A stretch of DNA of 64,000 nt, taken from a virus. Each line of letters begins with the position of its first letter. Position 1 is the first letter of the stretch. A program made the translations under genes and the position numbers. Below the pieces are notes generated by a model. It saw nothing but the letters and a program-made list of their open reading frames with translations. It ran no database searches and was not told where the DNA came from. Location: IMG/VR virus record IMGVR_UViG_3300035169_000087, positions 35,072-99,071 of that record. The stretch is one strand, 5' to 3'. Below, piece by piece: positions 1-64,000 of this stretch.

Positions 1-411
1 CGCCGTCAGCTCGCCGACACACCCACCAGCGAAGCCGCGGTCGCGAAGCTGCGCGAATGGGTGCCCGACTATGAGGCGGGCGCGTCGCACATCGCGATGC
101 CGGTCGCCACCGCCCGCAAACTGCTCGACGTCGTGGACCGCGCCGAGAACGCACGCGACCAGATCGCCGGTCAGCTCGCCGAGGCACGCAACCTGCTGGC
201 CGCGTCGGGCCGCGCGGAAGCGATCGCGACCGCGCTGCGCATGTACGCCGACAAGCTCGACGCCGTTCCCCTGGAGTGCACTGCGCTGACCGGTCCCGTC
301 TGGTACGGGCAGGGCTGGCGTGACGCGGTGAACCACCTGCGGGACCTGACGGACGGGCTGAGGACGGAGCCGGTCGCGGCGCGTGGACCGGACGCCGGGA
401 GCGCCACGTGA
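1..411 (+). CDS. hypothetical phage protein, probably 5'-truncated by the window edge
   Basis: The frame is open from base 1; the stop overlaps the next start (GTGA). Confidence 0.55.
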   Translation, partial: RRQLADTPTSEAAVAKLREWVPDYEAGASHIAMPVATARKLLDVVDRAENARDQIAGQLAEARNLLAASGRAEAIATALRMYADKLDAVPLECTALTGPVWYGQGWRDAVNHLRDLTDGLRTEPVAARGPDAGSAT

Positions 412-1184
412 CCGCGCCCTACTTCGACGACGGCCAGGTGCAGCTGTACCTCGGCGATGTCCGCGAGATCCTGCCGCAACTCGGAATCGCCGCCGATGTG
501 ATCGTCACTGACTGCCCGTACGGCGTCACCAGCCACAAATGGGACCGGTGGGTCGAGAACTGGCCCACCCTGGCCGCGTCCGCCGCCCCCGCCATGTGGG
601 CGTTCGGCACCCTCGGGATGTTCATGGCCCACGCCGCCGAGTTCAAGTCAGCGGGCTGGAAGCTCTCCCACGACGTGGTCGACGTGATCTGGGAGAAGCA
701 CAACCCCTCCGGCCCGGACGCCGACCGGTTCCGGCGCATCCATGAGCAGGCCGGGCTGTTCTACCGCGGCCCGTGGTCCGGGGTGCACCACGAGCCGCAG
801 CGCATCACCACCGGCGTCGTGGAGCGCGGCCGGGTCATCGCGAGCCACAAGGACATCGGACACCGCAGCGCGTACACCGGCAGGGCCGACTGGGAGGACG
901 ACGGCACGCGGCTGCAGGTCTCGGTGATCCGCGCGCGGTCGATGCACCGGATGGGCAATATCGCGCCAACGCAGAAGCCGACGTCCGTGCTGGAGCAGTT
1001 GATCCGGTACAGCTGCCCGCGCGGCGGGATGGTCCTGGACTTGTTCGCGGGTTCGGCCTCGACGCTGGTCGCGGCGCGGGCGTGCGGGCGCCGTGGGGCC
1101 GGCATCGAGGGCGACGAGGCGCAGATCGAGAAGGCCGCGATGCGCCTGTCGCAGGGCGTGCTGGACCTGGGCGGTGCGGCGTGA
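408..1184 (+). CDS. DNA methyltransferase, N6-adenine/N4-cytosine (beta-class motif order)
   Basis: LYLGDVRE start, catalytic motif variant DCPY, PTQKP, SAM-binding VLDLFAGSAST, GIE motif. Confidence 0.85.
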   Translation: MTAPYFDDGQVQLYLGDVREILPQLGIAADVIVTDCPYGVTSHKWDRWVENWPTLAASAAPAMWAFGTLGMFMAHAAEFKSAGWKLSHDVVDVIWEKHNPSGPDADRFRRIHEQAGLFYRGPWSGVHHEPQRITTGVVERGRVIASHKDIGHRSAYTGRADWEDDGTRLQVSVIRARSMHRMGNIAPTQKPTSVLEQLIRYSCPRGGMVLDLFAGSASTLVAARACGRRGAGIEGDEAQIEKAAMRLSQGVLDLGGAA

Positions 1185-1363
1185 CGTACCGCCGCCCGTC
1201 CCCCACCGTCCCGGCCGTGGCCCCACGCCGCCCGGTGTTCGCGCTCAACACCCCGACCGGCCCGTGCGCCCGCTGCCGCCAGCCGCACCACCGCTACGGG
1301 CCCGGCGGGCAGCCGCTGTGCCCCACATGCCGCCCGCCCGCAGCCAAGCCGTCCGCCGCCTGA
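1181..1363 (+). CDS. small Zn-finger-like protein
   Basis: GTGA overlap with the methylase; CARC...CPTC. Confidence 0.5.
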   Translation: MTYRRPSPTVPAVAPRRPVFALNTPTGPCARCRQPHHRYGPGGQPLCPTCRPPAAKPSAA

Positions 1364-1400
1364 TCCACACGCTGTGCACAACGACCGACAGGAGAACCCG

Positions 1401-2126
1401 ATGAACGACACCAGCAAGGCCACCGCCACCCAGGAGCCCGAGTGGATCGACGACGGGCACCAGGTGCGCGTCACCCTCGACTACGCCCAGTTCACCTTCG
1501 CCGTCATCTGCCCGTCAGACGGTGTCGACCTGACCGGCAAGGGCTGGGCCGACCTCCCGGCGTGCCGCCGCGCCGGAGACGACGACGGCAACCCCGACCC
1601 CGGCAAGTCGCCCACCGCGACCTGCGGGCTGGCGATGCTCGCCACGGAGTTCGCGACCGACGAGTTCTTCGACGAGAAGGCGCCCGCGTTCGAGGTGGTC
1701 TCGCCGTTCCCGGTCGAGTACCACTTCGGCTGGGACGGCGACGCGGTGTACGTGCGGCCGAAGACCCAGCCGGAGAGCGACGAGGCTAAGCGCCTGCTGA
1801 TCGCCGATGCGTCCGCGTACCTCGCCGTGATCCACCGGCACGCGAACCGTCACGACGTGCTCGGCGTTGACCTCGGCTGCGCCGGGTGCGCGCTGCTCGA
1901 CCGGATCGAAGCCGAACCCGAGCTGCCGTTCACGCCGGTGGCGCGCGATGACCGGCACTTCTCCCCCGGCTACCGGGGTGAGATCCCGAACCACCTCGGC
2001 CGCGCGGAAACCTGCGTGTTCCCGGAGTGCCGCACCGCACAGAGCCAGCACGAGGCTGTCGCGGACATTCAGGACCTCACGTACGAGCTGTTCGCCGACC
2101 GCGACAGCCGGGACGGGGACGCGTGA
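1401..2126 (+). CDS. hypothetical protein
   Basis: AGGAG RBS before ATG 1401; GC-rich third codon positions; coupled to the next gene. Confidence 0.6.
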   Translation: MNDTSKATATQEPEWIDDGHQVRVTLDYAQFTFAVICPSDGVDLTGKGWADLPACRRAGDDDGNPDPGKSPTATCGLAMLATEFATDEFFDEKAPAFEVVSPFPVEYHFGWDGDAVYVRPKTQPESDEAKRLLIADASAYLAVIHRHANRHDVLGVDLGCAGCALLDRIEAEPELPFTPVARDDRHFSPGYRGEIPNHLGRAETCVFPECRTAQSQHEAVADIQDLTYELFADRDSRDGDA

Positions 2127-2497
2127 TGACGCACACCGCGGCCGTCCCGTGGGCGAACACCCCACGCCCCCGCACCAGCCCGCCGAGCTCCGTCACCCGC
2201 GCCAAGTTCACCGACACCGAACCGGCCGGCGAGAACTGGCGACACCGTGCCGAGTGCGTGAATGAGGACCCTGAGTTGTTCTTCCCGATCGGGAACACCG
2301 GCCCAGCGCTCCTGCAGATCGAAGACGCGAAGGCCGTGTGCCGTCGCTGCGACGTGATCGACCGCTGCCTGACGTGGGCGCTGGAGTCCGGACAGGATCA
2401 CGGCGTCGCGGGAGGCGCGAGCGAGGACGAGCGCCGGACCATGAAGCGCCGGGAGTCCCGCCGCCGCCAGCAAGACGCAAGGCGTGACGCCGCATGA
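2126..2497 (+). CDS. whiB: WhiB-family Fe-S transcription regulator (WhiB1/WblE-like)
   Basis: WRHRAEC...DPELFFPIGNTGPALLQIEDAKAVCRRC...C...GVAGG...ERR, with four Cys. Confidence 0.92.
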   Translation: MTHTAAVPWANTPRPRTSPPSSVTRAKFTDTEPAGENWRHRAECVNEDPELFFPIGNTGPALLQIEDAKAVCRRCDVIDRCLTWALESGQDHGVAGGASEDERRTMKRRESRRRQQDARRDAA

Positions 2498-3000
2498 CCG
2501 CCCCGACGGACGCGCCGGCCGCGACCGACGACCTGCACGGCAAACCCCTGACCGCCCGCGAAGTACAGATCCTGCGGCTACTCGCCGACGGACACACCGA
2601 CCCGAGCATCGCCACCGCGCTGCACCTCTCGCCGAACACCGTCAAAGCCCACATGCGCCGGATCTTCATCAAGCTCGGGGCGCGGTCCCGCGCCAACGCC
2701 GTTTCGCTCGGCTACCTGCAGCGCGTCCTGCTCGTGCCGGGGCCGGTGGCGGTCAAGGCGTTCCCGCGGGTGAGCGAGCAGGCGGTGCTGGTGCGCCGCT
2801 GGGTGTCCACGGGCAAGGCGCAGATCGTGCGGCGGGGCGCGGGTTTGACGCGGGCTCAGGTGGCGGCGGACTGCGGGGTCACCGGGGCGGTGGTCGCGGG
2901 CTGGGAGACCGGTGTGGGGCGGCCGTCGGGTGAGCCGTTGGAGGCGTACTACCGGGCGCTGGTGGCGATGGCTCAGGCCGCGGAAGAGCGGGCCGCGTGA
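2494..3000 (+). CDS. LuxR-type HTH fused to a C-terminal XRE-type HTH
   Basis: LTAREVQILRLLADG...IATALHLSPNTVKAH...KLGARSR, then GLTRAQVAADCGVTGAVVAGWETG. Confidence 0.8.
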   Translation: MTAPTDAPAATDDLHGKPLTAREVQILRLLADGHTDPSIATALHLSPNTVKAHMRRIFIKLGARSRANAVSLGYLQRVLLVPGPVAVKAFPRVSEQAVLVRRWVSTGKAQIVRRGAGLTRAQVAADCGVTGAVVAGWETGVGRPSGEPLEAYYRALVAMAQAAEERAA

Positions 3001-3294
3001 GCGTGGCGGGCGGCAGTCAGGGGGCGCGGAGCTCTCACAGCCCCGTAGAGCCTCTGGCGCGAAGCCACTCAAGCCTGTTTAGGCGTAAGCGAGTCCAGGC
3101 CGCCTACGGCCCGCACAGCCCGCTTCTCGGCGGTCGAAACCGCCATTCGCTCGGTGCAGCCGCAACCCGACAGCCCCGACAAGCCCCAAATGCACACAAT
3201 CCGGAAGGACCCCAGTGACGCAACCCCTCGAAGCCGCCCCCGCCACGCTCGCCGCCGTCCAGATGGGCCACCACGAGACCGACAGGAGCGACCG

Positions 3295-3627
3295 GTGACC
3301 AGCCTCACGCCCGACCTGCTCGCCGCGTGGCCCGCACGCCCCGGCGCACCAGTCCTGATCGCAGACGCGGTCCTGGACGCCGTCCGCCACGGACACATCC
3401 CCCCGCACACCACCCCACCCGAACCGGCCCGCGGGCCACTGACCCCGCGCCAGCACCAGGTCCTCATGCTGCTCATGCGCGGACACACCAAGGCACGGAT
3501 CGGGGCCGAGCTCGGGATCGCCGAGGACACGGTGCGCAACCTGGTGCGGCAGGCGTACGAGCGGCTGGGCGCCCACAACCGGGTGCAGGCCGCGATCGCG
3601 CTCGGGATGCTCGGAGGCGAGCGGTGA
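3295..3627 (+). CDS. LuxR-type HTH protein
   Basis: LTPRQHQVLMLL...IGAELGIAEDTVRN...LGAHNRVQA; AGGAG RBS. Confidence 0.8.
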   Translation: MTSLTPDLLAAWPARPGAPVLIADAVLDAVRHGHIPPHTTPPEPARGPLTPRQHQVLMLLMRGHTKARIGAELGIAEDTVRNLVRQAYERLGAHNRVQAAIALGMLGGER

Positions 3628-4043
3628 CCGGCGACCTGCGCATGCGGATCGCCCGCGCCCTGGCCGACCACGCACAAGCCGACCTCGCACTGGACGCGCA
3701 CCACTACGGCCCCGAGAAGTGGCTGTGCTGCGCCGACGCCGTACTCGCCGCGCTCCCGGACAGCCCCGACGACCTCGACCAGCTCATCCGCGAGCAAGCC
3801 GCCGCAGATCCGCGATTCGCAACCGGCTACATCGAAGCCCAGTACTCGGCGCGCCTGCGTGCCCTCGATGACCTGTTGGCCGCCGTGTGGCTGTTCATCG
3901 ACTGGCGGCACGTCACGGAGCGGCTGACGGCCGAGCAGAGGACGTTGTTCGCCGACGCGGTCGAGGCATCCAGCGCGCGCATCGCGCAGGCCGATCCGAC
4001 GTATGGCGAGCCCGTGATGACGGACCGGTGGTGGCAGCCGTGA
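3624..4043 (+). CDS. hypothetical protein
   Basis: GTGA-coupled ORF with typical codon bias. Confidence 0.55.
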   Translation: MTGDLRMRIARALADHAQADLALDAHHYGPEKWLCCADAVLAALPDSPDDLDQLIREQAAADPRFATGYIEAQYSARLRALDDLLAAVWLFIDWRHVTERLTAEQRTLFADAVEASSARIAQADPTYGEPVMTDRWWQP

Positions 4044-4143
4044 CGTTGCATGTGGCCGCGCGTCTGCTGTGCGCTGTGGCGTCCGGCGTGTTCACCGGGC
4101 AAGTCGCGTGGATGCTCACCGGCGCGGCGAAAGGCGGCCGACC

Positions 4144-4599
4144 TTGAGCGACTACTGGCACGAGCAGCGCTACGACGACGCGTTCTTCGCGATCCACAGC
4201 CGAATGCCCGGCGAGCCCAAGCCCAAGCCGACCCGCATCCTGATCACCGGCAGTCGCGACTACACCAGCGTCCACGCCATGCGCACCGTCCTACGCGCCA
4301 TCCTCGACGAACACGGCCAACACGCCGTCATCGTCCACGGCGACGCACGCGGAGCCGACCGCCTCGCCGCCCAGATCGCCGAAGCCTTCGGCATGAAAAC
4401 CGAGCCGTGGCCGGCCGACTGGGACCGGCGCGGCAAAGCCGCCGGGTTCATCCGCAACCAGGCGATGGTCGACGCAGGCGCGGACCTGTGCCTGGCGTTC
4501 CTCGTCGCAGGACTGCCGTGCAAGGGCACGCGGGACTGTGCTCACCGCGCGGAAAAGGCAGGCATCCCGGTTCGCTGGCACACGCAGGGTGCGCGGTGA
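4144..4599 (+). CDS. SLOG-superfamily protein (DUF2493/YspA-like)
   Basis: ILITGSRDY, VIVHGDARGAD, ADW...GKAAGFIRNQAM, LAF...GT. Confidence 0.82.
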   Translation: MSDYWHEQRYDDAFFAIHSRMPGEPKPKPTRILITGSRDYTSVHAMRTVLRAILDEHGQHAVIVHGDARGADRLAAQIAEAFGMKTEPWPADWDRRGKAAGFIRNQAMVDAGADLCLAFLVAGLPCKGTRDCAHRAEKAGIPVRWHTQGAR

Positions 4600-4723
4600 C
4601 GCGCCGCAAGCGTTGGCGTCCGCCCTGGCCGGTGCAGCTCGCCGGGGTGTTCGCCGCGTGCGCGGCAGCGGCGCTCACGTGGACCGAGGCGCTACGGCTA
4701 CTGGGGATGCGGCGGTGAGCGGG

Positions 4724-4942
4724 TCAGGACTCGGCGCGCTTCGGGGTGCGCACGTACCGCTCGTTCGGTGGGATGCCGTGGTCGCGGGCGATGTTGCGGA
4801 TCGTCGTGTACGTGTACTCGGCGCGTTTGGCCACGTCAGTTGGCCGGTCGCCGCATTGCAGGGCAGCGACGATCTCGGCTTCGAGGTCTCTGCGCGCACG
4901 GTCGAGCCGGGCGCGGGCGCGCTTGATCGGATCGTCGGTCAT
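4724..4942 (-). CDS. small HTH DNA-binding protein (divergent regulator)
   Basis: EIVAALQCGDRPTDVAKRAEYTYTTIRNIAR; transcribed divergently from the 5083 operon. Confidence 0.65.
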   Translation of the reverse strand: MTDDPIKRARARLDRARRDLEAEIVAALQCGDRPTDVAKRAEYTYTTIRNIARDHGIPPNERYVRTPKRAES

Positions 4943-4952
4943 GCAACAGAGG

Positions 4953-5045
4953 GTAGCGCAAGGAAGTGTTGCAAGAAAGGCGTGCGAAGTGGTTGCGATC
5001 AACAGGCCATCCCGCTAGTTTTAGTTGCGCAAGGAAGTTACGCAA
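4953..5045. promoter_or_regulatory. putative operator repeats in a divergent promoter region
   Basis: GCGCAAGGAAGT occurs at 4956-4967 and 5027-5038 in an AT-richer intergenic region. Confidence 0.5.
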
Positions 5046-5082
5046 TGCAACGTCGCTAAGGCGACGCGGAGGGGAACCCGAG

Positions 5083-5448
5083 ATGATCACGCTGAGCCTG
5101 CCGAAGCCCCAGGACCACCTGCCCAAGCAGCCCCACCGCACCACCGGCAAGCCCGGCACCCCCTGGCAGCGCGCAGTCGCCGCCTACCGCAACCGGTCCG
5201 TGCTCACCGCCGCTGGATACCTCGCCTCCATCGGGGCGGACGCCGAGACGATCCGCAGGTTCGCCAGTTCCTTCGGCCGCAAGGTCGCGCAGGCCTACCG
5301 GGCCGCGACCGGCAGCGAGCCGACGCGCAACGGACTGGCGCTCGTGCGCGGCCAGCTGATGCGGGTGTTCGCGTACGGCGACCGCGCCCTGTTGGCTTCC
5401 GTGGCCCGCGACTACCACGCCACCGCCGCACTCGCGGAGGTCGCCTAG
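5083..5448 (+). CDS. hypothetical protein
   Basis: GGAGG RBS, ATG 5083. Confidence 0.6.
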   Translation: MITLSLPKPQDHLPKQPHRTTGKPGTPWQRAVAAYRNRSVLTAAGYLASIGADAETIRRFASSFGRKVAQAYRAATGSEPTRNGLALVRGQLMRVFAYGDRALLASVARDYHATAALAEVA

Positions 5449-5472
5449 ACCAACTTCAACGAGATCGCCGCG

Positions 5473-5808
5473 ATGCCGATGGATCAGCGACGCGAAGCCG
5501 TTGCCGCCATCGACGTGAACGCGCTTCCGGCCGAAGATCAGCAGGCGCTCGTCGCGGCCGTCATGGCTCCCGAACCGCCGAAGCCGCAGCCCGACGCTCT
5601 CCCGCACATTCGCGCCCGCATCCCACTCAAGCGCGGCAACGGCTTCTACCGGCCCACCTACGGCCCGAGCGAGAACGGTTCGCGCACTCTGTGCGGCGCG
5701 CCCGCCGGACTCGACTTCACCTTCGCCGAGGCGCGCAACCTGGGCGAGAAGCCGGTGTGCCCGGCATGCAAGACCATCCGCGCCGCAGCCAAGAACGGAG
5801 CTTCCTGA
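5473..5808 (+). CDS. hypothetical protein with a C-terminal CxxC
   Basis: ORF track; TGATG coupling to the next gene. Confidence 0.5.
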   Translation: MPMDQRREAVAAIDVNALPAEDQQALVAAVMAPEPPKPQPDALPHIRARIPLKRGNGFYRPTYGPSENGSRTLCGAPAGLDFTFAEARNLGEKPVCPACKTIRAAAKNGAS

Positions 5809-6281
5809 TGACCGACCCCACGACGCCCGACCCGCTGCACTTCGACCCGACCGAGTTCTCACACATCGTCGTGGACGGACCCAACGCCGAGGAGACCTGG
5901 ACCACGGCGCAGTGGAACGACTACATCGACCGGTGCAAGGACCCGAAGACCGGCGGCGAAATCATCTTCAAGGTCGTGCGGCTGGTACCCGCCGCGGCCA
6001 CCGAACAGATCACCCTGGACGCGCTCTACGCCGCCGACGGTATCCAGCTCGACTTCGAGGCGCTGCGCCGCTACTTCCACCGCGCCGTGACCTACGCGCT
6101 TCCGCACGCAACCGGAAGCTCCGAGGGCTGGCGCACGGCGAAGGTCGAGCACCTCGCCGAGTGGATGGCGAATTTCCTGACCGCTGGCATCGGTCCGACG
6201 TTGCACGAGGAGGCCGTGGCCGGCGGCGTGAAGGTCGCCCGCCAGTTCCTCGCCGACGAGCGCGCCAAGAACGGAGCCTGA
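5808..6281 (+). CDS. hypothetical protein
   Basis: TGATG overlap, GGAG RBS, codon bias. Confidence 0.6.
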   Translation: MTDPTTPDPLHFDPTEFSHIVVDGPNAEETWTTAQWNDYIDRCKDPKTGGEIIFKVVRLVPAAATEQITLDALYAADGIQLDFEALRRYFHRAVTYALPHATGSSEGWRTAKVEHLAEWMANFLTAGIGPTLHEEAVAGGVKVARQFLADERAKNGA

Positions 6282-6283
6282 CC

Positions 6284-7060
6284 GTGACCACCACTACCGT
6301 CCCGGACCTGATGCTCGCGCATGTCGAGTCGCGCACCCTGAAAGGCGACCGCTCCTACCAACAGGACGCCGCCGACTGGTCGCGGGCTGTGGACCCGGAC
6401 ACAGGCCTGCCGGTGATCGTGGCGGCAGTCGCGGACGGCTGCGGGTCCGGCTCGGGCTCGGGCCGGATCGCACGGGCCGCAGTGAGCCTCGCGGTACAGA
6501 TCGCCGCCTGCTATGGCGCCGAACACCTCGACCGGGCGATCGACGCCGCACGCGAGATCATCGACGCCCGGTTCCCTCGCCGCGGCCGCAACGACAACTC
6601 GACGCTCGTGCTCGCCTACTACGACGCCGCGCGCCTGCGGGTGGCGTGGATCGGGGACTCGCGCGCCTACGCCCTCGCCGCCGACGGGCAGTTGCATCAG
6701 CTGACGAAGGACCACAACCTCGCGCCGCACGCCCCTAACGTGCTCACCCGCGCACTACTCGCGGACGGCAACCACCGGCACGGGGACGCGTGGGAGGGCT
6801 GCGAGTCGCACACCCCGCAGGTCGCCGATCCGCTGCTCGGCCGTCCGTTCGCGCCGCCGCCCGCGCGGATCCTGTTGTGCACGGACGGGGCGTGCGGGCC
6901 ACTGGCGGACGAGGAGATCGCGAGCACCCTGGCGAGCACGTCGGACGCTTCGTCGGCGGCGCGGCGGCTCGCGGCACGCGCCGTGCGTACCGCCAGGGCC
7001 GCGGGCGAGAAGGCGGACAACGCGACCGCGTTCGTCATCGACCTGGGCGGGGTGGACTGA
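6284..7060 (+). CDS. PP2C/PPM-family protein Ser/Thr phosphatase
   Basis: Motifs QQDA, AVADGCG, STLV, WIGDSRAY, LTKDH, LLCTDG and DNATA in the canonical order. Confidence 0.9.
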   Translation: MTTTTVPDLMLAHVESRTLKGDRSYQQDAADWSRAVDPDTGLPVIVAAVADGCGSGSGSGRIARAAVSLAVQIAACYGAEHLDRAIDAAREIIDARFPRRGRNDNSTLVLAYYDAARLRVAWIGDSRAYALAADGQLHQLTKDHNLAPHAPNVLTRALLADGNHRHGDAWEGCESHTPQVADPLLGRPFAPPPARILLCTDGACGPLADEEIASTLASTSDASSAARRLAARAVRTARAAGEKADNATAFVIDLGGVD

Positions 7061-10000
7061 TGCCCGTCTCCCCGCCGCAGTCGCGCTTGTCGCGTCGTGA
7101 GGTTCTGTCGCTGGTCGAGCGCGGCGAGGTGTACCGGTACACGGACCCGCTCTCCCACTGGTCCGCGCCGGGCCGACGCGGTTACCGCGTCATCGTGACC
7201 GCGCATGTGCGTTCGCTGATCGCGGACGGCCTGGTCGTGGAGGGCGTGGCGCGCGGCCAGGTCGTGTACGCCGCCCCGTCCGACACGGGCCGCACCCAGC
7301 TCGCCACCCTCACGGAAGGCTCCCCGTCGTGACGATCTCCGACGTTCAGCATCTCGCGCTCGTCGCCGCAGCCGCCGGCGAGGAATGGCGCGCCGGCCAG
7401 CCGTACATCGGGCGTTTCGCCCGCGGCATGCAGGACGCACAGACCGCGCTGCGCAAGATCCTCGAAGCGCACGCCGAAGACCGCGACGGCCTCGAAACCG
7501 CGCTGCGCGCCTACCTCGCCGAGGGTCCCGCGTTGGACAGCGACGACTACGACCGGGGCGGCGAGTGCGTGCACAGCGACGTCGAGTACGTGCTCGACGG
7601 CGACCGGTACACGATCGCGGACCTGCTCGCCACTATCACCGACACCACGGAAGGCCAGTCATGATCGCGAACACCGAGCCGACGACGCGCGTCCGGTTGG
7701 ACCCGCTGGCCGAGTTCGAGTTGATGCTCGGGCAGCTCGCGGCCGAGGGCTTGTCGATCCCGGCTGCTGAGGCGCTGCGCCTGTTCCGGCTCGCGATGGC
7801 CGCACGCACCTGACCCCCGTGCCGGTCCCGACCCCACGCGGACCGGCACCCGAACACCAACCACCCGCCGCCACAACCAAGGAGGACCGCCCGTGTCCTA
7901 CAGCAACCGCTTCACCGGCGAGATCACCATCACGCCGCCGCTGACCGCCGCAGAGATCCGCCGCGCACCCGACCTCGACCAGGAATGGGACGTGCACCTG
8001 CGGGTCACCGAAACCACCGAACAGACCCCGGATGGCGAGATCACCCGCTACAGCGCGGACGCGATCGTCGGCCCCGACGAGCCATGCAACGGCTACGACG
8101 CGGAAGACCAGATCCGTGGCCTCGTCGCGTTGTTCGCGGACGGGCACGAGTTCTCCGGGCACATCCAGGTGGACTGGGATCCGGGCTTTGGCGACCCGCC
8201 GGACCGGTACGTCGTGCGCGGCCGTGAGGTCGTCAAGGTCAGCCCCGTGATCGTGTGGCCGGACGAGGCGGGCGCGTAATGCCTGACGCCGTTTCCACTT
8301 TCGAGCAGGTCCAGGCGTACGAGGCTGAGCGCGCCGAGATCATGGCCCGCTACACGCCCCGCCTCAAGGCCATGGCGAGCAACGACCCGCTGTACCCGCA
8401 CGTGTGGAACGAGCGCGCCGCAGCCCTCGCCGCGTGCGCCCGCAAACATCGGATGCCCAGCGACGGGAGAGCGTGATGCCCGAGCCCCGCACCCCCGAAG
8501 ACCTGGAACTGCTGTCCGCGCACTCCGGTTTCACCGCGGTCCAGGACGGCATCGAATGGCTCGAGGGCACCGGTTGCATTCCCGAGTCGGCGTCCGCGAT
8601 CCGGTTGCTGGACATGCAGAACGACGCGCGCGGCCGGGAGATCGACCGCGCCAACGCGGTGATCGCCACCGTGCGCGACGAGCTCGCGGACCGGATCCGG
8701 TACGCCGAGGAAATGGTGCGGCTCAGCGAGTCCGTCCCCAACGCGCGGGCCGAGTCGTGGTGGGACGAGCGCCGCCGTACGTTCGCTGACGCGCTCGCGC
8801 TGGTCGAGAAGCAGCTCGCCGTGTTCTACGGGGAAGCGTCCCGCTACTGGGCTGTGTGGTCCGAGGACGAGCGGCTGCTGGAACTGCTGGAGTACGACGA
8901 CCGGCCGCGTACTGAGGCTGAGGCGCGAGCCGACCTGCGTGAGCCCGTCGTGCCGCTCACCGGCCGGCTGGAACTGATCGACCGGGCGCGGCTGACGCAG
9001 CTGCGCGAGACCTTCGAGAGCAACAACAAGGAGCAGTGATGGGCCAGTCCACGAACGCGATGCTGATGTACGGCTACGACCTGGACACCGCCGACGGCTG
9101 GAAGTTCGTCGAAGCCGGGGAGTGGGGGCAACTCGCCGCGCCCTGGTACGACGAGGACAGCGACCTCGAGTCCGTCGAGCAGGCCGTCAAAGTCCTCTAT
9201 GACGCCATTCCCGGTGCGCCCGAAGCCGACGACGACTGGGATCGGCAGGAGGCTGTCAAGGAGCACTACGGCGTGTGGTTCGAAGGCCACTGTTCCGACG
9301 CCTACACCATGTACGCGCTGGTCGCGTTCGAGAACACGGCGCGGCGCGGCTACCCCGAACTGATCGACTGGCGGGAGTTGGAGCAGCGGCGGGAGCGGGA
9401 GGGCTGGGACGCGAAGCTCGCCCGAGCGTTCGAAGTCCTGGGGATCACACCGAAGCAGGAGCGGCCTGGCTGGCTGCTCGCGTCGTATGCGGACTCGATG
9501 TGATGGCCGGGCCGGTGCGCGGCAGCAACCAGGACGGCGGCGCGATCCCCACGGGCGGCCGTATGGACCTTGTTCGCTTGCTGGACGGCGACGACGAGAA
9601 GCTTGTGGGCGACCTCCTCGACTGGCAGTACGCCGCGGTCGCCCGGTTCCTCGCGGAGGCTGGTGCCGTACACCCGAAGGTGCACACGCCGACGCGCATC
9701 ATCAACTACCTCGAACGGCACGGTTGGCGGCGCATCGAGTCGCCGAAGCCGCCGCCGGGGGTGCTGGCGTCCTGGCCGTGGTGGTCGCCGCCGGATCCGG
9801 GCGACATGCGCTGGGCGCATCCGTCCGGCATCGAACTGGACGCGCCCCTGTGTGACGACGTGCCGCGTTACGCGGAGGCCGTGCTGGACGCCGTGGACCG
9901 CATCGTCTGGGCCGCGACCGGGCGGCCGCTCGCGCCACCGCCTGCGGCCGTCACGGAAGTCCTGTTGGAGATCGCGCAGCAGCCGGACGAGGTGGCATGG

Positions 10001-10173
10001 TGACTGATCTGGCCAACTACCGCGCCCTGGCTGCTACTGCGCGCGACGACACCAGCGACGGGCTGACCGCTCGCGAACCGCTGCCGGGTCGCCGAACTGT
10101 GGCGCCTGGTCTGGAGTTCGGCGGTCACTTGCTGGCCGTGAACCGGACGGACGCGCGGGAGGACGAGTGGTGA
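7060..10173 (+). other. run of short, translationally coupled hypothetical CDS (7060-7332, 7329-7664, 7661-7813, 7893-8279, 8279-8476, 8476-9039, 9039-9503, 9503-10003, 10000-10173)
   Basis: Consecutive ORFs joined by TGATG/GTGA/ATGA overlaps, with RBSs; no recognisable motifs. Confidence 0.6.
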
Positions 10174-10982
10174 GCGGCTGGCGGTCCCTGTTCGCGGCGA
10201 TGAGCCCTCGGATGCGTCGCCTGGTGCGCTGGTCGCTCGCACTGATGGCCGGGCAGCTGCTCGCGGTCGTGGCGCGGGTGGTGGAGTTTGTTCTCTCCGC
10301 TCCCGTCTCGGTGTGGGTGCCAACGTCGGTGCTGATGTTCGGTCTCGGCGGCCCGTGTATCGGGTTGTCGCTGCGGATGCGGGCGGTGCGGCTGGCCGAG
10401 GACGCCGAGGCGCAGGCTGAACGTGTGCGTCGCGCGGAGTTCCTGCGGTTGCGCGCACCCGACCCGCTGCCCGGTCAGTGCCCGGTGTGCGCGTACGACG
10501 ACCTTGGCGTGCTGGGCGAGCGGGACCGTGATCTGGGGGTGGAAGGCACGGAGTTGGCCCGCGTGGTGGCGTACGGCCCACACCGGGCGCACAGCGAGTG
10601 CGCTGCCGTCGTGCCGTACGTGCCGCCGCCGCGCTCCACGTCGGGCGGTATGACGCTGGGGCATGCCGTGCTCGCGCTGGACGGTAGGCCGCATCTGTGT
10701 CGGTGCCCGCAGTGCGAACGCGCCCGGCCGAGGTCAACGAGGGGCGGCTACGCGGCGGGCGACGTGCCCGTGAGCCAGATGGGGCCGCTACCCGAGGTGC
10801 TGACGCGGCCCGCGCTCAAGCCGCCGCTCGTCAACGGCACACTGCGAGACTCCATCAAGGTCACGGGCACGTATTGGGCCCGGTGCGGTCGCTGCCCGTG
10901 GATCGGTTCGGCCGGGACGCAGGATGCCACCGAGGGCCTGCTGCGAGTGCACGCCCAGACGTGCCGCAAGCGCAAGCGCTGA
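10170..10982 (+). CDS. membrane protein with Cys-rich (Zn-binding) C-terminal region
   Basis: Two hydrophobic segments; CPVC, CxCxxC and CxxC...HxxxC. Confidence 0.55.
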   Translation: MSGWRSLFAAMSPRMRRLVRWSLALMAGQLLAVVARVVEFVLSAPVSVWVPTSVLMFGLGGPCIGLSLRMRAVRLAEDAEAQAERVRRAEFLRLRAPDPLPGQCPVCAYDDLGVLGERDRDLGVEGTELARVVAYGPHRAHSECAAVVPYVPPPRSTSGGMTLGHAVLALDGRPHLCRCPQCERARPRSTRGGYAAGDVPVSQMGPLPEVLTRPALKPPLVNGTLRDSIKVTGTYWARCGRCPWIGSAGTQDATEGLLRVHAQTCRKRKR

Positions 10983-11142
10983 CGCGTCCGCCCCGGCGCG
11001 GGGGGGGGTGCGACCGGGGCGGGTTCCCGCTGTCGAGTGCGGGCGGGCACACCAGGTCGGGGGGCCGGGCCGGGCGCGCAGGTCGAGCGTAACCCGCAGA
11101 TGCGGCAGACGTACTGCGTTTGTCGCAGGAGTGCGCTTCACT

Positions 11143-11361
11143 ATGGGCGTGACGGATGCCGCGCCGTGGGATCTACTCGACCGCCTGGACGCGGCCGCCC
11201 TGAATGCGGGGAACATTCACGACGACCTGTGCGCCCAGTTCACTGAGGGCGAAGTGTTGCCGTGCTCGTGCGGGATCCCGGCGCTGTTGACGGACGCGGC
11301 GGAGTTCGTGCGTTCCCTCGCGGTTGAGGACGCAGTCACGCAGGCGCAGCGGGCGGCCTGA
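11143..11361 (+). CDS. small hypothetical protein
   Basis: ORF with HDDLC...PCSCG; lies between convergent operons. Confidence 0.4.
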   Translation: MGVTDAAPWDLLDRLDAAALNAGNIHDDLCAQFTEGEVLPCSCGIPALLTDAAEFVRSLAVEDAVTQAQRAA

Positions 11362-13228
11362 GCAGGGTTGACGGCCCGCAGACCATGCACGCGATCCCGT
11401 CCGGCCCCGCCACCCACCACGACTGGTCGTGGCCGCATGCCGGCACGTCCGCTCCGCCGAAGTGTTTCTCGTCGAGATGCGCACGCGCACGCTGGGCGAG
11501 TTGCGCCAGCGTCTCACCGCCGACGAAACCGGAGAACCAGCCCGGTCCGCCCTTCGTCGTGTCGCACACGGGGCAGCACAGGACCGCGCCGCCCTCGATC
11601 TCGCCGACTGCGAACTGAATCGGGGCGATCAAGGCAGTAGTCCTTCGCGTTGCATGGCCTGCTCAAGTTGCCGGCGGATCCCCGGGTCCAGGTCGGGCGG
11701 CAGCTCCCCGTACAACAGGACATGCCCGGCGACGCGGCTGATCTCGTCGGCGACGAGCCGTTGTACCGGGTTGAGTTTCGCCCGTTCCCGTTCGACCGCC
11801 GTACTCACGGCCGCGAACACACCCGGCTCAGTCATGCGCTTTCCCGGTGAGTAGTTCCCGTGCCCTGGCGATCAGCGCGCCGCCAGCGTCGTTGGGGTGT
11901 GCGGCGAGCCACCGGTCGAGTAGCGCGACCGCTCCCGGCCTGGTGCTGCGTACGTCGCTGGTTTCGCCGCTGTGCGTCTCGATGGAGGTGTCGCGTACGA
12001 GCGTGAGCCGGTCGTCCGGGGCCATGGGTAGGCGCAGCGTGACCTCGACCGTGGGTTTCGGCAGCGCCTCGATCCGGGTGGGCAGCGACATGCCGGGCGT
12101 GTGATCAACGGGTAGTCCGCGCTGAATCGAGCAGCCGACCAGTTCCCCGAACAGGTCCGATTCCTGCCCGTCCACGGTCAGCAGGCCACGGCCGCCGACC
12201 AGAGACACCACGAAGTCAGGCACCGGTTGCCTCCCGGATCGCGGTGTACGTGCCACACGGCCACGCGACGGGCACCGTGTCATCCAGGTCGCTCTCGCAG
12301 CACTCCGAGCACACGACCCGCGTATCGCCCTCTACCGGCAGGTGAACGCCCAGCGCGGCCAGCGCGGCGGTATTGCCCTCCAGGGAGGCGCAGGTCGCGT
12401 TGTAGTCGGCGGCGGCTTCCTCGTAGGCTGCGGCGATCTCGCGGCGTCGTTGCGCCCGCTGCTGGCGCTGGTTGAGTTCGTGCGCGGACCGCTCGGCCGG
12501 GCTGAGGCCGACGCTCAGCGGGCCCGCGTACTTCGCTTGGCGGGCGATCTCTGCGGCGAGGTTGCGTAGCGGCGCGGCCAGGTCGTACGCCTGGATGCCG
12601 GTCGGTACCGGCGTGGGCTCGGTCACGGCGCGTCCAGGACGTATCCGACGCGGATCACAGCCCAGCACTCGCGCTCGGACCACGCGGTGAGCAGTGCGTG
12701 CATGTCGGCCGAGCCGCGCCGGGTGGTGCGGTTTTCGCCGCCGACGTAGGCGCCGTGCTCGCCGAACCAGCGCACCGACACCGGGACGGTATCGGCAGCG
12801 CCGTGTTCAGCGACCGCTGCGGCCGTGGACTCGTCCCATACGGCCTGGCATACGGTGCAGCGCCGGGCCAGCCACTCGGGCGGGTACGCGATCGGGCCGA
12901 TGCCACCGTAGGGGCTGGCCGTGCGGCGCGTGTACTTGGTTTCCACGGCCTTCGACCCGCATTTGCGGCACGTCGCGTGCTCCCCGGAGTAGGGCGGTAG
13001 CGTGACGGGTTTCGGGATGCCGGGGGTCGCGCAGCAGTCGTTGATCTGTTCGTCGATGCCGTACGCCGGCATGTCGGCGGGCGCGTAGCCGGGTCTCTTG
13101 CAGCACACGGTTTTGCCGCGGTACGCGTAGCCGTCTGGTGCGGGTCCGTAGCGGTGGGTCCAGGTGCCGTCGCCGGTGCGTTCGAAGATGACCGGCTCAA
13201 GTGCGGCGTCAGGCGTTTCGTTCGGCAC
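11336..13228 (-). other. run of coupled hypothetical CDS (12623-13228, 12216-12626, 11828-12223, 11629-11835, 11336-11632), several Cys-rich
   Basis: Overlapping stop/start chain on the minus strand. Confidence 0.55.
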
Positions 13229-13313
13229 GCGCCTAGTGTGCCTCGCCGGGCGGTGTTTCGTTGCGCGGAATCCGGATCGACGCAACGGATCGTAGGTGGC
13301 GATCGTCAAACGA

Positions 13314-13343
13314 TTCGCCCGCGACACCCGGCAGCGCTACGGT
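13314..13343 (+). promoter_or_regulatory. putative promoter for the Y RNA-Ro cassette
   Basis: TANNNT-type -10 TACGGT at 13338-13343 lies 7 nt before the first RNA unit; weak -35 TTCGCC. TACGGT also precedes the other + strand insertions (near 22662 and 24699) and the GntR gene. Confidence 0.5.
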
Positions 13344-13350
13344 AGGGCTC

Positions 13351-13422
13351 GCCCCGGTGCGCACGGTACGGGTTACTTCTTTCATGCAGAAACAACACCC
13401 GCACCGGACCTGATCTCGGGGC
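13351..13422 (+). ncRNA. Y RNA-like unit 1 (short, no T/D arms)
   Basis: GCCCC-GGTGCG...TACTTC...GATCTC-GGGGC; the ends pair; inner stem CGGTaCGGGT/ACCCGcACCG; adjacent to the Ro60 gene. Confidence 0.75.
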
Positions 13423-13449
13423 ACACAACTGAACAATGACTGCGAACGC

Positions 13450-13584
13450 CCGTCAGGTGCGCAGGAGAGGGCTACTTCACTCTGTAAAAGTGGCAGTCCG
13501 GGTTCGAGTCCCGGCAGGCCCGTAACAGGGCCCGTAGTGTAACGGCAGCACGCTCGTCGCCTTCCCCGACTCGATCTCTGGCGG
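13450..13584 (+). ncRNA. Y RNA-like unit 2 (YrlA-like, permuted tRNA with a GUA anticodon arm)
   Basis: Same GGTGCG/TACTTC/GATCTC frame enclosing anticodon arm, T arm (CCGGG TTCGAGT CCCGG), acceptor hairpin and D arm (GTGT AACGGCA GCAC), in that order. Confidence 0.88.
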
Positions 13585-13602
13585 CACTCGCAGTGGACAG
13601 CA

Positions 13603-13725
13603 CCTCCCGGTGCGTAGGCGACGCGTACTTCTCGCTAGGGATATCGGTTCGAATCCGAGAGCCGCTTCGGCGGCGACGGCGTGACGGTAACCGCCATTTC
13701 GCGTAGCCGCCCTGATCTCGGGAGG
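13603..13725 (+). ncRNA. Y RNA-like unit 3 (YrlA-like)
   Basis: CCTCCC-GGTGCG...GATCTC-GGGAGG; T arm TCGG TTCGAAT CCGA; acceptor hairpin GCCGC TTCG GCGGC; D-like arm GGCG...CGCC. Confidence 0.85.
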
Positions 13726-13737
13726 AGCAAGCATCGG

Positions 13738-13880
13738 GGTCGCGCCCGGTGCGACGGAGACGGGTCCTTCTTAGGGTTGCTGGTTCGAATCCAGTCGAGT
13801 CGCTTAGGCGGCTCGTAGCGCAATCTGGTAGCGCATAAGAGCAGTTCAATCCCGCCACCATTCCGATCTCGGGCGCGACC
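13738..13880 (+). ncRNA. Y RNA-like unit 4 (canonical YrlA-like)
   Basis: GGTCGCGCCC-GGTGCG...GATCTC-GGGCGCGACC; TCTTA/TAAGA stem; T arm GCTGG TTCGAAT CCAGT; acceptor CGAGTCGC TTAG GCGGCTCG; D arm GCGC AATCTGGTA GCGC. Confidence 0.9.
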
Positions 13881-13917
13881 ACCTTTCCCGCTCCTCCCCT
13901 TCCCGTGGGAGTCGAGC

Positions 13918-16770
13918 ATGGCCCGTTTCAACACCCCGACCGCGAAGCCCGCGGTCCACTCGCCGATCATGGGCGAGCGCACCGCGTCCGGGCGCACCTT
14001 CGAAGGCGGCGCAGGCTACGCGCGGGACGCCAAGTCGGAACTCTTCCTGCTCGCCGTCTCGAACTTCGTGTCCACCGACACGTTCTACGAGAAGGCCGAC
14101 GACCGCGACGAGCGGTTCGAACGCCTCGTGCACCAGGTCGCGGTCGAGGACCCGGACTGGATGGGCCGGTTCATCCCGTGGCTGCGCAGCGAGGCCAACA
14201 TGCGCACCGCGTCCCTCGTCGCGGCCGCCGAGTCCGTCAAGGCACGACTGGACGCCTACGACGCTTCTCTCGCCGGGAACGAGCAGCCTGCGGACGCGCT
14301 CAAGAAGCCGGTCAACCGCGCACTGATCAACGCTGCGTGCCAGCGGCCCGACGAACCCGGTGAACTACTCGCCTACTGGACATCCCGCCACGGACGCGCC
14401 CTGCCCAAGCCCGTCAAGCGAGGCATCGCCGACGCCGTGCGACGCCTCTACAACGGCAAGTCGCTGATCAAATACGACACCGCGTCGCACGGCTACCGGT
14501 TCGGCGACGTCCTCAACCTCGTACACGCCGACCCCGAACCGGACAAGCCGTGGCAGGGCGAGCTTTTCAAGTACGCCCTGGACCGGCGCCACCACCCGGC
14601 TGAGGCGGTCGTACCGGAATCGAACCGCACGCTCACCGCGAACAGTGCGCTGCTCGCGCTGCCCGTCGACCAGCGGCGCGCGTTCCTGCGCGGCCCCGAC
14701 GCCGCGGCGCGCCTCACCGAGGCCGGGTTCACGTGGGAGATGCTGGCCGGGTGGCTGCAGGGCCCGATGGACGCCGAGGCGTGGGAGGCCGTGATCCCGT
14801 CGATGGGGTACATGGCGTGCCTCGCCGAGGGAACCCCGGTCTGGCTGGCCGATGGCACCACCGCACCGATCGAGGACGTGGTGGCCCGCAAGCTGCCAGT
14901 GCTCTCCTACGACAAAGCATGGGACAGCCGGCCGGTCAAATACGGTCCCAACCAGGGGCCACGTGACCAGTCGGTGGGCAACCTCGTGCCTACGATCCCG
15001 TCTGCGTGGCTCGACACCGGCGTGCGCCCCATTGCGGCCGTGCGGTTCGCCTCGGGCCGCGTCATTGAGGCCACCTACGATCACCGGTGGGTACGCCAAC
15101 GTCGAAGCGGCCGCCAGGCGTGGGAATGGAACACGACTAGTGAGCTGCGGGTCGGCGACCGCATCCCGGTCCCTCTGACCGCCGATACGTTCGGCGATGA
15201 GGGAGACGCCTGGGATGGCTACTTTGTTGGGGGCATGCTCGGCGACGGTGGCATGACAGTGCTGACCCCGGAGTTTCATGGCGACCCGAACAACGGCGCT
15301 GTGGCGTTCATGCGCGAATACGCAGCCAAACACGGCTGCGACGTTCGCGAGGACACGAACGGTGCGATCGTGCGCATGCGATTCCCGTTCAAACAGTGGA
15401 AGCGGAATCCGCTGGCGGAGATCCTTCGCCGGTACGAGGTCTGGGGAAAGCGTTGCGAGGCCAAAGCACTGCCCAACCGGCCCTTCAGCCGGGAGTTCTG
15501 GATCGGCGCGCTATCCGGTCTGATCGATACTGACGGCTGCGTCCGGGAGCGCACCAACGCCAAGGGCACCCTGCACGGCTCGGTCGAGTATGCCACCGTG
15601 TCCCGACGGCTCGCCGAGCAAGTGTCCGATGTGCTGCTGCGTCTCGGGGTAACCAACATCATCCGCGAGAGGGCGCCACTCAGCCGGCCCGACGCAGCCA
15701 TCCAGAGCCGCCACACCCTCTTCGTCGTGGAAACGAACCGGGCGACGGCGCTGGTTCGTCTCGCCGAACTCCTCGACCTGCGGATCAGCTACAAAGCCGC
15801 GCGGCTCGCTAGCCTGGCGGAGCGCTTGGCGCATGTAGCTCCGGCTTCGAGCGAGATGCACGGATACGACAAGGCCGTGGCTCTGGATCGCGTGGTAGCG
15901 ATCGAGGACGCCGGAGAGCGCGCGACATATTGCGTCACGGTCGACGCCTCGAACTTGTTTGTGGCTAATGGCATTGTGACGGGCAATTGCCTGCGCAACC
16001 TGAGGAATTTCGACGAGACCGGCGTCCCGGACGATGTCGCCGAGCAGGTCATCGCGAAGCTCAAGGATCCGGCCGAGGTCGCCCGCTCGCGACAGTTGCC
16101 GTTCCGGTTCCTCTCGGCGTACCGGGCGGCTCCGTCGCTGCGCTGGTCGTATCCGCTGGAGGTCGCGATCGGCCGCTCCCTGGGCAACGTGCCGGCGCTG
16201 TCGGGCCGCACGCTGATCCTCGTGGACACCTCGGGTTCGATGAACGCGGGGTTCAGTAAGGACGGGACGCTGATGCGGTGGGACGCTGCGGCGCTGTTCG
16301 GGATCGCACTGGGGCATCGTTGCGCTGCGGCGGACGTGGTGTCGTTCTCCTCGCTTCAGTACTACTACGGGCAGCCGGGTGGCGCGAACGTGAAGGCGTT
16401 CCCGCTGAGCAAGGGCGAGTCGGTGCTGCGGTCGCTGGAGCGGTGGCGTGGCGGCGGCTGGTTCCTGGGCGGGGGTACGGAGACTGCGGCGGCGTTGCGG
16501 GCGACGTTCCAGGGCCATGACCGTGTGGTGGTGTTGACGGACGAGCAGGCGGCGCATGACGGGGTGGAGGTGACGCGGAGCGTGCCGGAGTCGGTGCCGA
16601 TGTACACGTGGAACCTGGCGGGTTACGCGCGGGGGCATGCGCCGTCGGGTGGGCGGAATCGGCATGCGTTTGGGGGGCTGACGGATCAGGCGTTCAAGAT
16701 GATTCCGTTGCTTGAGGGCGGCCGGGACGGTTCCTGGCCGTGGGATGCGGAGACGGTGCCCGCGCGGTAG
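13918..16770 (+). CDS. rsr: Ro60/Rsr-like TROVE + vWA RNA-binding protein precursor containing an intein (560 aa after splicing)
   Basis: TROVE-type N-terminus (TFEGGAGY...ELFLLAV...TFYE, RPDEPGELLAYW, KPVKRGIADAV, KYD...DVLNLVH); GYMA|CLRNLRNF is split by the intein; SRQLPFRFLSAY; vWA MIDAS LVDTSGSM, GGT, LTDEQ. Confidence 0.93.
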   Translation: MARFNTPTAKPAVHSPIMGERTASGRTFEGGAGYARDAKSELFLLAVSNFVSTDTFYEKADDRDERFERLVHQVAVEDPDWMGRFIPWLRSEANMRTASLVAAAESVKARLDAYDASLAGNEQPADALKKPVNRALINAACQRPDEPGELLAYWTSRHGRALPKPVKRGIADAVRRLYNGKSLIKYDTASHGYRFGDVLNLVHADPEPDKPWQGELFKYALDRRHHPAEAVVPESNRTLTANSALLALPVDQRRAFLRGPDAAARLTEAGFTWEMLAGWLQGPMDAEAWEAVIPSMGYMACLAEGTPVWLADGTTAPIEDVVARKLPVLSYDKAWDSRPVKYGPNQGPRDQSVGNLVPTIPSAWLDTGVRPIAAVRFASGRVIEATYDHRWVRQRRSGRQAWEWNTTSELRVGDRIPVPLTADTFGDEGDAWDGYFVGGMLGDGGMTVLTPEFHGDPNNGAVAFMREYAAKHGCDVREDTNGAIVRMRFPFKQWKRNPLAEILRRYEVWGKRCEAKALPNRPFSREFWIGALSGLIDTDGCVRERTNAKGTLHGSVEYATVSRRLAEQVSDVLLRLGVTNIIRERAPLSRPDAAIQSRHTLFVVETNRATALVRLAELLDLRISYKAARLASLAERLAHVAPASSEMHGYDKAVALDRVVAIEDAGERATYCVTVDASNLFVANGIVTGNCLRNLRNFDETGVPDDVAEQVIAKLKDPAEVARSRQLPFRFLSAYRAAPSLRWSYPLEVAIGRSLGNVPALSGRTLILVDTSGSMNAGFSKDGTLMRWDAAALFGIALGHRCAAADVVSFSSLQYYYGQPGGANVKAFPLSKGESVLRSLERWRGGGWFLGGGTETAAALRATFQGHDRVVVLTDEQAAHDGVEVTRSVPESVPMYTWNLAGYARGHAPSGGRNRHAFGGLTDQAFKMIPLLEGGRDGSWPWDAETVPAR
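14818..15987 (+). mobile_element. intein (390 aa) with LAGLIDADG homing endonuclease
   Basis: Block A CLAEGTPVWLADG, block B EATYDHRW, LAGLIDADG motifs GYFVGGMLGDG and ALSGLIDTDG, block F/G TYCVTV...LFVANGIVTGN, followed by Cys+1. Confidence 0.93.
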
Positions 16771-16777
16771 AACCAGT

Positions 16778-16810
16778 GGCCCCGTGCTCGACGGAACCAG
16801 GCGCGGGGCC
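16778..16810. terminator. hairpin between convergent genes
   Basis: GGCCCCGTGC...GCGCGGGGCC immediately after the TROVE stop. Confidence 0.6.
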
Positions 16811-17151
16811 TACGGGCAGTCGCAGTGCCCGCAGTGGTGGTGCACGCTCGGCGGGGGCGGTGTCACCTGCTGCGTGGTGAGGACCGGCGGCCGGACGGTG
16901 CCGCGCGGGGACTTCTGCCCGAGGCCGGGCCGGGTGAGCACGTCCGGAAGCGGGCCCATAGCGGACACGGGCACGTTAGCCGCCATGTATCTGCGTCGCT
17001 GCTTGCCTTGCGCCTGCCGGAGTTCGGCCCTGTGGCGGGCGGTGTTCTCGACGATCCCGAGTTCCAGTTCCAGGGCGCGGATGCGGGCCCAGGTGCGCCG
17101 ATACCTGCGGTATCGGATCAGGCGCACCAGTAGACGCGCTAGCCAGGTCAC
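16810..17151 (-). CDS. hypothetical basic protein with C-terminal HHHCGHCDC
   Basis: GTGA-type coupling to the DUF6221 gene; shares a VPVSxMGPLPxVLTRP motif with 10170-10982. Confidence 0.55.
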   Translation of the reverse strand: MTWLARLLVRLIRYRRYRRTWARIRALELELGIVENTARHRAELRQAQGKQRRRYMAANVPVSAMGPLPDVLTRPGLGQKSPRGTVRPPVLTTQQVTPPPPSVHHHCGHCDCP

Positions 17152-17588
17152 AGCACCCACTTCTCGTCCCAGCCTTGGCGTCCCGCGTACGGGGCGGCGA
17201 GCAGGCGCGCTGTGAGGCACGGCGCCCACAGGTCACCGTTGAAGTCCGGGTCGCTCTGGCGGTCCTGGCAGAAGTAGCGCCGTGTCCCGTCGTCGAGTTC
17301 CGCGTAGGAGGTCATGTGCAGGCCCAGGATCGCCCGCTTCGTCTCGACCTCAGCGAGCACGTGGGCCGGATCCCAGCGCGCGATGTGGACGCCGACAGTC
17401 TCGTCAATGTCCTCGATCCCGGTTGCGACTACACCGCCGGACGCCCCCACCGAACCGCGAAAGAGGGTCCACTGCGGATCTGGTGTGCCGTCCGTGGTGC
17501 CCGCAGCCAGCGCGGACTGCATCGCGATCTGCTCGTCTCCGGCGAGGCATTTCTCGAGGAACGCGGTGATCGCGGCAACGTCAGTCAC
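17148..17588 (-). CDS. DUF6221-like actinophage protein
   Basis: AFL...DEQIA...HIARWDPAHVLAEVETKRAIL...PCLTARLLAAPYA...W. Confidence 0.75.
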   Translation of the reverse strand: MTDVAAITAFLEKCLAGDEQIAMQSALAAGTTDGTPDPQWTLFRGSVGASGGVVATGIEDIDETVGVHIARWDPAHVLAEVETKRAILGLHMTSYAELDDGTRRYFCQDRQSDPDFNGDLWAPCLTARLLAAPYAGRQGWDEKWVL

Positions 17589-18193
17589 GCTCGACCTCCA
17601 CGCCGAGTTCCTTCGCGATGGCGCGCACCGTCGGGCACGGGTAGTCGCGCGCCAAGAACTCGTCCGTTCCGTCGCTGCATTCGTCGCAGATCGGCTTGCC
17701 CTCCAATGTGCCCTCCACGGCGATACGCGGCTTGTGCAATTCGAGGACCGCGTGCAGGCTCCCGGCTATCACGGACGCCCAGCGCGCGAACTCGGCGAGC
17801 TTGCCGTCACCGATCATGTTCGCGCGGGAGCGCCACCCGATGGTCGCGCCCATGAACCGCTGGACCTCGGCGCGCAACGCTTCCACATCCAGGTCAGGCA
17901 TTCGTCTCCAGTCCGAGCTGTTTCGCGATGGCCTCGACGGTCTCGCAGGGGTAACCGGTCGGGTTGCAGATCTCTGGCCCGATGTCCATGCAGACGGAGC
18001 AGTCCTTGACGTGCGGCTTGCTCCCGATGCCTGCCCAGCGGGGCTTGTGCAGGTCGAGGGCGGCGGTCAGCGCGCCGCGCATCTTGATCGCCTCCGAGTG
18101 CCCCTCGACGGGGCAGTCGTCGCGCCACCGGCCGCAGATGTCATCGAGCCAGCCGTCCAGCCGCTCCCGGATCGCCGCGTCGAGGTCAGTCAC
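17581..18193 (-). CDS. two tandem paralogous Zn-motif proteins (17894-18193 and 17581-17901)
   Basis: Both contain LxLHKPR...CxxC...YPCxTVxAIAKxLG. Confidence 0.6.
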
Positions 18194-19799
18194 GGCGCAA
18201 GAGCCAGTCGGCGAGTCGCGGCAGGCGCAGGGCGTCGGCAATCGCCCAGAACAGGGCCGACGCGGCGTCGCGGTATCGCTGGGCGTCCTCGGCCAGGGTC
18301 CCGGGTGGTGGCCTGTCAGGCATCGTTGTCGCCTTCGTCGAGATGTTGCGGATCGTGTGCACGGTCCCGTCCGCGCCGACCATGGCAAGGTGCCGGGTGG
18401 CATTCGTTCGTCAACGACGACTTGCGGCAGAGGCTGCTCGGTCACCGTGTCCTCCTGGCGTACCAGCGCCTTACCCGCGCGATGCCGGGCTCGATCAGCA
18501 GTGCGGCGGCGAGCGAGTTGCACCAGGCTTCCCAGCCGGTGTGCCCGTGCCAGCGTGCGAGGTCCCCGACGGCCACGAGCGCGAGGATCAGGGTAGGGCG
18601 CGCCCACCAGGCGCGACGTAGACGGTCAAGCACCGTCGCCACGCTCCGGTTTGAGCGGCCCGAACCGGTCCGCGACCTCCTGCAGATCCAGCAGCCACAG
18701 GCCGTGCACGTCGTCGCTGACGTTCTCAAACACCGGGGTGAGCCGGTTCGGGCGCCAGCCGTGCATCTGCCACCGGTCGCCGTCCGACCCGACGAGGATC
18801 TTGCCCAGCGGGTAGGTCACACCGAAGCGGCCGGTCCACTGGGTCGGCACAGACTGGGTTTTGAGTTCGGCGACGAGCTGGTCGGCTTCGTTGAGTAGCC
18901 GGATGATGTCGTTCACGACGAGGGCGAAGGATTCGCTGTGCTTGGCGACGGCGTGCCGGGTTCGGCCTAGGCGTTCGCTCAGGTCGTTGAGGACTTCAGT
19001 CACGCGTAGCCCCGGATCTGCGGCGGCGCGTCCCCGCCACGGGAACGGCGCACGGCTTCCCGGACCCCGTCGAGGCCGCGCAGCGGGGCAGGTGCCGCGA
19101 AGTCCCCGATGCCGGTGTGGATCTCGTGCGTTGGCGGCTTGCGGCACACGCACTGTTCCGGGTTGGCGTAGGCGCGTGCGGCGATGTGCGGGTGGCGGTG
19201 GGATTGCTCGCTCCAGCCGCACAGGCAGTTGCCCGCGCCGGACCCTGGGTCGGCCTGGTAGGGGTGGACGCGCGGCATGTCGGGGTAGCCCATGCGCCCA
19301 GTATCGCTGCTCACGTCTGCTGGTCGGTGCCGGTTTGCGCCCTGGGCGTGAGCGCCCGCTCGCGCAGGTGCTCGGGCAGGGTCGCGGCGGCCCGGAGGAT
19401 CGCCTCAGAGACCTGGCTCGGGTCTCCCTGACCGTGCCAGCCGTGCTCGCCCTCGAGGTACCGGTGCGGCGGCCGCCACGCTTCGACACGGTCGGGGAGC
19501 ATCCGCAGCCAGCCGTATCGACCTTCGCCGGTGGTGTGCGCGCCGTGCGGGCCTGGCTCCTGGACGGCGGCGAGCCATACGCACAGCCCGGCCCAGTCGC
19601 GGCTGTTCGGGATGGGCGCCCAGGCGAGGACGATCACTTCGGTGAAGCCGCGCAGTTTCGGGTTCGGGTGGTCGACGAAGTGGACGCGCACGACTTGCGC
19701 GCCCCGCACGAGGATCAACTCCGGCGGCGGGTCGGCGAGCGCAGGCAACGGCGGCTCGTCCAGCCACTGGTCCGGATCGCCCGCTGCTGCCTCACTCAC
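18186..19799 (-). other. run of short coupled hypothetical CDS (including 19311-19799, about 19000-19293, about 18626-19003)
   Basis: Overlapping ORF chain; no motifs recognised. Confidence 0.5.
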
Positions 19800-19803
19800 G
19801 GGA

Positions 19804-20250
19804 TCAGTGCAGGACCCTCGGCCGCAGCACGAGCAGGTCGCCGGTACGCACCCCTAGTTCGGCGGTGAGGGCGAGATCGTCGAGTTCGACGCCGCTATCG
19901 GTGAACAGGCCGAGTTGCGCTTCGCAGCGAGTGGTGTCGGCGTCGGGCTGGTGTGCGTGGATGGCGGCGCGTAGTAGTTCGATGGTTTTCGTGCCGCCGG
20001 TGAGCGGTAGTTGCTTGTCGGTGCCGTTCCAGGTGACGGTCACGGTTCCGGGTTCCATCCGGCCAGTATCCCGCGCCGGGTCAGTCTCCGTCCGGGTGCG
20101 CGTCTTGCCGTCGAAAGCACGTAGCGCGCGGGTCAGCCGTTCCAGGTCGGTCGGGATCTCGAACGGTCTGGGTGGCGGCATCGGGTAGTCGATGTAGGCG
20201 GGGAGCACCATCACGGGCTCGCCGGCCTCGGCCTGAGTTGACTCGGTCAC
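19804..20250 (-). CDS. protein with a C-terminal ubiquitin-like (beta-grasp) domain; alternative start at 20058
   Basis: VTVTWNG...LPL...TIELLRAAI...LGLFTDSGVELDD...ELGVRTGDLLVLRPR resembles bacterial Ubl proteins (DUF2604/BilA-like). Confidence 0.6.
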   Translation of the reverse strand: MTESTQAEAGEPVMVLPAYIDYPMPPPRPFEIPTDLERLTRALRAFDGKTRTRTETDPARDTGRMEPGTVTVTWNGTDKQLPLTGGTKTIELLRAAIHAHQPDADTTRCEAQLGLFTDSGVELDDLALTAELGVRTGDLLVLRPRVLH

Positions 20251-22602
20251 TGGTCGTTCCATTCGGTGGTGTCACGTGCTGCGGCGTCTTTGAGCATGTC
20301 GGCGAGCAGGTCCGCCTGGTTCTCGTCGAGCAGCAGGTCGGCCACGGTCTCATCGTCGCGGTTGAGGGGAACGAGGATGCGGCCCTGGTTCCAGGTGACG
20401 GATTCACCCCACGCGTAGCGCGGAAGGCCCAGCGGGTCCACGACGATCGACGCCCCGGTCATGTCGTCCGGTGTCGGGGTGCGTATGTCGTGCACGGCCC
20501 GCGCCATGGCCTCGTGGCAGCGGGTGCAGTCGGCTGCCGGGCCGTCGTGAAGGGTGATCAGGTGCAGGGCTTCGGTGATGGTGTAGCGGGCGATCATCTC
20601 GTCGGGTGCGCCTGCGCGCCGCTCGGCGATGATGCGCCGGATGATGCGCTGCGGACCGGTCAGTGCGACGGGCACGGTCACCGCGCTTTCCTTCGTGCGT
20701 GCCAGCGGCTCAGGCGCAGTGCGAGACGCCCGCGCCAGGTCGTGGAGAGGTGGGCGTCGAGTTCCGCTTGCAGCCGGTCGACCCTCAGTCCTGTGCTAGC
20801 AGCGCGCAGTTCGGGGAGTGACGGGCCGAGCGCGAAGTTGGCTGCGAGGTTCGCCATTGCCTCGGCTGCGGTGGGCGTGACGGCGCGGTGTAGGGCGGCA
20901 AGGTCCGGCAGGTCGTCGGTCACGTCTCCTCCTGCGCTGATTGTGCCGCGCCCGGCCCGTTGTCGGCGGCCCGCCAGTCGATGCCCGCGTCGTACTCCCA
21001 GCCCGAGTCGCCCCACGACTTCGACGACCAGAACCAGCCCTCGTACTGGCCGGGTACGGTCGGCCAGTTGACGGTGTCGCCGTCGTCGAAGGGGCAGCGC
21101 TGACCGTATTTGAGGGCGTCGCAGGCCGGAGTGTGGGTGAGGGTGTAGCGCGGTTCGTCGCGCACGCTCGTGAATGCGGGGTCGGCGTTGGCGGCCCAGG
21201 TGGCGGGGTGATGGACGGGCACGAGTTCCACGGTGAGGCGGTGGGGTTCCTCTTCGCCGTCGGTCGGCGCGGTGGTTCGTAGCGAGTCGTATGCGTTGAG
21301 GATGCCTGCGAGTCCGCGCAGGCTCGTGCCGCCGGGCTTGTCGTGTAGGACGACCAGTTCGGGCGGCAGCGTCTCCCACGTCCACGGCCCGATCGTGCTG
21401 CCGTCAGTGGCCGGTGCGGCCCGCGTCTCGGGGGTCACGGCGCGATCCCCCGGTCCCACGTGTACAGCGGCTCGCCGTCCCCGTCCTCGCTCTCGTACTC
21501 GGTCACGAACGCGTCGTAGCCCTCGCCGGCCAGGATCCGTACCGTCTGGTCAATGACCCACGCCTTGTGGTGGTCGCCGTCGGTCTGGCCGTCGCCCGCG
21601 AGTAGTTCCAGGGCGAGTTGCACGCGCTCCGTGTCGGTCTCGGCCTGCTGGCGTTCGAACACGCCCCATACGCGCTTGCCGCCGCTGTGTGCGTCGTCGA
21701 GCAGCCAGCCGCGGTTGTCGTCGTCGCGGTGCGGCACGGGAAGCCAGTGGGCTTCCTCGTCGCTCGCGGGCCCCGTCTGGACGGCTCGCGCGATGGCGGA
21801 CTGCTTCGTGGCGAACCCGTAGGTGACCTCGGCGCAGGCGTCGGGGTGGTCCCAGTGGTACAGGTCGAACACGGTCCTCATGCTGGCACTCCGAGCTGGG
21901 CGTCGTGGTTGTCGGCGGGGTGCGTTCTGTGCTACCACCAGGAGTCGAGCACGTCCCCGTTGTATGTCGCCGCCTCGTAGTATCCGATCTCGCCGCAGTA
22001 CTCGGACAGGCACGCGAGCGCCCGGTGCACTTGGCACTGGTGCAGGGGCTCACCGGTGGCGCGCTCGGGGTCGGTGTGGGCGAGGACGAAGCGTTCCCGG
22101 TCCGTCCAGGCGAGGTGCCCGGTGATGGTTAGTTCGCGTTGGCGGGCTTTGACGGTGTCGATCGACGGGCAGCCGTCTGCGGTGTCGGTCACGGCGCGGT
22201 CCTCTCGCTCTCGGCGGTGTCGAGGGCGTCGTCGGTGCGCCACCGATGCGAACAGCGTCCGCACGTGCGGTGGAAGTGCCCGGTGTCGCGGTTCTCCGGC
22301 GCGATCGAGCCCCAGTCGCCGGAGCAGTATTCGATCGCGACGTCGGGGCTGCCGCACTTGCGGCACGGCAGGTCGGGCACCTGGGGCGGCGGGTTGCCGG
22401 TCCACGGGTCCTCGTTGAGCGCGGCGGTGAGTTGTGTGCTGGCGTCGGTGAATGCGGCTTGGGCGAACTTCACGCGCTGTGCGTCGTCGGGCCCGTAGGT
22501 GGTGGGTGCGTAGGTGGCCCAGTGTTCGGCGAGTGCGCGGGCGCGGGTGAGGTGGGCTTCGGCGGTTAGGGCGCGGCGGCGCCAGTCCTCGGTGTCGGTC
22601 AT
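20247..22602 (-). other. run of short coupled hypothetical CDS (about six genes)
   Basis: Overlapping ORFs ending at 20247, 20678, 20920, 21435 and 22189. Confidence 0.5.
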
Positions 22603-22694
22603 GGCCGTGTTCCTGTCTGGGTGCATCGGGCTGGCAAGTGACTCAGCGCTCTGGCGCTTGTACGGTACGAGGCGGGCGAGCGGAGGACGGTCGC

Positions 22695-23351
22695 GTGGTC
22701 GTGGTCGAGCGGTGGACCGGCGGGCGGGCGTGCCTGCTGCAGGCCGCACTGCGCCACACCAACGCCGGGTTCGCGCAGGATCTGGGTGTCGGGGTGCGCA
22801 CTGTGGCCGGGTGGCATGAGATGCCGAGTCTGGTGCCGCGCACGGAGGTGCAGCAGCTCCTCGATATCGCGTTGGAGCGGGCGTCCGGGGCGGCGCAGGA
22901 GCGTTTCGCGCGGCTGCAGGCTGAGGCTGCCCCGGCTGGTGGCGCGCAGGCCCTGACGGTGGCTGTCGCGGTCGTACAGCGCGCGGACAGCGTGCTGCTG
23001 GTGTGTCGGCGCGACGAGTCCGCGTCGGGGCTGCGCTGGCAATTCCCCGCGGGGGTCGTCAAGCCTGGCGCGGATCCGGGTGCGGTGGCCGTGTCCGAGA
23101 CGCTGGGTGAGACCGGCGTGCATGCTGCGGTACGGGCCCACCTCGGCCGGCGCGTGCACCCGCTGACCGGCGTGGTCTGCGAGTACGTGCTGTGCGACTA
23201 CCTGACCGGGCAGGCCCGTAACGCCGACACGCTGGAGAACCTGGATGCGACGTGGGTACCGATCGCTAGCCTGGCCAGGTTCGTTCCCCTGGACGCCGTG
23301 TACCCGCCGATCCTGACCGCACTGGAGAGCGACCGTGACGCAGCCGACTGA
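22695..23351 (+). CDS. XRE-like HTH fused to a Nudix domain with a degenerate Nudix box
   Basis: FAQDLGVGVRTVAGW (HTH); WQFPAGVVKPGADPGAVAVSETLGETGV; GGAGG RBS. Confidence 0.8.
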   Translation: MVVVERWTGGRACLLQAALRHTNAGFAQDLGVGVRTVAGWHEMPSLVPRTEVQQLLDIALERASGAAQERFARLQAEAAPAGGAQALTVAVAVVQRADSVLLVCRRDESASGLRWQFPAGVVKPGADPGAVAVSETLGETGVHAAVRAHLGRRVHPLTGVVCEYVLCDYLTGQARNADTLENLDATWVPIASLARFVPLDAVYPPILTALESDRDAAD

Positions 23352-23751
23352 GGCCGACGCCAAGCCGCCGATCGCCGCTGCGGTGGTTGTGCAGGACGGG
23401 ACGGTGCTGCTGGTGCGCCGCCGGGTCGCGGAGGGCACGCTGCTGTGGCAGCTGCCTGCGGGGGCGGTGGAGGACGGTGAGAGCCCGGAAGACGCTGCGG
23501 TGCGGGAAACCCTCGAGGAGACCGGCCTGAGCGTCGAGGCGGTGCGGATGCTCGGCCAGCGCACGCACCCGGCCACCGGCCGCGAAATGTCGTACTGGGC
23601 GTGCGAGGTCGTCGCGGGGCTGGCTACGGTCGCTGACCGCGACGAGTTGGACGCGGTCGCGTGGGTCGCGCTGGACGGGCTCGAGGCGCACGTCCCGGGC
23701 GGGTTCTTCGAGCCCGTACAGGAGTACCTGATCGCGGCACTGAAGCACTGA
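23335..23751 (+). CDS. Nudix hydrolase (MutT-like; compare pSAM2 Pif)
   Basis: Intact box GAVEDGESPEDAAVRETLEETGL. Confidence 0.9.
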   Translation: MTQPTEADAKPPIAAAVVVQDGTVLLVRRRVAEGTLLWQLPAGAVEDGESPEDAAVRETLEETGLSVEAVRMLGQRTHPATGREMSYWACEVVAGLATVADRDELDAVAWVALDGLEAHVPGGFFEPVQEYLIAALKH

Positions 23752-23779
23752 GCCGCGCCGTGCTCGCCGCCTGACCCGA

Positions 23780-24585
23780 TCACAGGGCGCTGCGTCCCTC
23801 GGCCTCGCCCGAGCAGCCCAGGCAGGGCGTCTGGTCGTAGCCGGTGGCGCGGCAGTTGTGGCAGCCCTTGCCGGGCACGTCGGGTGCGGGCGAGCACACG
23901 ACGCACACGTGCGAGCGTCCGCACGGGAACTCCACTACGCGCGGGTCCTTCGCGTAGGGCCATACGCCACTGGCCTTCTCGGCGGCGCGCTTCTCGTGCA
24001 GCCGCTCCAGGTAGTCGATGACGCGTCCGACGCGGCGGTGTTCCGCGCGGGCGTCCTTGAGCATGGCGGCGATGGCGTCGGGCGACGCGTGGATCTCGAA
24101 ACGCTCCCGGCCGCGACTCTGTACGTCCCAGTGTGCGGGCATCACGCACCGTCCTCGTGCGGGTAGGTGCCGGGTGTCGGCGGCATGAGTTTCGGGGTGG
24201 ACAGGCCGTGGAACACGGCGTCCAAGCTGTCCTTCGGCTCCCGGTATTCCTCGGTGACGCTCCAGCCGTGCTGGTCGAGCCAGGTGACCCACTCGTACAG
24301 CTGCGCGACCGCGCCGGGTCCGTGGCCGAGGACGGCCATGCAGTCGTGTTTGTGGTAGGCGTCTTCGGGGGTCCACGGCCAGGGGTCGGGTTGCGGGTCG
24401 AGGTCGTAGATGTGGCTGTAGTCGAGGTAGTTGCTGCCGAGGGTGATGCCGACGCAGTCGCGCCCGATGCCGCAGGTTCCGGCGAATTGGGCGGTCGCGC
24501 CGTGGCGTGCGGCCCAGGCGGTGATGGCGAGGACGTGTTGGGGGTCGACTCCGGCGAGCGGGTCGGTGGTTTCTTCGGTGGTCAC
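23780..24585 (-). other. two coupled hypothetical CDS (24142-24585 and about 23780-24143, the latter Cys-rich)
   Basis: AGGAGG RBS before GTG 24585; overlap coupling. Confidence 0.55.
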
Positions 24586-24731
24586 GGGTTCCTCCTGGGG
24601 GTCGTTCGATGGTTGCACCGGGACGCAGCCAGGCGCGCACGGTTTGCGCGGCTGGTCACGGTCGCGTCACGGCTGGGGCAGTGCACTGACAGCGGCGCTA
24701 CGGTGCGTGGACCGGCATCGAGGGGTGGGGT

Positions 24732-25244
24732 ATGGCTGACAGCGGTCCGAAGCGGGGCGTGGGGTATTGGCTGCTCAAGCACGGCACGTTCACGGTGCTG
24801 GTGTCGATCGGGTTGTTGTTCCTGGCGGCGTTCGGGCTGATCAAGGCGACGGGGTTCCGGCAGTATCACGCGCCGGCGGATAGCGGGGCCGGGGTGGTGG
24901 TGTCGAGTGGTCCGGCCGCGGTGGGCAGCACGCAGGCCGCTGCCCCGCCAGCCAGTGCCGCAGCGTCCCCGGCGCAGATGCTCGCGGACCTGGACGGTGA
25001 CACGCAGCCTGTCGCGGACTATCAGGCCGCACTGGACGCGCTGGGTCCGAAGTGCACGCAGGATGAGGCGCACGTCGCCGCCCTGGGTAACGCCGGGTAC
25101 GAGGACCTGATCAAGAACGGGGTGAACGACGAGACGCGGCTGTCGGTGCTCAAGCACCTGTCGGATTCGATCCCGGCGAGTCTCGGGCGCACGGACTGCG
25201 TGGGCATCCTCTCGGGCTACCTCGTGCTGCGCGAACAAGGCTGA
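24732..25244 (+). CDS. membrane-anchored/exported hypothetical protein
   Basis: N-terminal hydrophobic helix, Ala/Pro linker, two Cys; own TACGGT -10; hairpin at 25301-25347. Confidence 0.65.
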   Translation: MADSGPKRGVGYWLLKHGTFTVLVSIGLLFLAAFGLIKATGFRQYHAPADSGAGVVVSSGPAAVGSTQAAAPPASAAASPAQMLADLDGDTQPVADYQAALDALGPKCTQDEAHVAALGNAGYEDLIKNGVNDETRLSVLKHLSDSIPASLGRTDCVGILSGYLVLREQG

Positions 25245-25354
25245 GACGGCTCGCCGAACACAGGCGCCGGTTACAGGCCCGCGCACTCCCGGACCCACGC
25301 GATGGCCCGGCGTTCCCAGCCCATCAGCGCAGGGAACACCGGGCCATAGAAGCG

Positions 25355-25675
25355 CTAGAGCGCCAGCGCCGAACGCAGTCCGGCCGCTACGCGCAGCATC
25401 GTGCCCGGCGTGAGCGCACCGCCGTCGCGTTTGACCTCGTCCGCGTACATGACGGCGATGTTGTCGCACAGGACCCGGCCGACCAGCGGGTCCTGCGGCG
25501 CGAGTTCGATGATGCTGTCGAGACGCGGCTTGGTCGTGGTCGTGATCCGTACCACTAGCGCGCTGCCCAGCCGGGCATTGCGCCCGTTGTTGCTCACAAC
25601 CAGGTACGGCTTGTCGCCGCGCCCCAGGTCGGCGTAGTAGATCCTGCCTCGGGTCAGTCCGGGGACTGCTGGCAA
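25355..25675 (-). CDS. PemK/MazF-family endoribonuclease toxin
   Basis: RGRIYYADLG...KPYLVVSNNGRN...VVRITT...VLCDNI...GALTPGTMLRVAAGLRSAL. Confidence 0.82.
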   Translation of the reverse strand: MPAVPGLTRGRIYYADLGRGDKPYLVVSNNGRNARLGSALVVRITTTTKPRLDSIIELAPQDPLVGRVLCDNIAVMYADEVKRDGGALTPGTMLRVAAGLRSALAL

Positions 25676-25678
25676 GGC

Positions 25679-25975
25679 TCAGTCCTCCGTGTCGCGCACG
25701 CGCTTGCGCATGGCGGCTTCGTAGGCGCGGTCCTCGTCGTCCTGCATGGCTGCCAGTGCCGCGTAGCCGTGGTCCTGTACGCGTTCCTTGACGGCGGTCA
25801 GGCCGAGGTGCAGGAGTGCCTGGAGGGTGGCTGCTTCGGAGCGGGTGGCGTCGGGGCCGGCGAGTTCGGTCAGGGCGTCGTGGACGGGCGTGCCGTCGGT
25901 GCGGGCTTGGGTGAGCGCGGCTTGTTCGTCGGGGGTGAGGGGGACGCTCTTGCGGATCGTTTCGGCGGCGGTCAT
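25679..25975 (-). CDS. putative antitoxin
   Basis: 98-aa ORF ending 3 nt upstream of the toxin; tandem TGCTGCAATTC repeats (25987-26009) in its promoter. Confidence 0.6.
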   Translation of the reverse strand: MTAAETIRKSVPLTPDEQAALTQARTDGTPVHDALTELAGPDATRSEAATLQALLHLGLTAVKERVQDHGYAALAAMQDDEDRAYEAAMRKRVRDTED

Positions 25976-26026
25976 GCATCAGATGATGCTGCAATTCGTG
26001 CTGCAATTCAACCGGGTTGGTGGCGG

Positions 26027-26868
26027 TCATTCGGCGAGCCGTTCCAGTGCGCGCTCGTTGCGGTTCATGGTGTCGCGCAGTCGGGCGGCGAACTCGGGGT
26101 CCTCACGCCGCTGCGCGATCCGCTCGTCAAGGTCGGGCTCCTCGCAGTCGCCGGGTTCGATGACGATCGACGCCCCGGTGAGGTCGGGTGTGCCGTCCGG
26201 GTGTAGCGGCGAGGTGGGTTCGGGTGGTGGTGCGAGGCGTTGGGCGCGGCGTGCTTTCATGCGGGCGAGCCGTTGCGCGTCGGTGGGCTTGGTCCACTGG
26301 TGCCAGCTGGCCGAGGCGCGGTATCGCAGGTAGTGGCCGTACTGCGGGATGCCGCACCATCGGCAGCCGTCAGGTGTGGGTGTCTCGCCGGTCTTGGTCC
26401 AGTGTGTGGGCGAGTACCGCAGGCCCGTGGCCTGGTCGATCGTAACGAGGGTCACGGCTCAGTCCTCCTGGTGGCCGGTCCGGCCGCCCGTGCCCGCGAG
26501 TGGGGGCGTGGGATCGGCAGCGGGCAGCCTGCGGCGTGCCACGCCAGCACGTCGGCCGCGGTCATGCCGTTCACGATGACGTCCGGGGCGGCTTTCTTGG
26601 CGAGTTCCAGCGCCTCCTCCAGCGGGAAGCGGTGCTCGGCGAGCCATTCGTCCTCGCGCTCGGAGGGGATGTGCTCGTAGTCCCATTCGCCGTTGCGGCT
26701 GAGGCAGTTGGACCAGCGTTTGATGGCCCACAGTCCGCGGCCGCGGTATTCGACGGTCAGTTCCCAGCTGTTGGCGTCGGGGGTCTCGTCGGGTAGGCAG
26801 GTGACGGTGTAGGCGGTCGGGTAGGCGGCGGGGTGTTCGGGGCTTGCTGATGGCCGCAGGTGTGTCAC
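26027..26868 (-). other. two coupled hypothetical CDS (26452-26868 and 26027-26455)
   Basis: AGGAGG RBSs and GTGA overlap. Confidence 0.55.
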
Positions 26869-26911
26869 TGGTTCCTCCTGAGAGTCGATCGATGGTCGCA
26901 CCGGCGGCGGG

Positions 26912-27080
26912 CGTATGCGCAGCGTTTCCGCAGGTCAGCGAGCCGTGTACCCCTGCCGCCGTATTTCCGCAGGTCAGAGGCGGTGTGTACCCCTGTGTAG
27001 GCTTTTCCGAAACTCCCACGTATGCGCATGGGTGGAGAAAACCGGAAACCCCTACACAGGGGTACACTCCCGCAGGTCAC
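26912..27080. repeat. putative replication origin (iterons plus a 17-bp inverted repeat)
   Basis: TTTCCGCAGGTCAG at 26925 and 26964, CCGCAGGTCA at 27070; perfect IR GTGTACCCCTGTGTAGG (26985-27001) / CCTACACAGGGGTACAC (27051-27067); directly downstream of the helicase. Confidence 0.65.
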
Positions 27081-28540
27081 AGCGTTTCCCCCGTGTCCCC
27101 GCCAGCCAGCATCAGACCGGGATAGACGTAGCCGGCACTCGTGCGCTTCTTGGTGAACTCGCGCGCCGCCATCGACTCAGCGAAAGCGTTCTCAGTGCCC
27201 GGCTCCTCGCCGTTGTGCAGGCACCACGACTTCCACGCCTCGAACAGCACCCGCGAGCGCCCGGCCGCAGTCGGATTCTTCACCGTCCGCTCCTCCAGGA
27301 ACCGGCCCAGCGCGTCACTCGCCGCCTGGTACGCAGCAGTACGCGCCCTCACTGCTTCCGGCGGGTTCAGCCCTTCCTTGCAATAGGCCAGCCAGCCCTG
27401 ATGCGCCCACGCGATCACCTCGGACGCGGCCAGTTTCAGCCGCTCCGGCAGGCTCCCGTCGCGCTCCTCCTCGGGGATCACCACGTCGAACGGCACGACG
27501 AGGATGCGCCGCCACACCGCCGGGTCGTCACCGGACACCCTGGGCAGGTGGTTAGTCATCATGATCAGTGCGTGGGACGGGTCGAACGTGATCGGGTTGC
27601 GGTGCATCAGGTTCGCCTCGATCGGGTCGCCGCCCGTCAGCCGCTTCATCGTCGACTCGGAGAACCGGCGCTCCTTCTCCGTCTCCGAGCAGAACACCAG
27701 CCGCGCACCGCGCAGCCGCATCTTGAACGCGCCGTGCCGTTCGTGCTTGGACTCCATCAGCAGCGCGGGATCGACCTCGATCGCGTAGTCCCCGAACGCG
27801 GCGAGCAGCGCGTCGCGCAGCGTGCCCTTCCCGTTCGCTCCGGTCCCGGTGAAGATCGGCATGATGTGCTCGGTGACCTTCCCGGACATGCAGTAGCCAA
27901 CCAGCCGTTGCACGAACGCGCGGATCTGCTCGTCGGGCAGGATGCGCTCCAGGAATGTGTGCCACTCGTGGCATCGGTCGCCGTTAAGCGCGCCGCCCGC
28001 GACCTTGGTGATCAGGTCCGTGCGGCCGTGCTTGCGGGTCTCCCCCGTGTGCAGGTCGAGCGTGCCGGCTGCGGTGTTGAACACGTACGGGTCGGCGTCC
28101 AGCCACTTCGGCGAGGTGGAGATCGGATGGAGGGCGGCTGCGATGCGGGCGATGCCCTCCATCGCCGATGCGCTCTCCATGCGCCGCAGCTCCTTGAACA
28201 GCGCGTTGCGCTGCTCCTTGTCCGCGACCGCCACGGCGTCTTGCAGTGCGCGCTGGATGGTGGCCTTGACGCTGCGGACCTCGACGCGCATGTCGTCTCT
28301 TAGCCAGCGGCATCCGTCCCAGGTGTGCCAGCCGAGGTCGTGCACGTGTCGTAGCGCGAGGGCGTGTTCGCTGGCGAAGCGTTCGGCCATGCGCAATTGC
28401 CCGCGGTGCTCGACGGGTTTCGTGGGTGGCTGGCCGGGATCTTCGGGCATCTCGGGTGCAGCGCCGTACTGCGCTTCGGCGGTTTCCCGCTCGAAAGCGC
28501 GCCATGCGGCGAACGCCTTGTTGTCGGCCAGTTCCGTCAC
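27077..28540 (-). CDS. P4/D5-family primase-helicase (D5_N + SF3 helicase)
   Basis: WHTWDGCRW, LDADP...NTAAGTLDL, Walker A GTGANGKGT, MKRLTGGD, TNHLP...AVWRR. Confidence 0.92.
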   Translation of the reverse strand: MTELADNKAFAAWRAFERETAEAQYGAAPEMPEDPGQPPTKPVEHRGQLRMAERFASEHALALRHVHDLGWHTWDGCRWLRDDMRVEVRSVKATIQRALQDAVAVADKEQRNALFKELRRMESASAMEGIARIAAALHPISTSPKWLDADPYVFNTAAGTLDLHTGETRKHGRTDLITKVAGGALNGDRCHEWHTFLERILPDEQIRAFVQRLVGYCMSGKVTEHIMPIFTGTGANGKGTLRDALLAAFGDYAIEVDPALLMESKHERHGAFKMRLRGARLVFCSETEKERRFSESTMKRLTGGDPIEANLMHRNPITFDPSHALIMMTNHLPRVSGDDPAVWRRILVVPFDVVIPEEERDGSLPERLKLAASEVIAWAHQGWLAYCKEGLNPPEAVRARTAAYQAASDALGRFLEERTVKNPTAAGRSRVLFEAWKSWCLHNGEEPGTENAFAESMAAREFTKKRTSAGYVYPGLMLAGGDTGETL

Positions 28541-28866
28541 TGTCCACCGTCCAGGATTTCGAGTTCGGCGGGCGTGAACCAGTCGCGCCAGGTGATGCCG
28601 TCGTGGTGGCCGCTACTGCGATCGATCGGTTCGGGGACGGTTCCTCGTAGCCGGTCGGCGTCACGGCGGATCGAGCGGGCGAGTTGAGCCCACCACTGCG
28701 CCACCTCGCGGTGCGCTGCGGCGTAACCGGCATCTAGTCCGTCCGCGTAGCCCATGGCGTACTGCTCGGCTTCGTTCAGCGCGTTGACACGCAACCGCCC
28801 GAGCTCAGCCGCGACGTCCGTCGCCTCGACCACAACGCGCGGGCGATCGTCCAGTGCGGTCACCAT
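28537..28866 (-). CDS. hypothetical protein
   Basis: Coupled ORF upstream of the helicase. Confidence 0.55.
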   Translation of the reverse strand: MVTALDDRPRVVVEATDVAAELGRLRVNALNEAEQYAMGYADGLDAGYAAAHREVAQWWAQLARSIRRDADRLRGTVPEPIDRSSGHHDGITWRDWFTPAELEILDGGQ

Positions 28867-29708
28867 CCTCCCCTCCACCAGTAGCGCTGATCGAGACCCG
28901 CAGACTCCCGGATGTGCCCGCGCGCCAACAGGTAATGGAGCGTCTGGCGAACAGTCATCTCATCGACGCCGTACATCTGCTGAAGCTCAGCGACTGTAGG
29001 CAGGAATCCGTCGGGGAACCGCCGGGCGCGGATATCCCGTTTCAACGCCTCGGTCGTCTGCTGAAACCGGTCGTACCGCGAGCGTGTGACCACGTAGATC
29101 CTGCGCTTAGCTCGCGCCACGTGACTCGACGCGCCAACACGCGTGGCACCGTCGTCGTTGTACTCCGGCTGCTCAACAGCGATGACGCGGTCCTCCTCGG
29201 CCGCCGCCGAAAAGCGATCGTGATGCCATACGACTTCCCGCGTGGCGACCTCGCGCCACCAATACTGCGCGCGCTCGTGTTCGGTGAATCGCTTCTCGGG
29301 ATCGTCGCTTATCCCGACGTAGAGGAGGGCCCCCGACTCTGAGAACAGTCTGTAGACGGCAGTTGGCTTCGACTCGACCGACGCGCTGCGTTTTGGAACC
29401 CCAGAGGCTTGCGTGCGCCACGTGGGCGGGATGAGTAGCCGAAACCTGGTTGGCGGCCTCCAGTGGCACGGATGGGCCTTTGCCGCCGAGAAGTCCTCAG
29501 CCTCCACGAGTTCGGCCTTCGCCAAGGCTTCTAGGACGCTAAGGATTTCGCCCGCCGGGATCCCGCTCTCCTCGACGAGCGTGTAGCCGTGGAGTTGGCA
29601 TTCGTGCGTCTGCCCGTCAGCGCGGTCCGCGACGAGCAACAGCAGTGCCTTCGCCTCATAGGACGGGACCTCCTGCTGGCGCGCCCACTCCATCGCGTAT
29701 CGGCTCAC
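28860..29708 (-). CDS. wHTH - GIY-YIG - GntR-type HTH fusion protein
   Basis: AMEWA...KALLLLVADRAD (replication-protein-like wHTH); AVYRLF...LLYVGISDDPEKRFTEH...E...PEYN; LPTVAELQQMYGVDEMTVRQTL. Confidence 0.75.
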   Translation of the reverse strand: MSRYAMEWARQQEVPSYEAKALLLLVADRADGQTHECQLHGYTLVEESGIPAGEILSVLEALAKAELVEAEDFSAAKAHPCHWRPPTRFRLLIPPTWRTQASGVPKRSASVESKPTAVYRLFSESGALLYVGISDDPEKRFTEHERAQYWWREVATREVVWHHDRFSAAAEEDRVIAVEQPEYNDDGATRVGASSHVARAKRRIYVVTRSRYDRFQQTTEALKRDIRARRFPDGFLPTVAELQQMYGVDEMTVRQTLHYLLARGHIRESAGLDQRYWWRGGW

Positions 29709-29839
29709 GCGGCCACCACCATTTCGTGCGCAGGACTAGGGAAGTGCATGTGTTGCTGTTGTTGCCGCAGCTCTCTAGGGATGTACGGTTGTGGCGTGAG
29801 CACGAGAGACGTGCACACCAGTGCCAGAGGGGAGCGCGC

Positions 29840-30583
29840 ATGCCGGAGCGCCGCGCGAAGGCGCCGAAGTTCGAGCAGACCGCTGCGAGGATTCGGACAC
29901 GGATCAGATCCGGCGAGTTGAAACCGGGCGACAAGCTCCCCATGGAGGATGCCCTCGCCAAGCAGTACGAGGTCGCTAAACCGACCATGCGCGCCGCGCT
30001 GGCCGTGCTCGAACGCGAGGGGTTGATCGCGGCGAAGCGGGGGGTCGGATTCGTCGTCCGCTCCACGCACAAGATCAGGCGCAATGAGACGAAGCGCCTT
30101 CTGTCCAGCGTGTGGGGCGACGGCCGGTCCATGTGGGTCGAGGACATAGGCACGGTCCCGACCCCGAAGGATCTCGTTGTAGACCTTGTCGACGCTCCCC
30201 CGCATGTCGCGCAGATTCTTGGCCAGGGCAACGCGTGGGTGCGGGATCGTGGCTACGAAGTCGGCGACCAGGTCGTGCTGCTCGCCGCTTCGTATGTGCC
30301 GGAAGAGATCGCGGACGGCACGCTCATTACGCAGAAGGACACTGGGCCGGGAGGCACGTACGGGCGGCTCAAAGACGCCGGCCACGGACCCGTGCGCTTC
30401 GAGGTGGTGGTGGGCGCTCGGCCGCCGACGCGCGAGGAGACGCTGCGGCTCGGCGTGAGCCCGGCCGTGCCCATGATTACCGAGCTGCGTACGGCGTTCG
30501 ACGCAAGCGGCCGGGCAGTCGAAGTCAACGAGATGGTGCTGGACTCGACGGTCTTCACGCTGCAATTCGATATCACCGCCTAG
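29840..30583 (+). CDS. GntR/HutC-family repressor (KorSA-like, with UTRA domain)
   Basis: IRSGELKPGDKLP...LAKQYEVAKPTMRAALAVLEREGLI...GVG; TGPGGTYGRL...G; RTAFDASGRAVEV. Confidence 0.9.
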   Translation: MPERRAKAPKFEQTAARIRTRIRSGELKPGDKLPMEDALAKQYEVAKPTMRAALAVLEREGLIAAKRGVGFVVRSTHKIRRNETKRLLSSVWGDGRSMWVEDIGTVPTPKDLVVDLVDAPPHVAQILGQGNAWVRDRGYEVGDQVVLLAASYVPEEIADGTLITQKDTGPGGTYGRLKDAGHGPVRFEVVVGARPPTREETLRLGVSPAVPMITELRTAFDASGRAVEVNEMVLDSTVFTLQFDITA

Positions 30584-30597
30584 TCACGTAGGGACTC

Positions 30598-30630
30598 AAG
30601 CCCCGGCTGCCCGATGGGTCGCCGGGGCTT
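30598..30630 (+). terminator. hairpin terminator
   Basis: AAGCCCCGGC...GCCGGGGCTT followed by T-rich bases. Confidence 0.7.
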
Positions 30631-30730
30631 CTTGGTTCTATGGGAACAATAACATCTACTAGGGAGGCTGGACATCCCTAAGGGTTGGTGGTTTCATGGA
30701 AACAGAAGGAACACCGAAGGAGCCGAACCC

Positions 30731-30940
30731 ATGGAGACCGCAGAGATGCCGGAGCTGCTGACCGTGGCCGAGGTCTGCGCCATGACCCGGCAGAGCAAGA
30801 CCAGCGTTCACCGCGAGATCGAGGCCAACGAGTTCGATGTCAAGCGCATCGGGCCGAAGCGCGGATCGATCCGCGTGACCCGGGCCTCAGTCGAGGCGTA
30901 CCTGTCCCGGCGCACGATCACCGCCCCTGCCGCGGCCTGA
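30731..30940 (+). CDS. excisionase-like HTH (HTH_17/MerR-like)
   Basis: LLTVAEVCAM...SKTSVHREI...RIG...IRVTRASVEAYL. Confidence 0.8.
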   Translation: METAEMPELLTVAEVCAMTRQSKTSVHREIEANEFDVKRIGPKRGSIRVTRASVEAYLSRRTITAPAAA

Positions 30941-31023
30941 ACCGCACCGCGACCGCACCGGTCGCGCATCGACCGCACGACACACGCCCCGAAAGCTGAA
31001 ACCAGCCCCCGAAGGAGCCTGAC

Positions 31024-34000
31024 ATGGCCTGCAAGCCCAACTGCGGCGGCTGCCGCGACTGCGCCGGAACCGAACTGAACGACGACAACGGCACCGCCCA
31101 CGACAACCCGACGCTTCAGCGCGCCGGCCGGACCTGGGACCAGAGCCGCACAGGCCGCCGGGGACGCCGGTCCTAACTTCCACCCGGCCGAGCGGTCCAC
31201 ACCCGAGTTCGAGTCTCGGGCGGCCACGTAGAACCAGCCCAGCCCAGCCCGACTAGCGAAGGAGCACGCACATGGCCAAGCCGAAGCACACCGTCCCCGC
31301 CGTCGAAGTCACCTACCCGAACGGCGACACCCGCTACAGCCTCAACCACGGCTCCCGCGGCGACGGCTCCACCACCCGGGACGTGCGCGGCTACGAGGCG
31401 CGCGGCGGGTTCGTGGTCACCGAACGCAGCGATGAGGTCAAGCAGTACTGACCGGCCCGGCGTCCCTGCGGCCCGCCCCCCCGGCCGCAGGGGCTCCAGA
31501 CCAGCCAGCACCAGCAACACCCGCACAGACCGCAGACAGCGCGAAGCCCCGGCGCTGCAGCAACAGCACCGGGGCCCTTATCGAAAGGTTGGTCATGGCG
31601 ACCGAAACCACCGTACCGAACGCCACCGACACCGAGCTAGCCGCACGCGCCGCCCTCACCACCGCACCCGGCCAGGACATCGACGCCGACAACGAGCGCG
31701 CCCTGAACCTGTACCTCAACGGCATCCGCGCCGCACGCTACGCCGCCGCCGCGTCCCTCACCCGGATCCTCGACGAGCGCATGGCCGGCGTCTGATGACC
31801 GCGCCCCGCACCCTTCCCGCGCACCAGATCCTCACCGGCGACCGCGTCAACCTCTACGGCCACTGGCACACCGCAGGTCGCGTCACCCTCGAAAACGGCG
31901 AGCACGACAGCACCGTGCACCTCGTCCTCGACCACGGCGCCAGCGACGCCGACCTGCCCGCACACGACCTGTTCCACGTCATCCGCACCGTCACCCACAC
32001 CCAAGGCCCCGACGGTCAGATCCGCATCCGCATCGACCCCGCCGCCCCGGCCATGAGCCCCGCCGACGCCCGCGTGCACGCCGCCGCGATCCTCCAGGCA
32101 GCCGACGACGCCGACGCCGCCAACGGCCACCCCTTCGGCCTCATGCCCCTCGTCCCCGACAACCTTGCTGACGGGGGCCTGACGTGAACGCCTGCGCCCT
32201 CAAGTTCCGGCCGCTGCGGCACGTGGCGACCGTCACGCACTCCGCGCCCGGTGAGGCTGTCGTCACCTGCACCTGCGAGCAACTGCGCTCCGCCGTGGAC
32301 GTAGACGCCCCCGACTCGCTGACCTTCGTCCTCACCGACCACCTGACCCGCGCCGCCAACGGCACCGGCCGCCTGCTCGTGGACGACACCCGCACCCGCC
32401 GCCGCTACACCGTCACCGACGACAACGCGCCCGAGATCAGCCTCCTGCTGACCGGCGCGACCCTGGCCGGTGCCCGATGAACGGCCAGACGCCCCGCGGC
32501 ACACGCGAGAAAGACACCACCCGCCCCGACGACGGCGAACTGTGCGCGTTCAGCGACAAATACGGCCCGCACATCCCCGCCCCCGCCGTCGTCATCGGCC
32601 GCGACGAACACGGCAACCGCCGCATCGCCTGCGTCCCCACCTGCCCCAAACCCGCCACCGACCAGAACGGAGCAGCGGCATGAGGACCACCGGAACCGCC
32701 ACCGACGCGGCCCAGCAAACTGGCGCCTGGCTCCGTCAAGGCGCAGCCGTCGACTCGCAACGCGCCTTCGGCACCTGGCACCACTACCCCATCGCCTCCG
32801 CCACCGACACAGCCCCGCCGCCCCGCAAGCCCGACCTGGACATCCCCGGCTACGGCCAGACCGACCACTACCCGGCGATCTGAGGCGACGACGATGACGC
32901 TCAAGCCCCTCGCGCTAGCCGCCGCCAGGCTGCGCACCCTCGCCCGCAAACCCAACCCCGCCCACGACGACCGGCAACCCTGCCTAACCCCAGACCCGTT
33001 CACCGCGCCGCCCTTCGACCCCGACGCCCTGCACCGAAACGACGACCCCGACAACGGCCCGGACATCCACACCGGATTGCCGTGGAACCACTGCGGCCGC
33101 CTCGACGGGCAGCCCGGCATGGTCTGGTACGCCACCGTCCGCAAGGTACGCGGCGACCAGCTCAAGGCCGGCGACTGGCTCGGCAGCCTCGACCACCGCG
33201 GCGCCCGCATGATCTGCCAGATCCGGGACGGCGCAAGCGAGCCCGGTTCGTCCCGCACCGTCGTGTTCAGTGCCGGAGACACCGAGACCGTGCGCTGCGA
33301 CATCGAATACGACGTCGTCGACCCGGACTCGCAAGTCACCCCGGACGGTACCCCCGTCGCGACCGGATGGCAGTGAGGCGACGATCATGACCCCGCGTTC
33401 GCGAGCCGCCCAGCGCCGCCGCATCATCCTCACCGCCACCACGGTGTCCGGCATCGGATTCGTCGCCGCGATCGCAACCGGCCACTGGCACCTCGCCGGA
33501 GCCTTCGCGCTGCTGCTCGTGATCGCCTGGGTCGCCGCGCTCATCGAACGCCGGATCCGCGACAACCGCCGGCCGCTGGTGTCGCTCGTCCACCTGCGCC
33601 GCCAACGCCGCGACGGCGAGCCCCGCCAGTGGGTGCCGCCGAAGTACCGCGGCTGGCACCACGACGACGAGAAAGGGAACTGACATGGCCCTGCGCCTCA
33701 CCTGGAGCAGCCGCAGCGGACTGCGCCTGACCGAATCCGTGCGCGTCGGCAAACGACTGCGCCTGTGGGAGTCGATCCCGCTCACCCGAGGCAAGAACCG
33801 GCGCCGACGCACCCGTAAAGGCGCCAGCTACCGGCTCTGACCGGCCACCGGTGGCCCGCCTGCCCGCACGCAGACGGACCCGCCGTGGGCGACCAGCCCC
33901 CCGCAACAACCACGAAGGAGACCAGCACCATGGCAGCCATGGACAAGACCCAAGCCGCCTCGAAGCAGAGCGACAACCGGCTGCGGGCCGCGCTGGAAGC

Positions 34001-34900
34001 GGGCGACACCACGTCCGTCCAGCTCGGCACCAGCATCAACAAGCAGCGCGACCAGGTCGCGCGCCTCGGCTTCGGCAAGGGCGGTAGCGGCCGCAACTGA
34101 ACAGGCCCGCACGCAGGCAGACCGCCGCGGGCGACCAGCCCGAACCCGACAACGAGGAGAACGCAATGGCACGCAAGCAGCCCCAGCCCGTCAGCTACGA
34201 GACCGACATCTTCGGCGAAGGCGTCGCCGTAGACCCCAAGGGCGCCGACCGCACGCGCACCAGCCAGGCCCACGGCCGCCACGCCGCGGACGCGGTCATC
34301 GCCGCCACACCAGCACCAGCCAGACGGCCACCCGCACCCGATAACCCGCCCGGCCCGGCCGACCACCACCGGCCGGGCCCAACAACCCGAAGGAGAGGGC
34401 TATGGCCCGCCCCAAGCGCGACGACGTCACCCCGCTGACCGTCACCGTCCTGAACGAGCAGGGCCAGCCCACCACCGAAATCAAGGTCAACGGCTGGACC
34501 TCCGCGAACGCCGTCACCGCGAAATACGCGGACAACGGCAAGCAGACCCAAGTCACCCCCCGCACCAACTGACCCGCCCGACGACCCGCCGAAGGAGGCG
34601 ACACCGATGCTCACCATCACCCTGCTGCTGCTCGTCCTGGGCGCCCTGCTCGCCTCCTTCGGCATGCTCGGGTTCTACGGCAACTGGACCAGCACCCCCG
34701 ACCACGACTCGCTGCGCTTCGTGCAGGCCCTCGCAAAGACCGGCCGGCGACTGGCCTACACGGGACTCGCCCTGTGCGTCCTGCACTACTCGGTCGGCGG
34801 CCCGGCACTGGCCGCGCTACTGCTCGTCGGCGCTCTCGCCCTCGCCACCTACCGAACCCGCACCACCAACACCATCGTCCCGACCGGAGCCACGCCGTGA
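31024..34900 (+). other. array of about 14 very small CDS (e.g. 31024-31176, 31272-31451, 31595-31795, 31795-32187, 32184-32480, 32477-32683, 32680-32883, 32894-33376, 33386-33683, 33930-34100, 34402-34572, 34607-34900)
   Basis: Many ORFs have a strong GAAGGAG RBS or stop/start overlap; several are separated by GC hairpins; two are hydrophobic. Confidence 0.6.
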
Positions 34901-35105
34901 CCGAGCCCGCGGGCATTCCCGACTCGGCCGACACAGACCCCTCGCGCCGCGACCAGGCGCAGCGCGAGGCATCCGCCGCCGGCGCCAACCGGCGACACAA
35001 CCCGGCCCGGACAGGTGACCCCTCCACCCTGTCCGGGCCGGGACTAACCGCGAAAAGGAGCCGACCATGCCCACCTCGCCCCATGCGGCACACGGCATGA
35101 GCCGG

Positions 35106-36002
35106 CTAACGCTTGGCGAGCCTCTCGAAGATCTTCACGGCGAGGACGCCACCCACCCCGCACGCAGCACCGACCTCGTCAACTGTGACCTGGCTGAAGA
35201 ACTGAGGGAAGTTGCTCAGGTTGACCACAGAGCACACGCCGATTCCAGAAATGGCAGCCCAGGCCGCTTGCCAGGTCGTCGGGGACGCCCCAATGTCGCC
35301 GAGCCTCAGGACGAACCGCTCCCTCGCCAACAGGTGGCTCCGGTCACGCCAGTCCTTCAACGCGGGCTCGGGACAGCCGTCCGCATTGTGGATGCTCAAC
35401 GTGAAGAACCCCGGCAGCAACTCGTAGTCCCAGGCCAGGATCCTGGCCGCGCGGCGATAGAGATCATCGATCGCGCCGAGATCCTTCATCGGCCCGCAGT
35501 TCCAGTAGCCGAGGTGCGGGATCTGCGGAAACCAGATCCGTACGCGCCCTCGCGAGGCTTGATCTTGCTGGTCCGCGCAGATGACCGCGGCATAGTGCGG
35601 GTTGGCGTCCCGCCAGGCCGTCCCGCCGCGCGGGTGCTTCATCGCGGACGCGAGCAGGCCAAGGCGCCATGGGCGTGGCTCGTGATTCCCCGGCGTGTCC
35701 GTGGCTTCCCGCCCGAGTCGCTGATCGTAGTCACGTCGCTTGTTGTGGATCGGGTTCTCGTACTTGATCGCGCAGTATTCCTCAATGGCCGCGCCGAGGC
35801 GCGAACTGTGCCAGACGACGGTCCGCCAGTGCACGTCACCCCACCATGGCTTGTCTCGCGCATGCTCCCGCCAGCGCCCATCGGTGTCGTATGCGATGCC
35901 CGCGTACAGCAGGCGCTCATCCCGGTTATAGAGCCGGTAGACCCCGGTTCGGCGGTCCGGCGCGCAGTGAAGCGAGTTGCACTTGCGCGTCATCAGGCCC
36001 AC
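35106..36002 (-). CDS. GIY-YIG nuclease-domain protein
   Basis: GVYRLYN...LLYAGIAYD...RWREH...EEYCAIKYENPIHN. Confidence 0.75.
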   Translation of the reverse strand: MGLMTRKCNSLHCAPDRRTGVYRLYNRDERLLYAGIAYDTDGRWREHARDKPWWGDVHWRTVVWHSSRLGAAIEEYCAIKYENPIHNKRRDYDQRLGREATDTPGNHEPRPWRLGLLASAMKHPRGGTAWRDANPHYAAVICADQQDQASRGRVRIWFPQIPHLGYWNCGPMKDLGAIDDLYRRAARILAWDYELLPGFFTLSIHNADGCPEPALKDWRDRSHLLARERFVLRLGDIGASPTTWQAAWAAISGIGVCSVVNLSNFPQFFSQVTVDEVGAACGVGGVLAVKIFERLAKR

Positions 36003-36029
36003 GCCCAGCCGGCCGCAGCCGGCCGAAGC

Positions 36030-36290
36030 TCACTCGTCGGATGTGCGCCCCCCGGCGATCTGCTGGGCAGCGGAGCGGGAGATGCCCAGCTTCTGGGCGA
36101 CCTCGGCGTGCGACGCGCCCAGGGCGCGCATTTCCTGTACGCCGGACCTGCGGATTTCAGCGGCTTCGGGAATCGCCTCTTGGAGAGACCGGATGAGTTC
36201 CTGGGCGGCTTGCGCCCGCCGTTCCGGGTCTTCGATAGCGCGAACGGTATCGAGCATCCGCTCAATCTCCGATTCCCTGTTCGTCGCCAT
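36030..36290 (-). CDS. small HTH regulator
   Basis: IRRSGVQEMRALGASHAEVAQKLGISRSAAQQIA. Confidence 0.8.
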   Translation of the reverse strand: MATNRESEIERMLDTVRAIEDPERRAQAAQELIRSLQEAIPEAAEIRRSGVQEMRALGASHAEVAQKLGISRSAAQQIAGGRTSDE

Positions 36291-36315
36291 GAGGCGCAGT
36301 GTAGATCCATGGCAT

Positions 36316-36340
36316 TACTGTACAGCCACCCTGTACAGTA
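36316..36340. promoter_or_regulatory. palindromic operator between the HTH gene and the transfer operon
   Basis: TACTGTACAG-N5-CTGTACAGTA is a perfect inverted repeat. Confidence 0.65.
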
Positions 36341-36377
36341 GGGGGATACGAATTCACCACTCAAAGGAGTTCGACAA

Positions 36378-37286
36378 ATGGCACCCAAGAGCGCCGTTCC
36401 GATCGAAGTGCCAGCGTTCACGCGCTGGGCACTACGCATTGGCGGCGGTGCAGCCCTGGTCTGCGGCGCCATCCTCTCGTTCTTCGCGCTCTACGGGCTC
36501 GCCGTCATGAACGGCTGGCCCCGCTACATCGCCTGGGCGCTGCCCGGCAGCGTCGATGTGCTCACCGCTACCGCCGCAGTCGTCGCCATGTCCGTGCCGC
36601 GCGCGCACCGCGGCGCCAGCATCGCGCACTGGAGCGCCGCCGCGAGCCTTCTGATCACCGTCGGCTGCAACGTCGAGTTCCACGCGCTACTGCCGGCCAC
36701 CCGCTGGAGCATCGGGCACGTCTTCCTCGTCGCCACCGGCGCCGTGCCCGCGATCGTCGTCGAGCTGATCCTCGTGATGCAGATGTACCTCGGTGACGGC
36801 GCCGTCCTGGCCGGCGCCGACCACGCGCCCGTCGTCCAACCCAAGGCGCAGTCGTCCAAGAACGGCGCCGTCGGCCAGTCGTCCAAGAGCGCCGCGGCCG
36901 ACCGTGTGGACGGCCAGTCGTCCACGGCTGCGCCGGTCGAAGTCGTCCACGCGGACGACCTCCCGGCCGTCCAGAACGCTCCGTCGTCCACGCGAACCAT
37001 GGACGAGGACTCGTCCAACCAGGCGGCCACGGACGAGCAGGACGAGCTGATCGTCCAGATCGGCCGGACGGTCTACGAGGCGGTCAAGACCGAGCTCGGC
37101 AAGCGACCGCCGCAGCAGGCGTTCTGCGACGCGCTCGCCGCCGCCGCGGCGCCGCACGTCGATGCCGGGCGGCTACCGGAGACGTACCGCAGCCCGTCGA
37201 TCTCGACCGCCAAGCGCGTGCGCAAGGACGTCGAAGACCGATTTCCCGGGCTCTCGCCCCTGCACCTGATCCGGGCCGCATCATGA
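36378..37286 (+). CDS. DUF2637/Spd-like multi-TM protein of actinomycete conjugative elements
   Basis: Four hydrophobic helices (LSFFALYGLA...AWALPGSVD...VGCNV...GAVPAIV), low-complexity linker; upstream of FtsK. Confidence 0.7.
   Translation: MAPKSAVPIEVPAFTRWALRIGGGAALVCGAILSFFALYGLAVMNGWPRYIAWALPGSVDVLTATAAVVAMSVPRAHRGASIAHWSAAASLLITVGCNVEFHALLPATRWSIGHVFLVATGAVPAIVVELILVMQMYLGDGAVLAGADHAPVVQPKAQSSKNGAVGQSSKSAAADRVDGQSSTAAPVEVVHADDLPAVQNAPSSTRTMDEDSSNQAATDEQDELIVQIGRTVYEAVKTELGKRPPQQAFCDALAAAAAPHVDAGRLPETYRSPSISTAKRVRKDVEDRFPGLSPLHLIRAAS
36831..37057 (+). repeat. cluster of GTCGTCCA 8-mers (clt/TRS-like)
   Basis: Perfect copies at 36831, 36851, 36878, 36917, 36942 and 36983; one-mismatch copies at 36870, 36966, 37010 and 37050. 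Confidence 0.7.
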
Positions 37287-39481
37287 GTACGCGCCGCACG
37301 GAAATCGATGTGATGCAACGCGGAGGAGAACACGATCGCCTCCCCGCGCATCGCGGACACGTCTCCCCCGGCTACCTTGCATCACGTCAAGCGGACATGA
37401 TCGAGGCGCTGCTGCCGCTGCCGCACTCCGCCGTCACCTACCGTCAGCCCCGCGAGCCGGTCCTCAAGCGGCTCGCCGAAGGGGCCGCAGACGGGCTGGT
37501 CGCGTACAAAGGCGTGCTGGTCACGCCGCTGATCACCGCGCCGGTCACGTTCGCCGGGGCGCTCACGCACAGTGGGACGCACCACGCACTGTTCGGCGGC
37601 CTGAGCCTCGCCGCGTCCGCGATCTTCGGTGCCGTGACCGCTGTCACCTCGCTCGCGCACATCACGAACGAAACGATGCCGCATCAGATCGCCACCGAAC
37701 GCGCGGGGCACGCAGGGAAGATCATCGCGACGGCGTTCGGGTTCATGGTCACATTCTTCGACTACGGCGCCGCAGCACTCTCAGCCCCGCTCTCCGGTCC
37801 CTCGTGGGGCGCCGCCGTCCTATCCACGCTCGGCATCGGCGGCGCCCTTGCCATGGCGATCCACGAGGAACGCTCCAACGGCCACGCCCGCGAAACCCAC
37901 CGCATCGAAGCCGTCGCCGACCTCGCGTCCGCCGTCAAAACCGTCCAGCCGCCCTCGTTCACCCCGCCGCCCATGGACGGCGTCAGCGTCCACCCGGTCG
38001 GTTCGCTGGTTGTGTGGGCGATGGCCGACAACGGCCTGCACGGCGCGAGCGTGGACGGCATGCCGGCGATCCTGGACGAGCGGCGCTGGACGGTCACGAT
38101 CAACCATCCGGGGATCTCCGTGCGGCGCGTGACCGCCAAGCTGGACGATCTGGCGTCCAGTCTGCGGGTCATCACCGGCGGGCTGCGTATCGCCCGCGGT
38201 GAGCATGAGCACCAGACCGTGTGGACGGTCAACAACACGCCCCTGGCTGAGATCGCGCCGGCCGGTGCGCACCCGATCACCGAACTGGACCCCGCGGCGC
38301 GCCTGTCGATCTGGGACGGGGTGCACCTCGGCGAGGACGACAACAACCGGCCGGTGGACGTGCGCCTGGCCGGCCGGGCCGGGATCTTCATCGCGGGCGC
38401 GCCGGGGTCCGGCAAGTCCAACGGTGTCGCCGCGGTCACGTGCACCGCGGTGGCCGCGCACGACGCGGAACTGTGGACGATCGACGGCGCCGGGCGTGAG
38501 TTGGCGATGTTCGACGCGGTGGCGCGCTACTCCACGCGGTTCGACATGGACGAGGCGATCGACCTGCTTTCGCTGCTGAAGGACGAGATGATCCGGCGCA
38601 GTGAAATCCTCGCGGGGCTCGGGGCGACGGAATTCACGCGGGAAATCGCGCACGAGCAGGGGATCAACGTCATTTTCTATGTGATCGGCGAGGTGTCGCA
38701 CTACACCGCGAACGACACCGAGCCGAAAGCCAAACGCAAGTTCAACTCGCTGCTGACGGATATCACCCCGCGGGGCCGGGCGAACGCGATGGTCGCGGTG
38801 CTCGACTCGCAGAAGCCGGAGGACCGGCTTATCCCGTCCGCTATCCGCGACCAGATCCCGCTGAAACTCGCCCTGAAGTGCGAGACGGAGGAGCAGGTCG
38901 TCACGATCCTGGGCCGCGGGATGCAGAAGCTGTGCCCGGCGCATCTGCTGCCGTTGGACGAGGAGGGCAAGAGCCTGGGGTTCGGGTATTTGAAGGGTGT
39001 TCCGGGCCGGGAGCCGTTCCGGATGCGTACGCGTCTGATCACCGCGGATGAGCGCAAGGCTGTGATCGCGGCGCGTGTCGCCGGCCGCGGTACCCCGCCG
39101 GAGGGCCCCGGTGGTGGCGCGCCCGAGCCGTCGGACGACGCGGGCTGGTCGCGTCCCGCCCGGCCGTCGTATCTGCGTGCGGTGCAGACGCCGCAGTTCC
39201 CGGACGGGCGGCGCGTGGACGACGACCGGGTGGCGCTGTGGAACGCCTTGGACCGTTTCCCGGGCGGCTTCACCTACAACGAAGTCGGTGAGCTGGCCGG
39301 CTCGCTCGGCATTCTCAACGGGCGTTCGGGGGTGCAGCGTCCGCTGGACAATTGGGGTCGGTCCGGGTACCTGGTGAAGATCGGCACGCGTTCGGGTGCG
39401 GCCGGGCAGGCGCCGGCTGTGTGGCGCAAGGCCACCCATGAGGAGTTCAAGGCGGGCAGCGGCGAGAGGCAGGCCGGGTGA
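37283..39481 (+). CDS. FtsK/SpoIIIE-family DNA translocase (TraB/TraSA-like)
   Basis: N-terminal TM region, Walker A IAGAPGSGKS, EMIRR, Walker B-like YVIGE, RGRA...SQKP...IRDQ, C-terminal wHTH-like domain. Confidence 0.85.
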   Translation: MSTRRTEIDVMQRGGEHDRLPAHRGHVSPGYLASRQADMIEALLPLPHSAVTYRQPREPVLKRLAEGAADGLVAYKGVLVTPLITAPVTFAGALTHSGTHHALFGGLSLAASAIFGAVTAVTSLAHITNETMPHQIATERAGHAGKIIATAFGFMVTFFDYGAAALSAPLSGPSWGAAVLSTLGIGGALAMAIHEERSNGHARETHRIEAVADLASAVKTVQPPSFTPPPMDGVSVHPVGSLVVWAMADNGLHGASVDGMPAILDERRWTVTINHPGISVRRVTAKLDDLASSLRVITGGLRIARGEHEHQTVWTVNNTPLAEIAPAGAHPITELDPAARLSIWDGVHLGEDDNNRPVDVRLAGRAGIFIAGAPGSGKSNGVAAVTCTAVAAHDAELWTIDGAGRELAMFDAVARYSTRFDMDEAIDLLSLLKDEMIRRSEILAGLGATEFTREIAHEQGINVIFYVIGEVSHYTANDTEPKAKRKFNSLLTDITPRGRANAMVAVLDSQKPEDRLIPSAIRDQIPLKLALKCETEEQVVTILGRGMQKLCPAHLLPLDEEGKSLGFGYLKGVPGREPFRMRTRLITADERKAVIAARVAGRGTPPEGPGGGAPEPSDDAGWSRPARPSYLRAVQTPQFPDGRRVDDDRVALWNALDRFPGGFTYNEVGELAGSLGILNGRSGVQRPLDNWGRSGYLVKIGTRSGAAGQAPAVWRKATHEEFKAGSGERQAG

Positions 39482-39906
39482 TGGGGCGGCGTAAGCGCAA
39501 GGGCCTGTTCGCGATCCTGTTCCCGGAGCTCCATAAGGCGGTCCGCAGGGCGGCGCACGACATGCGTCCAGACCGTGCCATCGGCAGGATGATGAGCGTT
39601 CCGGAGTTGAAATCCGGTGTCCGCCCGCTTGTCGGCACCCGCACCACGCATGTGACCGGTGAGACCCGTAAGAAGCAGGTTACCGGTGTGCAGCGCAAGC
39701 AGACCGCGGCGGCCAACAAGGCGACCCGGAAGATCCAGCCGCGTGGTACCGGGAAGGCCGTGGTGACGAAGCGGAACAAGCGCGGCCAGTTCGACAGCGT
39801 CAAGGCGATGAGCCCGCACGAGCTGGCCGCTTATGAGCGCGCGGTCGCCAAGGGTGAAACCCCGCCGCCTGCGGTGCGCTGGGCGGGTACGCGCCGCGCC
39901 GGCTGA
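39481..39906 (+). CDS. basic hypothetical protein
   Basis: TGATG-coupled to the traB-like gene. Confidence 0.6.
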   Translation: MGRRKRKGLFAILFPELHKAVRRAAHDMRPDRAIGRMMSVPELKSGVRPLVGTRTTHVTGETRKKQVTGVQRKQTAAANKATRKIQPRGTGKAVVTKRNKRGQFDSVKAMSPHELAAYERAVAKGETPPPAVRWAGTRRAG

Positions 39907-40274
39907 CCGATACTTGCCTCATCCGCCCGACCGAAGGAGCCCCCGTGGACCGCCCCGACCGCCGCGACCTGGAATCCGCCGTCCGTGAGGTGCGCCGAGT
40001 CCCACTGGGCGAACTCGCCGAGCGGGCCGCCGAGGCATCCGCCGGAACCAGCCCCGTCGCTTTCAACAGTTCCCTCTAGGAGCCCGCATGCCCACCGCCC
40101 CGACCGTCGAACGCCCCGATGCCCGCGCCCTGCCCAGCGCCGTCCGCGACGTGCGCCTTATCCCGCTGCGTGCCTGCGGCCAGGCCACCGAGCCCGCCAT
40201 CCCGGTCCGCAGCACGCCCGCCACCGGTTTCCAAAGCTCGATTTAGAGACCGCAACCGCAGTACCCTGAACCCC

Positions 40275-40598
40275 ATGACGACCGGCACCGTCACCATCAA
40301 CGAGCACGTGCGCCTGCGACAGTCCTTCACCGAGGGGCCGCCGGTCGCGGTCGCCCCGGTGGGCACCCTGGAGACCGGTGACCCGGTCATGGATGCCGCG
40401 CTCGCCCTCGCGGTGGTGTGCGTGCGGCACTGTCAGCCGCGTGACCGGCGTGATTACGTCTATGAGGCCGTCAACCCGGCCGGGCAGCCGTTCCTCGGTG
40501 AGGGTGACAGCGAGGTTGTGCGGCTGCGCGCGGCGTTGGCGGGCACGGACTGCGGGATCGAGGCGCAGCGGGCGGCGTTGCAGGCGGCAGGCGGGTAG
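40275..40598 (+). CDS. hypothetical protein
   Basis: ORF followed by a hairpin at 40627-40651. Confidence 0.45.
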   Translation: MTTGTVTINEHVRLRQSFTEGPPVAVAPVGTLETGDPVMDAALALAVVCVRHCQPRDRRDYVYEAVNPAGQPFLGEGDSEVVRLRAALAGTDCGIEAQRAALQAAGG

Positions 40599-40675
40599 GC
40601 TCGGCGCGAGCAATGTACGGCGGCGGCCCCGCGTTCTGGATGGCGCGGGGCTTCGTCGTTCTCCGCCCACTCCGC

Positions 40676-40704
40676 TTGACACTTCGCATCACGTGATGCA
40701 TAGT
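40676..40704 (+). promoter_or_regulatory. sigma70/HrdB-type promoter with palindromic operator
   Basis: TTGACA-N17-CATAGT; perfect palindrome GCATCACGTGATGC (40686-40699) in the spacer. Confidence 0.75.
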
Positions 40705-40740
40705 TAGAGGTGCCAGGACGGAACCAACCCGGAGGACACC

Positions 40741-41142
40741 ATGGCCCGCCAAAGCATCCAACTCGCACAGATCAGCCCCGCCGACATCATCGCCGACACA
40801 GACCTCGACCTGCCCGAAGAGTTCTACGACAGCCCCCGCGCCGTCGAGCGCCTCGAATACGCCATCGCCGACGCCGTCACCAATCTCCTGCCCGACCTGC
40901 TGATCGTCGCGCAGTCCGAGCGCCTCGACGGCTCCCGCGTCTGGAACGTCCTGCAGCCCCTCGACCCCGCCACCAAGCGCGTCGGCAGCCGGGGCATGTT
41001 GGAAGACGACGCCACCCCCGCGCACGAGCAGGCCACCGCCTGGCTCACGGACCTCTCCCGCGTCGCGCAGGCCATCAACCTCGACGAGATCGCCCGCGAC
41101 GCCGTCCGGCACGCGGGCCTCGCGCTCCAAGCCGATGCCTGA
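40741..41142 (+). CDS. hypothetical protein
   Basis: GGAGG RBS after the promoter. Confidence 0.65.
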   Translation: MARQSIQLAQISPADIIADTDLDLPEEFYDSPRAVERLEYAIADAVTNLLPDLLIVAQSERLDGSRVWNVLQPLDPATKRVGSRGMLEDDATPAHEQATAWLTDLSRVAQAINLDEIARDAVRHAGLALQADA

Positions 41143-41377
41143 GCCGACTGAGACCTGGGGTATCGCACAGGTCGCCGAGTTCTTGCGCATCCAGAAGGGC
41201 TCGGCGCGCGGGCTGCTCTCCCGCTGGGGCGTGAAGGCCGTGCGCTACGAGCCCGGCGAGTCTGGCCGACCCGAAGCCCGCTACGACGCCGAGCAGGTAC
41301 GCGACGAAGCACGCCGACGCCCCGGCAGGGGCGCACGCACCGACCTGACCGCCACCAAAGAGAGGGCAACACCGTGA
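41135..41377 (+). CDS. MerR/Xis-like HTH protein
   Basis: WGIAQVAEFLRI...YDAEQV...RRPGRGARTDL. Confidence 0.7.
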   Translation: MPEPTETWGIAQVAEFLRIQKGSARGLLSRWGVKAVRYEPGESGRPEARYDAEQVRDEARRRPGRGARTDLTATKERATP

Positions 41378-42200
41378 GCGACGAGGACACCTGGCCCATC
41401 GCGATCGACCCGCCCGAATGCGGCTGCACCGAATGCATCACCGGCGAATACGTGCCACTGGAGCGGGTGACCCGCGAGCAAATCGTGGACCTGCTCACCG
41501 GCCGCATCGCCAACCACCTCAGCGACTGGCACAACGAGCACACCAGCGTGACCGTCACGGTGCGCATCGACGAGCACTCGTGGGAACTCACCCCCGAGCA
41601 GGGTGCGCAGCTGATCGGCACACAGGACCCTGGCAGCGCGGCACGTGTCGCCGAGATCCGCGCGGCTCTCTCTCGCGGCTGGGTGAACGACGCGGACTAC
41701 CGACCCGACGATGTGTGGCCCGCAGCCGCGCGGGACCTGCTGCGCGCACTCGACGGCACGACACGGAAGGAACTGACATGACCTGGCTCGACTGGCTCGG
41801 CGTCGCGTTCTGTGCCGTCGTCGCCGTTGCGTTCCTCACGTGGGCGGCCAACAGCCTGTACAAGGCGTGGCCGCGCATGCCCGACACTCGGCGACAGGAA
41901 CCGCGCTCCCCGATGCAGATGTACCTCGACGGCAACGGCGACCTGTCCAACGTCCGCGCCGTCGCGCTACTCGCCGAAGCCGAACGAGGCTGGAACCGCA
42001 ACCACCGGCGTAACGCCGAGGACGACCCGCAGGAACCCAAGCCCGCTCGCGGGGACTACGACTCAATCGGCAACGATGCCGCGTTGCTGTGTAGCGGCAT
42101 CGTCGTGGCCCCTGACGCGTATATCACGATGCCGTCCGGTGAAACGATCACGGGCGCTGAGTTCCATCGACGTGCGGGGGTCACTTCTGGCGACGACTGA
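41374..42200 (+). other. two hypothetical CDS (41374-41781; 41778-42200 with an N-terminal TM)
   Basis: Coupled ORFs; hairpin CGCACCCCGCCA...TGGCGGGGTGCG follows. Confidence 0.55.
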
Positions 42201-42456
42201 CCGCGCACACGCAACCGCACCCCGCCATCGGAACTGGCGGGGTGCGGCGTTTCAGCGTACGGCACGGGGTCTCGAGGCGTGCGGCGAACGTGCCTCACGC
42301 GCGACGCAGCGTGCACTTCGCAGATTGGGTTGCGCGGCGGATTGACACAGGTCACACTCGCGCCAGAACGACAAGGGCGCACCGCTCGTCACGGTGCGCC
42401 CGACGCCGATAAGGCCGACTCCCCACATGGTAGAACGCACCACCGGGAGTTGACGC

Positions 42457-43269
42457 ATGCCCAAACACCAAGTCCCGAACTGGCCGCCGACCCCGGACGC
42501 GCACCACGAACCCGGACCCAGCTACGGCGACTGCCCATTTCGCTGCAACTCCCGCTACCGCGCCGCCACCCGCGACCACGACACCGCCCTCAACGCGTGG
42601 ATCGAACGCGGCCACACCGGCCCCGAACCCGCACCCCCCGAAATCGACCCCTGGCCCGGCGACCCCGTGTTCTGCCGCCGCTGCGCACCCGTCATCCGCG
42701 GCGCACTACGCGAACTACCCCTCGCCCACACCGCCCTGCGCTCCGTCGCGTTCCTCACCCGCACCGCGAGCGCCGACGAAGAACGACGCGGACGCTCCGA
42801 CGCTCCACCCTCCCCCAGCCCCGGCGCAGACCACGCCGACGAAATCACGCGCACCACCACCGCATGGGAAGACGACCTGCGCCGCCACCTACGCCACACC
42901 GCAGCAACCGACCAGTTCGGCGACCCGCACGCCACCCTCACCGCCGCAGTCGAATACCTCAACACCCACTGGACCGCGATGATCGGGCGGGAAGAATGCG
43001 CGGCAGACTTCGGCCAGGAAATCTGGCGGCTGCACGCCGTCGCCCTCGCGATGGTCAAGAACAAGCCCGTACGCCGGCACCTGCCCGCGCCGTGCCCCTC
43101 GTGCGACACCCTCAGCCTCATCCAGGAGGAGGGCATCGCGGGAAAACCCTGGTACGTCGAATGCCTGGAACGCGCAGGCGGGTGCGGCAGGCTGTATCAA
43201 GAGTCCGAGTACCTGTGGCTCACCCAGCTGCTCACCGGCGGCCACGTTCGTAAGCCTGTGGCGGCGTGA
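42457..43269 (+). CDS. Zn-binding actinophage protein (possible late regulator)
   Basis: CxxxC, CRRC, CPSC and CG motifs; located just before the late module and paired with an HTH gene. Confidence 0.6.
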   Translation: MPKHQVPNWPPTPDAHHEPGPSYGDCPFRCNSRYRAATRDHDTALNAWIERGHTGPEPAPPEIDPWPGDPVFCRRCAPVIRGALRELPLAHTALRSVAFLTRTASADEERRGRSDAPPSPSPGADHADEITRTTTAWEDDLRRHLRHTAATDQFGDPHATLTAAVEYLNTHWTAMIGREECAADFGQEIWRLHAVALAMVKNKPVRRHLPAPCPSCDTLSLIQEEGIAGKPWYVECLERAGGCGRLYQESEYLWLTQLLTGGHVRKPVAA

Positions 43270-43520
43270 GCGGCCTGCCGGAGTACCTGACCATCGAGGA
43301 CGCCGCAGCGTGGGCGCACCGCGGCGAGCGCACGATCAAGCGGTGGATGACCGCCCGGTTGCTGACGACCTACCAGCGGCGTTGGGACGGGGCGCTCATG
43401 GTCGCGTCCAAGGAGTTGGTCCTCGTCGAGCGTTCGATGCGCCGCCGGAACGTGGCCGCCAGCCGGGCGGGGCGTCCTCGCCGCGCCGCAGGTGGCGGGG
43501 GAATTGACGCAGGCAGTTAG
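43266..43520 (+). CDS. HTH DNA-binding protein
   Basis: YLTIEDAAAWAHRGERTIKRWM. Confidence 0.7.
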   Translation: MSGLPEYLTIEDAAAWAHRGERTIKRWMTARLLTTYQRRWDGALMVASKELVLVERSMRRRNVAASRAGRPRRAAGGGGIDAGS

Positions 43521-43533
43521 CTTGGTCCATTCT
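43504..43533 (+). promoter_or_regulatory. putative promoter of the late/virion operon
   Basis: TTGACG-N18-CATTCT. Confidence 0.5.
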
Positions 43534-43730
43534 GGCGTTATTCGGCGCACTGTCGCTGAGCGAAGCTAAGACTGGGCCGCCGTCCGTGAGGGCCGCGGCC
43601 CAAAGTCTTTTCGGTGCCGGACTTGGGCCGGTTTTAACGCGAGCGGTGGCCTTCGGGTCGCCGCTCGACGCTTTTCCGAACGAGGCGGGATGAGCCTCGC
43701 AACCATCACCACGTTGCGAAGGACTCCCCC

Positions 43731-45475
43731 ATGCAGAACATCACGATCGAACGCTACGGCGAGCACGAAGCGAAGAACTCCGTCACCGGCGAGGGCTTCT
43801 CCGCGTGTATCTCCGGCCAGGACGACACCGGCGCGGGCTGGGTGTTCTGGCTGGATGAGACCGGCCGCCCGTGCGTGTACTTCCCGAACCGGGAGCCGTC
43901 TGGCGCGGTGCTCGAGCCGCAGATCTCGCTGCTTCCGGTAGCGGCCTGACCGAAACCTCCGGCCGCCCCGCCCGCGGCCGGATCTTCTCCGCGCCGCGTA
44001 CCGAGGGACGCGCGGCGCGGAGCTCCAACTTCCGGCGCGCGAAATTCACGGACGTCGGACGCGCGCCGGAACACAACGCCGGGAGGTGCCGTGACCGGGC
44101 TCGCCCCTGAGCGTGCGGACCGCGCCATCGCCCGCGTCCTCGCAGGCGGACTCGACGACTGGCACGACATCACCGCCACCGCCGTGCAGTACGCCAGCCG
44201 CACCGGCAACAGCTACCAGCGCGAGGTCCGCATCGACGCCACCTCGGCCGACTACTCCAACCCCACGCTCGCCGTCCCCTTCGAAGCATGCGACCGCGTA
44301 CCGGCCATCGGCGAGCCCGCGTTCATCTACGCGCCCGAAGGTGCCGAAAGCCGCGCGGTCATCACCGGCATCGACGAGGACAGGCGACTCGTCCGGTTCG
44401 ACCCGTTGCCGTGGGACCCGCCGCCCGAGTAACGACAGGAACCACGATCAGCACCACCCTCACCGCCGTCCGACCAGCCGGGGACGCGACCGTGACCACA
44501 TACCGGCCACCCAGACTCGGCGACCTCATCCACGTGCGCATCGGCGACGGCGACGAACACTCCACTCTGCTGCAAACCGTCGGCGACGACGGCAAGACCC
44601 TCACCCTGACCGGCCCGACCCCGCACGGCGACCTTCGTGTCGTCATCCGCCGCGTCGACCGGTACCTCACCCCGCTGGAGACCTGATGTCCCTCCCCAAG
44701 ACCGCCGAGACCAAGGCCGAGCAGCTTTGGGCCGACCTGAAGGCCGACGGCCACCACCTCGCCGAGCGGGCGAAGGAGATCCTCGACGAGCTGCGCGGTG
44801 ACGCCCCGAAGCTCGAAGCCGAAGCCGCAGCGGACGCCGCCGACGTGGCCCACACCGCCGAAACGCAGGGCGTACAGCCCGCGATCGCCGAGGCCGAGCA
44901 CGACGGCGTGACCCTCGCCGAAGACACCGGACACGACGTGGCCGCAGCCGTCGAAGGACCGGCGAAGACCGAGACTGCGCCGACTGAGGCCCCGGCGAGC
45001 GAGCCGACCGCGTGAGCGCCCCAACTCCCAGCGTCGGCCGCGTAGTCCACTACGTCTCGTACGGCACCCCAGGCGGCGAATACACCAGCGAATGCCGGGC
45101 CGCCATCGTCACCGCCGTAGACGACGGCGTCACCACGCTGCTCGACCTGGACGTCACCGGCAGCGGCGAGATCACCCGCGCGCAGACGCAAGGCACGCCG
45201 ACCGTCAGCCTGTGCGTCCTGAATCCGGCCGGCCTGTTCTTCAACCAGGGCGTCAAGCAGGACGAAACCGGCCACGCGGGCGGCAGTTGGCACTGGCCGG
45301 AGAGGGTGGCCTGATGCTGTTCGCGATCCTCGCTGCCGTCACTGCGGGAGTCGGCTTCGTCCTCAACGGCGTCGGCGCACACACCAGCCCCTGGCTCTCC
45401 CCGACCGGGTTGCTCCTGGCCGCCGTCGCACTCCTTGCGCTGCACTTCGCCGGCGTCGGCCCGCGCAAACCGTGA
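43731..45475 (+). other. short hypothetical CDS (43731-43949, 44091-44432, 44686-45015, 45012-45314, and 45314-45475, a two-TM holin-like peptide)
   Basis: RBSs and overlaps; the last ORF is strongly hydrophobic. Confidence 0.55.
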
Positions 45476-45566
45476 ACGTCACCGGCGGCTGCTGTCCGGT
45501 CTTCATCAGCGAGCCGGGCGCACGCATCCGACGCCTCAACTGCTGCCCCACGCACGGAGGTGGCGC

Positions 45567-46073
45567 ATGTCCCTCTACGAACCGGGCCGCTACATCTGCG
45601 TAGGCGGCAAGGGCTTCGTCCCCCGCGTCATCGAAATCGCGACCCGCAGCAAATTCGCGCACGTCGTCATGGTCGAAACCCGCGACGGCGGCATCATCGA
45701 GGCCATGCCCGGCGGCGTACGGCGCGCCCACATCAGCCAATACGCCGGACTGCCCGCGTGCAGCAACCTCGCCGAACGCATGACCGCCACCCAGCAGGCG
45801 CAGATCCTCACCGCCGCACAAGGCATGATCGGCGTTCCGTACAACGACCTCGCGATAGCCGACGACGCGCTCGAATCCCTCGGTGTCGTGTGGAAGTGGT
45901 TCGCGAACCTCGCCAACGGCGACCACGAAGTGATCTGTAGCCAAGCGGTATCAATGTGGGGCGCGGCGGCCGGGCTCGACTGGTCCTGCGGCAAACGCGA
46001 CCTGTGCGAAGTCACCCCGGCGAACCTCGCCAAGCGGCCGTGGACGGTCTCCATCGACATCGAGACCGCGTAG
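45567..46073 (+). CDS. permuted papain-like amidase (NlpC/P60, YiiX/YaeF C92-like)
   Basis: SKFAHV...IEAMPGGV...GVPYN...ICSQAV...TPANL, with His before Cys. Confidence 0.75.
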   Translation: MSLYEPGRYICVGGKGFVPRVIEIATRSKFAHVVMVETRDGGIIEAMPGGVRRAHISQYAGLPACSNLAERMTATQQAQILTAAQGMIGVPYNDLAIADDALESLGVVWKWFANLANGDHEVICSQAVSMWGAAAGLDWSCGKRDLCEVTPANLAKRPWTVSIDIETA

Positions 46074-46091
46074 CCGGGACGGGGGCCGCTC

Positions 46092-46460
46092 GTGACGCTG
46101 GCCAACACCTGGAACTGGCAGATCCCCGTCGGCGCGCAATCCGCCGCGAGCTTCCAGATCGAAAACCCCGACGGCTCCCCCTACCCGATCACCGGAGCGA
46201 CCTGGGAGTTCGTGGTGCGCTCCGCCGCGGCAGGCGGCAGCGCCCTAGTGTTCTCGGTCACCACCAGCGCGAACGCGAGCGGGCTGCTGACCGTCACCAC
46301 GTCGCCGACCTCCACCGTCGCGCTCACTCTTTACCCCGCGGCCACCGCGGCCCTGGCGCCGGGCAGCTACTCGATGGCGCTGTGGATGGACCCCGGCACC
46401 ACCGGCGCGCTGCTGTGGGTCACCGGGACGCTCGGCGTCACCGCGGTCGCCCAACCGTAG
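46092..46460 (+). CDS. beta-rich virion accessory protein
   Basis: Beta-rich sequence (DGSPYPITGATWEF...); precedes the fibre-like gene. Confidence 0.5.
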   Translation: MTLANTWNWQIPVGAQSAASFQIENPDGSPYPITGATWEFVVRSAAAGGSALVFSVTTSANASGLLTVTTSPTSTVALTLYPAATAALAPGSYSMALWMDPGTTGALLWVTGTLGVTAVAQP

Positions 46461-46470
46461 GGGGTGCCCG

Positions 46471-48432
46471 GTGTCGCAGCCGACCGTGATCGTGCAGCAG
46501 GTCAACCCGCTCGTGATCGCGTCGGCGGCCGGGGCCCAAGGACCGCAGGGCCCGTCCGGCGGTGGCGGCGGAAGCGCCCTGGCGCGCACGGGCGTGAAGA
46601 CCGGCAACTACACGGCAGCAGCCGGGGACCTGGTTCCGGTCGACACCACCAGCCAGGCCGTCACGATCGCCCTGCCGTCCGCGCCGCCGGACAAGACGCA
46701 GGTCGCCGTGGAACTGGTCACTCAAGGCGGCAGCAACGCCGTGACGGTCGCGTGCTCCGGCAGCGACGTGCTGTCGAAAACCGGCGGACCCACCAGTCTC
46801 GCCCTGCCGCTACTCGGTCAGGCCGCGTGGCTCGAATACACCGCGGCCGGCGCCATCTGGACGCCGCTGTCCATCGGCTACCAGCTCGCGGCGCTCGACG
46901 CCCGATACGACGCCACCGGCGCCGCGTCGGCGGCCCTGACCGCGGCTGAAGCCAACGCCGCAGCCACGTACGTGCCGCTCTCGGCCGAGGGCGCCCCCAA
47001 CGGCGTCGCCACCCTCGACGGTTCGGGTCATCTGACAGCGGCGCAAGCGGCGAACTTAGTCGACCTGAGCGCCAATCAGTCCGTCGGCGGCACCAAGGCG
47101 TTCACCAGCCCCCCGACCGCGCCGAGCCCCGTCGGCTCTACGGACCTGGTCAACAAGGCATACGCCGACTCCATCGCCCAGGGCCTCTCGGTCAAACCCT
47201 CCGCGCGGCTGGCCACCACCGCAGCGCTGCCCGCGAACACGTACAACAACGGCGCGTCCGGACTCGGCGCGACCCTGACCGCCACCGCCACCGGCGTGCT
47301 GAGCGTCGACGGTCAGGCCGTGGCCGCAGGCGACCGCATCCTCGTGCAGAACGAGGCCGCGCCCGCGAACAACGGCCTGTACCAGTGCACTGCCGCCGGG
47401 GGCGTCGGCGTCGCCTACGTCCTCACGCGCACCCTCGACATGGACCTTGCCGTCCAGATCCCCGGCGCGTTCGTGTTCGTCGAGCAAGGCAGCGTCAACG
47501 CAGCCGCCGGGTTCGTGGTCGCAGGCGCCGGGCCCTACGTCATCGGAACCACCGCGATGACGTGGACGCAGTTCTCCGGCGCGGGCGAGATCCTGGCCGG
47601 GCACGGCCTGACCAAGACCGGCAACACGCTCGCGCTGGCCGCTCCCGTCGCCGCGAGCGACCTGCCGAGCCTCGACCAGCTCACCGCGCCAGCCAGTGCG
47701 CTCAGCCTCAACAGCCAGAAAGTCACGTCGCTCGCCAACGGGACACTGGCCACCGACGCCGCCGCGTTCGGGCAGATCCCCGTCGCCGGGGCCACTGCCG
47801 GGACGTATGCGGCCGGCAACGACTCGCGCGTCACCGGGGCCGCACAGAAGAGCGCGAACCTCAGCGACCTGGGCAACATCCCCGCCGCGCGCACCGCCCT
47901 GGGCCTGGGCACGCAGGCGCAGCAGAACTTCGGCACCCCCACCGGCGCCCTCGCCGAGATCATCACGCCCTGGAACTGCAACACCTCCGGCGGCTCACCC
48001 CTGACCGCGGGCGTCCTGATCCTCAACCTGATCCGGCCCGGCCCGATCCTGGTCACCAACCTCGCGATCTGGATCACCCTCGCCGGGATCACCGCCAACG
48101 GCGTCAACGCCCTCGCGCTCTACGACGAGAGCGCGACCCTGATCGACCAGACCGGCGACATGTCCGCGCAGTTCGCGACCCTCGGCCTCGCTGAGGCGCC
48201 GCTGGGGGCGCAACACCAACTCGCCGCGAACACGAACTACTACATCGGGGTCCTCGCGCACTTCTCCGGCACGACGCCGAAAGCCGCCTCGTCACTCGCG
48301 GGCGTCACGATCCCGGTGATGCGCGGGCACTACCTGTCGCTGACCAAATCGAGCATCGCGTCGTTCCCGGCGAGTTTCACCCCGTCCACGTACGCCACCT
48401 CGACCGCGGCGTACGCGATGCAGATGAGCTGA
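46471..48432 (+). CDS. tail/head fibre-like virion protein
   Basis: Ala/Gly/Thr-rich; GPQGP, NGVATLDGSG, NKAYADS, GDRILVQNE...NNGLY, WTQFSGAG, NLSDL...ARTALGLG fibre-type motifs. Confidence 0.7.
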   Translation: MSQPTVIVQQVNPLVIASAAGAQGPQGPSGGGGGSALARTGVKTGNYTAAAGDLVPVDTTSQAVTIALPSAPPDKTQVAVELVTQGGSNAVTVACSGSDVLSKTGGPTSLALPLLGQAAWLEYTAAGAIWTPLSIGYQLAALDARYDATGAASAALTAAEANAAATYVPLSAEGAPNGVATLDGSGHLTAAQAANLVDLSANQSVGGTKAFTSPPTAPSPVGSTDLVNKAYADSIAQGLSVKPSARLATTAALPANTYNNGASGLGATLTATATGVLSVDGQAVAAGDRILVQNEAAPANNGLYQCTAAGGVGVAYVLTRTLDMDLAVQIPGAFVFVEQGSVNAAAGFVVAGAGPYVIGTTAMTWTQFSGAGEILAGHGLTKTGNTLALAAPVAASDLPSLDQLTAPASALSLNSQKVTSLANGTLATDAAAFGQIPVAGATAGTYAAGNDSRVTGAAQKSANLSDLGNIPAARTALGLGTQAQQNFGTPTGALAEIITPWNCNTSGGSPLTAGVLILNLIRPGPILVTNLAIWITLAGITANGVNALALYDESATLIDQTGDMSAQFATLGLAEAPLGAQHQLAANTNYYIGVLAHFSGTTPKAASSLAGVTIPVMRGHYLSLTKSSIASFPASFTPSTYATSTAAYAMQMS

Positions 48433-48445
48433 GGGGGTAGCCGCG

Positions 48446-49096
48446 ATGACCGACACGCTCCAGGACGCCCCGCTCGGGGTGTGCGCGTGCGGGCAGCCCA
48501 ACGAGGGCGCCTACCAGCGGCACCTCGCCCAGGCCGAGTACGACGCGCTACCGGACGAGCTCAAGCCAATCGACGGGTACGCCGTCACCGCCGTACACGC
48601 CTGCGGGGACTGCCTACCCGACCCGATCTGCGCCCACCCCGACGAAGGCCCCGTGCCGTGCCCGGTCTGCCACGCCGAACCCGGTGCGCAGTGCACGAAG
48701 CCCGACGGCAGCCCCCGCCCGGTCGGACATCGCGAACGCGCCGCCGCACAACCCCGGCCGGACACGTGCACCCACGCCCACCGCGAGGACTGCACCAGCC
48801 CCGACGCCTGCCAGTGCTCCGGCGACGACCAGCCGCCCGCACGGCTACCCCGCGTCATCCTGCCGCCCACCCAGCAGCAGATCCTCACCGACCTGGGTGT
48901 GGCGCCCGCGATGCTCGCCCGCGCCGTCGAACTGATCGCGCAGCGCGGCATCGACCCGACCCGGGTGCGCGGCGGATTCCGCACCGGGCTCACCCAGGAC
49001 AACCGGCCGGCGATCCTCTTCGACTACGCGGTCGGCACCGACGCGCACGGCCGCGAACAAACCGAGACGCGCATCGAACCCATCGAAGTACCGTGA
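48446..49096 (+). CDS. Cys/His-rich Zn-finger protein
   Basis: CACG, CGDC, CPVCHAEPGAQC...H and CxHxH...CxC. Confidence 0.6.
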   Translation: MTDTLQDAPLGVCACGQPNEGAYQRHLAQAEYDALPDELKPIDGYAVTAVHACGDCLPDPICAHPDEGPVPCPVCHAEPGAQCTKPDGSPRPVGHRERAAAQPRPDTCTHAHREDCTSPDACQCSGDDQPPARLPRVILPPTQQQILTDLGVAPAMLARAVELIAQRGIDPTRVRGGFRTGLTQDNRPAILFDYAVGTDAHGREQTETRIEPIEVP

Positions 49097-50340
49097 CCGC
49101 CGCACCAGCCGCCTACCTCGCAACCCGCGACATCCCACTCGACGAACTCACCCCGTTCCCCGGAAACGCCAAACGCGGCGACGTCGAAGCCATCCGCGCA
49201 TCCCTGCGCCGCAACGGCCAGTACCGCTCGCTCATCGTGCGGGAAATCCCCAACGGCCCGCTGATCGTCCTCGCGGGCAACCACACCATGCAGGCACTCG
49301 CCGCCGAAGGCCACGCCGCGGCGCGCTGCGAGATCGTCCAATGCGACGACGCCACCGCACGGCGTATCAACCTCGCCGACAACCGCACCGCCGAACTCGG
49401 CACCTACGACGACGACGCGCTCGCCGAACTCATCACCGCGCTCGACGGCGACTACGACGGCACCGGATACGCACAGGACGACATAGACGCGATCCTCAAC
49501 CAAAACGAGGAACTGCCCGCAGTCCTCAGTGACCCGGACGACGTACCCGATACGCCTACCCGGCCCGTCAGCGCACCCGGAGACGTATGGTGCCTCGGCC
49601 CGCACCGCGTCCTATGCGGCGACTCCACCGACATCGCCGCCGTCGAAACCATGCTCGACGGCGACCGCTGCGACTGCATGTGGACCGACCCGCCCTACGG
49701 CGTGAACTACGTCGGCAAGACCGCCGACGCCCTCACCATCGAGAACGACGGTGCCGGGAACCTGCCGGAACTCCTCGCTGGCGCCTTCGCCGTCGCAACC
49801 GCCGCGCTCACCCCAGGCGCAGCGGTATACATAGCGCACCCGCCGGGTGCGCTATCGAAGACCTTCCGGGACTCATTCGACGAAGCCGGATGGTCGTACC
49901 GGCAGGGCCTCGTCTGGGTCAAGGACACACTCGTACTCGGGCGCTCCGACTACCACTACCGGCACGAACCGATCATGTACGGGTTCACCGATGGCGGCGA
50001 AGGCCGCCGGGGACGCGGCGGCGAGAACTGGCACGGCGACAACGCGCAAACCAGCGTCTTCGAGATCCCGAAACCGCCGCGCAACCAAGAGCACCCGACC
50101 ATGAAGCCCGTGGAACTCGTCACCCGGTGCCTCAGCAACTCCACCGCCCCTGGCGCCCGGGTATACGAGCCGTTCGGCGGTAGCGGGACCACGCTGATAG
50201 CGGCCCACACGATCGGGCGCATCGCACGCGTCGTCGAACCGGCATCAAGCCGATACTCGCCTCAACAGGCCAGCCACACGACTTCACCTAGCCAGCGTTC
50301 GCCGAACGCATGGAAAGCCGAACGCGCCAACAGGGGGTGA
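49093..50340 (+). CDS. ParB-like N-terminal domain + DNA adenine methylase; C-terminus apparently frameshifted
   Basis: PFPGNAKRGD...LAGNHT...LADNRT (ParB-like); GDST, TDPPY, HPTMKP, EPFGGSGTT. Confidence 0.85.
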   Translation: MTAAPAAYLATRDIPLDELTPFPGNAKRGDVEAIRASLRRNGQYRSLIVREIPNGPLIVLAGNHTMQALAAEGHAAARCEIVQCDDATARRINLADNRTAELGTYDDDALAELITALDGDYDGTGYAQDDIDAILNQNEELPAVLSDPDDVPDTPTRPVSAPGDVWCLGPHRVLCGDSTDIAAVETMLDGDRCDCMWTDPPYGVNYVGKTADALTIENDGAGNLPELLAGAFAVATAALTPGAAVYIAHPPGALSKTFRDSFDEAGWSYRQGLVWVKDTLVLGRSDYHYRHEPIMYGFTDGGEGRRGRGGENWHGDNAQTSVFEIPKPPRNQEHPTMKPVELVTRCLSNSTAPGARVYEPFGGSGTTLIAAHTIGRIARVVEPASSRYSPQQASHTTSPSQRSPNAWKAERANRG

Positions 50341-50343
50341 GCG

Positions 50344-50859
50344 ATGCCGCGCCGCCGCTCCCCCGAAACCATGGAGAAGGACGCCAGGGCCTACGACCTG
50401 TTCCGTCGCGGCCTGTCCTACCGGCAGATCGCCACGGAAATCGGCTACGCGAGCACCGGCACCGCATTCGAGGCCGTGCGCCGCGCCGCGAAGGAATCCA
50501 CCAGCGACGCACTCAAGGACGCCGAAGCGACACAGGCATTCCTCGACCGGTTCCAGGACTACCGGCGCGCCGCCCAGCGAGTCCTATCCACCCGGCACTT
50601 CGTCACCACCCAAGGCGGCAAGCTCGTTACCGGCCTGGATGGGCAGCCGCTCATCGACGACGATCCGGTGCTGCGCGCGCTCGACCGCCTACTGAAGATC
50701 GACGACACCGAGCTGCGGCTACGCGACCTGTACCCGGCGGCGAAGTCCCGCGTCGAAGTTATCACCGAAGACGCAGTCGATGCCGAGTGCGCCAAGCTCA
50801 TCGAGGAGATCCAGGAGCGGGAGCGTGAAGCCGCCGCTACTGATCCAAGCGCCGCCTGA
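50344..50859 (+). CDS. terminase small subunit (putative)
   Basis: N-terminal HTH (GLSYRQIATEIGY); directly upstream of TerL. Confidence 0.7.
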   Translation: MPRRRSPETMEKDARAYDLFRRGLSYRQIATEIGYASTGTAFEAVRRAAKESTSDALKDAEATQAFLDRFQDYRRAAQRVLSTRHFVTTQGGKLVTGLDGQPLIDDDPVLRALDRLLKIDDTELRLRDLYPAAKSRVEVITEDAVDAECAKLIEEIQEREREAAATDPSAA

Positions 50860-52339
50860 CAAGATCCTGCTTCTTGCGCAGCTGCAGAAGCGGCGCAAAG
50901 AGCTACAAGCAGAAAGTGCGCACCTGCGTCGCCGCACGTGGCGCAGCCCGGGTGAACTGGCAGCGTATTTGGATCCACGCACAGTCCACACTCCCGCGCT
51001 GCGACTCCTCGATCAAAACCTGATCGACATCGCGGGGCGCCGCACGCAACGACTGCTGTGGACGATGAGCCCCCAGGAAGGCAAGTCCCAGCGCATCGCC
51101 CGCACCTTCCCGCTGTGGCTACTACTGCGCAACCCCGACGCGCGCATCGGCATCGCGTCCTACGAACTCGGAGTCGCCCGCCGCTGGGGCCGCGCGATCC
51201 GCAACGACATCAAGGCGCACCCGGAACTCGGGCTGCGCGTGCGCGACGACACCTCCGCCGCGCACGAATGGCAACTCGACGGCCACGACGGGTCCGTGTA
51301 CTGCGTCGGCATCGGCGGCGCGCTCACCGGCCGCCCCATCGACGGCGTCCTGATCATCGACGACCCGGTCAAAGGCCGCGCCGAGGCCGACTCCGATACC
51401 TACCGGCAGATAGCCGTCGACTGGTGGTCTGAGACCGCGTCCACGCGCCTTGCCCCCGGCACCCCGGTCGTCATGGACATGACCCGCTGGCACGAGGCCG
51501 ACCTCGGCGGCCACATGCTCGCGAACCACCGCAGCGAATGGACGTACGTCAACATTCCCGCGCTCGCCGACCACGACCCCGCGAAAGGCGAGAGTGATCC
51601 GCTCGGGCGCGAACCGGGCGAATGGATGCTCTCCGCGCGCGGCCGCGACACCGCGAACTGGGAGCAGCGACGCCGCGACGCCGGCTCGCGCGGATTCGCG
51701 GCCCTCTATCAAGGGCGCCCCGCACCCGCCGAGGGCACGCTGTTCAAGCGCGGCGACTGGCAGTACTACAGCAGCGCACTGGTGCGCTGCGGAAGCGACG
51801 GCGCATGGCGCGCTGACTCCATGGACGAGGTCATCCAGTCCTGGGACATGGCGTTCAAAGACACCAGGGGCAGCGACTACGTTGTCGGCCAGGTGTGGGG
51901 ACGCAAAGACGCCGACGTGTTCCTGCTCGACCAGGTACGGGCCCGCCTCGACTTCCCGGCGACGTGCCACGCGGTCGCCGCGCTGTCGGCGAAGTGGCCG
52001 CAGGCGAACGGGAAACTCGTTGAGGACAAGGCGAACGGCCCCGCCGTGATCGCGCAGTTGCGTTCGCGCGTGCCGGGCCTGATCGCGGTCACGCCGAAGG
52101 ATTCGAAGTACGCGCGGGCGTCCGCTGTGGCGCCGTTTGCCGAGGCGCACAACGTGCACCTCCCCGATCCTGCCGCGGCGCCGTGGGTCGGGGACTTCGT
52201 GGAGGAGTGCGCCGGGTTCCCGAATTCGGCGCACGACGACCAGGTCGACGCTATGTCGCAGGGCGTGTCCCGGCTGCTCGGCGACCAGGGTTCTGCGGAT
52301 CAGGCGATGCAATGGCTGCGCGGCTTCGCCCCGGCGTGA
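50825..52339 (+). CDS. terL: terminase large subunit
   Basis: Walker A SPQEGKS, LTGR, Walker B LIIDDP, TRWH, QSWDMA, VEDKANG, nuclease HDDQVDA. Confidence 0.93.
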   Translation: MKPPLLIQAPPDKILLLAQLQKRRKELQAESAHLRRRTWRSPGELAAYLDPRTVHTPALRLLDQNLIDIAGRRTQRLLWTMSPQEGKSQRIARTFPLWLLLRNPDARIGIASYELGVARRWGRAIRNDIKAHPELGLRVRDDTSAAHEWQLDGHDGSVYCVGIGGALTGRPIDGVLIIDDPVKGRAEADSDTYRQIAVDWWSETASTRLAPGTPVVMDMTRWHEADLGGHMLANHRSEWTYVNIPALADHDPAKGESDPLGREPGEWMLSARGRDTANWEQRRRDAGSRGFAALYQGRPAPAEGTLFKRGDWQYYSSALVRCGSDGAWRADSMDEVIQSWDMAFKDTRGSDYVVGQVWGRKDADVFLLDQVRARLDFPATCHAVAALSAKWPQANGKLVEDKANGPAVIAQLRSRVPGLIAVTPKDSKYARASAVAPFAEAHNVHLPDPAAAPWVGDFVEECAGFPNSAHDDQVDAMSQGVSRLLGDQGSADQAMQWLRGFAPA

Positions 52340-52349
52340 GGAGTCCACG

Positions 52350-52556
52350 ATGTTGATGCCTCGCAGGCTCGGCGGCAGTTTCGGTGCGACCAGCGGCTTG
52401 TTCCGGGTGCTGCTGTGCCGGGCCGGCGGACGCGGGTTCTGTGGCGCGCACTGGACCGCGAACGACTCGCACGCCCTCGCGGATCATCTGCGTGAGCGCG
52501 GCGTCCACGAGGCGATCTGTAGCAGCGGCGCGCTGAACGGCGTCCCGGTCACCTAG
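52350..52556 (+). CDS. small hypothetical protein
   Basis: GAGGAG RBS. Confidence 0.45.
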   Translation: MLMPRRLGGSFGATSGLFRVLLCRAGGRGFCGAHWTANDSHALADHLRERGVHEAICSSGALNGVPVT

Positions 52557-52631
52557 CCCCGGACACCCCACCGGCCCGACCAGGCGTTTCCCGCACCCGC
52601 GACGACTTCCACCGAGGAGGTCGAACGACCG

Positions 52632-55445
52632 GTGTCCCGCCGCAGCAACCGCAACCGCACCCGGCGCCCCACCGGCCAGAGCTACCAAGTACGCCGCTCC
52701 ACCGACGCCGAAATGGCGAAAGCCGCCACCCCCGGCGTCGGGCCCGGCGCCACCCTCTACACCGGCGACCAAGTCGCCGCGCTCCTCAACGCCGGAATCA
52801 ACCCGCAAACCAGCGGCGGCTTCAACCCGCTACCCCGCCTCGACCCGCAAGTCGCCTTCGGCCCCGGGCTGCCACTACTGCCCGCCGCGATCGACCCGGT
52901 ACGCCGCGACACCGGCCGCCCCGAACCCCGCTTCAACGAATACCTCACCTCCAGCAACCTGCCCGGCGTCACCGACCGGCTCGTCCCCTGGAAAGTGCTG
53001 CGCGACGCCTCCGCCGCGGGCGGCGTACCCCGGCGCTGCATCGAGATCCGCAAGTCCGACGTCGCCACCCTCGACTGGGTCATCACCGTCACCAAGCAGG
53101 CCGTGGGCCGCGCCGAGAGCGAAAACCCCGGCCAGTCGCGCGCCGACGTGGAAGCCGACATGCGCAAGCGCCTCGGCCCACAGATCGTGCGCTGCACACA
53201 GTTCTGGGAGCGCCCCGACCCCGGTCAGGACGAAGACTGGATCGAGTGGATCAGCAAACTCCTCGAGGAACACTTCGTCCTCGACGCGATCGCGATCTAC
53301 CCGCGCATGACGTACGGCGGCGACCTGTACGCCATGGAGATCCTGGACGGCAGCACCGTCAAGATCCTGCGGGACTACCGCGGCGGCAAACCGGCACCCC
53401 CGTCGCCCGCCTACCAGCAGATGCTGTGGGGTTTCCCCCGCGGCGAATACGTCGCCGACGTCGACGAGCAGGGCAACATTCCCGGCGGCTACCCCGCCGA
53501 CACCCTGATCTACAAGCGGCGCAACGTGCGCGCCACCACCCCCTACGGGTTCAGCGCCGTCGAACAATGCCTCGAAGACCTCGACGTGTGGCTGCGGCGC
53601 CGCGCCTGGATCCGTGCCGAATACACCGAGGGCACCGTCCCGGCTGCGATGCTGCGCAACACCGCCGCGAACTCCTGGACCCCGCAGCAGGTCCTCGAAT
53701 ACGAGACCGCCCTCAACGACGCCTGGTCCGGGCAGACCCTGGAACGCCACCGGCTGCGGATCCTGCCGCCCGGGTTCGAACTCGAATCGATGCCGGACGT
53801 CGCGGAGCGCTACAAGCCCGAGTACGACCTGTTCCTGCTCAAGCAGCTCGCGAACCACTTCTCGACCACGATCGCGGAACTCAACTTCACCGAGACCGGC
53901 GGCATCGGCAGCAGCGGGTACCACGAGGGCCAGTCGGACATCCGGGAACGCACCGCGACGATGCCGCTGTACCGCTGGCTGCAGAAACTGATCACGCAGA
54001 TCTCGCGGCGGCACCTCGGCATGCCGGCCGAGCTCGAGTTCCGGATCCTGGGCCTGGAGGAAGAGGACGAGGCCGCCGCTGACGCCGTCGCCGACGCGCA
54101 GGTCAAGTCCGGGCGGATGACGTACAACGAGGACCGGGACCGGCGCGGGCTGCCCCGTTACCCGTTCCCCGAGGCCGACATGCCGATCCTCTCGACGACC
54201 CGCGGCGTGATCTTCCTGGAGGGTTCGAGCAAGCTCGCGCCGCCCGGGGAGACCATCACCCCCGTGGAGGCGCCGCCGCGTAAGGACGATGACGGCGACG
54301 GGGTACCCGACGACCTGGAGCCCGCGAAGGACGAAGCGGAGAGCGGCGACGCAGACACGCAGACGACCGACCGGCCCGCACCGCCTGCGGTCAAGGCGGA
54401 GATCGCCGCATACCGCAACTGGGCGCGGCGCAACCCCAAACCCGGCCGGTCCTTCCACGCCGAGATCCTCACCAAAGCCGACGCGCCCGCAGACATGGCC
54501 GGCGACCCGCGCGTCACGTTCACCACGGCGGGCGGTCGCGACCCCGCCCCAAAAGTCGGTGACCCGGCCCGGCCGCACTGGCCGGGCTGGGACCGGGACA
54601 AGGCGACCGCCGCCGTGTGGGCGCCCCGCATCCGCAAGGCCCTGCGCCGCGCGCTGAACACTAGGGCGCTCGCCGAAGCGTGGCTCGCCGCAAGCCACCC
54701 CGCGCTGCGCAAAGCCGACGAGGCGGACCTACCCGACGACTTCAGCGACCAGCCCGACGGCCCGGACGTGTACGGCCCGGACCCCGGCGGCTGGCTCGCC
54801 GAGTACGGCGTCGACCTCACCACCGTGCTGGCCGCGCTGATCGTCGGCCTGTGGGTCGAGGGCTACGCGATCGGCGACCTGTCCGCGACCGCCGTGCTGA
54901 CCGGCACGGCGGACGTCGACTGGTCCCGGTGGACGCCCGGGGATGCCGACGCCGCGCGGCTCGTGCTGGATGAGAACGGGCGCAACGGCCTGAAACTGCT
55001 ACTGGATCAGGCCGGGATCAGCATCCGGTCGATCGCCGCAGGGCGGCTGGACAAGCTCGCGCAGGCCCTGGCTGACGCGCTGGCGCGCGGAGACTCCTCC
55101 GCCGCGCTCGCCGCCGCACTGCGCGGGATCCTCGACGACCCGGCGTGGGCCGACATGGTGGCGATCACCGAACTGGCGCGCGCCACCAGTACCGCGTCGA
55201 TGAACAGCTACCGCGCCAACGGCATCGAAGCGACGTACTGGGCTTCGGCTGACGACGACAGGGTCTGTCCCCTGTGCGAGGAGAACGAGGCTCAGGGCGC
55301 GGTGCCGCTCGGAGCGGCGTTCCCCAGCGGAGACCCGCAGCCACCTATCCACCCGCTGGATAGGTGCTGTCTTCTGCCCTCGGTCGTGGCGCTATCCGAG
55401 ATCGACCCGGCCGATCTGGCTGGGGTCGGCGCAGTCAACGGCTGA
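52632..55445 (+). CDS. portal protein fused to a MuF-like minor head domain
   Basis: Follows TerL; EILDGSTV...YQQ, PYGFSAVE, MTYNEDR...GLP (portal); C-terminal TELARA...W...DDRVCPLC...PPIHPLDRC (MuF). Confidence 0.85.
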   Translation: MSRRSNRNRTRRPTGQSYQVRRSTDAEMAKAATPGVGPGATLYTGDQVAALLNAGINPQTSGGFNPLPRLDPQVAFGPGLPLLPAAIDPVRRDTGRPEPRFNEYLTSSNLPGVTDRLVPWKVLRDASAAGGVPRRCIEIRKSDVATLDWVITVTKQAVGRAESENPGQSRADVEADMRKRLGPQIVRCTQFWERPDPGQDEDWIEWISKLLEEHFVLDAIAIYPRMTYGGDLYAMEILDGSTVKILRDYRGGKPAPPSPAYQQMLWGFPRGEYVADVDEQGNIPGGYPADTLIYKRRNVRATTPYGFSAVEQCLEDLDVWLRRRAWIRAEYTEGTVPAAMLRNTAANSWTPQQVLEYETALNDAWSGQTLERHRLRILPPGFELESMPDVAERYKPEYDLFLLKQLANHFSTTIAELNFTETGGIGSSGYHEGQSDIRERTATMPLYRWLQKLITQISRRHLGMPAELEFRILGLEEEDEAAADAVADAQVKSGRMTYNEDRDRRGLPRYPFPEADMPILSTTRGVIFLEGSSKLAPPGETITPVEAPPRKDDDGDGVPDDLEPAKDEAESGDADTQTTDRPAPPAVKAEIAAYRNWARRNPKPGRSFHAEILTKADAPADMAGDPRVTFTTAGGRDPAPKVGDPARPHWPGWDRDKATAAVWAPRIRKALRRALNTRALAEAWLAASHPALRKADEADLPDDFSDQPDGPDVYGPDPGGWLAEYGVDLTTVLAALIVGLWVEGYAIGDLSATAVLTGTADVDWSRWTPGDADAARLVLDENGRNGLKLLLDQAGISIRSIAAGRLDKLAQALADALARGDSSAALAAALRGILDDPAWADMVAITELARATSTASMNSYRANGIEATYWASADDDRVCPLCEENEAQGAVPLGAAFPSGDPQPPIHPLDRCCLLPSVVALSEIDPADLAGVGAVNG

Positions 55446-55512
55446 GATCCGCACCCGCAGCGCACGATGAGCCGCCGCCGCGCGGCCCTTTCGCATACCC
55501 GAAGGAGGCGAC

Positions 55513-57546
55513 GTGGCCACACCCGACCTCCTTGAGGTCTACGCCCCGATCCTGAAGAAGGAGAAGGACCCGAAGACCGGGCATCTCTACGTCTACGGCA
55601 AGATCACCGGCTCCGACCTGGATCACGACCAGCAGCGGATGGATCCGGGCTGGCTCAAGACCGCCGTCCCGGACTGGTTTCGCATCGGTAACCTGCGTCT
55701 CCAGCACGACCCTAAGACCGCGATCGGCAAGGCCGTCGAGCTCGAGGAGAAGAACGACGGCTGGTACATCGGCGCGAAGGTCGTGGACCGGGACGCGATC
55801 GTCAAGGTCGAAGAGGACGTGCTCACCGGGTTCTCCATCGGTGTGAAGAACCATCGGCTCGACTTCTCCAACAAGGCGGACGCGCCCAACGGCACGTGCG
55901 TGGCCGGGCGGATCGTGGAGACCTCGCTCGTCGATGCGCCCTGCCTGGGTAGCGCCAAGATCGCCGATCACTGGCGGCTGCCGCTGGCCAAGGCGGACGG
56001 AAGCGGCGAACTCCAGACCGTCGAGGAGCCCACGCTCGAGCGCGTCGCCTCGCCGACCTACGGCCTTCCCGCCGAACTGTTCGACCGTCTCGCCGCGCCG
56101 GTCAAGCAGGCTCTCGCGGATCTCGCCGCCGCTGGCGCGCAAGTCGACGCACACCCCGAGGCCCCTGCGGACGCCGAGAAGGCTGACGCCCCCACGCCTT
56201 TGGTGGTGAACGTGACGGTGTCCGGCTCGGTCACGAGGTCAGGCGAGTTGGCCGACGAACTGCGCAAGGCGGCCGCGCAGTACGCCACCCGCGCCGCCTC
56301 CACCGCGGGCGAGCCGCTGGAGAAGGCATACACGGCCGAGCAGAAGCGCCAGGCGCTCGCCGCCGGCCAGGCGATGCCCAACGCGAAGGGCGAACCGTCC
56401 TACACGATCAAGACGAAGGCCGACCTGCGGCGCGCCATCAAGGCCGTCGGCCGCGGAAACGCCGATCACAACGACGTGAGAAAGCACATCCTGACCCGGG
56501 CCAAGGCCCTCGGATTGGAGAGCATGGTGCCCGAGAACTGGAACGCCGACGGATCGCTCAAGGATGCGGCCAAGGCCGACACCGCGACGATCGAGAAGGC
56601 CGAGGCGCTGCTGCGTGACGTGCGCGCCCTCGTCCCGGACCTCGCCAAGGCCGACGACGGTGACGACGCGGACGGCGGCGAGGACGGCGGCGAGGACGAG
56701 TCCGGGGACATCGCGGGCGCGCAGGAAGCGATCACCGCGATCGCGAAGCTGATCGTGTCCGAAGCCGAATCCCTCGCGCAGGGCAACCTCAACGAGGCGT
56801 GCGACATCGCGCTGCTGCTGGACGCCGTGCGCGCTCTGAAGTGGTTCCAGGCCAACGAGCGCAATGAGCAGTCCGGCCTCGACGACGGCGCGCTGATGCT
56901 CGCCGACAACCCGGCCGGCACCGACCTGCTCAAGGCCGACGGCAAGAACAGCGGCAACCTCGCGCCCCCGTTCAAGAAGAAGGGCACGAAGGCGTCCGAC
57001 GCCGAAGACGACTCCGACGGCGACGCAGGCGACGACGCTGACGAGCCGGACGACGAGGACGAGAAGCCGGCCGCGAAGAAGAAGACTGCGGCGAAGGCGG
57101 ACGGCGCCGAGCCCCTGCTGACGAAGGCCGAAGCCACCGACGCCATCAACGCCGCCGTCGCAGCCGCACTCGCCCAGAACAACGCACCCCAGAGCGTTCC
57201 GGCCCCCGCGCCGGACACCGTGACCAAGACCGAACTCGCAGACATGGTCAAGAACGCAGTGGCAGAGGCCCGGTCCGCCGACGAGGAGCGCATCACCGCG
57301 CTCACGGCCGACCTGGCGAAGGCCCAAGGCGATCTGAACGCCATCAAGGCGACGCCGGTCCCCGGCGGCCCGGTGCTCACACGCACCGCCGCCCAGCAGG
57401 AGTCCGCGCTGCAAAGCGACTCCCAGGCGCTGCACGCGCAGGCCAACGCGCTCCTGGCGAAGGCGGAGGCGTTCTCCGCGAACCGGGACCTGTCCGAGGG
57501 CTACCGGCAGCGCGCCAAGGCGCTGCTCGCGAAAGCCGCCGCCTGA
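55513..57546 (+). CDS. prohead protease/scaffold protein
   Basis: VYGK...DHDQQ...LRLQH...IGKAV...LTGFSIG...ETSLVDAP (HK97-type protease), then a long acidic/helical region. Confidence 0.8.
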   Translation: MATPDLLEVYAPILKKEKDPKTGHLYVYGKITGSDLDHDQQRMDPGWLKTAVPDWFRIGNLRLQHDPKTAIGKAVELEEKNDGWYIGAKVVDRDAIVKVEEDVLTGFSIGVKNHRLDFSNKADAPNGTCVAGRIVETSLVDAPCLGSAKIADHWRLPLAKADGSGELQTVEEPTLERVASPTYGLPAELFDRLAAPVKQALADLAAAGAQVDAHPEAPADAEKADAPTPLVVNVTVSGSVTRSGELADELRKAAAQYATRAASTAGEPLEKAYTAEQKRQALAAGQAMPNAKGEPSYTIKTKADLRRAIKAVGRGNADHNDVRKHILTRAKALGLESMVPENWNADGSLKDAAKADTATIEKAEALLRDVRALVPDLAKADDGDDADGGEDGGEDESGDIAGAQEAITAIAKLIVSEAESLAQGNLNEACDIALLLDAVRALKWFQANERNEQSGLDDGALMLADNPAGTDLLKADGKNSGNLAPPFKKKGTKASDAEDDSDGDAGDDADEPDDEDEKPAAKKKTAAKADGAEPLLTKAEATDAINAAVAAALAQNNAPQSVPAPAPDTVTKTELADMVKNAVAEARSADEERITALTADLAKAQGDLNAIKATPVPGGPVLTRTAAQQESALQSDSQALHAQANALLAKAEAFSANRDLSEGYRQRAKALLAKAAA

Positions 57547-57574
57547 CCCACCGCACCACCCCCACCGACCATCC

Positions 57575-57598
57575 AGGCCCCGCCACCGTGCGGGGCCT
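57575..57598 (+). terminator. hairpin before the capsid gene
   Basis: AGGCCCCGC...GCGGGGCCT followed by TT. Confidence 0.5.
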
Positions 57599-57621
57599 TT
57601 CGCATGGAAGGAGCAGAGCTC

Positions 57622-59367
57622 ATGGCTCTGCCCGCGAACCTCGAACTGCTCTTCGGCGAGTCGCCGGAAGCCCCGACGCTGTCGAAGGCGGAAGTCTCCG
57701 AGCGCTTCGACGACCTGGTCAAGTCCATCGGCACCATGCCGGAGCGGGAGTTGTCCCGCGAGGAGATCGTCACCTCGTTCAAGGCCGGTCGCCCGATCGA
57801 CTTCTCCGACCGCCCGACCACCGCCTACGAGTACGTGGCGAAGGCGCTGGGCTCCCCGGAGCTGACCAAGTCGGTGTCCGCCGACACGGTCGCCTCGGTG
57901 ATGGCGGCCCTGGACGGGCTCAAGGCCCAGCAGCCGGACCTGGTCAAGGACATCAACCTGACCAGCCCGGTCGGTACCGGCCTGGTCGCGTTCGACCTGG
58001 AGGCGCCCGCGAAGATCCTCGCGCCGCGGCCCACGCCGCTGCGCAACTCGATCCCCCGGATCAAGGGCAGCGGCACCAGCCACCGGTTCAAGGTGATCTC
58101 CGGGTTCACCGGTTCCGGTACCGGCGGCGTCGGCAACATCCACCCCGGCATCCTGGACACCACGCAGAACAACTTCGCGCCGTCCGGCGCGGGTAACTCG
58201 CTGTACTACGCCCGCGGCCCGAAGATCCAGTACGCGGGCTCGGACGTCATCCTGCCCTACAGCCAGTTCAGCATGTCGGACGAGGTGACCTGGTCCGCGC
58301 AGTACGCCGGCCAGGGCTACCAGGACATCCGGCAGCTCTCGCGCACCAGCCTGCTGTACGCCAGCATGCTGATGGAGGAGCGGATGCTGCTGATGGGCCG
58401 CGGCACCGCCTCCGGGTACTCGGGTGCTCTGGCCGCGCCGACCGGCACGTCACTGGTGGACAACACGGTCGGCACCGGGCAGGTCGCGCTGACCGGGTAC
58501 ACCACGAACATCTACGTGTACGTCACCGCAGACGCGGGAGCTTTCGGCGAGTCGGTGGTCTCCACGGTGGCGACGATCGCGCCGACCTCGACGCACAACG
58601 TGGTGCTGCGGCTGACCGACGTGCCGCAGGCGCTGGGCTACAAGGTGTACATCGGTACGGGCGCGTCGCAGCCGGCGAACTCGGCGTTCTTCTTCTACGG
58701 CCGGTTCTCGAACCAGGCCGCGAACGGCGGCGGCACGGGCGGCACGGGCATCGTGCTGCAGGGCGCGATCCCGACGACGGGCGCGAACCCGCCCACCGCG
58801 GACACCTCGGCGTATGGCGCCGGGTACGACGGGATCCTGGCGTGGTGCATGGGCTCCTCGTCCGGCTACAACGTCAAGATCAACTCGACGTTCTCGACGA
58901 GCAACCCGGGCAGCGAGTTCCAGACCGCGTTCGCGTCGCTGTACGGCAGCGTGAAGGCGGACCCGGACCGGATCCTGTACAACGGCGCCGACCGCAAGCA
59001 GCAGTCCGACACGCTCAAGGCGGGCACCAGCAACAACTACTTCCTGCAGATCACGCAGGACGAGGTGCGTGGTGTCGCGCTCGGCTCCGTCGCCGTCGCG
59101 ATCATGAACGAGACGACCGGCAAGCGCGTCGAGATGGAAGTCAACCCGTGGATGCCGCAGGGCGTCTGCCCGATCGTCTCCGACGCACTGCCGATCCCGG
59201 ACACCCAGGTCTCCAACGTCTGGTCCGTGTGCAACGTCCAGGAGCTGATGGGCATCGACTGGCCCGTCACGCAGTTCGCGTACGAGTCGTCAAGCTATTG
59301 GTACGGCACGCTGCTATGTTACGCCCCGGCCTGGAACGGCTGCATCTCCGGCGTGACGGCCGCATAG
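57622..59367 (+). CDS. major capsid protein
   Basis: Follows the scaffold; strong RBS and codon bias; FDLEAPAK...P..TPLRN.IPR, EERMLL, YGTLLCYAPAW; an inserted beta-rich domain is likely. Confidence 0.8.
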   Translation: MALPANLELLFGESPEAPTLSKAEVSERFDDLVKSIGTMPERELSREEIVTSFKAGRPIDFSDRPTTAYEYVAKALGSPELTKSVSADTVASVMAALDGLKAQQPDLVKDINLTSPVGTGLVAFDLEAPAKILAPRPTPLRNSIPRIKGSGTSHRFKVISGFTGSGTGGVGNIHPGILDTTQNNFAPSGAGNSLYYARGPKIQYAGSDVILPYSQFSMSDEVTWSAQYAGQGYQDIRQLSRTSLLYASMLMEERMLLMGRGTASGYSGALAAPTGTSLVDNTVGTGQVALTGYTTNIYVYVTADAGAFGESVVSTVATIAPTSTHNVVLRLTDVPQALGYKVYIGTGASQPANSAFFFYGRFSNQAANGGGTGGTGIVLQGAIPTTGANPPTADTSAYGAGYDGILAWCMGSSSGYNVKINSTFSTSNPGSEFQTAFASLYGSVKADPDRILYNGADRKQQSDTLKAGTSNNYFLQITQDEVRGVALGSVAVAIMNETTGKRVEMEVNPWMPQGVCPIVSDALPIPDTQVSNVWSVCNVQELMGIDWPVTQFAYESSSYWYGTLLCYAPAWNGCISGVTAA

Positions 59368-59387
59368 CAGCCTGCTGATATAGCGTG

Positions 59388-59464
59388 GTGGCCGGGGCTC
59401 GATGCCCCGGCCACTGCCAGCCCGTAGCGAAGGCCCGATACCGGAAGCGGTGTCGGGCCTTCGC
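59388..59464 (+). terminator. two tandem hairpins after the capsid gene
   Basis: GTGGCCGGGGC/GCCCCGGCCAC and GCGAAGGCCCGA/TCGGGCCTTCGC. Confidence 0.6.
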
Positions 59465-59484
59465 CATGAAGTAAGGAGTCCGCA

Positions 59485-60739
59485 ATGCGCCTGGCAGCAC
59501 CGAGCAGCACCGTCGCGGGCATGGAGGTCAAAGGCGCCCAGACCGGCCGCGTCACCCGCTACAACGGCCGGATCATGGACGTGGAGAACCCGGCGCACGT
59601 CAAGGCGCTCATGTCCGAAGGCGCGTTCCCCGTGTCCCTGGCCGGACGCACAAGCGCCGGGCTCGGCTACCGCTGCCCGGCGTGCGGGCACGGCTCGTAC
59701 TTCGTCCGCTGCGGCAAGTGCGGCGGCGACTGTGAAAGGGAGGGCTGATGCCCCCGCGCACCCGCAAGACCGCCGAGACCCAGCCGCCCGCGCCGTCGCT
59801 CGAAGACGCCGCGACCGACGCCGACACCAGCCCGGAAGCGCCCGAGCAAGACCCGGGCGCAGCCGGACCCGAGGTGAGCCAGCCGGACAACGCGTCCGCC
59901 GAGGACGCGTCCGAGCAGCAGCCCACGGCCGGCGACCCCGCGCCCGCGCCGATCCAGCCGCCGTCACTGACCTACCACTGGGTGTCGGTCAACGGCGACG
60001 GCTCCGAACCCTGCCGCCACTGCCCGCCCGGCGCACCACCGGCTGGCGCAGGCTCCTACGGCTGCCCGCACGGCCAGTGGGTGCGCGTCCAGGACGCCGA
60101 CTGATGGGAAAGATCGTGCGCGGCAACGGCTCGGCCGCCGTCGCCGTGAGCAGCAGCGGCCAGGACTACCCCGCCGCGCAGGCGGTGGCCCTGACAGACG
60201 GGGAGAACAACCTGGTTTCCCTCGCCGGCGGCGCACTGCCCACCTCCTCCGGTTCCGGCCCCACCGCCTCCCTGAGTGCCGTCACCGCGACCGGGGCGGG
60301 CACGGTCGTCGACCTCGGCGTGGTGCGCTCCTCGCACACCATGCAGACCACCGTCAGCGGCGCGCCCGCCACCGTGTCCGTCAACCTCGAAGGCTCCCTC
60401 GCCGCGGCCGGACCGTGGGCGGTGCTCGCGAACTCCACCTCCACCACCGGGGACGTGCAGACCGCGTCGGGCAAGGCCGTGCGGTACGTGCGCGCGAACC
60501 TGGTGACCCTCACCGGCGGCACCGCGCCCACCGTCACCGCCCTGATCGCCTCCGCACAGTAGATGGCCGTCACCGTGCGCCTCGCCGCCCCGCGCAGCGA
60601 GAAGATCGCCCACGAACTGGGCGAGGAGTTCACCGTGGACGGCGACGGCAACCTCGTGATCACCGCACGCGAAGGCCGCGCCGAACGCGCCGTGGCGATT
60701 TACGCGGCCGGGACATGGCTCAGCGCCGAAACCGACTGA
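59485..60739 (+). other. four small virion-region CDS (59485-59748, 59748-60104, 60104-60562, 60563-60739)
   Basis: RBS and TGATG coupling; 60104-60562 is beta-rich (possible decoration protein). Confidence 0.65.
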
Positions 60740-60779
60740 CCGCCCGTATTCGGCGACCGCGCGAACGGAGGCGGCCGCG

Positions 60780-61664
60780 TTGATCACCCCGTACGTGTCG
60801 GTCGGCTCGTTCAAAGCCCACCCCACCTACCTGGACCTCGGCGACCTGCGCTACGGCGACCCGTCCTCCACCGACCAGGACGCGCAGCTCAACGACCTGC
60901 TGCTGATGTCCAGTGCGTGGGCCGACGGGTACTGCGAGCAGCCGATCTCGGCGCACCAGAACACCCAGAACCTGCGCACCCGTTTCGGCCGCGACGGCAC
61001 CTTGAAGATCCACCCGGATCACACGCCCGTGATCGCGGTGTCCTCGGTCGGCTACGGCTACACGCCCACGACGCTGACCACGATCAGCAACCCGGGCGTG
61101 TGGAGCGAGGACGAACGCAACCTGGTCATCCAGATCGGCGGATCCACCAGCCCGTGGTCCGGGTCGCTGCAGTTCGGTCCCCCGACCGGCGGCTACCCGG
61201 TGTACGCGCAACTGGTCTACGCCGCCGGGTTCGTCGCCACGACCCTCGCCGCGACCGCAGCAGCCGGGGTGTCCGCGCTGCTGGTCACGGACCCCACCGG
61301 CGTGCAGCCCGGGTCGGTGTACCGCATCTGGGAACCCGGCGCCGAGGAAAGCGTCACCGTATCCTCCGCGTTCGTCCCGCCCCCGGTCACCGTGCCCCCG
61401 GTAGCCACCAGCGTCCCGCTCGCCACGCCGACGCTGTTCGCGCACGCCACAGGCCAGGACTTCACGAACATGCACAACGACACGCGCCTGGCGATCGTGA
61501 ACTACACCGTCGCGCAACTGCTGCGCCCGGACACCGCCGCCGAGGACTCCTACCCGGACACGCGCATGGCGTCCGGGACGCGGCAAACCGACTCGCGCAA
61601 GGACGGCTCCGGCCTGATCGACGAGGCCGAACGGCTCCTGGAGCGACTTCGCCGTACCAGGTAG
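60780..61664 (+). CDS. head-tail adaptor (putative)
   Basis: Synteny; LL..SS.WADGYC pattern and a C-terminal EAERLL...RR. Confidence 0.6.
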   Translation: MITPYVSVGSFKAHPTYLDLGDLRYGDPSSTDQDAQLNDLLLMSSAWADGYCEQPISAHQNTQNLRTRFGRDGTLKIHPDHTPVIAVSSVGYGYTPTTLTTISNPGVWSEDERNLVIQIGGSTSPWSGSLQFGPPTGGYPVYAQLVYAAGFVATTLAATAAAGVSALLVTDPTGVQPGSVYRIWEPGAEESVTVSSAFVPPPVTVPPVATSVPLATPTLFAHATGQDFTNMHNDTRLAIVNYTVAQLLRPDTAAEDSYPDTRMASGTRQTDSRKDGSGLIDEAERLLERLRRTR

Positions 61665-61710
61665 ACGCGCCGGCCTGCTCCCGCCCGCTCGCCGCGAGAG
61701 GGGCCGCCGC

Positions 61711-62241
61711 GTGTCGATCCAGAACGTCTTGGACGGGATCTGCCAGTACTTCGGCGGCCCCTACGACGCGACCACCCGCACCTACCGCTCCTCACTGGTC
61801 GACGGCGTCGGGGTGGTGCGCCGCGCGTGGGCGAAACGCGACAACCACGCCGACTACTTCAACGGCATGCCGCCCGGCACCCGCACCGGCAGCCAGATCG
61901 TCGTGCACATCGCGCACCAGCGCGAAACCCGCAAAGCCGTGGGCGGCGCGACCAGCGGCCTGAAACGCGCCGCGTACACGGTGGTGCTGCACTGCTACAT
62001 CCGCTCCAACACCCCGCACGCCGAGGACGCCCAAGACGACGTGTACGCGCTGCGCGACGCCCTGGTCGCCAGGCTGCGCCAGGACCGCACCCTCGGCGGC
62101 GCGGTGTTCCAGGCCGGCGAGGCGGTGGAGGGCGAAACCTCCTGGATCGAGTTCGAGTACGGGCAGGCCGAAACCAAGGACGAACTGACCAAGAACTACC
62201 TGTCCATGCAGTTCCCGGCCACCGAGTACCTCTACGCCTGA
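61711..62241 (+). CDS. tail completion/terminator protein (putative)
   Basis: Synteny; LRQDRTLGGAV motif. Confidence 0.6.
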   Translation: MSIQNVLDGICQYFGGPYDATTRTYRSSLVDGVGVVRRAWAKRDNHADYFNGMPPGTRTGSQIVVHIAHQRETRKAVGGATSGLKRAAYTVVLHCYIRSNTPHAEDAQDDVYALRDALVARLRQDRTLGGAVFQAGEAVEGETSWIEFEYGQAETKDELTKNYLSMQFPATEYLYA

Positions 62242-62648
62242 TGGCCAAGCGGGCACGGCGGCACTCCAGCCGCCGCCACGAGTCGCCCGCCGCCCGACGC
62301 AAGCAGTCGGCGCGCGAGAAAGGCCACAAGCACCCGCACCGCGGCGCCCACGCCCACCGCAAGCACGTACCCCACCGGCACGTGCACCGCCGCAAAGGAC
62401 TCAAGCACCCACACAAGGGCCCGCGCACCAAACGCCACGCGCGGCGCACACCGGTGCGGCACGGCAAGACGAAACACGCGACAACCCGGCACCAGCGCGC
62501 CCACCACCCGCCGCGCGAACGCATCCGCCCCTCCCGGCTCAAACACGGCCGCACCCGCCTGCCCTCCCGGTTCCGCAAAGGCAAACGCATCCGCGGCATG
62601 CGCTCCCCGTTCACCGCCGGCCGCAGGCACATGCGCGCCTGGCGCTGA
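62241..62648 (+). CDS. extremely basic Arg/His/Lys-rich protein (135 aa)
   Basis: TGATG coupling, GC-ending codons; fills the gap between structural genes. Confidence 0.65.
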   Translation: MAKRARRHSSRRHESPAARRKQSAREKGHKHPHRGAHAHRKHVPHRHVHRRKGLKHPHKGPRTKRHARRTPVRHGKTKHATTRHQRAHHPPRERIRPSRLKHGRTRLPSRFRKGKRIRGMRSPFTAGRRHMRAWR

Positions 62649-62692
62649 CCGCCCCCTTCCCCGCACCGCCAACCCGAGAGGGAGGCCGCGCC

Positions 62693-62977
62693 ATGCCGCC
62701 GCGCACACGAACCGCCGCGCCAACCCAGGACACCGACCCGCCAGCAGCGCACGCCGCACCCGAACCGGACCGCGGCGGCTGGTTCCGCAACACCGGCCAC
62801 ACCGAACTGACGGTCCTCGGCGACGGGGCCACCGCCGTGCTCGCCCCCGGCCGCATCGCCCCCCTCACCCGCACCCCCACCCACCGGGACCTGGCCGCGG
62901 CCAGCGAAGCGGACTTCCTCGCGCAGCAGGCCGCCGACGAGGCGAGCGCGCCCGGCACCGACGAAACGGAGGCGTAA
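62693..62977 (+). CDS. hypothetical protein
   Basis: GGAGG RBS. Confidence 0.6.
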   Translation: MPPRTRTAAPTQDTDPPAAHAAPEPDRGGWFRNTGHTELTVLGDGATAVLAPGRIAPLTRTPTHRDLAAASEADFLAQQAADEASAPGTDETEA

Positions 62978-62983
62978 AGCGCC

Positions 62984-64000
62984 ATGGCCGGCCCCGTTAC
63001 CTTCCCCAGCATCAAACGGTTCCTCGGGATCGCGAAGGAAACCACCCCCGGCACCCCGGTCGCCCCCGTCGGGTTCCTGCCGATCACCAAGTTCGACTGG
63101 AACGACAAACCCGTGTGGCTCAAGGACATGGGCCTGCGCGGGGTGATGGGCAACGACGCGTTCAACATCATCCAGGGTGTCGAGGTCGGTGAACTCGACT
63201 TCGAAGGCCCCGTGTTCGCCGACGAACTGGGCTACCTGATCGGGAACCTGTTCGGCGCGGATGACACCACCGGATCGAGCGCGCCGTTCACGCACAAGTT
63301 CTCGCTGCTCAACACCGGCAGCGGGCAGCCGACCACGCACACCGCCACCCAGTCCTGGGGGATCACCCCGACGTCCGGCGCGAGGCAGTTCGCGTCGATG
63401 TGCGTGTCGGAGCTCGGGTTCAAGTTCAACGCCGAATCCGAGTTGCTGACCTATACGGCGAAAGCCTCCTCGTGGATCTCCAACGCCGCCGCGGCGGCTC
63501 CCACGGCGACGTTCACGGGCGCGAAGCCGCTGCCGTCGTGGCAGTCGGTGCTCGGTATCGCCGGTCCGGCTACGGGCGGCACGCAGGTGCTGACGGTGCA
63601 GTCCGGGGAGTTCAACTTCAAGCGCGCGATCAAGCCGTATTTCACGGCGCAGAACTCGCAGAACCCGTACATCTTCCAGCGCGGCGGGGTGACCGCGGAC
63701 TGGAAGCTGACGTTCGTCGCCGCGGACGAGAGCCCGCTCACGTACATGCGCAACAACACCCAGCCGCAGATCCAGTTCATTTTGAACAACGGTTTGACGC
63801 TCGGTAACGCGCTGGTGGTGCAGGTGGACATCGCGCAGGCGGCGTTCACGGAGTCCAAGCCGAACTTCGGCGAAGAGGCGATCAAGTTCGACTGTGCCGG
63901 TTCGTGCGTGTTCAACAGCACGAACATCGGTACCAGCGGCGGCCTGGGTCCGGCGACGGTGAGCCTGCAGAACGCGATCGCCGCAGCCACCTACCTGTAA
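62984..64000 (+). CDS. major tail tube protein
   Basis: FLGIAKETTPGTPV N-terminus, beta-rich, synteny. Confidence 0.8.
   Translation: MAGPVTFPSIKRFLGIAKETTPGTPVAPVGFLPITKFDWNDKPVWLKDMGLRGVMGNDAFNIIQGVEVGELDFEGPVFADELGYLIGNLFGADDTTGSSAPFTHKFSLLNTGSGQPTTHTATQSWGITPTSGARQFASMCVSELGFKFNAESELLTYTAKASSWISNAAAAAPTATFTGAKPLPSWQSVLGIAGPATGGTQVLTVQSGEFNFKRAIKPYFTAQNSQNPYIFQRGGVTADWKLTFVAADESPLTYMRNNTQPQIQFILNNGLTLGNALVVQVDIAQAAFTESKPNFGEEAIKFDCAGSCVFNSTNIGTSGGLGPATVSLQNAIAAATYL

What the first reader, a model, noticed from the sequence alone, without database searches (positions are those of the whole stretch)
13338..16810. Self-contained phage Ro60/Y-RNA cassette: four tandem Y RNAs with one scaffold and different payloads, upstream of a TROVE gene
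Seen: four units (13351-13422, 13450-13584, 13603-13725, 13738-13880) share one architecture. Each has a terminal stem of different sequence that always pairs, an invariant GGTGCG opposite GATCTC (foldable as a bulged helix), a second co-varying stem, TACTTC (TCCTTC in unit 4), then a variable module. Unit 1 carries a small hairpin; units 2-4 carry T arm, closed acceptor hairpin and D arm. A -10 box lies 7 nt before unit 1, a hairpin follows the TROVE stop, and the cassette is antisense to all flanking genes, like a moron. Known: bacterial Ro60 orthologues (Rsr) bind Y RNAs encoded next to them; YrlA-class Y RNAs are permuted tRNA mimics; some phages carry Ro/Y RNA. Inference: a four-member array with one Ro-binding handle and different effector domains suggests a modular RNP in which one Ro ring presents several RNA baits or tethers. 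No RtcB/RtcR is seen in this window, so the role may differ from the usual RNA-repair context.
Basis: partly seen in the sequence, partly recalled or inferred. Interest (0 to 1): 0.92.

Follow-up and report, generated by a model that had tools for sequence, protein, structure and literature searches.

The report
Phage Ro60 gene with four Y RNAs
An uncultured soil phage, probably of Streptomyces, carries the gene for the ring-shaped RNA-binding protein Ro60 behind four small partner RNAs (Y RNAs), two of them clear tRNA look-alikes; this is a real, enlarged example of a protein-RNA pairing already known from bacteria and phages.

Summary
Four tandem units (13351-13422, 13450-13584, 13603-13725, 13738-13880, + strand) share one handle: a terminal stem, GGTGCG, a second stem, T(A/C)CTTC, then GATCTC. 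They lie 38 nt upstream of a 950-aa TROVE+vWA (Ro60) gene split by a 390-aa LAGLIDADG intein.

A covariance model of the handle, seeded with unit 1 and 30 units from other contigs, finds exactly these four in the 64 kb (E 2e-13 to 5e-7). It also finds 204 units in 85 related phage loci and 149 in 80 Streptomyces chromosomal Ro60 loci. All lie on the Ro60 strand, nearly all upstream of the gene. Stems covary strongly (15 of 16 pairs). In a search that did not use the protein, 12 of 12 handle-bearing stretches encoded Ro60.

Units 2 and 4 carry a T arm, a closed acceptor hairpin and a D arm, as in YrlA. Unit 1 is a plain hairpin, as in YrlB. The payload of unit 3 is not conserved in relatives.

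Phage Ro60 with Y RNAs is published (Chen 2014; phage phiLo 2025). Relatives carry 1-7 units, most often two, so four is an expansion, not a new system. This scan has also noted Ro60-like genes with RNA arrays on other DNA. Expression and binding are untested. Interest is moderate.

The parts
13314..13343 (+). Candidate promoter: -35-like TTCGCC (13314-13319), 18-nt spacer, -10-like TACGGT (13338-13343)
   Evidence: A TANNNT hexamer (TACGGT, TACCGT or TAGGCT) sits 7-8 nt before the first unit in 5 of 6 close loci. The sigma-70 consensus scan found nothing. Function is inferred.
13351..13422 (+). Y RNA unit 1: handle plus a plain apical hairpin (YrlB-like long hairpin)
   Evidence: R1 scores 68.9 bits, E 2e-13. 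The fold z-score is -3.2.
13450..13584 (+). Y RNA unit 2: handle plus a hairpin with the 7-nt loop CUGUAAA, a T arm, a closed 7-bp acceptor-like hairpin, UA and a D arm
   Evidence: R1 scores 55.2 bits. In orthologues the T, acceptor and D stems covary. Re-permuted constructs are called tRNA-Tyr(GTA) by ARAGORN, while the native sequence is not called.
13603..13725 (+). Y RNA unit 3: handle with the invariant ACCUCCC/GGGAGG stem, a 4-bp T-like arm, a UUCG hairpin and a degenerate D-like hairpin
   Evidence: R1 scores 50.5 bits. It is the positional orthologue of the ~75-nt penultimate unit in most loci. Only the handle is conserved among its orthologues.
13738..13880 (+). Y RNA unit 4: classical YrlA type with an open anticodon-stem analogue (UCUUA/UAAGA), a T arm, a closed 7-8-bp acceptor hairpin, UA and a D arm
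   Evidence: R1 scores 40.8 bits. Rfam YrlA scores 39.7 bits, E 3e-7, covering model positions 1-114. Orthologues covary.
13907..13911 (+). Ribosome-binding site GGGAG, 6 nt before the ATG
   Evidence: Read from the sequence.
13918..14817 (+). Ro60 N-extein (TROVE HEAT-repeat part, 300 aa)
   Evidence: It is 40-49% identical to actinophage 'Ro-like RNA binding protein' and 62-69% identical to the closest uncultured-virus and Streptomyces relatives. It matches phage phiLo Ro60 structures 9KOP and 9L5Y, E 3e-9.
14818..15987 (+). Intein (390 aa) with a LAGLIDADG homing-endonuclease domain. It starts with Cys and ends Gly-Asn, and the next residue is Cys.
   Evidence: Pfam LAGLIDADG_3 scores 45.1 bits. 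Intein_splicing scores 35.2 bits, just under its cut-off of 35.8. Relatives read PSMGYMALLRNLRNFDE straight across the site.
15988..16770 (+). Ro60 C-extein: end of TROVE plus the vWA domain with a DTSGS MIDAS motif
   Evidence: Pfam TROVE scores 33.8 bits and VWA_2 22.7 bits. It matches 9KOP residues 251-489.
16778..16810 (.). GC-rich hairpin between the convergent Ro60 gene and the minus-strand gene 16810-17229; possible terminator
   Evidence: Seen in the fold. The z-score is -1.5 and there is no U tract, so the evidence is weak.

Best explanation
This is a Ro60/Y-RNA operon of the actinobacterial YrlA/YrlB type carried by an uncultured soil phage, probably of Streptomyces. One promoter just upstream of unit 1 most likely drives a single transcript holding four Y RNAs and the Ro60 mRNA (inferred). 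Host RNA-processing enzymes then cut out the four RNAs, as shown for M. smegmatis YrlA and YrlB, which come from one precursor. Each RNA binds the Ro60 ring through the shared handle: the terminal stem, the invariant GGUGCG/GAUCUC internal loop and the second stem (inferred from conservation). The different inner modules give four distinct RNPs. Units 2 and 4 present L-shaped tRNA mimics to host tRNA-binding factors. With their 7-8-bp acceptor stems they may be cut by RNase P and receive CCA, as M. smegmatis YrlA does. Unit 1 is the plain-hairpin type. The RNPs probably tether Ro60 to host exoribonucleases such as PNPase, or to tRNA enzymes, and so reshape structured-RNA or tRNA turnover during infection. 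Ro60 becomes active only after the intein splices out, because the intein interrupts the conserved MALLRNLRN segment. Shown here: the anatomy, covariation, linkage to Ro60 and homology. Inferred: transcription, processing, binding and cellular role.
For: R1 finds exactly four units in the window. It finds 204 units in 85 phage or viral loci, all on the Ro60 strand and nearly all within about 1 kb upstream, and 149 units in 80 Streptomyces loci. On 145 distinct units, 90.1% of cells are paired against 68.3% in shuffles, 15 of 16 pairs carry compensatory changes, and the covariation score is 0.527 against 0.095 or less for slid partners. In a search that did not use the protein, all 12 stretches with an R1 hit encoded Ro60 just downstream and the other 68 had neither. 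YrlA gives a sub-threshold but significant match on unit 4. T, acceptor and D stems covary in orthologues of units 2 and 4. Both exteins are collinear with the solved phage Ro60. Published precedent exists: Rsr-bound YrlA and YrlB processed from one precursor in M. smegmatis, YrlA-like RNAs in 22 phages (PMC4201824), and phiLo Ro60 binding two upstream Y-like RNAs and host PNPase (PMC12135203). Spacers between units are only 12-27 nt, and a conserved -10-like box precedes the first unit only.
Against: There are no expression data, because no RNA run holds this DNA. No binding data exist. No unit reaches the Rfam YrlA gathering score (39.7 against 69). The published GNCGAA(N)G motif is only partly kept: the window has GCGCA, GCGUA or GCGAC, while the wider family consensus is UGCGAAG. 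The GGUGCG/GAUCUC pairing is invariant, so covariation cannot test it. The payload of unit 3 is not conserved among close relatives, so it may have no specific partner. The alignments used for counting were fitted to the model, which favours the modelled structure. The intein ends Gly-Asn rather than His-Asn, so splicing efficiency is unknown.
Confidence: 0.88

Rival explanations
1. The four structures act mainly in cis as a long structured leader of the Ro60 mRNA. Ro60 binds the handles in its own leader to control its translation or stability, and the units are not released as stable trans-acting RNAs.
For: The units lie directly upstream on the same strand. The spacers are short and no internal promoters or terminators were detected. 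The last unit ends 38 nt before the ATG here and about 40 nt before it in most loci.
Against: In M. smegmatis and S. Typhimurium the homologous elements are discrete, Rsr-bound RNAs (PMC4201824). The tRNA-like modules keep the T-loop, the D-loop GG and the UA linker under covariation, which a Ro60 autoregulatory site would not need. The two roles are not mutually exclusive.
Confidence: 0.08
2. The units are decayed or rearranged tRNA genes, remnants of a phage tRNA array, with no functional link to Ro60.
For: In other actinophages the Ro60 gene sits inside a tRNA array. The units contain T and D arms.
Against: ARAGORN finds no tRNA in the window. The non-tRNA handle is the most conserved and most strongly covarying part. 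The handle occurs only next to Ro60. The acceptor is closed and the arm order is permuted in the same way across hundreds of units.
Confidence: 0.02

Closest known systems
Mycobacterium smegmatis Rsr with YrlA and YrlB (Chen et al. 2014, PMC4201824)
   Same: It is an actinobacterial Ro60 with Y RNAs upstream on the same strand, made from one precursor and not linked to RtcB/RtcR. One RNA has a T arm, a closed acceptor stem and a D arm, and the other is simpler. The complement of the published YrlA-5' probe holds a UUAC..CUUC element like the TACTTC motif here (inference from the oligo).
   Different: Two RNAs there and four here. The order differs: YrlB lies between YrlA and rsr in M. smegmatis, whereas here the tRNA-like unit 4 is next to Ro60. 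That locus is chromosomal and has no intein.
Streptomyces chromosomal Ro60 loci and related uncultured actinophage contigs
   Same: The same handle and the same positional classes are present: the last unit has a G(U/C)GCCC stem and is about 140 nt, and the penultimate unit has a CCUCCC stem. Ro60 is 59-69% identical in the closest loci. An S-L-L-L array like the window's is seen in L008, L009 and L020.
   Different: Most loci have two units, or up to three in Streptomyces chromosomes. Here the penultimate unit is expanded from about 75 to 123 nt, and an extra short unit leads the array. None of about 170 relatives has the intein.
Thermus phage phiLo Ro60 with Yrl1 and Yrl2 (PMC12135203; PDB 9KOP, 9L5Y)
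   Same: It is a phage-encoded Ro60 with Y-like RNAs just upstream. It is the only solved structure found by sequence for both exteins. It binds host PNPase in vitro.
   Different: Sequence identity is low and there are two RNAs. The paper does not use the term YrlA for them. The host phylum differs.
Salmonella Typhimurium YrlA (Rfam RF02553; structure 6CU1, bioRxiv 10.1101/312249)
   Same: Unit 4 aligns over the whole model (positions 1-114). The anticodon stem is opened and continues into the Ro60-binding stem, and the acceptor is closed.
   Different: The score is below the Rfam threshold. Salmonella YrlA lies in the rsr-yrlBA-rtcBA operon under RtcR. Unit 2 adds a hairpin with an anticodon-loop-like 7-nt loop, whereas that paper states that YrlA lacks the anticodon loop.

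Membership tests
Ro60 / Rsr (TROVE + vWA) | TROVE HEAT-repeat ring domain followed by a vWA domain with a MIDAS motif | tested here: met
   Pfam TROVE scores 33.8 bits (cut-off 23) on the C-extein. VWA_2 scores 22.7 bits, below its cut-off of 27, but DTSGS is present. The N-extein has no Pfam hit, yet it matches annotated phage Ro-like proteins (E 4e-79) and 9KOP. Both exteins are collinear with 9KOP.
Y RNA (general) | Encoded next to Ro60 on the same strand | tested here: met
   Unit 4 ends 38 nt before the ATG. All 204 + 149 related units lie on the Ro60 strand.
Y RNA (general) | The 5' and 3' ends pair into a long stem that holds a conserved Ro60-binding site | tested here: met
   The terminal stem and second stem covary around the invariant GGUGCG/GAUCUC. 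That this is the binding site is an inference.
Y RNA (general) | Stable discrete RNA bound by Ro60 | not testable with these tools
   No RNA run holds the DNA. Immunoprecipitation or EMSA is needed.
YrlA (Rfam RF02553) | Reaches the Rfam gathering score (69 bits) | tested here: not met
   Unit 4 scores 39.7 bits and unit 2 scores 20.9 bits. Units 1 and 3 give no hit.
YrlA (Rfam RF02553) | T arm, closed acceptor-like stem-loop and D arm in that order inside the Ro60-binding stem, with a UA linker and D-loop GG | tested here: met
   This is met for units 2 and 4, and it covaries in their orthologues. Unit 3 meets it only loosely (4-bp T stem, GA linker).
YrlA (Rfam RF02553) | GNCGAA(N)G motif near the 5' end (Chen 2014) | tested here: inconclusive
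   The family consensus here is GGUGCGaAGg, which keeps GCGAAG. The four window units keep GCG but read CA, CA, UA and AC in place of AA.
Intein (LAGLIDADG class) | N-terminal Cys/Ser, C-terminal (His-)Asn followed by Cys/Ser/Thr, and an endonuclease domain | tested here: met
   It starts with Cys 301, ends Gly-Asn 690 and is followed by Cys 691. The penultimate His is absent. LAGLIDADG_3 scores 45.1 bits. Its removal restores the conserved ...PSMGYMA-(C)LRNLRNFDE of relatives.

The most novel reading that the evidence does not exclude
The extra units serve to counter host defence. Unit 2 is the clearest case: once re-permuted it is a complete tRNA-Tyr-like cloverleaf with a canonical CUGUAAA loop. 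On this reading, anticodon-arm-bearing tRNA mimics held on Ro60 act as decoys or sensors for host tRNA-targeting enzymes such as anticodon nucleases and modification enzymes. The varied loop triplets among relatives (GCU, GUU, CAU, GAU and others) would then reflect different host threats, and array growth to 4-7 units in phages would be an arms-race signature.
Probability: 0.1. Interest if true: 0.8.

Novelty: new member of a known kind. Interest (0 to 1): 0.4.

Why it matters
Y RNAs are the least understood part of the Ro60 system, and the partners of their tRNA-like modules are still unknown. This family gives a large natural series: hundreds of units on one handle, arrays of 1-7, and fixed positional classes in both Streptomyces chromosomes and their phages. 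Such a series could be used to map which part binds Ro60 and which parts recruit other factors. It also shows that Rfam-based annotation misses these RNAs in actinophages. By itself the locus does not change the picture of what Ro60/Y-RNA systems are.

Tried and rejected
- Rfam at gathering thresholds found nothing in the window.
- ARAGORN on the native sequence found no tRNA or tmRNA.
- Megablast and blastn of the cassette and of the RNA region against 50,697 phage records found no match.
- The sigma-70 consensus scan found no promoter, and the terminator-like hits are not at the cassette ends.
- No RNA holder is listed for this DNA among public sequencing runs, so expression could not be examined and read laying was not used.
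- The marginal fifth R1 hit at 49046-49113 (minus strand, E 0.18) lies antisense inside a plus-strand structural-gene region with poor stem pairing. I rejected it as chance.
- The loose DNA pattern scan of viral contigs returned mostly chance matches (68 of 80). It was useful only after filtering with R1 and tblastn.
- A 707-aa Ro60 ORF in Streptomyces locus L092 looked like a second intein, but it is a low-complexity read-through tail.
- The supplementary tables of Chen 2014 and two Wolin-lab reviews are not held. I therefore could not check how many multi-unit loci were already listed.
- PHROGs gave no informative function for the flanking minus-strand genes.
Full report
**What is there.** The window is part of a 99-kb IMG/VR virus record, about 76% complete. 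On the plus strand, a 950-aa ORF (13918-16770) encodes a Ro60-type protein. Its C-terminal part hits Pfam TROVE and vWA. Its N-terminal 300 aa is 40-49% identical to annotated 'Ro-like RNA binding proteins' of Streptomyces, Gordonia and Arthrobacter phages. Both parts align collinearly with the solved Ro60 of Thermus phage phiLo. A 390-aa LAGLIDADG intein (14818-15987) interrupts the conserved PSMGYMA|LLRNLRNFDE segment. None of the 85 viral and 80 Streptomyces relatives examined by ORF length, nor the tblastn-matched Ro60 genes found by the pattern scan, carries it.

**The four units.** An alignment shows invariant GGTGCG and GATCTC, T(A/C)CTTC, and two stems whose sequences differ between units but always pair.

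**Is it more than chance?**
- I built covariance model R1 of the handle from 31 short units. Thirty came from other viral contigs and only unit 1 came from the window.
- R1 recovers all four window units (E 2e-13 to 5e-7). It recovers nothing else credible in 64 kb or in the 99-kb record.
- In 85 related phage or viral loci it finds 204 units. In 80 Streptomyces chromosomal Ro60 loci (62-66% protein identity) it finds 149 units. Every one is on the Ro60 strand, and nearly all lie within about 1 kb upstream.
- On 145 distinct units, 90% of cells pair against 68% in shuffles. Fifteen of 16 pairs show compensatory changes. The covariation score is 0.53, against 0.095 or less when partners are slid. 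One position of the second stem is unpaired in most units, which looks like a conserved mismatch.
- A search that did not start from the protein gave the same link. Of 80 viral stretches matching a loose 14-base pattern, 12 had an R1 hit, and exactly those 12 encoded Ro60 immediately downstream.

**What the units are.**
- Unit 4 aligns over the full Rfam YrlA model (39.7 bits, E 3e-7, below the gathering score of 69). It has the classical YrlA plan: an opened anticodon-stem analogue (UCUUA/UAAGA) that continues into the handle, a T arm, a closed 7-8-bp acceptor hairpin, UA and a D arm.
- Unit 2 has the same T, acceptor and D set, and these stems covary in orthologues. It also has a 5-bp hairpin with the loop CUGUAAA. 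When the module is re-permuted in silico, ARAGORN calls tRNA-Tyr(GTA) across many junction choices, although the native sequence gives no call. Chen et al. call this hairpin the V arm. Whether it behaves as a variable arm or as an anticodon arm cannot be decided from sequence.
- Unit 1 is a plain hairpin of the YrlB kind.
- Unit 3 carries the invariant ACCUCCC/GGGAGG stem that marks the penultimate, usually about 75-nt, unit in both viral and Streptomyces loci. Here it is expanded to 123 nt. Its payload is not conserved even among the closest relatives.

**How unusual is the array?** Detected units per locus in viral contigs are: none in 1 locus, one in 10, two in 45, three in 19, four in 7, six in 2 and seven in 1. 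These are lower bounds. In L002, for example, I see five units by eye and R1 reports three. The closest relatives L008, L009 and L020 have the same short-long-long-long order as the window. Streptomyces chromosomes have one to three units. Four units is therefore an expansion within a family whose usual state is two.

**How it probably works.**
- A TANNNT box, conserved in 5 of 6 close loci, sits 7-8 nt before the first unit.
- Spacers between units are 12-27 nt and contain no detectable promoter or terminator. A GGGAG ribosome-binding site precedes the ATG.
- I infer one transcript that host enzymes process into four Y RNAs plus the Ro60 mRNA, as shown for M. smegmatis YrlA and YrlB (PMC4201824).
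- I infer that each RNA binds Ro60 through the handle and that the inner modules recruit different host factors. PNPase is the documented partner in Deinococcus, Salmonella and phage phiLo (PMC4201824, PMC12135203).
- Transcription, processing and binding could not be tested here, because no RNA run holds this DNA.

**Comparison with what is known.** Chen et al. 2014 reported 355 YrlA-like sequences next to Ro60 in 254 bacteria and 22 phages, at least two Y RNAs in each species studied, and processing from one precursor. The phiLo study of 2025 showed a phage Ro60 binding two upstream Y-like RNAs. M. smegmatis YrlA is not under RtcR control, so the absence of RtcB here is not a departure. The locus is a new member of this kind. 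The points that go beyond the papers I could read are the 4-7-unit arrays, the fixed positional classes and the intein. Earlier notes of this scan describe Ro60-like genes with RNA arrays in many other phage genomes, so the general pattern was found before on other DNA. I did not test those notes.

**Verdict.** The novelty is modest, and the mechanism is inferred by homology.

Noticed in passing
window 14818-15987: A full-length LAGLIDADG intein lies in the Ro60 gene, inserted in the conserved MALLRNLRN segment. It ends Gly-Asn rather than His-Asn. None of the 85 viral and 80 Streptomyces Ro60 relatives checked has an intein, and I found no paper on inteins in TROVE proteins.
   Followed up: partly
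window 13602-13608 and 13720-13726; penultimate units of L007-L169: The terminal stem ACCUCCC/GGGAGG of the penultimate unit is nearly invariant in 43 viral and 41 Streptomyces loci, whereas the stems of other units vary. The sequences resemble an anti-Shine-Dalgarno/Shine-Dalgarno pair. The reason for this sequence constraint is unexplained.
   Followed up: no
L022, L052, L086 (upstream of position 2501): Related viral contigs carry six or seven handle-bearing units in one array upstream of Ro60. This is the largest expansion seen in this family.
   Followed up: partly
L004 (GiJojo), L005 (VanLee), L006 (Atuin): Cultured actinophages have unannotated Y-RNA-like units beside their Ro-like genes, inside or next to tRNA arrays. 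In VanLee the annotated tRNA-Arg(tct) (L005:2204-2275) overlaps a YrlA-like Rfam hit (2244-2307), and the Rfam tRNA model gives no hit there at E 0.1 or better.
   Followed up: no
long units of L002-L169: Of 135 distinct segments between the CTTC motif and the T arm, 30 fold into a hairpin with a 7-nt loop that has an anticodon-loop-like signature: C32 in 60%, U33 in 73%, a purine at position 37 in 90% and A38 in 70%. The middle triplets vary.
   Followed up: partly
window 1-64000: The window has no tRNA gene at all, although related actinophage Ro60 genes sit within tRNA arrays.
   Followed up: no
alignment A4, columns 23/155 (second stem): One position in the middle of the second stem is unpaired in 92 of 145 units (A·C in window units 1 and 2). 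It looks like a conserved mismatch that may be part of the protein-binding surface.
   Followed up: no
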